Virus record (IMG/VR): IMGVR_UViG_2713896779_000033 | Length of the DNA stretch: 4,162 nucleotides | Reading direction: 5' to 3' (one strand) | DNA from: a virus | Taxonomy: Duplodnaviria; Heunggongvirae; Uroviricota; Caudoviricetes | Shown: in pieces, positions 1-4,162 of the stretch | Position numbering within the stretch: position 1 is the first letter of the stretch | How the letters are laid out: the number at the start of each line of letters is the position of its first letter | Made by a program: the position numbers and the translations under genes | The notes under the pieces: model-generated | The model's input: only the letters and a program-made list of their open reading frames with translations | What the model was told of the DNA's origin: nothing | The model's database searches: none

Positions 1-36
1 TCCTACCCACGTAATATGGACACAGGCCTAAGCGAG
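1..36. repeat. IS3 terminal inverted repeat (right end, IRR), truncated at window edge
   Basis: The window begins tcctacccacgtaatatggacacaggcc, which matches my recollection of the IS3 terminus (TGATCCTACCCAC…) minus the first 3 nt. The exact IR length is from memory and not verified. Confidence 0.5.
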
Positions 37-947
37 GTTCTGGTTTTCAAATTGTTCCGGACTGAGGCCGCCACACCAACTGTGCCGCCGCCACCGATTG
101 TAATCACATTCGATATAATTAAACACCGTTGCCCGCATTATTTCCCGGCTGATAAAGTGTTCTCCATGGATACATTCCACTTTCAGCGAATGAAAGAAGC
201 TTTCCACGCAGGCATTATCGTAGCAGCAACCTTTTGCGCTCATACTTCCACGCAGATTATGCCGCTTCAGTTGCGCCTGATAATCTGCTGAACAGTACTG
301 GCCTCCACGGTCCGTGTGAACGATAACGTTCCGGGGCCTCTTACGCCGCCACAGCGCCATCTGCAGGGCATCGCAGGCCAGTTGCGCCGTCATGCGTGGC
401 GACATTGACCAGCCAATAACGGCACGTGACCACAGGTCAATGACCACTGCCAGATACAGCCAGCCTTCATCTGTANNNNNNNNNNNNNNNNNNNNNNNNN
501 NNNNNNNNNNNNNNNNNNNNNNNNNGTACGTAAGTACGTGATGTCTCCTGCCCACTTCTGGTTCGGGCCACTGGCGTAAAAATCCTGCTCCAACAGATTT
601 TCTGACACAGGCAGGCCGTGTGCGCGGTAGCTGACCGGGCTGAACTTCCGGGAGGCCTTTGCCCTCAGTCCCTGACGGCGCAGGCTTGCCGCCACGGTTT
701 TTACGTTAAAGGGGTAACCCTGAGCACGCAGTTCATCCGTCAGGCGTGGGGCACCGTAACGCTGTTTTGACCGGGTAAAAGCCGCGAGGACAACGCTGTC
801 GCAGTGTTGGCGGAACTGCTGACGCGTGCTTATCCTTGTCCGCCGCTGACACCACGTATACCAGCCGCTGCGGGCCACCCGGAGCACGCGGCACATTGCT
901 TTGATGCTGAACTCAGCCTGATGTTTTTCAATAAAGACATACTTCAT
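28..947 (-). CDS. insF: IS3 OrfB transposase (InsF-like, DDE integrase domain); reading frame interrupted by the N-run at 476-525
   Basis: Track ORFs 390..947(-) and 28..555(-) are two pieces of one protein (…GDITYLR | [19 protein letters not shown]…). They fall in different frames only because the gap adds about 53 nt (50 N plus a duplicated 'tac'). Start ATG at 945-947 overlaps the OrfA stop. Confidence 0.9.
476..525. other. Run of 50 N: assembly/scaffold gap inside IS3 orfB
   Basis: Exactly 50 N. Flanks are …tctgta[N50]gtacgtaag…, and the IS3 OrfB protein is contiguous across the gap (ITYLR|TDEGW) with a 3-nt duplication, so the N's are inserted rather than replacing 50 real bases. Confidence 0.9.
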
Positions 948-1233
948 TTCAGGCGCTTCGCGAAGTATGTCGCGGCCTTTTGGAGGATAGCCAGCTCTTC
1001 ATCCCGTTCTGCCAGCTGGCGTTTGAGACGTGCAATCTCGGTAGACATCTCCAGTTCACGTTCAGAAGACGTCTGCTGATTTTGCTGTTTACTGCGCCAG
1101 TTGTAGAGCTGTGATTCATACAGGCTGAGTTCACGGGCTGCGGCAGTAACACCGATGCGTTCAGCAAGCTTCAGGGCTTCACTGCGAAATTCAGGCGAAT
1201 GCTGTTTACGGGGTTTTTTACTGGTTGATACTG
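944..1233 (-). CDS. insE: IS3 OrfA (InsE-like, HTH DNA-binding transposase subunit), 5' end lies in the N-run
   Basis: C-terminal 96 aa read directly (VSTSKKPRK…[13 protein letters not shown]). The track extension to 1459 runs through N's and into unrelated flanking sequence and is an artefact. Confidence 0.88.
977..981 (-). other. Probable -1 programmed ribosomal frameshift slippery site (AAAAG) for the OrfAB fusion transposase
   Basis: Minus-strand sequence …CTC CAA AAG GCC… lies 36 nt upstream of the OrfA stop and OrfB is in the -1 frame. IS3-family elements are known to frameshift at A-rich motifs in this overlap; the exact site is from recall. Confidence 0.45.
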
Positions 1234-1283
1234 NNNNNNNNNNNNNNNNNNNNNNNNNNNNNNNNNNNNNNNNNNNNNNNNNN
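1234..1283. other. Run of 50 N: assembly/scaffold gap at the IS3 left end
   Basis: Exactly 50 N. Sequence on the right side (1284-1308) does not match the expected IS3 terminus, so this is a true contig break with unknown missing length. Confidence 0.85.
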
Positions 1284-1468
1284 GAGGAAAGACCTCTGCG
1301 AGGTACGAATCCGAACCGGCCAGACGGAGGTCGCTGTCTTCGTAGCCTACGAACCTGAGGAGTAAGAGACCCGGCGGGGGCGAAATCCCCCGCCACCTCT
1401 GATGTGTCAGGCATCCTCAACGCACCCGCACTTAACCTACTTCGGCGGTTTTTTTTCACGTACTGTGG

Positions 1469-1545
1469 TTGTGAATACGATTGGTATTAGGATATGCTAA
1501 CAACATTAGCTTGACTAATTTTGTATTGACTTGATTTTTGTTAAA
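1469..1545 (+). promoter_or_regulatory. Putative promoter/operator region of the small-ORF/Doc operon, containing tandem TTGACT…TTTTGT direct repeats
   Basis: AT-rich stretch immediately upstream of the RBS at 1562-1569. Two adjacent near-repeats, ttgactaattttgta (1511-1525) and ttgacttgatttttgtta (1526-1543). Possible -35/-10 pairs exist (e.g. TTGTGA 1469-1474 / TATGCT 1493-1498) but none is compelling by eye. Confidence 0.3.
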
Positions 1546-1576
1546 GAACAGGACGGAGAAGTAAGGGGGGCACCCA

Positions 1577-1756
1577 ATGAGCTACGCACTAAAAAAACAC
1601 CCGCGATTGACTATTCCCCCTCGCGATAAAAGCGTTGTGGCAGCTCCGCGCCCGGCTATCGATGAAAATTGCACTCATCGTGAGCAGGTGAAAAATGCTT
1701 TCGATTTCGGTTTTTCTCGTTACGAGAAGGCAATGGAAGAACTTTCAAAAGTGTAA
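1577..1756 (+). CDS. Small ORF (59 aa), candidate antitoxin/partner of the downstream Doc-family toxin; no recognisable family
   Basis: ATG at 1577 preceded by a strong SD (aaggggggcacccaATG). Translation MSYALKKHPRLTIPPRDKSVVAAPRPAIDENCTHREQVKNAFDFGFSRYEKAMEELSKV*, stop TAA at 1754-1756, 18 nt before the toxin ATG and in the same frame. Missing from the ORF track, presumably because it is under the length cutoff. Confidence 0.45.
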   Translation: MSYALKKHPRLTIPPRDKSVVAAPRPAIDENCTHREQVKNAFDFGFSRYEKAMEELSKV

Positions 1757-1774
1757 TGATGGGTATTGTGCTCT

Positions 1775-2260
1775 ATGGCTGAGATTGTTGAAGGAGTGCA
1801 TTACCTTACGGTTGATGATCTTGTTGAAATCAATCGTTCCCTAATTGAATTACAGACGCCAGATGAGCTCGTTGGTGTTCTGAGTCCAGATAACTTAAGT
1901 TCTTCTCAGGCCCGTCCCAGCATGGTTCGATGGTATGAACAGACTAATGACATGTTTGTACTGGCATCGGTATTGATTGAAAGTCTGATTCAGAATCATC
2001 CGTTTGCTAATGCGAACAAACGAACAGCTATGATGGCTGGTTACGTCTTCTTGTTGTTGAATGGCTATGAATTAACAGCACCAGGCGATGAAATCGTGGA
2101 AATGGCAGAGGGACTGGCCTGCAAAACCTATACTCGAGAAGATCTCGAGAACTGGTTGTGTTATTGGTCTCGCGCGTATGACAGCCGGGAATTATGTAAA
2201 ACAGGCGCAACTATTGTTTTGTATGAAACTATCAAGTTTAAAATGGAACAGCAAAACTAA
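1775..2260 (+). CDS. Doc (death-on-curing)/Fic-family toxin, 161 aa from ATG 1775 (track uses TTG at 1766)
   Basis: Contains HPFANANKR (nt 1997-2023), matching the Doc-type Fic motif H-x-F-x-(D/N)-(A/G)-N-K-R found in P1 Doc, rather than the canonical Fic HxFx(D/E)GNGR. Motif position (His ~75) is similar to P1 Doc. Stop TAA at 2258-2260. Confidence 0.85.
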   Translation: MAEIVEGVHYLTVDDLVEINRSLIELQTPDELVGVLSPDNLSSSQARPSMVRWYEQTNDMFVLASVLIESLIQNHPFANANKRTAMMAGYVFLLLNGYELTAPGDEIVEMAEGLACKTYTREDLENWLCYWSRAYDSRELCKTGATIVLYETIKFKMEQQN

Positions 2261-2274
2261 AGGTGCTTCCAATG

Positions 2275-2298
2275 AAAACCCGCTTCGGCGGGTTTTTT
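2275..2298 (+). terminator. Rho-independent terminator downstream of the Doc-family gene
   Basis: aaaaCCCGCttcgGCGGGtttttt: 5-bp GC stem with a TTCG tetraloop followed by a T-run, flanked upstream by A's (possibly bidirectional). Lies 15 nt after the toxin stop. Confidence 0.75.
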
Positions 2299-2380
2299 GT
2301 TGTTTATTTTCGGTGAGTATGATGCATCTGGTTGTACTGATGTGGTTGGCTGATTCTGTTATTCAGGTGGCTTATTGCTG

Positions 2381-2408
2381 TTGATCGGTATGTCTTCACG
2401 GCTAGAAT
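2381..2408 (+). promoter_or_regulatory. Putative sigma70 promoter (TTGATC - 16 nt - TAGAAT)
   Basis: -35-like TTGATC at 2381-2386 and -10-like TAGAAT at 2403-2408 with a 16-nt spacer, about 80 nt upstream of the ATG at 2489. Confidence 0.35.
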
Positions 2409-2488
2409 CGAGGCTCTTAAGTAGCGCGCAGGGAGAAGAGGGATGGACCCCGAAGGGGAAGAGCTATTTATCTGGAAGGATTCTGAAG

Positions 2489-2662
2489 ATGAAAATCGAA
2501 GAATTGCGTGAAATTTTTAGTGAAAATGGCCTCTATGCTGTGCGCGTTGAGAATGGGAAAGTTGTCTACACAACGTTAATCCCTGATGATCATGTAATTT
2601 TATCTATCGAGGCATTCATTGAATACCTTGAAAGGCTCGGTTTCAAGGTAGTTCGCGAATGA
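2489..2662 (+). CDS. Hypothetical small protein (57 aa), function unknown
   Basis: ATG at 2489 with an SD-like ggaagga 8 nt upstream. Translation MKIEELREIFSENGLYAVRVENGKVVYTTLIPDDHVILSIEAFIEYLERLGFKVVRE*. The track's TTG start at 2375 and the in-frame ATG at 2390 lack an RBS and overlap the predicted promoter. Confidence 0.5.
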   Translation: MKIEELREIFSENGLYAVRVENGKVVYTTLIPDDHVILSIEAFIEYLERLGFKVVRE

Positions 2663-2670
2663 GTTATAAT
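2642..2670 (+). promoter_or_regulatory. Possible internal promoter (TTCAAG - 17 nt - TATAAT) ahead of the 199-aa gene
   Basis: Perfect -10 hexamer TATAAT at 2665-2670 with a weak -35-like TTCAAG at 2642-2647. Could be chance in AT-containing sequence. Confidence 0.2.
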
Positions 2671-2721
2671 TCGTAAGCCAGCCTGAACAACTGGCAACCT
2701 ACAGCGCCATTGGAGACAGCA

Positions 2722-3321
2722 ATGGCGCATATACAACTGGTCAAACAAACCTCTTCCGGATTACTTCTCCCGGCGACGCCGGAGAGTTGTGATTTTCTGC
2801 ATCAAATCAAAATAGGCGAGTGGATACACGCTGATTTCAAGCGCGTTCGTAACTACGCATTCCATAAGCGTTTTTTCAAACTTCTGCAACTCGGATTCGA
2901 TTACTGGACTCCGGTCGGTGGGGCGATCACTCCTCGCGAGCGAAAACTGGTGTCCGGTTTCGTTGATTATCTGTGCGAATCAGTAGGCCGGGAACATACG
3001 CCAGCTCTGAGCGAAGCCGCAGAGCAATATCTGAATACAGTTGCGACACGCAGAACCCGAGATACAGCATTGCTAAAGTCGTTTGAGGCTTTCCGCGAGT
3101 GGGTAACCATTCAGGCAGGATTTTACACCGAGCATATTTATCCTGATGGTAGTCGTGGGCGCAGGGCAAAATCTATCGCATTTGCGAACATGGACGAAAC
3201 CGAGTTTCAGCAGGTTTATAAATCTGTACTGAATGTGCTGTGGAACTGGATCCTGTTCCGTAAATTTTCCTCTCCGGAGGAAGTCGAAAATGTGGCCGCG
3301 CAGCTGCTGGAGTTTGCGTAA
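2722..3321 (+). CDS. Prophage protein of unknown function (~199 aa), tentatively DUF1367-like (family assignment from recall, unverified)
   Basis: ATG at 2722 with GGAGA at 2712-2716 (track starts at TTG 2710). Long uninterrupted ORF with stop TAA at 3319-3321 overlapping the next gene's ATG (TAATG). Sits directly upstream of the YbcO-like gene as in lambdoid prophage nin regions. Confidence 0.8.
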   Translation: MAHIQLVKQTSSGLLLPATPESCDFLHQIKIGEWIHADFKRVRNYAFHKRFFKLLQLGFDYWTPVGGAITPRERKLVSGFVDYLCESVGREHTPALSEAAEQYLNTVATRRTRDTALLKSFEAFREWVTIQAGFYTEHIYPDGSRGRRAKSIAFANMDETEFQQVYKSVLNVLWNWILFRKFSSPEEVENVAAQLLEFA

Positions 3322-3611
3322 TGGTGGATTTACGTAAAGCGGCAAAAGGTCAGATGTGTACAGTCAGAATTCCTGGCTACTGCAATCACAATCCCGAAAC
3401 GTCCGTGCTGGCGCATTACAGGCTGGCGGGGACGTGTGGAACAGCGACAAAACCACACGATATGCAGGCGGCAATTGCCTGTAGCTCATGCCACGATTTA
3501 ATCGACGGGCGGGTAAAAACCAGCGATTACACCAAAGAAGAATTGCGCCTGATGCATGCAGAAGGTGTTTTTCGCACACAAGAAATCTGGAGAAAGGAAG
3601 GTTATTTATGA
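3321..3611 (+). CDS. ybcO: YbcO-like (DUF1364) prophage protein, putative zinc-binding nuclease, 96 aa
   Basis: Translation MVDLRKAAKGQMCTVRIPGYCNHNPETSVLAHYRLAGTCGTATKPHDMQAAIACSSCHDLIDGR… closely resembles my recollection of E. coli DLP12 YbcO (…DLRKAA…C.VRIPG.CN.NPETSVLAH…). Same 96-aa length, with a Cys/His cluster including CSSC. Confidence 0.8.
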   Translation: MVDLRKAAKGQMCTVRIPGYCNHNPETSVLAHYRLAGTCGTATKPHDMQAAIACSSCHDLIDGRVKTSDYTKEELRLMHAEGVFRTQEIWRKEGYL

Positions 3612-4162
3612 TTTACCCAACAAATACAGGCAAAAGCGGGGAACGCCTTCGTCTCACCACGCTGGAAAGTGTCTGGATTCAGGGAAAACTGCGCATGTGG
3701 GGGCGCTGGTCGTATATTGGCGGCGGTAAGACGGGAAATATGTTCAACCAGTTGCTGACCTCTAAAAAGCTGACAAAAACGGCAATTAACGAGGCGCTCC
3801 GGAGGATGAAAAAAGCAGGTTTGGACAAACCTGAACTTGAGGCTTTTTTGCGGGATATGATCAACGGCAAGCAAAAAAGCTGGCTGGTGCATTGTACTGA
3901 TGCAGAGGCGTTATGCATTGATCGGGTGATTAGTGAAGTGCTGGCAGAACACCCAGGATTGATTTGTATCCTCCGGCAACGATATGAAGGGAGGGGGATG
4001 ACTAAGCGAAAAATGGCTGAATTGCTGAATGATTCACACCCTGAGTGGTGTTTTCGGACGTGCTGCAGTCGGGTAGATGTATGGCTAAATCTTGCTGAAT
4101 ATATGCTCTATCTACCGATGCGTGATGCATTCTCTTCCGGGGATCTAAAAACCGTCTGTTGA
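3608..4162 (+). CDS. Prophage protein (185 aa), possibly a Q-like late-gene antiterminator by position; family not verified
   Basis: ATG at 3608 overlaps the upstream stop (ATGA) with a strong SD (aaggaagg) 7 nt upstream, so the track's start at 3488 is rejected. Stop TGA at 4160-4162. It lies immediately after ybcO-like, where lambdoid prophages typically carry rusA/ninG/Q. It is not RusA-like by sequence and lacks the paired CxxC motifs of lambda Q, so the call is tentative. Confidence 0.7.
   Translation: MIYPTNTGKSGERLRLTTLESVWIQGKLRMWGRWSYIGGGKTGNMFNQLLTSKKLTKTAINEALRRMKKAGLDKPELEAFLRDMINGKQKSWLVHCTDAEALCIDRVISEVLAEHPGLICILRQRYEGRGMTKRKMAELLNDSHPEWCFRTCCSRVDVWLNLAEYMLYLPMRDAFSSGDLKTVC

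Follow-up and report, generated by a model that had tools for sequence, protein, structure and literature searches.

Temperate phages probably carry a mobile, two-gene toxin-antitoxin cassette of the type II Doc kind at positions 1577 to 2260 of the window, by which we mean the whole 4,162-nucleotide stretch of Caudoviricetes DNA analyzed here (IMG/VR record IMGVR_UViG_2713896779_000033). According to this reading, the second gene encodes the toxin Doc and the first a 59-amino acid (aa) protein that would be its cognate antitoxin, placing a helix in the Doc groove. An earlier note, made from the sequence alone, had proposed that Doc and an unrecognized partner form a self-contained candidate toxin-antitoxin (or abortive-infection) cargo unit. 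The proposal is supported by the linkage of the two genes, the variety of their flanks, their strongly correlated divergence, selection on both, and the layout of their ribosome-binding sites. All of the note's sequence-level statements were checked, and all held.

The Gene Pair, Its Flanking Regions, and the Doc Toxin

Both genes lie on the plus strand, as do all features described below, and they share a reading frame. The first open reading frame (ORF) (1577 to 1756, ATG start) encodes the 59-aa protein (RefSeq WP_000119356.1, "hypothetical protein"), and the second (1775 to 2260, ATG start) encodes the 161-aa Doc (RefSeq WP_000818166.1, "type II toxin-antitoxin system death-on-curing family toxin"). 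The RefSeq coordinates of both genes coincide exactly with these ORFs; an alternative TTG start at 1766 would give a Doc of 164 aa. The spacer between the genes (1757 to 1774) is 18 nt long, and an in-frame TGA directly follows the TAA stop of the small ORF. The strong ribosome-binding site (RBS) ascribed to the small ORF from the start was borne out. Its Shine-Dalgarno region, GGAGAAGTAAGGGGGG (1555 to 1570), forms a duplex of -11.7 kcal/mol with the 16S anti-Shine-Dalgarno sequence, as against -3.7 kcal/mol for the weak Shine-Dalgarno of Doc, and the small gene has the stronger Shine-Dalgarno in 37 of 39 unique loci. Judged by these predicted strengths, a strong-RBS small gene followed by a weak-RBS Doc gene is the usual type II arrangement. 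The remainder of the type II layout was also found: two adjacent, co-oriented small genes, the putative antitoxin gene first, with a short spacer, kept together.

The intergenic region upstream (1457 to 1576) extends from the end of the hokD transcript, marked by a T-run to about 1456, to the small ORF. An AT-rich upstream region of the module's own, as claimed earlier, is indeed present: the GC content is 0.39 over 1457 to 1576 and 0.30 over 1500 to 1555, versus 0.43 to 0.46 in the two genes. The claim stands only as to composition, as a consensus scan of 1457 to 1576 gave no match to a sigma-70 promoter. Neither a direct repeat nor a nearby palindrome was found in 1440 to 1600. O157 F6294 and O121 RM8352 have the same sequence in this region. 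It could not be aligned with the DNA upstream of the pair in Ewingella, Salmonella, and other contexts, and it is presumably the promoter or regulatory region of the module. The proposal that the module has its own terminator was confirmed. An intrinsic terminator (2274 to 2307) begins 14 nt past the Doc stop, with a GAAAACCCGC-TTCG-GCGGGTTTTT stem-loop at 2274 to 2297 followed by a T-rich tail; the terminator scan gave 10 pairs, 5 of them G-C, a loop of 4, and a T-tail. An Rfam rsmX match over the Doc 3' end and the terminator was below threshold (34.9 bits vs. 56) and was judged to be due to chance.

The setting is likewise as first described, with an IS3 and late-regulatory genes close by. 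The left neighbor is the IS3 (annotated in the identical O121 genome), and to the right lie DUF1367, YbcO/DUF1364, and a DUF1133/Q-like gene. The cassette is hosted by a prophage of Shiga-toxin-producing Escherichia coli (STEC), where it adjoins hokD in the nin region. Interruption of the hokD coding sequence by the IS3 was considered and rejected.

The 161-aa protein belongs to the Doc toxin family and has an intact catalytic motif. The profile-HMM search proposed in the earlier note placed it well above the family cut-off of TIGR01550 (DOC_P1; 124.8 bits, cut-off 38.65) and above that of Pfam Fic, PF02661 (46.4 bits, cut-off 24); its PHROG assignment is phrog_577, "Doc-like toxin." The Doc-type Fic motif HPFANANKR, recognized at the outset, occupies residues 75 to 83 (1997 to 2023) and matches the regular expression HxFx[DN][AG]NKR. 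A substitution in it would have counted against a functional toxin, yet none of H75, F77, N79, N81, K82, and R83 varies among 31 clade members. The motif aligns with HCFYNANKR of Enterococcus faecalis Doc and HIFNDANKR of P1 Doc. By sequence, E. faecalis Doc (9VZC, E = 6.6e-13; PMC13034048) is the closest solved Doc and shares the N at motif position 5, while P1 Doc (3k33, E = 3e-5) is a distant match. P1 Doc has 126 aa and no C-terminal extension, whereas the 161-aa window protein has an extension whose conserved part, W127-L-x-x-W-S-R-x-Y-D-S-R-x-L-C141 (2153 to 2197), is specific to this Doc clade. W127, L128, W131, R133, D136, L140, and C141 of the extension are invariant (clade alignment A7), and it lies mostly beyond the TIGR01550 match, which spans residues 11 to 130 only. 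Doc is under purifying selection (median dN/dS 0.08). An AlphaFold monomer model of Doc, for which the alignment was shallow (at least 63% identity), had a mean pLDDT of 54, too low for a fold search or for examining the groove.

The Small Protein and Its Family

That the upstream partner is unrecognized, as the earlier note had it, agrees with every search made. The protein belongs to phrog_2208, annotated as "unknown function" (E = 2.7e-42, coverage 59/59), and its only public labels are "hypothetical" and "bacteriophage protein." It has no match at E<=1 in Pfam or NCBIfam, Phd/YefM included, and none in PADLOC. Searches of the PDB with phmmer and with a profile gave chance matches only, namely ribosomal protein S25 (E 0.2 to 0.3) and a RES-domain protein (E 1.1), and nothing at E<=10 to the chains of 9VZC. 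No paper that we found cites WP_000119356 or WP_000818166, and neither accession occurs in the accessible part of the NetFlax supplements. The protein had also been said not to resemble Phd and to lack the inhibitory motif of class I Fic antitoxins, and both statements proved correct. Alignment by hhalign of a 33-sequence family profile with an 11-sequence profile of P1-type Phd gave a probability of 0.9% over 8 aligned columns, so that profile HMM and profile-profile comparisons alike place the protein outside Phd/YefM PF02604. A regular-expression search found (S/T)xxxE(G/N) neither in the 59-aa protein nor in Doc. The same database searches gave no match to any other described antitoxin family.

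The small ORF is a real protein-coding gene under purifying selection, because its median dN/dS is 0.14 and its invariant residues are encoded by 2 to 6 synonymous codons; over 23 residues, near-invariant amino acids coexist with free synonymous change. The worry that the ORF might be unconserved is thereby removed, and the family extends from Enterobacterales to Pseudomonas. An exhaustive HMMER search recovered only about 39 representatives, nearly all of them stand-alone proteins of 44 to 66 aa, which argues for a minimal family rather than a fragment. As far as can be read from sequence, phrog_2208 is most likely a small, uncatalogued family of minimal antitoxins.

The small protein was modeled with AlphaFold2 using a 33-sequence alignment. 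The picture given earlier, a Pro/Arg-rich N-terminal half and a helical C terminus, was reproduced as an extended arm followed by a helix. The model has an alpha-helix at residues 34 to 57 (1676 to 1747; core QVKNAFDFGFSRYEKAMEELSKV) with a pLDDT of 79 to 89. Before residue 34 it has no secondary structure except a 3-residue turn (pTM 0.35), and it contains no folded N-terminal DNA-binding or dimerization domain. The arm carries the motif R10-L-x-I-P-P-R-D-K18 (1604 to 1630), with the consensus (R/K)-hydrophobic-x-I-P-x-R-D-K; conservation of I13, P14, and R16 is 90% or more in 33 family members of 38 to 80% identity to the window protein. Across the motif the mean amino acid identity is 0.90, versus 0.62 at third codon positions. 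The block is predicted to be nonhelical, with a pLDDT of about 83.

The predicted helix is amphipathic, with a hydrophobic moment of 0.46 versus 0.20 +/- 0.10 in shuffled sequences (p ~0.01). Close homologs hardly differ in this segment, and two of its residues, A41 and L56, never vary across the family. The hydrophobic residues F42/F46/Y49/M53/L56, with only 3 residues left to the end of the chain, fall in the register of P1 Phd residues 56/60/63/67/70; in it, F42 and L56 are the counterparts of the Phd "gatekeepers" F56 and L70. Among 38 ungapped offsets, this alignment with Phd 52-73 scores best, but it is weak (end-anchored; shuffle p = 0.03) and offers a lead without demonstrating homology. 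The modeled helix would be the element that binds and neutralizes Doc.

Recurrence and Spread of the Pair

Homologs of the small ORF, which the earlier note had suggested seeking upstream of other Docs, recur there: a Doc homolog lies directly downstream of the small gene in 116 of 119 loci from Enterobacterales, Orbaceae, and Pseudomonas. Because of this recurrence, the pairing is more than chance. Identity to the window proteins ranges from 36 to 100% for the small protein and from 45 to 100% for Doc. Spacers of about 2 to 20 nt are the rule; in the other loci they are mostly 2 to 18 nt, the few larger values reflecting an approximate call of the Doc start in diverged loci. The three family members without a Doc are on phage contigs (L009, L100, and L101).

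The pair was found in at least 22 upstream and at least 31 downstream flank clusters and therefore moves as a unit. The two proteins diverge together (r = 0.95 over 68 unique pairs). Interprotein covariation in the same 68 pairs (mutual information with average product correction) gave no contact signal, the values being diffuse and dominated by phylogeny. The cassette occupies varied positions: beside hok, ParDE, and VapBC in one Salmonella prophage, inside a baseplate gene cluster in another locus, and, in Pseudomonas phages, next to the integrase and the attachment site. These Pseudomonas phages include the isolated phages Sirocco and LPPA56, in which the pair lies beside the integrase. DinI is among its unrelated neighbors. 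Among complete E. coli genomes, 134 of 5,426 have the cassette, and most of these are STEC, e.g., O157:H7 and O121. In Pseudomonas aeruginosa the module is very common, with one cluster on more than 1,000 contigs.

Proposed Mechanism and Alternative Explanations

By homology with P1 Doc, the window Doc would be a Fic-fold kinase that phosphorylates EF-Tu (at Thr382) and so arrests translation. Its cognate antitoxin would be the 59-aa protein encoded upstream, one without a folded DNA-binding domain. Free, this protein would be largely disordered; most likely, its C-terminal helix would fold on binding into the concave groove of Doc, as do the C termini of P1 Phd (residues 52-73 in 3K33) and E. 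faecalis Phd (residues 52-79 in 9VZC), and the groove-bound helix would keep Doc inactive. The N-terminal arm RLxIPxRDK may serve as a second contact or as a handle for proteolysis of an antitoxin expected to be labile. The strong antitoxin RBS, the short spacer, and the weak toxin RBS would keep the antitoxin in excess. The prophage may benefit through its own stabilization, through exclusion of other phages, or through both. Against this reading count the weakness of the register match, the lack of profile homology to Phd, the absence of a contact signal in covariation, the failure to find a promoter or operator upstream together with DNA there that differs among contexts, and the three family members without a downstream Doc.

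The P1 Phd-Doc system (PDB 3K33, 3DD7) is likewise a phage-borne, two-gene operon with the antitoxin before Doc, and the motif HxFx(D/N)(A/G)NKR is common to both toxins. Like the small protein as modeled, P1 Phd has at its C terminus a stretch of about 22 residues that forms a helix, with hydrophobic residues at i, +4, +7, +11, and +14 and a chain end 3 residues later. However, Phd (73 aa) has a folded Phd/YefM DNA-binding domain and autoregulates its operon, whereas the 59-aa protein is predicted to lack such a domain and has no profile-level homology to Phd. E. faecalis Phd, too, differs in having an N-terminal beta-sheet DNA-binding domain, and it promotes Doc dimerization. E. faecalis Phd and P1 Phd bind in the same way, as a bent helix in the groove, although no sequence similarity between them is detectable (PMC13034048); the binding mode therefore does not depend on sequence conservation. 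A C-terminal Phd peptide of 22 residues is sufficient to bind and inhibit Doc (PMC9207808). Furthermore, the "Phd-C" element can be moved from one antitoxin scaffold to another (NetFlax; PMC10440598) and, when stabilized by SUMO, neutralizes Doc alone (PMC10440598). PanA(Phd-C)-Doc of Corynebacterium doosanense thus offers a parallel, a short, portable, helical Doc-neutralizing element, and the 59-aa protein looks like one such element plus a short arm. In PanA this element is part of a fusion with a globular Panacea domain, whereas the 59-aa protein stands alone with a conserved, unstructured arm; the likeness is one of idea, and no sequence relationship is claimed. In the class I Fic pairs VbhT-VbhA and FicT-FicA, a small helical protein adjoining a Fic-fold enzyme acts as its inhibitor, the candidate role here. 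Those pairs, however, have the (S/T)xxxE(G/N) helix and an AMPylating GNGR motif, whereas the window pair lacks the inhibitory motif and has a kinase-type NKR.

The strongest alternative concerns biological role and is compatible with a toxin-antitoxin mechanism. The same two genes might be mainly antiphage, with the small protein restraining Doc until an infecting phage depletes or displaces it, whereupon Doc would stop translation. The positions of the cassette as temperate-phage cargo (hokD/nin, the Salmonella hok-ParDE-VapBC array, the Pseudomonas integrase, and the baseplate cluster) would suit this role, and many toxin-antitoxin systems are now known as phage defenses (PMC10440598). On the other hand, PADLOC-DB v2, which includes SoFic, gave for Doc only weak matches to the candidates PDC-S23/S05 (E at least 0.0019) and nothing for the small protein. 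We found no published Doc-based defense for this Doc clade, and Doc and Fic do not occur as whole words in Rousset et al. 2022. A mainly antiphage role is a real possibility, though one we would not put first.

It is unlikely that the small protein is no Doc inhibitor at all but serves Doc as a cofactor or as a subunit for specificity or targeting, or is a leader peptide whose translation controls Doc expression, with Doc perhaps a host-takeover enzyme. Linkage and co-divergence would be expected of any obligate partner, the short spacer suggests translational coupling, and PHROGs places Doc-like proteins in the class "moron, auxiliary metabolic gene and host takeover." A leader peptide, however, would not give the 23-residue pattern of near-invariant amino acids and free synonymous change described above. 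Every characterized Doc has an upstream inhibitor acting through a C-terminal helix (PMC9207808, PMC10440598, PMC13034048), and a strong-RBS small gene before a weak-RBS toxin gene is the layout of an antitoxin and its toxin.

We consider it very improbable that the 59-aa ORF arose by decay from Phd/YefM (or another classical antitoxin) through loss of the N-terminal DNA-binding domain, even though it sits where phd would and its C-terminal hydrophobic register resembles the Phd neutralizing segment. Against this stand the lack of a PF02604 match and the negligible hhalign probability already given. Nor does the family look like a decaying fragment, because its length is uniform (44 to 66 aa) from Enterobacterales to Pseudomonas and purifying selection acts on a conserved N-terminal motif of its own.

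Least probable is a three-component system in which a separate regulator gene supplies DNA binding, as in paaR2-paaA2-parE2 of the O157 prophage CP-933P; the predicted lack of a DNA-binding fold recalls PaaA2 and epsilon, which have a third regulator gene in their operons (PMC5086665), but no third gene co-travels with the window pair, whose neighbors across the flank clusters (hokD, baseplate, integrase, DinI) are unrelated. PaaA2, which is described as highly flexible and is carried on an O157 prophage (PMC5086665, PMC8630535), and epsilon of omega-epsilon-zeta are small antitoxins that lack a DNA-binding domain, as the 59-aa protein is predicted to, in their case within three-gene operons that have a dedicated repressor and the toxins ParE and zeta.

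If the pair is, as we think probable, a two-gene Doc module with the 59-aa protein as antitoxin, identifying phrog_2208 as the common cognate partner of an entire Doc clade would correct the annotation of the module. Automatic annotation labels Doc toxins in thousands of genomes, and here the gene before Doc is left as "hypothetical." With a predicted single helix, a short arm, and no companion regulator, the small protein would be about as small as antitoxins get and would offer a clean natural test of the minimum needed to restrain Doc. The pair would likewise be a test case for how a type II module is controlled when its antitoxin does not autoregulate, and it bears on the published design of Phd-derived, Doc-inhibiting peptides (PMC9207808, PMC10728895). 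The novelty is modest, since this extends a well-known kind of system and is not fundamentally new. Reports of Doc toxins whose partners are unclassified go back, in general terms, to 2011 (PMC3141249), antitoxin partner swapping is well documented (PMC10440598), and the general picture of toxin-antitoxin biology would stay unchanged.

A further idea, an unlikely one, would make the small protein a portable two-site inhibitor, its IPxRDK arm occupying the Doc substrate site as an EF-Tu pseudosubstrate, with the copies on the three Doc-less phage contigs acting as "anti-Doc" counterdefense against the Doc of a resident prophage. The corresponding EF-Tu loop reads GGR-T382, and its likeness to the arm is weak. 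Were the idea true, the family would be both half of a defense system and an antidefense tool. The position after the near-invariant arm Arg is occupied by D, N, S, T, or E.

Identity of the Doc toxin and its small partner

The 161-aa protein encoded at 1775-2260 (+ strand; WP_000818166.1, "type II toxin-antitoxin system death-on-curing family toxin") had been taken for a Doc-type protein in the earlier note, and both profile and PDB searches agree. It matches TIGR01550 (124.8 bits; cut-off, 38.65), Pfam Fic (46.4 bits), and phrog_577, "Doc-like toxin," and among solved proteins it is closest to E. faecalis Doc (9vzc; E 6.6e-13), followed by P1 Doc (3k33; E 3e-5). The motif HPFANANKR (residues 75-83; nt 1997-2023) fits the signature HxFx(D/N)(A/G)NKR and is unchanged across 31 members of the Doc clade. 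The toxin is thus a typical Doc family member. Its clade has a C-terminal extension of ~35 residues that is absent from P1 Doc (126 aa); the conserved part of this extension (residues 127-141; nt 2153-2197) lies mostly outside the TIGR01550 match and contains the invariant residues W127, L128, W131, R133, D136, L140, and C141.

The 59-aa protein encoded upstream (1577-1756, + strand; WP_000119356.1) had been described as unrecognised, and it indeed gave no match at E<=1 in Pfam, NCBIfam, or PADLOC and no meaningful match in the PDB, whether the single sequence or a profile was used. Its sole family match, covering the full length, is phrog_2208 ("unknown function"), and public sources name it only "hypothetical protein" (as in RefSeq) or "bacteriophage protein." A motif search bore out the reported absence of (S/T)xxxE(G/N), which class I Fic antitoxins carry. 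When 1.84 billion representatives were searched exhaustively with a HMMER profile, just 39 family proteins were retrieved at E<=0.001. Nearly all of them are stand-alone proteins of 44-66 aa, and the few longer ones have a Met inside the chain at the point where the other members start.

Linkage of the two genes and selection on the small protein

The small gene is very tightly tied to Doc. Of the first four homologs looked up, three are followed by a Fic/Doc gene after a spacer of 7-18 nt, and their surroundings are unrelated to one another: a baseplate cluster in an Ewingella myovirus, a prophage in Salmonella, and a neighbourhood with DinI/UmuDC. The remaining homolog, on contig L009, has no Doc. 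With scans of genome, viral, and metagenome collections and further look-ups, the total came to 119 loci, including those from Serratia, Kluyvera, Citrobacter, Hafnia, Rosenbergiella, Yersinia, Xenorhabdus, Orbaceae, and Pseudomonas, and a Doc homolog lies directly downstream in 116 of them. Identity to the window proteins across the paired loci is 36-100% for the small protein and 45-100% for Doc. The two proteins diverge together (pairwise r = 0.95, 68 unique pairs), and no covariation signal between them was detected in the same 68 pairs. Flanks of the pair fall into at least 22 distinct types upstream and at least 31 downstream, so the two genes move together, and no third gene travels with them across these flanks.

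The three members without Doc downstream (L009:859-1041, L100:1036-1194, and L101:2100-2249) clearly belong to the family and are all on phage-like contigs, two of which (L100 and L101) end within the downstream gene. One copy follows a tail-fibre-like gene and another a replication-initiator-like gene; the third has an ATGA overlap with a phrog_289 "GTP-binding domain"-like gene, which by eye resembles a SLOG/DUF2493 protein. These copies could be orphan "anti-Doc" antitoxins on phages or partner swaps.

The small ORF is a real gene, with selection acting on the protein itself rather than on an RNA or DNA site. This follows from three observations. Among 42 distinct nucleotide versions, unchanging residues use several synonymous codons (six for L56; four each for G45, A41, A52, and V59); the median pairwise dN/dS is 0.14, versus 0.08 for Doc; and in the C-terminal 23 residues the mean amino acid identity is 0.81, versus a third-position identity of 0.49. 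Within 1577-2260 the two ORFs share a frame, separated by the tandem stops TAA-TGA and five sense codons, so that double read-through would yield a single fusion protein. The shared frame is probably incidental because spacer length differs among loci, many spacers not being multiples of three.

Putative antitoxin function and its relation to known systems

The pair has the gene architecture of a type II toxin-antitoxin system. Of 39 unique loci, 37 have a stronger Shine-Dalgarno sequence on the small gene than on Doc, as is usual in type II systems, where it keeps the antitoxin in excess. The ribosome binding site, the AT-rich upstream region, and the terminator are as the earlier note described them; a consensus scan upstream of the small gene found no sigma-70 consensus promoter.

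Two parts are conserved across the small-protein family, an N-terminal arm, (R/K)-hydrophobic-x-I-P-x-R-D-K, and a C-terminal segment, QVxNAFxxxFxRYEKAxEELSKV. AlphaFold2, run with a 33-sequence alignment, placed one helix at residues 34-57 (pLDDT about 80-89), preceded by an extended region with no regular secondary structure (pTM 0.35). On the basis of this model, the protein is predicted to have no RHH, AbrB, HTH, or Phd/YefM-like DNA-binding fold. As to regulation of the pair, upstream DNA is not conserved between contexts, and neither a DNA-binding domain nor a companion regulator was found.

A Phd fragment comprising residues 52-73 is enough for high-affinity binding and inhibition of Doc, F56 and L70 being "gatekeeper" residues (PMC9207808). 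The Phd-C element is functional on other scaffolds too (PMC10440598), and the bent-helix-in-groove mode recurs in E. faecalis Phd, whose sequence has no detectable similarity to that of P1 Phd (PMC13034048). The 59-aa protein probably neutralises Doc in the same manner with its C-terminal helix. The helix is amphipathic (hydrophobic moment 0.46, versus 0.20 +/- 0.10 in shuffles), F42, F46, Y49, M53, and L56 are spaced exactly as positions 56, 60, 63, 67, and 70 of P1 Phd, and three residues follow L56, as in the three-residue tail of P1 Phd. This register is the best among 38 ungapped offsets, yet only at p = 0.03, and a profile-profile comparison with Phd gave no homology (0.9%). We therefore limit the analogy to Phd-C-like action, which we infer, and do not claim that the protein is a Phd. 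The N-terminal arm might provide a second contact, perhaps by docking on the Doc extension particular to this clade (W127-C141), or might instead serve as a protease handle.

Its sequence and its predicted lack of a folded N-terminal domain set the small protein apart from Phd/YefM, the missing inhibitory motif sets it apart from class I Fic antitoxins, and the pair has no third, co-transferred gene as three-component systems do. None of the curated libraries searched includes the small protein, and no paper describing it was found in the literature. The general phenomenon is already known: many Doc-superfamily toxins lie beside unclassified partners (Leplae et al. 2011; PMC3141249), and NetFlax revealed extensive antitoxin partner swapping (PMC10440598). 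The small protein would thus extend a known kind of system by a putative minimal two-part antitoxin family, predicted to be without a DNA-binding domain and apparently dedicated to one Doc clade.

Genomic setting of the window and of other loci

The window is part of a prophage, lambdoid or Rac-like, carried by Shiga-toxin-producing E. coli. Positions 1440-2320 are 100% identical to O121 and O157:H7 chromosomes, and this stretch is found in 134 of 5,426 complete E. coli genomes, chromosomal every time. Leftmost is an IS3 element (1-1233, - strand), followed by the 3' part of hokD (1284-1365, its stop codon ending at 1365), the hokD transcript end, the AT-rich spacer, the pair, and the terminator (2274-2297). 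Further right are a 57-aa ORF (2489-2662; phrog_340, unknown function, E 1e-18) and, at the right end in this order, DUF1367, YbcO/DUF1364, and a DUF1133/Q-like gene. RefSeq has just a partial pseudogene (78 nt, "missing C-terminus") at the 57-aa ORF, which may thus be under-annotated or truncated. An Rfam rsmX match at 2209-2298, overlapping the Doc 3' end and the terminator hairpin, is sub-threshold (34.9 bits versus a gathering score of 56; E 0.0005) and is probably due to chance, driven by the hairpin.

Runs of exactly 50 N at 476-525 and 1234-1283 are masks that do not preserve length, so window coordinates left of 1284 are not colinear with the real genome. The second takes the place of 186 nt present in O121 RM8352, a genome that is otherwise identical; these cover the end of IS3, the leader of hokD, and the opening ~90 nt of that gene. 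Interruption of hokD by IS3 is ruled out, as hokD is intact in that genome, where IS3 ends ~46 nt upstream of its start codon, within the hok leader. In the O121 lineage, IS3 therefore cuts hokD off from its upstream control region, which may silence or deregulate the gene where IS3 is present. In O157:H7 F6294, this prophage region lacks IS3 (the IS3/hokD comparison also covers L120:2006-3426).

In a Salmonella enterica prophage (L004:3496-6009), hok, the pair, ParDE, and VapBC form four adjacent toxin-antitoxin modules; in E. coli the pair likewise directly follows hokD. This site, with replication genes on one side and the nin region on the other, seems to be a hotspot for cargo that serves addiction or defence. 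In the isolated temperate Pseudomonas phages Sirocco and LPPA56, the pair adjoins the integrase. It lies close to the integrase region and a tRNA-Ser in Sirocco, and in LPPA56 neither gene carries an annotation beyond "hypothetical protein." The pair is widespread in Pseudomonas aeruginosa (Pseudomonas loci L102, L103, L121, and L122), where one 90%-identity cluster is seen on >1,000 contigs.

Follow-up and report, generated by a model that had tools for sequence, protein, structure and literature searches.

Prophages of the Rac and Qin type are governed by short repressors that are not open to cleavage following DNA damage; neither the inducing signal of these prophages nor that of K-12 Rem is known (Ragunathan et al. 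2023, PMC10448788). Rem, an 83-aa protein of the Qin prophage, acts as an antirepressor: it derepresses the DicA-controlled promoter dicBp 165-fold, and it was found by PSI-BLAST starting from the Gifsy antirepressors (PMC10448788). The Gifsy repressors are likewise short and non-cleavable and have been grouped with DicA and RacR; they are inactivated by small antirepressors, encoded after a terminator in a LexA-controlled dinI–antirepressor–irsA operon (Lemire et al. 2011, PMC3121763).

Here we analyse a 4,162-nt stretch of viral DNA (IMGVR_UViG_2713896779_000033; hereafter the window) in which a 57-aa ORF lies between a Doc toxin cassette and a set of nin-like genes. We conclude that this ORF is a genuine, conserved and separately promoted short form of the Rem family, and that beyond this membership of a known family it is ordinary. 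Its likely role is weighed below against four alternatives.

A short form of the Rem family in a Rac-like prophage

E. coli O121 RM8352 has a Rac-like lambdoid prophage integrated beside ttcA that matches the whole window at 100% identity. On its left side, an IS3-family element in two frames (28 to ~1240, minus strand) is inserted just upstream of hokD (about 1210–1365, partly N-masked); two runs of N (476–525 and 1234–1283) hide part of the IS3 transposase and the start of hokD, which are unreadable there. A 59-aa ORF and a Doc/Fic toxin (1577–2260) come next, closed by an intrinsic terminator (2274–2297, plus strand) made of a 9-bp stem, AAAACCCGC/GCGGGTTTT, and a T run. The 59-aa ORF (1577–1756) matched phrog_2208 (E 3e-42) and had no match in Pfam, NCBIfam or PADLOC; presumably it encodes the antitoxin that counters Doc. 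The ORF under study (2489–2662, plus strand) is followed by a DUF1367 (irsA-like) gene (2722–3321, plus strand; Pfam DUF1367, E 9e-99), which we treat as context outside the unit, then by YbcO/DUF1364 (3321–3611) and a DUF1133/Q-like gene (3608–4162).

The ORF starts at ATG 2489, its stop codon ends at 2662 and, as the initial annotation had described, it encodes 57 residues. That annotation took it for an orphan and did not recognise the protein; homology searches place it in the Rem family. A search of 5.8 billion proteins returned 69 homologous clusters, including the identical protein P0001, all with a precomputed match to PF27490, which is named 'Rem' in the gene tables of homologous loci. 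The protein also matched phrog_340 over residues 1–56 (E 1e-18), as did K-12 Rem (E 4e-23). Our local copy of Pfam does not contain PF27490 and gave only sub-threshold hits to PASTA and DsbC_N, and no family was assigned from local Pfam, NCBIfam or PADLOC. The identical protein is found on at least 1000 contigs. An HMM search of 1.84 billion representatives delimited a small family of 39 clusters, including full-length relatives of ~40% identity that keep the motif P-[DE]-D-H-x-x-L-S...EAF.EY..R.G. In its family profile, and in lying after hok and ahead of the nin/Q genes with a shared promoter and leader in front, the gene conforms to Rem. Homology to the characterised K-12 protein covers only the N terminus, with BLASTP and hhalign aligning residues 1–26 and 1–31, respectively. 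A structure model (pLDDT 73.5, moderate confidence) predicts a helix, two strands and a helix, and found no informative structural match.

The order hok, rem, nin-like genes, Q is that of Rac- and Qin-type prophages and is kept even in relatives of ~40% identity. [quoted passage not shown] It nonetheless behaves as a separate module whose neighbour changes. The downstream neighbour is DUF1367 in 49 of 76 loci; L144, checked among the remaining loci, has a DUF968-type set there. The DUF1367 protein of the window is 54% identical to Gifsy-1 IrsA (STM2620), whose gene immediately follows that of the Gifsy antirepressor. The latter, STM2621.1n in Gifsy-1 (73 aa), sits between dinI and irsA, and its spacer carries the same hairpin as the window. 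Because of this position, the likeness to irsA and the common hairpin, the 57-aa ORF can be said to occupy the antirepressor slot.

That hairpin belongs to an element ahead of the next gene (2665–2697, plus strand), in which a −10-like TATAAT (2665–2670) precedes GCCAG-CCTGAACAA-CTGGC (2679–2697). Five versions of its stem (GCCAG/CTGGC, ACTGG/CCAGT, GTTGG/CCGAC, GCGGGG/TCCCGC and GCAGGG/CCCTGY), those of Gifsy-1 and Salmonella among them, differ in sequence yet stay fully complementary, and the loop core YTGAAC is constant. Hairpins of this type occur across all three ORF classes described below (S, R and C), in Salmonella and in Gifsy-1, with different genes downstream, and the one in the window had no Rfam match. 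It stands six nt past the hexamer and is followed by the Shine–Dalgarno sequence and ATG of the next gene (window 2642–2721). The hexamer is −10-like in most versions and reads CATAAT in Gifsy-1; a possible −35, TTCAAG, lies 17 nt upstream of it, inside the ORF.

A promoter and leader common to three ORF classes

The TTGATC-16-TAGAAT element proposed earlier as the promoter is where it was expected, with the −35 at 2381–2386, a 16-nt spacer and the −10 at 2403–2408 (2381–2408, plus strand). In a promoter scan of 1250–4162 it was the sole site reported, and shuffled sequences gave an expectation of 3.7 ± 2.1 sites, so the match taken alone is no better than chance. Across 113 related loci, the −10 TAGAAT is invariant (113/113) and the −35 is TTGAnn in 111 and TTAACT in two, at a spacing of 16 or 18 nt. 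Six unrelated families of spacer sequence were distinguished, with the promoter variants intermingled across the S, R and C classes of ORF. We judge the promoter to be real because its hexamers are kept across these 113 loci despite six unrelated spacers. No LexA box was found at the promoter when the consensus was searched with up to three mismatches; CTGT-N8-ACAG with one mismatch occurred inside the IS3 element only. Likewise, no operator sequence was common to the promoter and the prophage immunity region, and inverted repeats sought around the promoter were limited to the terminator.

To survey what lies behind this promoter, we combined an IMG/VR scan for the leader core GTAGCGCGCAGGGA with loci fetched from E. 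coli genomes. Three classes of ORF were found behind the common leader: a short form of 57 aa (S), long Rem, 83–95 aa in length (R), as in K-12 and O157, and a 55-aa class (C). The S and R classes share the leader and the first 23–26 codons at ~92% nucleotide identity and diverge after that. At the protein level, hhalign aligned the short form with long Rem over residues 1–31 (E 2e-17), and the C-terminal halves of the two forms had no detectable homology (hhalign E 0.1). Among short-form genes, dS is 0.14 for codons 1–26 (2489–2566) and 0.38 for codons 27–57 (2567–2662). The low-dS region fits the block at 2416–2557 that is ~92% identical to long rem genes; either a module exchanged by recombination or an RNA-level constraint could account for it.

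Likeness to other prophages begins at 2416. With a transcription start near 2415, the leader would measure about 74 nt, against the ~80 nt first estimated, and the ribosome-binding site judged reasonable at the outset is GGAAGGA (2474–2480, plus strand), 8 nt ahead of the ATG and kept in every S and R class leader. The conserved leader, CTTAAGTAGCGCGCAGGGAGAAGAGGGATGG...GGAAGGATTCTG (2416–2488, plus strand), was matched in about 985 of 5426 complete E. coli genomes. From 2416 on it is nearly invariant, being the same or near-same before the 57-aa, the 83–95-aa and even the unrelated 55-aa ORF; the most distant relatives do not retain it.

Within the leader, comparison of 51 unique sequences revealed an invariant ATG at 2443 with GGGAG 7 nt upstream, which would open a putative mini-ORF (2443–2511 in the window, plus strand). 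Among the variants it ranges in length from 3 to 22 codons and lies in differing frames with respect to the main ORF. In the window it has 22 codons and overlaps the main start; it has 3 codons in K-12 and, in many O157-type loci, 15 codons with a TGATG stop–start overlap. The leader ATG is out of frame with the main ORF in the window and in frame with it in some variants, which accounts for spurious database entries of 72/73 aa. These forms, and a 95-aa reading from TTG 2375, are start-calling artefacts, as the upstream frame is not conserved.

A leader hairpin, CCCC-GAA-GGGG (2448–2458, plus strand), was recognised from the same comparison. Its stem is constant and its loop varies (GAA, GAACA, TTAA, GAGA, CATAA and others); because no compensatory change was seen in the stem among the leaders compared, a functional structure is only weakly supported. 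The leader RNA was predicted to fold no more stably than shuffled sequences (z −0.7 and −1.1), GGGA(G/T)AAG and TTATC(T/C) in the leader showed no consistent co-variation, and a search of all Rfam families at E ≤ 1 returned nothing in 2380–2700. Sub-threshold Rfam hits to rsmX and istR at 2209–2299 correspond to the Doc terminator only.

A candidate antirepressor and its alternatives

The repressor of this prophage is a protein of 154 aa (L126:13834–14298), encoded ~9 kb upstream of the rem-like gene beside YdaS- and YdaT-like genes. It contains HTH_3/HTH_31 only, and an S24 or RecA-dependent self-cleavage domain was not detectable in it, nor in the repressors at any of the ten places in which the identical 57-aa protein occurs. 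Among short-form loci with a visible immunity region, 39 of 42 carry a Rac-type repressor with YdaS/YdaT, the repressors being of two subtypes that are 69% identical. The remaining loci have one PaaR2-like and two DicA-like repressors; the latter are two IMG/VR loci (L206 and L214) whose best repressor matches are DicA-like at 57% and 29% identity. Among long-Rem loci, the 29 that extend into the immunity region have DicA/DicC without exception. The link between class and immunity persists in L144, even though its left arm (dicB) and its downstream DUF968 and RusA genes are those that usually go with long Rem. This link could be simple lineage linkage, since the loci are not phylogenetically independent.

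Given these observations, we favour, on balance and with modest confidence, the reading that the 57-aa protein serves as antirepressor against the short XRE-type repressor of this prophage. The gene would be transcribed from its own sigma-70 promoter just past the hok (here Doc) terminator, and its product would bind the 154-aa repressor and lift it off its operators, so that lytic or early genes would be derepressed, in parallel to Rem acting on DicA and to GfoA/GftA acting on the Gifsy repressors. With no LexA box at hand, control would have to lie elsewhere, possibly in the invariant leader. Several considerations point this way. The protein belongs to the same family as K-12 Rem, a demonstrated antirepressor (PMC10448788). 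Its gene sits in the antirepressor slot, with the promoter and leader of long Rem and the irsA neighbour of Gifsy-1. The repressor, with HTH_3 only, belongs to the DicA/RacR/GfoR group, which is described as controlled by antirepressors (PMC3121763). The short form is linked to Rac-type and long Rem to DicA immunity, even at L144, and its gene is under purifying selection, as set out below. The sequence comparisons show family membership, position, conservation of the promoter, purifying selection, independence from Doc and a repressor in which no cleavage domain is detected; that the protein is an antirepressor, which repressor it acts on and whether the leader plays a part are what we infer.

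Several points argue against an antirepressor. Only the first 26–31 residues are demonstrably homologous to the Rem protein that was tested, the similarity to Gifsy antirepressors is not significant, and the structure model, of moderate confidence, is uninformative. The identical 57-aa protein appears with three repressor types, always together with YdaS/YdaT, protein divergence does not co-vary with repressor divergence (r = −0.12), and two loci have DicA-like repressors. Moreover, with neither a LexA box nor an operator, the silencing of a seemingly constitutive gene is left unexplained.

An alternative that we regard as possible, if rather doubtful, is an accessory protein that shares just the N-terminal module, promoter and leader with Rem, and whose C-terminal half would be aimed elsewhere, for example at YdaS/YdaT-type regulators, a host factor or another phage, with no binding of the repressor. 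The lack of detectable homology between the short and long C-terminal halves would fit such a protein, as would the constancy of YdaS/YdaT beside changing repressors, the missing co-variation and the location at a hotspot for accessory cargo. Against it, the gene occupies the exact antirepressor slot of the Qin and Gifsy prophages, and the phrog_340 family profile spans the full length of the protein (residues 1–56). The repressors themselves could also offer a common target. We compared those that accompany all Rem classes (L126:13834–14298, L127:7935–8342, L143:41076–41486, L129:2944–3408 and L039:3779–4168), which comprise DicA, the Rac-type 153/154-aa proteins, GfoR of Gifsy, a PaaR2-like protein and the C-class repressors; their HTH halves differ, and a C-terminal segment, LLxLFxxLPxxE(K/Q), is common to them. 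That this segment could be a common contact is offered as an idea and not as a result.

An extension of the antirepressor reading, which we put forward as speculation and consider unlikely as a whole, is that of a modular family. A common promoter, leader and N-terminal stretch of ~26 residues would be joined to swappable C-terminal halves, those of the 57-aa, 83–95-aa and 55-aa classes, that choose which immunity is switched, Rac-type repressor/YdaS/YdaT or DicA/DicC, and the invariant leader, with its start codon, SD-like sequence, mini-ORF and G+C hairpin, might serve as an SOS-independent sensor that times antirepressor synthesis. If true, such a scheme would explain the induction of Rac/Qin-type prophages.

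Could the short form be a decayed, functionless remnant of a long rem gene? The RefSeq annotation is in keeping with that: PGAP annotates 2489–2566 only, as a pseudogene fragment ('hypothetical protein, incomplete, missing C-terminus'), and does so in every complete genome inspected. Nine distinct 57-codon sequences nevertheless have an intact frame, with a median dN/dS of about 0.25, and in the part that PGAP drops (codons 27–57) dN is 0.048 and dS 0.376, giving a dN/dS of about 0.13; neither frequent frameshifts or stops in the 3′ half nor a dN/dS near 1 was seen. The ORF is also conserved outside E. coli. Its counterparts in Salmonella reach 75% and 56% identity by BLASTP (74% and 54% in global alignments), and more distant relatives keep the PDDH...EAF.EY..R.G motif. 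Among species-representative genomes the family is confined to Escherichia, Shigella, Salmonella and one MAG, and it is present in the complete deposited phage genome Rac-SA53. Taken together, these comparisons indicate that the short-form gene is under purifying selection, which makes a remnant very improbable and sets the RefSeq pseudogene mark at odds with the gene's evolution.

A role as a third component of the Phd-like/Doc module, either a regulator or a second antitoxin, had been proposed from the position of the ORF, and is even less probable. Its basis is that the ORF adjoins Doc in the window and in 32 complete genomes. Our IMG/VR survey covered 80 loci, of which 72 short-form loci had enough upstream sequence for the comparison; Doc lay directly upstream in four and was absent at 68. 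The identical 57-aa protein is found in ten distinct genomic places, all of them Rac-like prophages, five with the 59-aa/Fic pair and five without it. Across 5426 complete E. coli genomes, the 3′ half of the short form was present in at least 101, the Doc module in 124 and the Doc–rem junction in 32, so that at least 69 of the 101 lack the junction. Conversely, Doc occurs without the short form or elsewhere in the genome, as in NZ_CP169399, where the two are about 790 kb apart. A terminator and a separate promoter stand between Doc and the ORF, and PADLOC gave no match for the 57-aa protein.

The Doc module is thus optional cargo between the hok terminator and the rem promoter; the 57-aa gene is unrelated to the cassette and is not to be counted in it. 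In cargo-free prophages, the terminator that precedes rem is that of hok, which the Doc-cassette terminator nearly matches. Related loci have ACCCGCTTCGGCGGGTTTTT as the terminator of hok or of other cargo, and it closes each insert. In the window, a degenerate copy is left after hokD (1436–1456). From the hok terminator to the rem promoter extends a hotspot for cargo, occupied at other loci by various inserts, such as an RmrT/RmrA pair at L144:12184–13918 (PADLOC E 5e-25 and 6e-105).

Lastly, JGI names the homologue P0033 'predicted RNA binding protein YcfA (HicA-like)', and the model (helix, two strands, helix) would suit that name, but a HicA-like RNA-binding toxin is scarcely credible given no HicA Pfam match even at E ≤ 1, no fold support and no HicB-like partner nearby.

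E. coli commonly carries prophages of the Rac and Qin types, also in its O157, O121 and O104 strains. If the short form is indeed the antirepressor of the Rac type, it would put a name to the switch gene of a large prophage group, some members of which bear toxins (LT-II in Rac-SA53).

Comparison with the Gifsy antirepressors, K-12 Rem and Rac-SA53

Like GfoA, GftA and GfhA of the Salmonella Gifsy prophages, the window's gene encodes a small protein outside the immunity region and after a terminator, directly upstream of irsA with the same spacer hairpin, and the cognate repressors belong to the short DicA/RacR/GfoR group. Unlike the Gifsy operons, the window has no LexA box, and no dinI homologue lies upstream of the gene. 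Alignment of the 57-aa protein with the Gifsy antirepressor gave an hhalign E of 0.11 over 39 columns, which is not significant, with both alignments shallow; the link published for Rem runs by way of PSI-BLAST intermediates. The Gifsy protein has 73 aa, and its low-confidence model has four strands, as against two in the 57-aa model; at a pLDDT of 59 the AF2 Gifsy model was too poor for a comparison of topology, and we set it aside.

K-12 Rem and the 57-aa protein both match PF27490 and phrog_340 and are 73% identical over their first 26 residues; both genes have the same −10 hexamer, leader, ribosome-binding site and hok-to-nin/Q position, and the repressor that goes with each is short, with no cleavage domain detected. 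The K-12 rem promoter variant is found whole in some short-form loci, whereas the window has another −35 and spacer. The two differ in length (57 versus 83 aa), residues 27–57 having no detectable similarity to Rem, and in their linkage, to a Rac-type repressor and YdaS/YdaT rather than to DicA/DicC; the short form is known from sequence.

A further counterpart is the rem gene of Escherichia phage Rac-SA53 (KU052037), which was named by similarity ('rem, similar to Rem of Qin prophage') and has no Doc cassette in front. Its 58-aa product is 70% identical to the 57-aa protein over the full length, the accompanying repressors are 69% identical, and the order hok, rem, irsA (DUF1367), ybcO, Q is the one found in the window.

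Follow-up and report, generated by a model that had tools for sequence, protein, structure and literature searches.

A DUF1133 family protein encoded at the end of three overlapping prophage genes is, by profile comparison, a remote homologue of the phage 21 antiterminator Q

Three overlapping genes of nin-region type

The window analysed here (the whole 4,162-nt stretch of DNA) ends in three genes on the same strand (+), each overlapping the next. Gene 1 (2722-3321; ATG at 2722, TAA at 3319-3321) encodes a 199-aa DUF1367 protein; gene 2 (3321-3611; ATG at 3321, TGA at 3609-3611) encodes a 96-aa YbcO/DUF1364 putative nuclease with a Cys/His cluster; and gene 3 (3608-4162; ATG at 3608, TGA at 4160-4162) encodes a DUF1133 protein, identical to RefSeq WP_000640170.1, with homology to antiterminators of the phage 21 Q (Q21) type. 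Direct reading of the sequence confirmed the same-strand arrangement proposed in the first-pass annotation, with a TAATG stop/start overlap between genes 1 and 2 (3319-3323, +) and an ATGA start/stop overlap between genes 2 and 3 (3608-3611, +); the third product, given there as 185 aa, is 184 aa long. Each start codon has its own Shine-Dalgarno-like purine run upstream (GGAG at 2712-2715, GGAG at 3309-3312 and AAGGAAGG at 3594-3601). The third frame was opened at 3488 (224 aa) by the ORF-listing program, but we preferred the start at 3608, which RefSeq also uses and whose M1 does not vary among 34 homologues. Identical 1-nt and 4-nt overlaps, with the same TAATG and ATGA junctions, recur in Salmonella loci (3115-3714, 3714-4004 and 4001-4543), and the three-gene arrangement is therefore conserved. 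Gene overlaps of such size are frequent in compact phage operons, and the layout suggests that translation of the three genes may be coupled.

The gene 1 product (WP_000940340.1 in RefSeq) matched PF07105 over its full length in a Pfam profile search (E = 8.5e-99) and phrog_319 in PHROG (E = 1e-69), the latter labelled as a NinB/Orf-like recombination mediator, and is of nin-region type; no solved relative of this protein was found by sequence. In some records the gene 1 product is named irsA. The earlier description of the middle protein as YbcO-like with a Cys/His cluster was borne out by matches of the gene 2 product to PF07102 (Pfam, E = 1.2e-45, 153.9 bits) and to PDB entry 3g27_A, 'prophage-derived protein ybcO' (E = 1.1e-31), next to a match to phrog_131, 'HNH endonuclease' (E = 6.5e-42). 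None of the three proteins matched a model in NCBIfam.

Family membership and fold of the gene 3 product

The gene 3 protein is a full-length member of the DUF1133 family, with residues 1-175 aligning to profile positions 1-175 of the 176 in PF06576 (E = 1e-105, 350.9 bits; gathering cut-off 23.1 bits), in line with the RefSeq name of the identical protein, 'DUF1133 family protein'. A representative search indicated that the family is compact (70 clusters at 50% identity, mostly fragments). Its similarity to Q21 appeared in several kinds of comparison. Against PF06530 (Q21/Q933W) the protein scored 26.9 bits in a marginal and partial match, only 0.9 bit above the cut-off of 26 bits (residues 69-141 on profile positions 19-89 of 118); a PF06530 match is precomputed for 120 of the 120 homologues listed. 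All four PHROG families matched by the protein are annotated 'anti-termination protein Q-like'. Q21 ranked first in a single-sequence phmmer search of the PDB (E = 0.03), was recovered from the PDB (6p18_P) by family profiles with hmmsearch E-values of 8e-10 and 4e-10, and was aligned by hhalign to the gene 3 family with a probability of 97.3 (E = 2.5e-11, 133 columns; residues 13-177 versus Q21 5-152), the identity between the gene 3 protein and Q21 being about 23-26%. Cysteines are present at positions 96, 103, 120, 148, 152, 153 and 184, and the sequence contains no CxxC. No Pfam match was obtained to the lambda-Q (PF03589) or RusA families at E ≤ 0.1, nor to PF06323 (the Q82 family).

On the strength of these profile matches, the gene 3 protein is remotely homologous to the Q antiterminator of phage 21. 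The first-pass annotation had described it as a possible Q-like late regulator lacking zinc fingers, not RusA-like and without the paired CxxC of lambda Q, and had proposed profile searches against Q-antiterminator families; those searches linked it to the Q21 family and, together with the absence of CxxC and of matches to the RusA and lambda-Q families, upheld that description. Its suggestion of a divergent antiterminator class held as far as the Q-like character is concerned, but not as to a new class, since DUF1133 is already on record (Pfam DUF1133; PHROG 753 'anti-termination protein Q-like') as one branch of the zinc-free Q21 family. In the literature on DUF1133, PF06576 and IPR010557 we found one table entry and no experimental work on any DUF1133 protein.

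Alignments of phmmer and hmmsearch to 6p18_P placed an N-terminal helix with the motif W-x2-G-x-L-x2-WG-x-W at residues 13-39 (3644-3724, +), common to Q21 residues 5-31; W23, W31, G32 and W34 are invariant or nearly so across the DUF1133 family. The segment that follows (residues about 40-94) corresponds in position to the one forming the RNA-exit-channel ring, or 'nozzle', of Q21, and is ~30 aa longer, twice the Q21 length, not alignable and modelled at pLDDT 30-57. Within it, the hhalign gap marks a 31-aa insertion relative to Q21 at residues 47-77 (3746-3838, +), modelled as helices at low confidence (pLDDT about 48-57). Residues 95-178 (3890-4141, +) make up a predicted sigma-region-4-like domain homologous to Q21 residues 57-153. 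Inside this domain, alignment to H5, L3 and H6 of Q21 delimits a helix-turn[loop]-helix (HT[loop]H) at residues 131-160 (3998-4087, +), consisting of a first helix (MTKRKMAELL), a loop (NDSHPEWC) that is 12-13 aa shorter than its Q21 counterpart, and the recognition helix FRTCCSRVDVWL. The basic stretch RQRYEGRGMTKRKMAELL, which had been singled out as a possible HTH, aligns with Q21 helix H5, i.e. the first helix of this unit. Q21 contacts the DNA backbone through S93, K94 and T125 and the bases through H95, A124, R127 and R128 (PMC6606751). In the alignment, the backbone contacts are kept as T132, K133 and T151 and the base contacts are replaced by R134, R150, C153 and S154; in the hhalign alignment, little remains of the minor-groove loop that bears R113 in Q21.

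The structure model of the gene 3 protein is poor (overall pLDDT 58.7, with the N-terminal 43 residues below 50), and Foldseek with the whole model returned no matches. A fold search for the protein ranked Q21 first and sigma region 4 next, which agrees with the sigma-region-4-like HTH that had been proposed for checking, and the sigma R4-like helical domain with an HT[loop]H that defines the Q21 fold was found in the protein. We consider it very improbable that the protein is a sigma-region-4-like DNA-binding transcription factor which activates or represses the promoter at the 3' end of its own gene and leaves elongating polymerase unmodified, and is thus not an antiterminator.

Late cassettes of DUF1133 loci and of this prophage

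In the annotated phage 21 record, the Q stop codon is followed in order by the -35 hexamer TTGACA, the QBE, the -10, the TSS, the pause element TAAGCTG, a terminator, tRNAs and the lysis genes. A phage-21-like plan, with promoter and pause assignments made by sequence only, was found in about 35 DUF1133 loci from Escherichia, Salmonella, Citrobacter, Klebsiella, Enterobacter, Serratia, Providencia, Edwardsiella and others. In these loci a TTGnnn hexamer overlaps or lies near the Q stop codon, with a second hexamer 16-17 nt on, a -10-like TAnGCT (TAAGCT, TACGCT, TAGGCT or TATGCT) 4-7 nt past the latter, and an intrinsic terminator 45-90 nt beyond TAnGCT, ahead of tRNAs and lysis genes. The layout resembles that of lambda pR', where a -10 hexamer is followed, after about 6 nt, by a -10-like pause hexamer at the transcript start. 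The hexamer at the -10 position is TTCAAT, TTGAAT or TTAAAT in the E. coli, Salmonella and Klebsiella classes, without A at position 2.

Across the DUF1133 family, helix residues 153-154 vary along with the promoter spacer. With spacer motifs defined post hoc, after data inspection, residues 151-155 of the TCRRR type go with the -35-adjoining motif TGAGC[CA] in 12 of 13 cases, TCE[STN]R with TTGCGCG in 12 of 13, TCEKR with TTACGYR in six of six and TCCSR, the helix of gene 3, with TTGCACA in two of two; Q21 itself combines TCRRE with TGAGCA. Between loci L008 and L020 both the HTH block and the spacer patch differ, the intervening ~90 nt being 86-96% identical. Part of the co-variation is accounted for by linkage, given the distance of only about 100 nt from helix to spacer. 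The binding element of the Q21 family consists of two direct-repeat subsites to which two protomers bind; in the DUF1133-locus spacers a single motif co-varied with the recognition helix, and no tandem repeat like that of phage 21, nor any second repeated subsite, was evident. We tentatively suggest, with slightly less than even confidence, that DUF1133 proteins constitute a structurally distinct Q21-like sub-class in which the RNA-exit 'nozzle' segment is doubled and the DNA loop shortened, and whose promoter specificity would arise from two or three recognition-helix residues (153-154 here) set against a 6-7-bp motif beside the -35. Such a sub-class would comprise at least six helix/site pairs, one of them common to Q21, and the final ten codons of the 192-aa variants would also serve as the gene's own -35, binding site and -10-position hexamer.

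In most relatives the predicted promoter-pause-terminator cassette overlaps the Q stop codon. In this prophage a module of about 840 bp, comprising isrK, C4 antisense RNA and an ORF6N antirepressor, is inserted at the -35, an insertion that places the predicted cognate cassette beyond the window, 837 nt downstream of gene 3 and behind the module. The last four bases of the window, TTGA (4159-4162, +), overlap the stop codon (4160-4162) and are the first four of the -35 TTGACT of the isrK promoter, the rest of which lies beyond the window; in locus L001 this promoter reads TTGACT-18-TATATT (10560-10589), and the isrK small RNA (RF01394, 77.5 bits) starts 7 nt past its -10. The predicted cognate cassette, at L001 11400-11510, reads TTGCAT-TTTTGCACATAAACTGC-TTCAAT-TCCGG-TACGCT and continues into a terminator and then tRNA-Met; its RNA fold ends in a terminal hairpin with a U run (-25.8 kcal/mol, z = -2.9). 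A consensus scan did not call a promoter in the L001 cassette and the -10-position hexamer is non-canonical, so the -10 and the TAnGCT pause element are candidates only. In three genomes with an identical gene, tRNA-Met, holin, lysozyme, Rz and terminase genes follow downstream, and a lysis cassette is found in genomes with identical DNA. The late promoter (as predicted), terminator and lysis genes for which the first-pass annotation proposed to look are present, as is a pause-like element, although in this prophage the cassette is 837 nt from the gene and not directly after it.

The isrK promoter invites a different reading, in which the gene 3 protein acts there and carries transcription past the isrK terminator into the C4/antirepressor module, instead of or besides acting at the distal cassette. 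It is the region's strongest consensus promoter and starts at the gene 3 stop codon, the 77-nt terminated RNA after it occupies the classical pR'-tR' position, and read-through of the isrK terminator has been documented in Gifsy-1 (PMC4825925). We nevertheless find this reading quite improbable: an unrelated Q of the Q82 type (antQ primers) precedes the same promoter in Gifsy-1, isrK/C4 modules also occur away from any Q gene (L013 290-476, L039 466-656), isrK is absent from most DUF1133 loci, and the isrK spacer CAATCTGTTATCCGGGGC lacks the TTGCACA motif of gene 3's helix type, with no TAnGCT after the -10. As a candidate pR'-tR' transcript of all DUF1133 genes, isrK was rejected, eight other loci being without it and isrK/C4 being found elsewhere in prophages.

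An IS3 element lies upstream of gene 3, with scaffold gaps at IS3 in the window, and pseudogene annotations cover the ORF6N antirepressor and the small genes next to it; given these features and a cassette 837 nt away, this copy of gene 3 may not be in use. We assign a low but appreciable probability to its being an inert remnant, an intact gene in a decaying prophage with no remaining control, as the IS3, the pseudogenes and the separation of Q from its predicted cassette would suggest. Against this, the full-length ORF retains all residues that are invariant in the family, at least 15 complete genomes from several serotypes carry it with 100% identity, and the downstream holin, lysozyme, Rz and terminase are annotated as intact. 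The remnant explanation concerns use and not identity, and is compatible with a Q21-type antiterminator.

Proposed role and comparison with known antiterminators

Taking together the observed homology, fold, gene order, conserved cis layout and helix/spacer co-variation, we regard gene 3 as probably encoding a late-gene antiterminator similar in type to Q of phage 21 and belonging to the DUF1133 branch. The Q protein of phage 21 turns on late phage genes by enabling RNA polymerase to ignore terminators. DNA binding, pausing, polymerase loading and antitermination are proposed for the gene 3 protein by homology with Q21. Gene 3 would be transcribed with the DUF1367 and YbcO nin-region genes as the tail of the early-right operon. 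Its sigma-region-4-like domain would bind a short Q-binding element in the late-promoter spacer via the HT[loop]H, and sigma70-bearing RNA polymerase would be held just past the start site by the -10-like TAnGCT. Q could then move onto the paused polymerase, leading to read-through of the nearby intrinsic terminator and expression reaching into tRNA, accessory and lysis/morphogenesis genes.

Of 5,426 complete E. coli genomes, about 1,600 encode a protein labelled 'DUF1133 family protein', and this protein can with good confidence be taken for the late-gene switch of the prophages carrying it. The gain is one of annotation: the identity of gene 3 fits current understanding and overturns nothing, the family being already catalogued and loosely annotated as Q-like. 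From the comparative data, promoters and binding sites can also be predicted for a Q family that is zinc-free and has one structural model, Q21. In STEC, the Q type upstream of toxin and lysis genes affects toxin output. Some Stx phages (PMC8136144) and toxin-carrying Rac-like phages encode DUF1133 proteins; the gene 3 Q type is not treated in the paper that compares Stx pR'.

Among known systems, the gene 3 protein differs from ECF sigma factors, with their region 4, in having no sigma region 2; in Q21 an extra N-terminal helix packs in place of the anti-sigma helix (PMC6606751). Lambda Q (PF03589) has the same genomic role and position as gene 3, but contains a zinc-binding Cys motif within an unrelated fold. 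Q82-type Q proteins (PF06323), including AntQ of Gifsy-1, occupy the same position after DUF1367/NinB and YbcO-type genes and belong to a sequence family unrelated to the gene 3 protein. The isrK-orf45-anrP module found after gene 3 also follows the Q gene of Gifsy-1 (PMC4825925), which illustrates how an isrK/C4/antirepressor module can be inserted between late promoters and Q genes that are unrelated to one another. AntQ was considered as a gene 3 orthologue, both adjoining isrK, and was rejected on finding that the ORF defined by the antQ cloning primers (MNTQYLQ...) is a PF06323 member (E = 1.5e-84, 283.6 bits); the toxicity and antitermination experiments with AntQ are therefore not transferable to gene 3. 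Compared with Q21 (PDB 6P18-6P1C, 6JNX/6JNY; PF06530), the gene 3 protein carries the nozzle-segment insertion, has lost 12-13 aa from the minor-groove loop around Q21 R113 and differs in the residues at the base-contact positions, and its cassette is displaced by about 840 bp; the two proteins share the N-terminal helix motif and have homologous sigma R4-like HT[loop]H domains.

The gene triad and its prophage setting

The three genes lie on the plus strand as overlapping ORFs of 199 aa (gene 1, 2722–3321), 96 aa (gene 2, 3321–3611), and 184 aa (gene 3, 3608–4162). Both stop/start overlaps noted in the first-pass annotation (TAATG, 3319–3323; ATGA, 3608–3611) were exact on direct reading, and the third overlapping ORF stood, at 184 aa rather than 185 aa. 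Shine–Dalgarno-like purine-rich runs precede all three starts (GGAG, 2712–2715; GGAG, 3309–3312; AAGGAAGG, 3594–3601). A mechanical ORF list opens the gene 3 frame further upstream, at 3488; we preferred 3608, since RefSeq places the start there and M1 does not vary across the family. Such overlapping stops and starts are commonplace in phage operons, and it is plausible that the three genes are translationally coupled. Salmonella copies of the triad have identical 1-nt and 4-nt overlaps, while the Q-like gene of Klebsiella, Providencia, and Edwardsiella phages is preceded by different genes. Family matches bore out the view of genes 1 and 2 as ordinary nin-region functions and of the middle protein as YbcO-like: gene 1 belongs to DUF1367 (PF07105, E = 8.5e-99; PHROGs family label NinB/Orf-like) and gene 2 to YbcO/DUF1364 (PF07102, E = 1.2e-45; PHROGs label 'HNH endonuclease'), with a match to the solved prophage protein YbcO (3g27, E = 1e-31).

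The window comes from a lambdoid prophage resembling Rac and Gifsy. Window positions 1284–4162 are 100% identical to 7685–10563 of a locus in E. coli O121 RM8352 (L001), where the triad comes after ydaT-U-V replication genes, IS3, hokD, and a Doc/Fic toxin pair, in that order. Two 50-N scaffold gaps, at 476–525 and 1234–1283, break up the window's IS3 copy (1–1283; orfA and orfB translations on the minus strand); in the complete genome the second gap corresponds to 186 nt, among them the 5′ part of hokD, leaving the HokD C-terminus alone (1284–1365). A 59-aa ORF with no Pfam match (1577–1756), upstream of a Fic/Doc 'death-on-curing' toxin gene (1775–2260; PF02661, E = 7e-12), probably forms with it a prophage-borne type II toxin–antitoxin pair. 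A 57-aa ORF (2489–2662) immediately precedes the triad, in the position that rem takes at other loci; it gave no significant family match, and RefSeq annotates it just in part, as a pseudogene.

Relationship of the gene 3 protein to phage 21 Q

Gene 3 probably encodes an antiterminator of the phage 21 Q (Q21) type. Its product matched DUF1133 (PF06576) end to end (E = 1e-105), barely passed the cut-off for Phage_antitermQ, the Q21/Q933W family (PF06530; 26.9 bits, cut-off 26), and matched four PHROG families labelled 'anti-termination protein Q-like' (best E = 1.7e-79); an orthologue is named 'antitermination protein Q' in several phage records. In a single-sequence search of PDB sequences phage 21 Q ranked top, weakly (E = 0.03); family profiles reached it at E = 8e-10 and 4e-10, and hhalign placed residues 13–177 on Q21 5–152 (Prob 97.3, E = 2.5e-11, 133 columns). 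The AlphaFold model was mediocre (pLDDT 58.7; confident for residues ~100–178 only), and Foldseek with the whole-chain model returned noise and no usable match. In keeping with the first-pass annotation, which saw no paired CxxC motifs, the sequence contains no CxxC, and profile searches gave no match to the lambda-Q or Q82 families.

Published Q21 structures show a fold resembling sigma R4, with a helix-turn[loop]-helix related to the HTH, and an N-terminal helix bound in the manner of an anti-sigma helix (10.1101/651190; PMC6606751); the pattern of the gene 3 protein agrees with this fold and N-terminal helix. The stretch earlier singled out as a candidate HTH, RQRYEGRGMTKRKMAELL (residues 123–140), aligned with Q21 H4–H5, and FRTCCSRVDVWL (149–160) with recognition helix H6. 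In the gene 3 protein, T132, K133, and T151 stand at the positions of Q21 backbone contacts S93, K94, and T125, and R134, R150, C153, and S154 at those of base contacts H95, A124, R127, and R128 (contacts from PMC6606751); the HTH scaffold is kept, and a different specificity is predicted. Unlike Q21, the gene 3 protein carries a 31-residue insertion (47–77) within the segment forming Q21's RNA-exit-channel ring, and a 12–13-residue deletion shortens the loop that in Q21 bears minor-groove Arg113.

Late-promoter layout and helix/site pairs

In a well-annotated phage 21 record, taken as the reference, the Q stop is followed 7 nt on by the −35 (TTGACA), the Q-binding element (ATTGAGCA + AATGAGCA) within the promoter spacer, the −10, and the TSS, and then by a sigma-dependent pause element (TAAGCTG, at +2), a terminator, tRNAs, and lysis genes. 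The same layout was present in ~35 of ~45 DUF1133 loci gathered from phage records, contigs encoding a Salmonella homologue, and a one-genome-per-species scan. There, a TTGnnn hexamer lies over the stop codon, or in the final codons of 192-aa variants; a second hexamer follows 16–17 nt later, with TAAGCT, TACGCT, TAGGCT, or TATGCT 4–7 nt further; an intrinsic terminator, mostly AACCCGCC...GGCGGGTTTT, lies 45–90 nt past this TAnGCT-type hexamer, often with tRNAs behind it and lysis genes next. Providencia, Edwardsiella, Serratia, Rouxiella, and Edaphovirga have near-consensus hexamers at both promoter positions (e.g. TTGACA-16-TAGTAT); in the classes from E. coli, Salmonella, and Klebsiella the −10 position holds TTCAAT, TTGAAT, or TTAAAT, and as these lack an A at position 2, it is uncertain in those classes which hexamer belongs to the promoter and which to the pause. 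In the 192-aa homologues (loci L008, L020, and others), the last ~30 nt of the gene double as −35, putative Q-binding motif, and −10-position hexamer, the stop TGA falling inside TTGAAT; C-terminal tails SEPETA and SCAESA go with TGAGCC and TTGCGCG sites, respectively.

We consider a plain DNA-binding regulator without antitermination highly improbable, given the conserved terminator, the pause-like hexamer, and the Q21-type N-terminal helix. As a Q21-type antiterminator, the protein would bind the late-promoter spacer element via its HT[loop]H, then load onto sigma70-paused polymerase, and so suppress the downstream terminator.

Grouping loci by recognition-helix residues 151–155 revealed a group-specific motif directly 3′ of the −35: TCRRR with TGAGC[CA] (12/13 loci), TCE[STN]R with TTGCGCG (12/13), TCEKR with TTACGYR (6/6), TCCSR, the gene 3 type, with TTGCACA (2/2 loci whose cassette lies in reach), T[YH]Q[DN]R with TTACCGA (2/2), and TCQRR with TTTGAC[AC] (2/2), the motifs having been defined post-inspection and the helix and spacer patches being closely linked. 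The first pair mirrors Q21, whose helix reads TCRRE and whose subsite is TGAGCA; a second direct-repeat subsite was not recognised in DUF1133 spacers. In a comparison of L008 with L020, identity is 40–56% in the HTH block and 86–96% over the next ~90 nt; the spacer patch differs, and the subsequent hexamers are ~95% identical, so that two separated patches change together.

The isrK module, the displaced cassette, and the late region

The sole consensus promoter found by scanning the region, TTGACT-18-TATATT, overlaps the gene 3 stop codon (L001 10560–10589) and drives isrK (RF01394, 77.5 bits; 10596–10672), 3′ of which lie a C4 antisense RNA (10698–10781) and an ORF6N antirepressor pseudogene. 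This module (10560–11390, from window position 4159), whose own −35 overlaps the Q stop, separates gene 3 from the predicted late cassette. Gifsy-1 carries the same module type, isrK-orf45-anrP (PMC4825925). Gifsy-1 AntQ was ruled out as a gene 3 orthologue: the antQ primer sequence led to a Q82-type protein (PF06323), and AntQ experiments are therefore not applicable here. Since the module occurs behind unrelated Q genes (e.g. the Q82-type Q of Gifsy-1), occurs apart from Q genes in prophages (L013 290–476, L039 466–656), and is absent from most DUF1133 loci, we regard it as an insertion. Its independence of Q type speaks against action of the gene 3 protein at the isrK promoter, which is quite unlikely.

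Directly after the module, 837 nt beyond the window (L001 11400–11510), lies a class-B-like cassette, TTGCAT-TTTTGCACATAAACTGC-TTCAAT-TCCGG-TACGCT...AACCCGCCATTGAGCGGGTTTTTT (RNA fold −25.8 kcal/mol, z −2.9), with tRNA-Met next. A Salmonella locus of the TCCSR helix type shares this layout and the TTGCACA motif. We take the L001 cassette as the putative cognate late promoter of gene 3.

O157:H7 F6294 and SCPM-O-B-9504 encode an identical gene 3 protein and share the L001 downstream region: ORF6N pseudogene, tRNA-Met, DUF6645, DUF1378, DUF826, holin, lysozyme, antirepressor, and Rz, followed in L001 by a terminase gene. A lysis cassette, looked for downstream since the first-pass annotation, is thus present beyond the window in identical-DNA genomes (holin, lysozyme, Rz). 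Gene 3 is unlikely to have fallen out of use in a decaying prophage; such a fate would be compatible with its identity as Q21-type.

Between tRNA-Met and the DUF6645 gene (L001 11702–11957) lie STnc100 (plus strand, 143.7 bits) and the anti-GcvB sRNA AgvB (minus strand, 96.5 bits); STnc100 is also present behind the DUF1133 cassettes of Klebsiella and Shigella loci (L008, L014, L020). Late-region cargo with this Q type includes pertussis-like toxin (eplBA) and LT-IIa genes in Rac-SA53 and a TrkG-like gene in vB_EcoS-683R6 (cargo coordinates: L007 5992–7223 and 9014–10154; L002 10069–11544). Enterobacterial-type DUF1133 genes (57% and 90% identity) on contigs labelled Vagococcus sp. (L025) and Candidatus Nanosynbacter MAG (L017) probably reflect contamination or mis-binning.

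A literature search found no experimental study of a DUF1133 protein. The family is already catalogued and tagged Q-like by PHROGs, some depositors, and one paper, and gene 3 is therefore a correctly identified member of a known family; our analysis adds the helix/site pairs, the inserted isrK module, the conserved phage-21-like cassette, and an explicit link to the Q21 structure.
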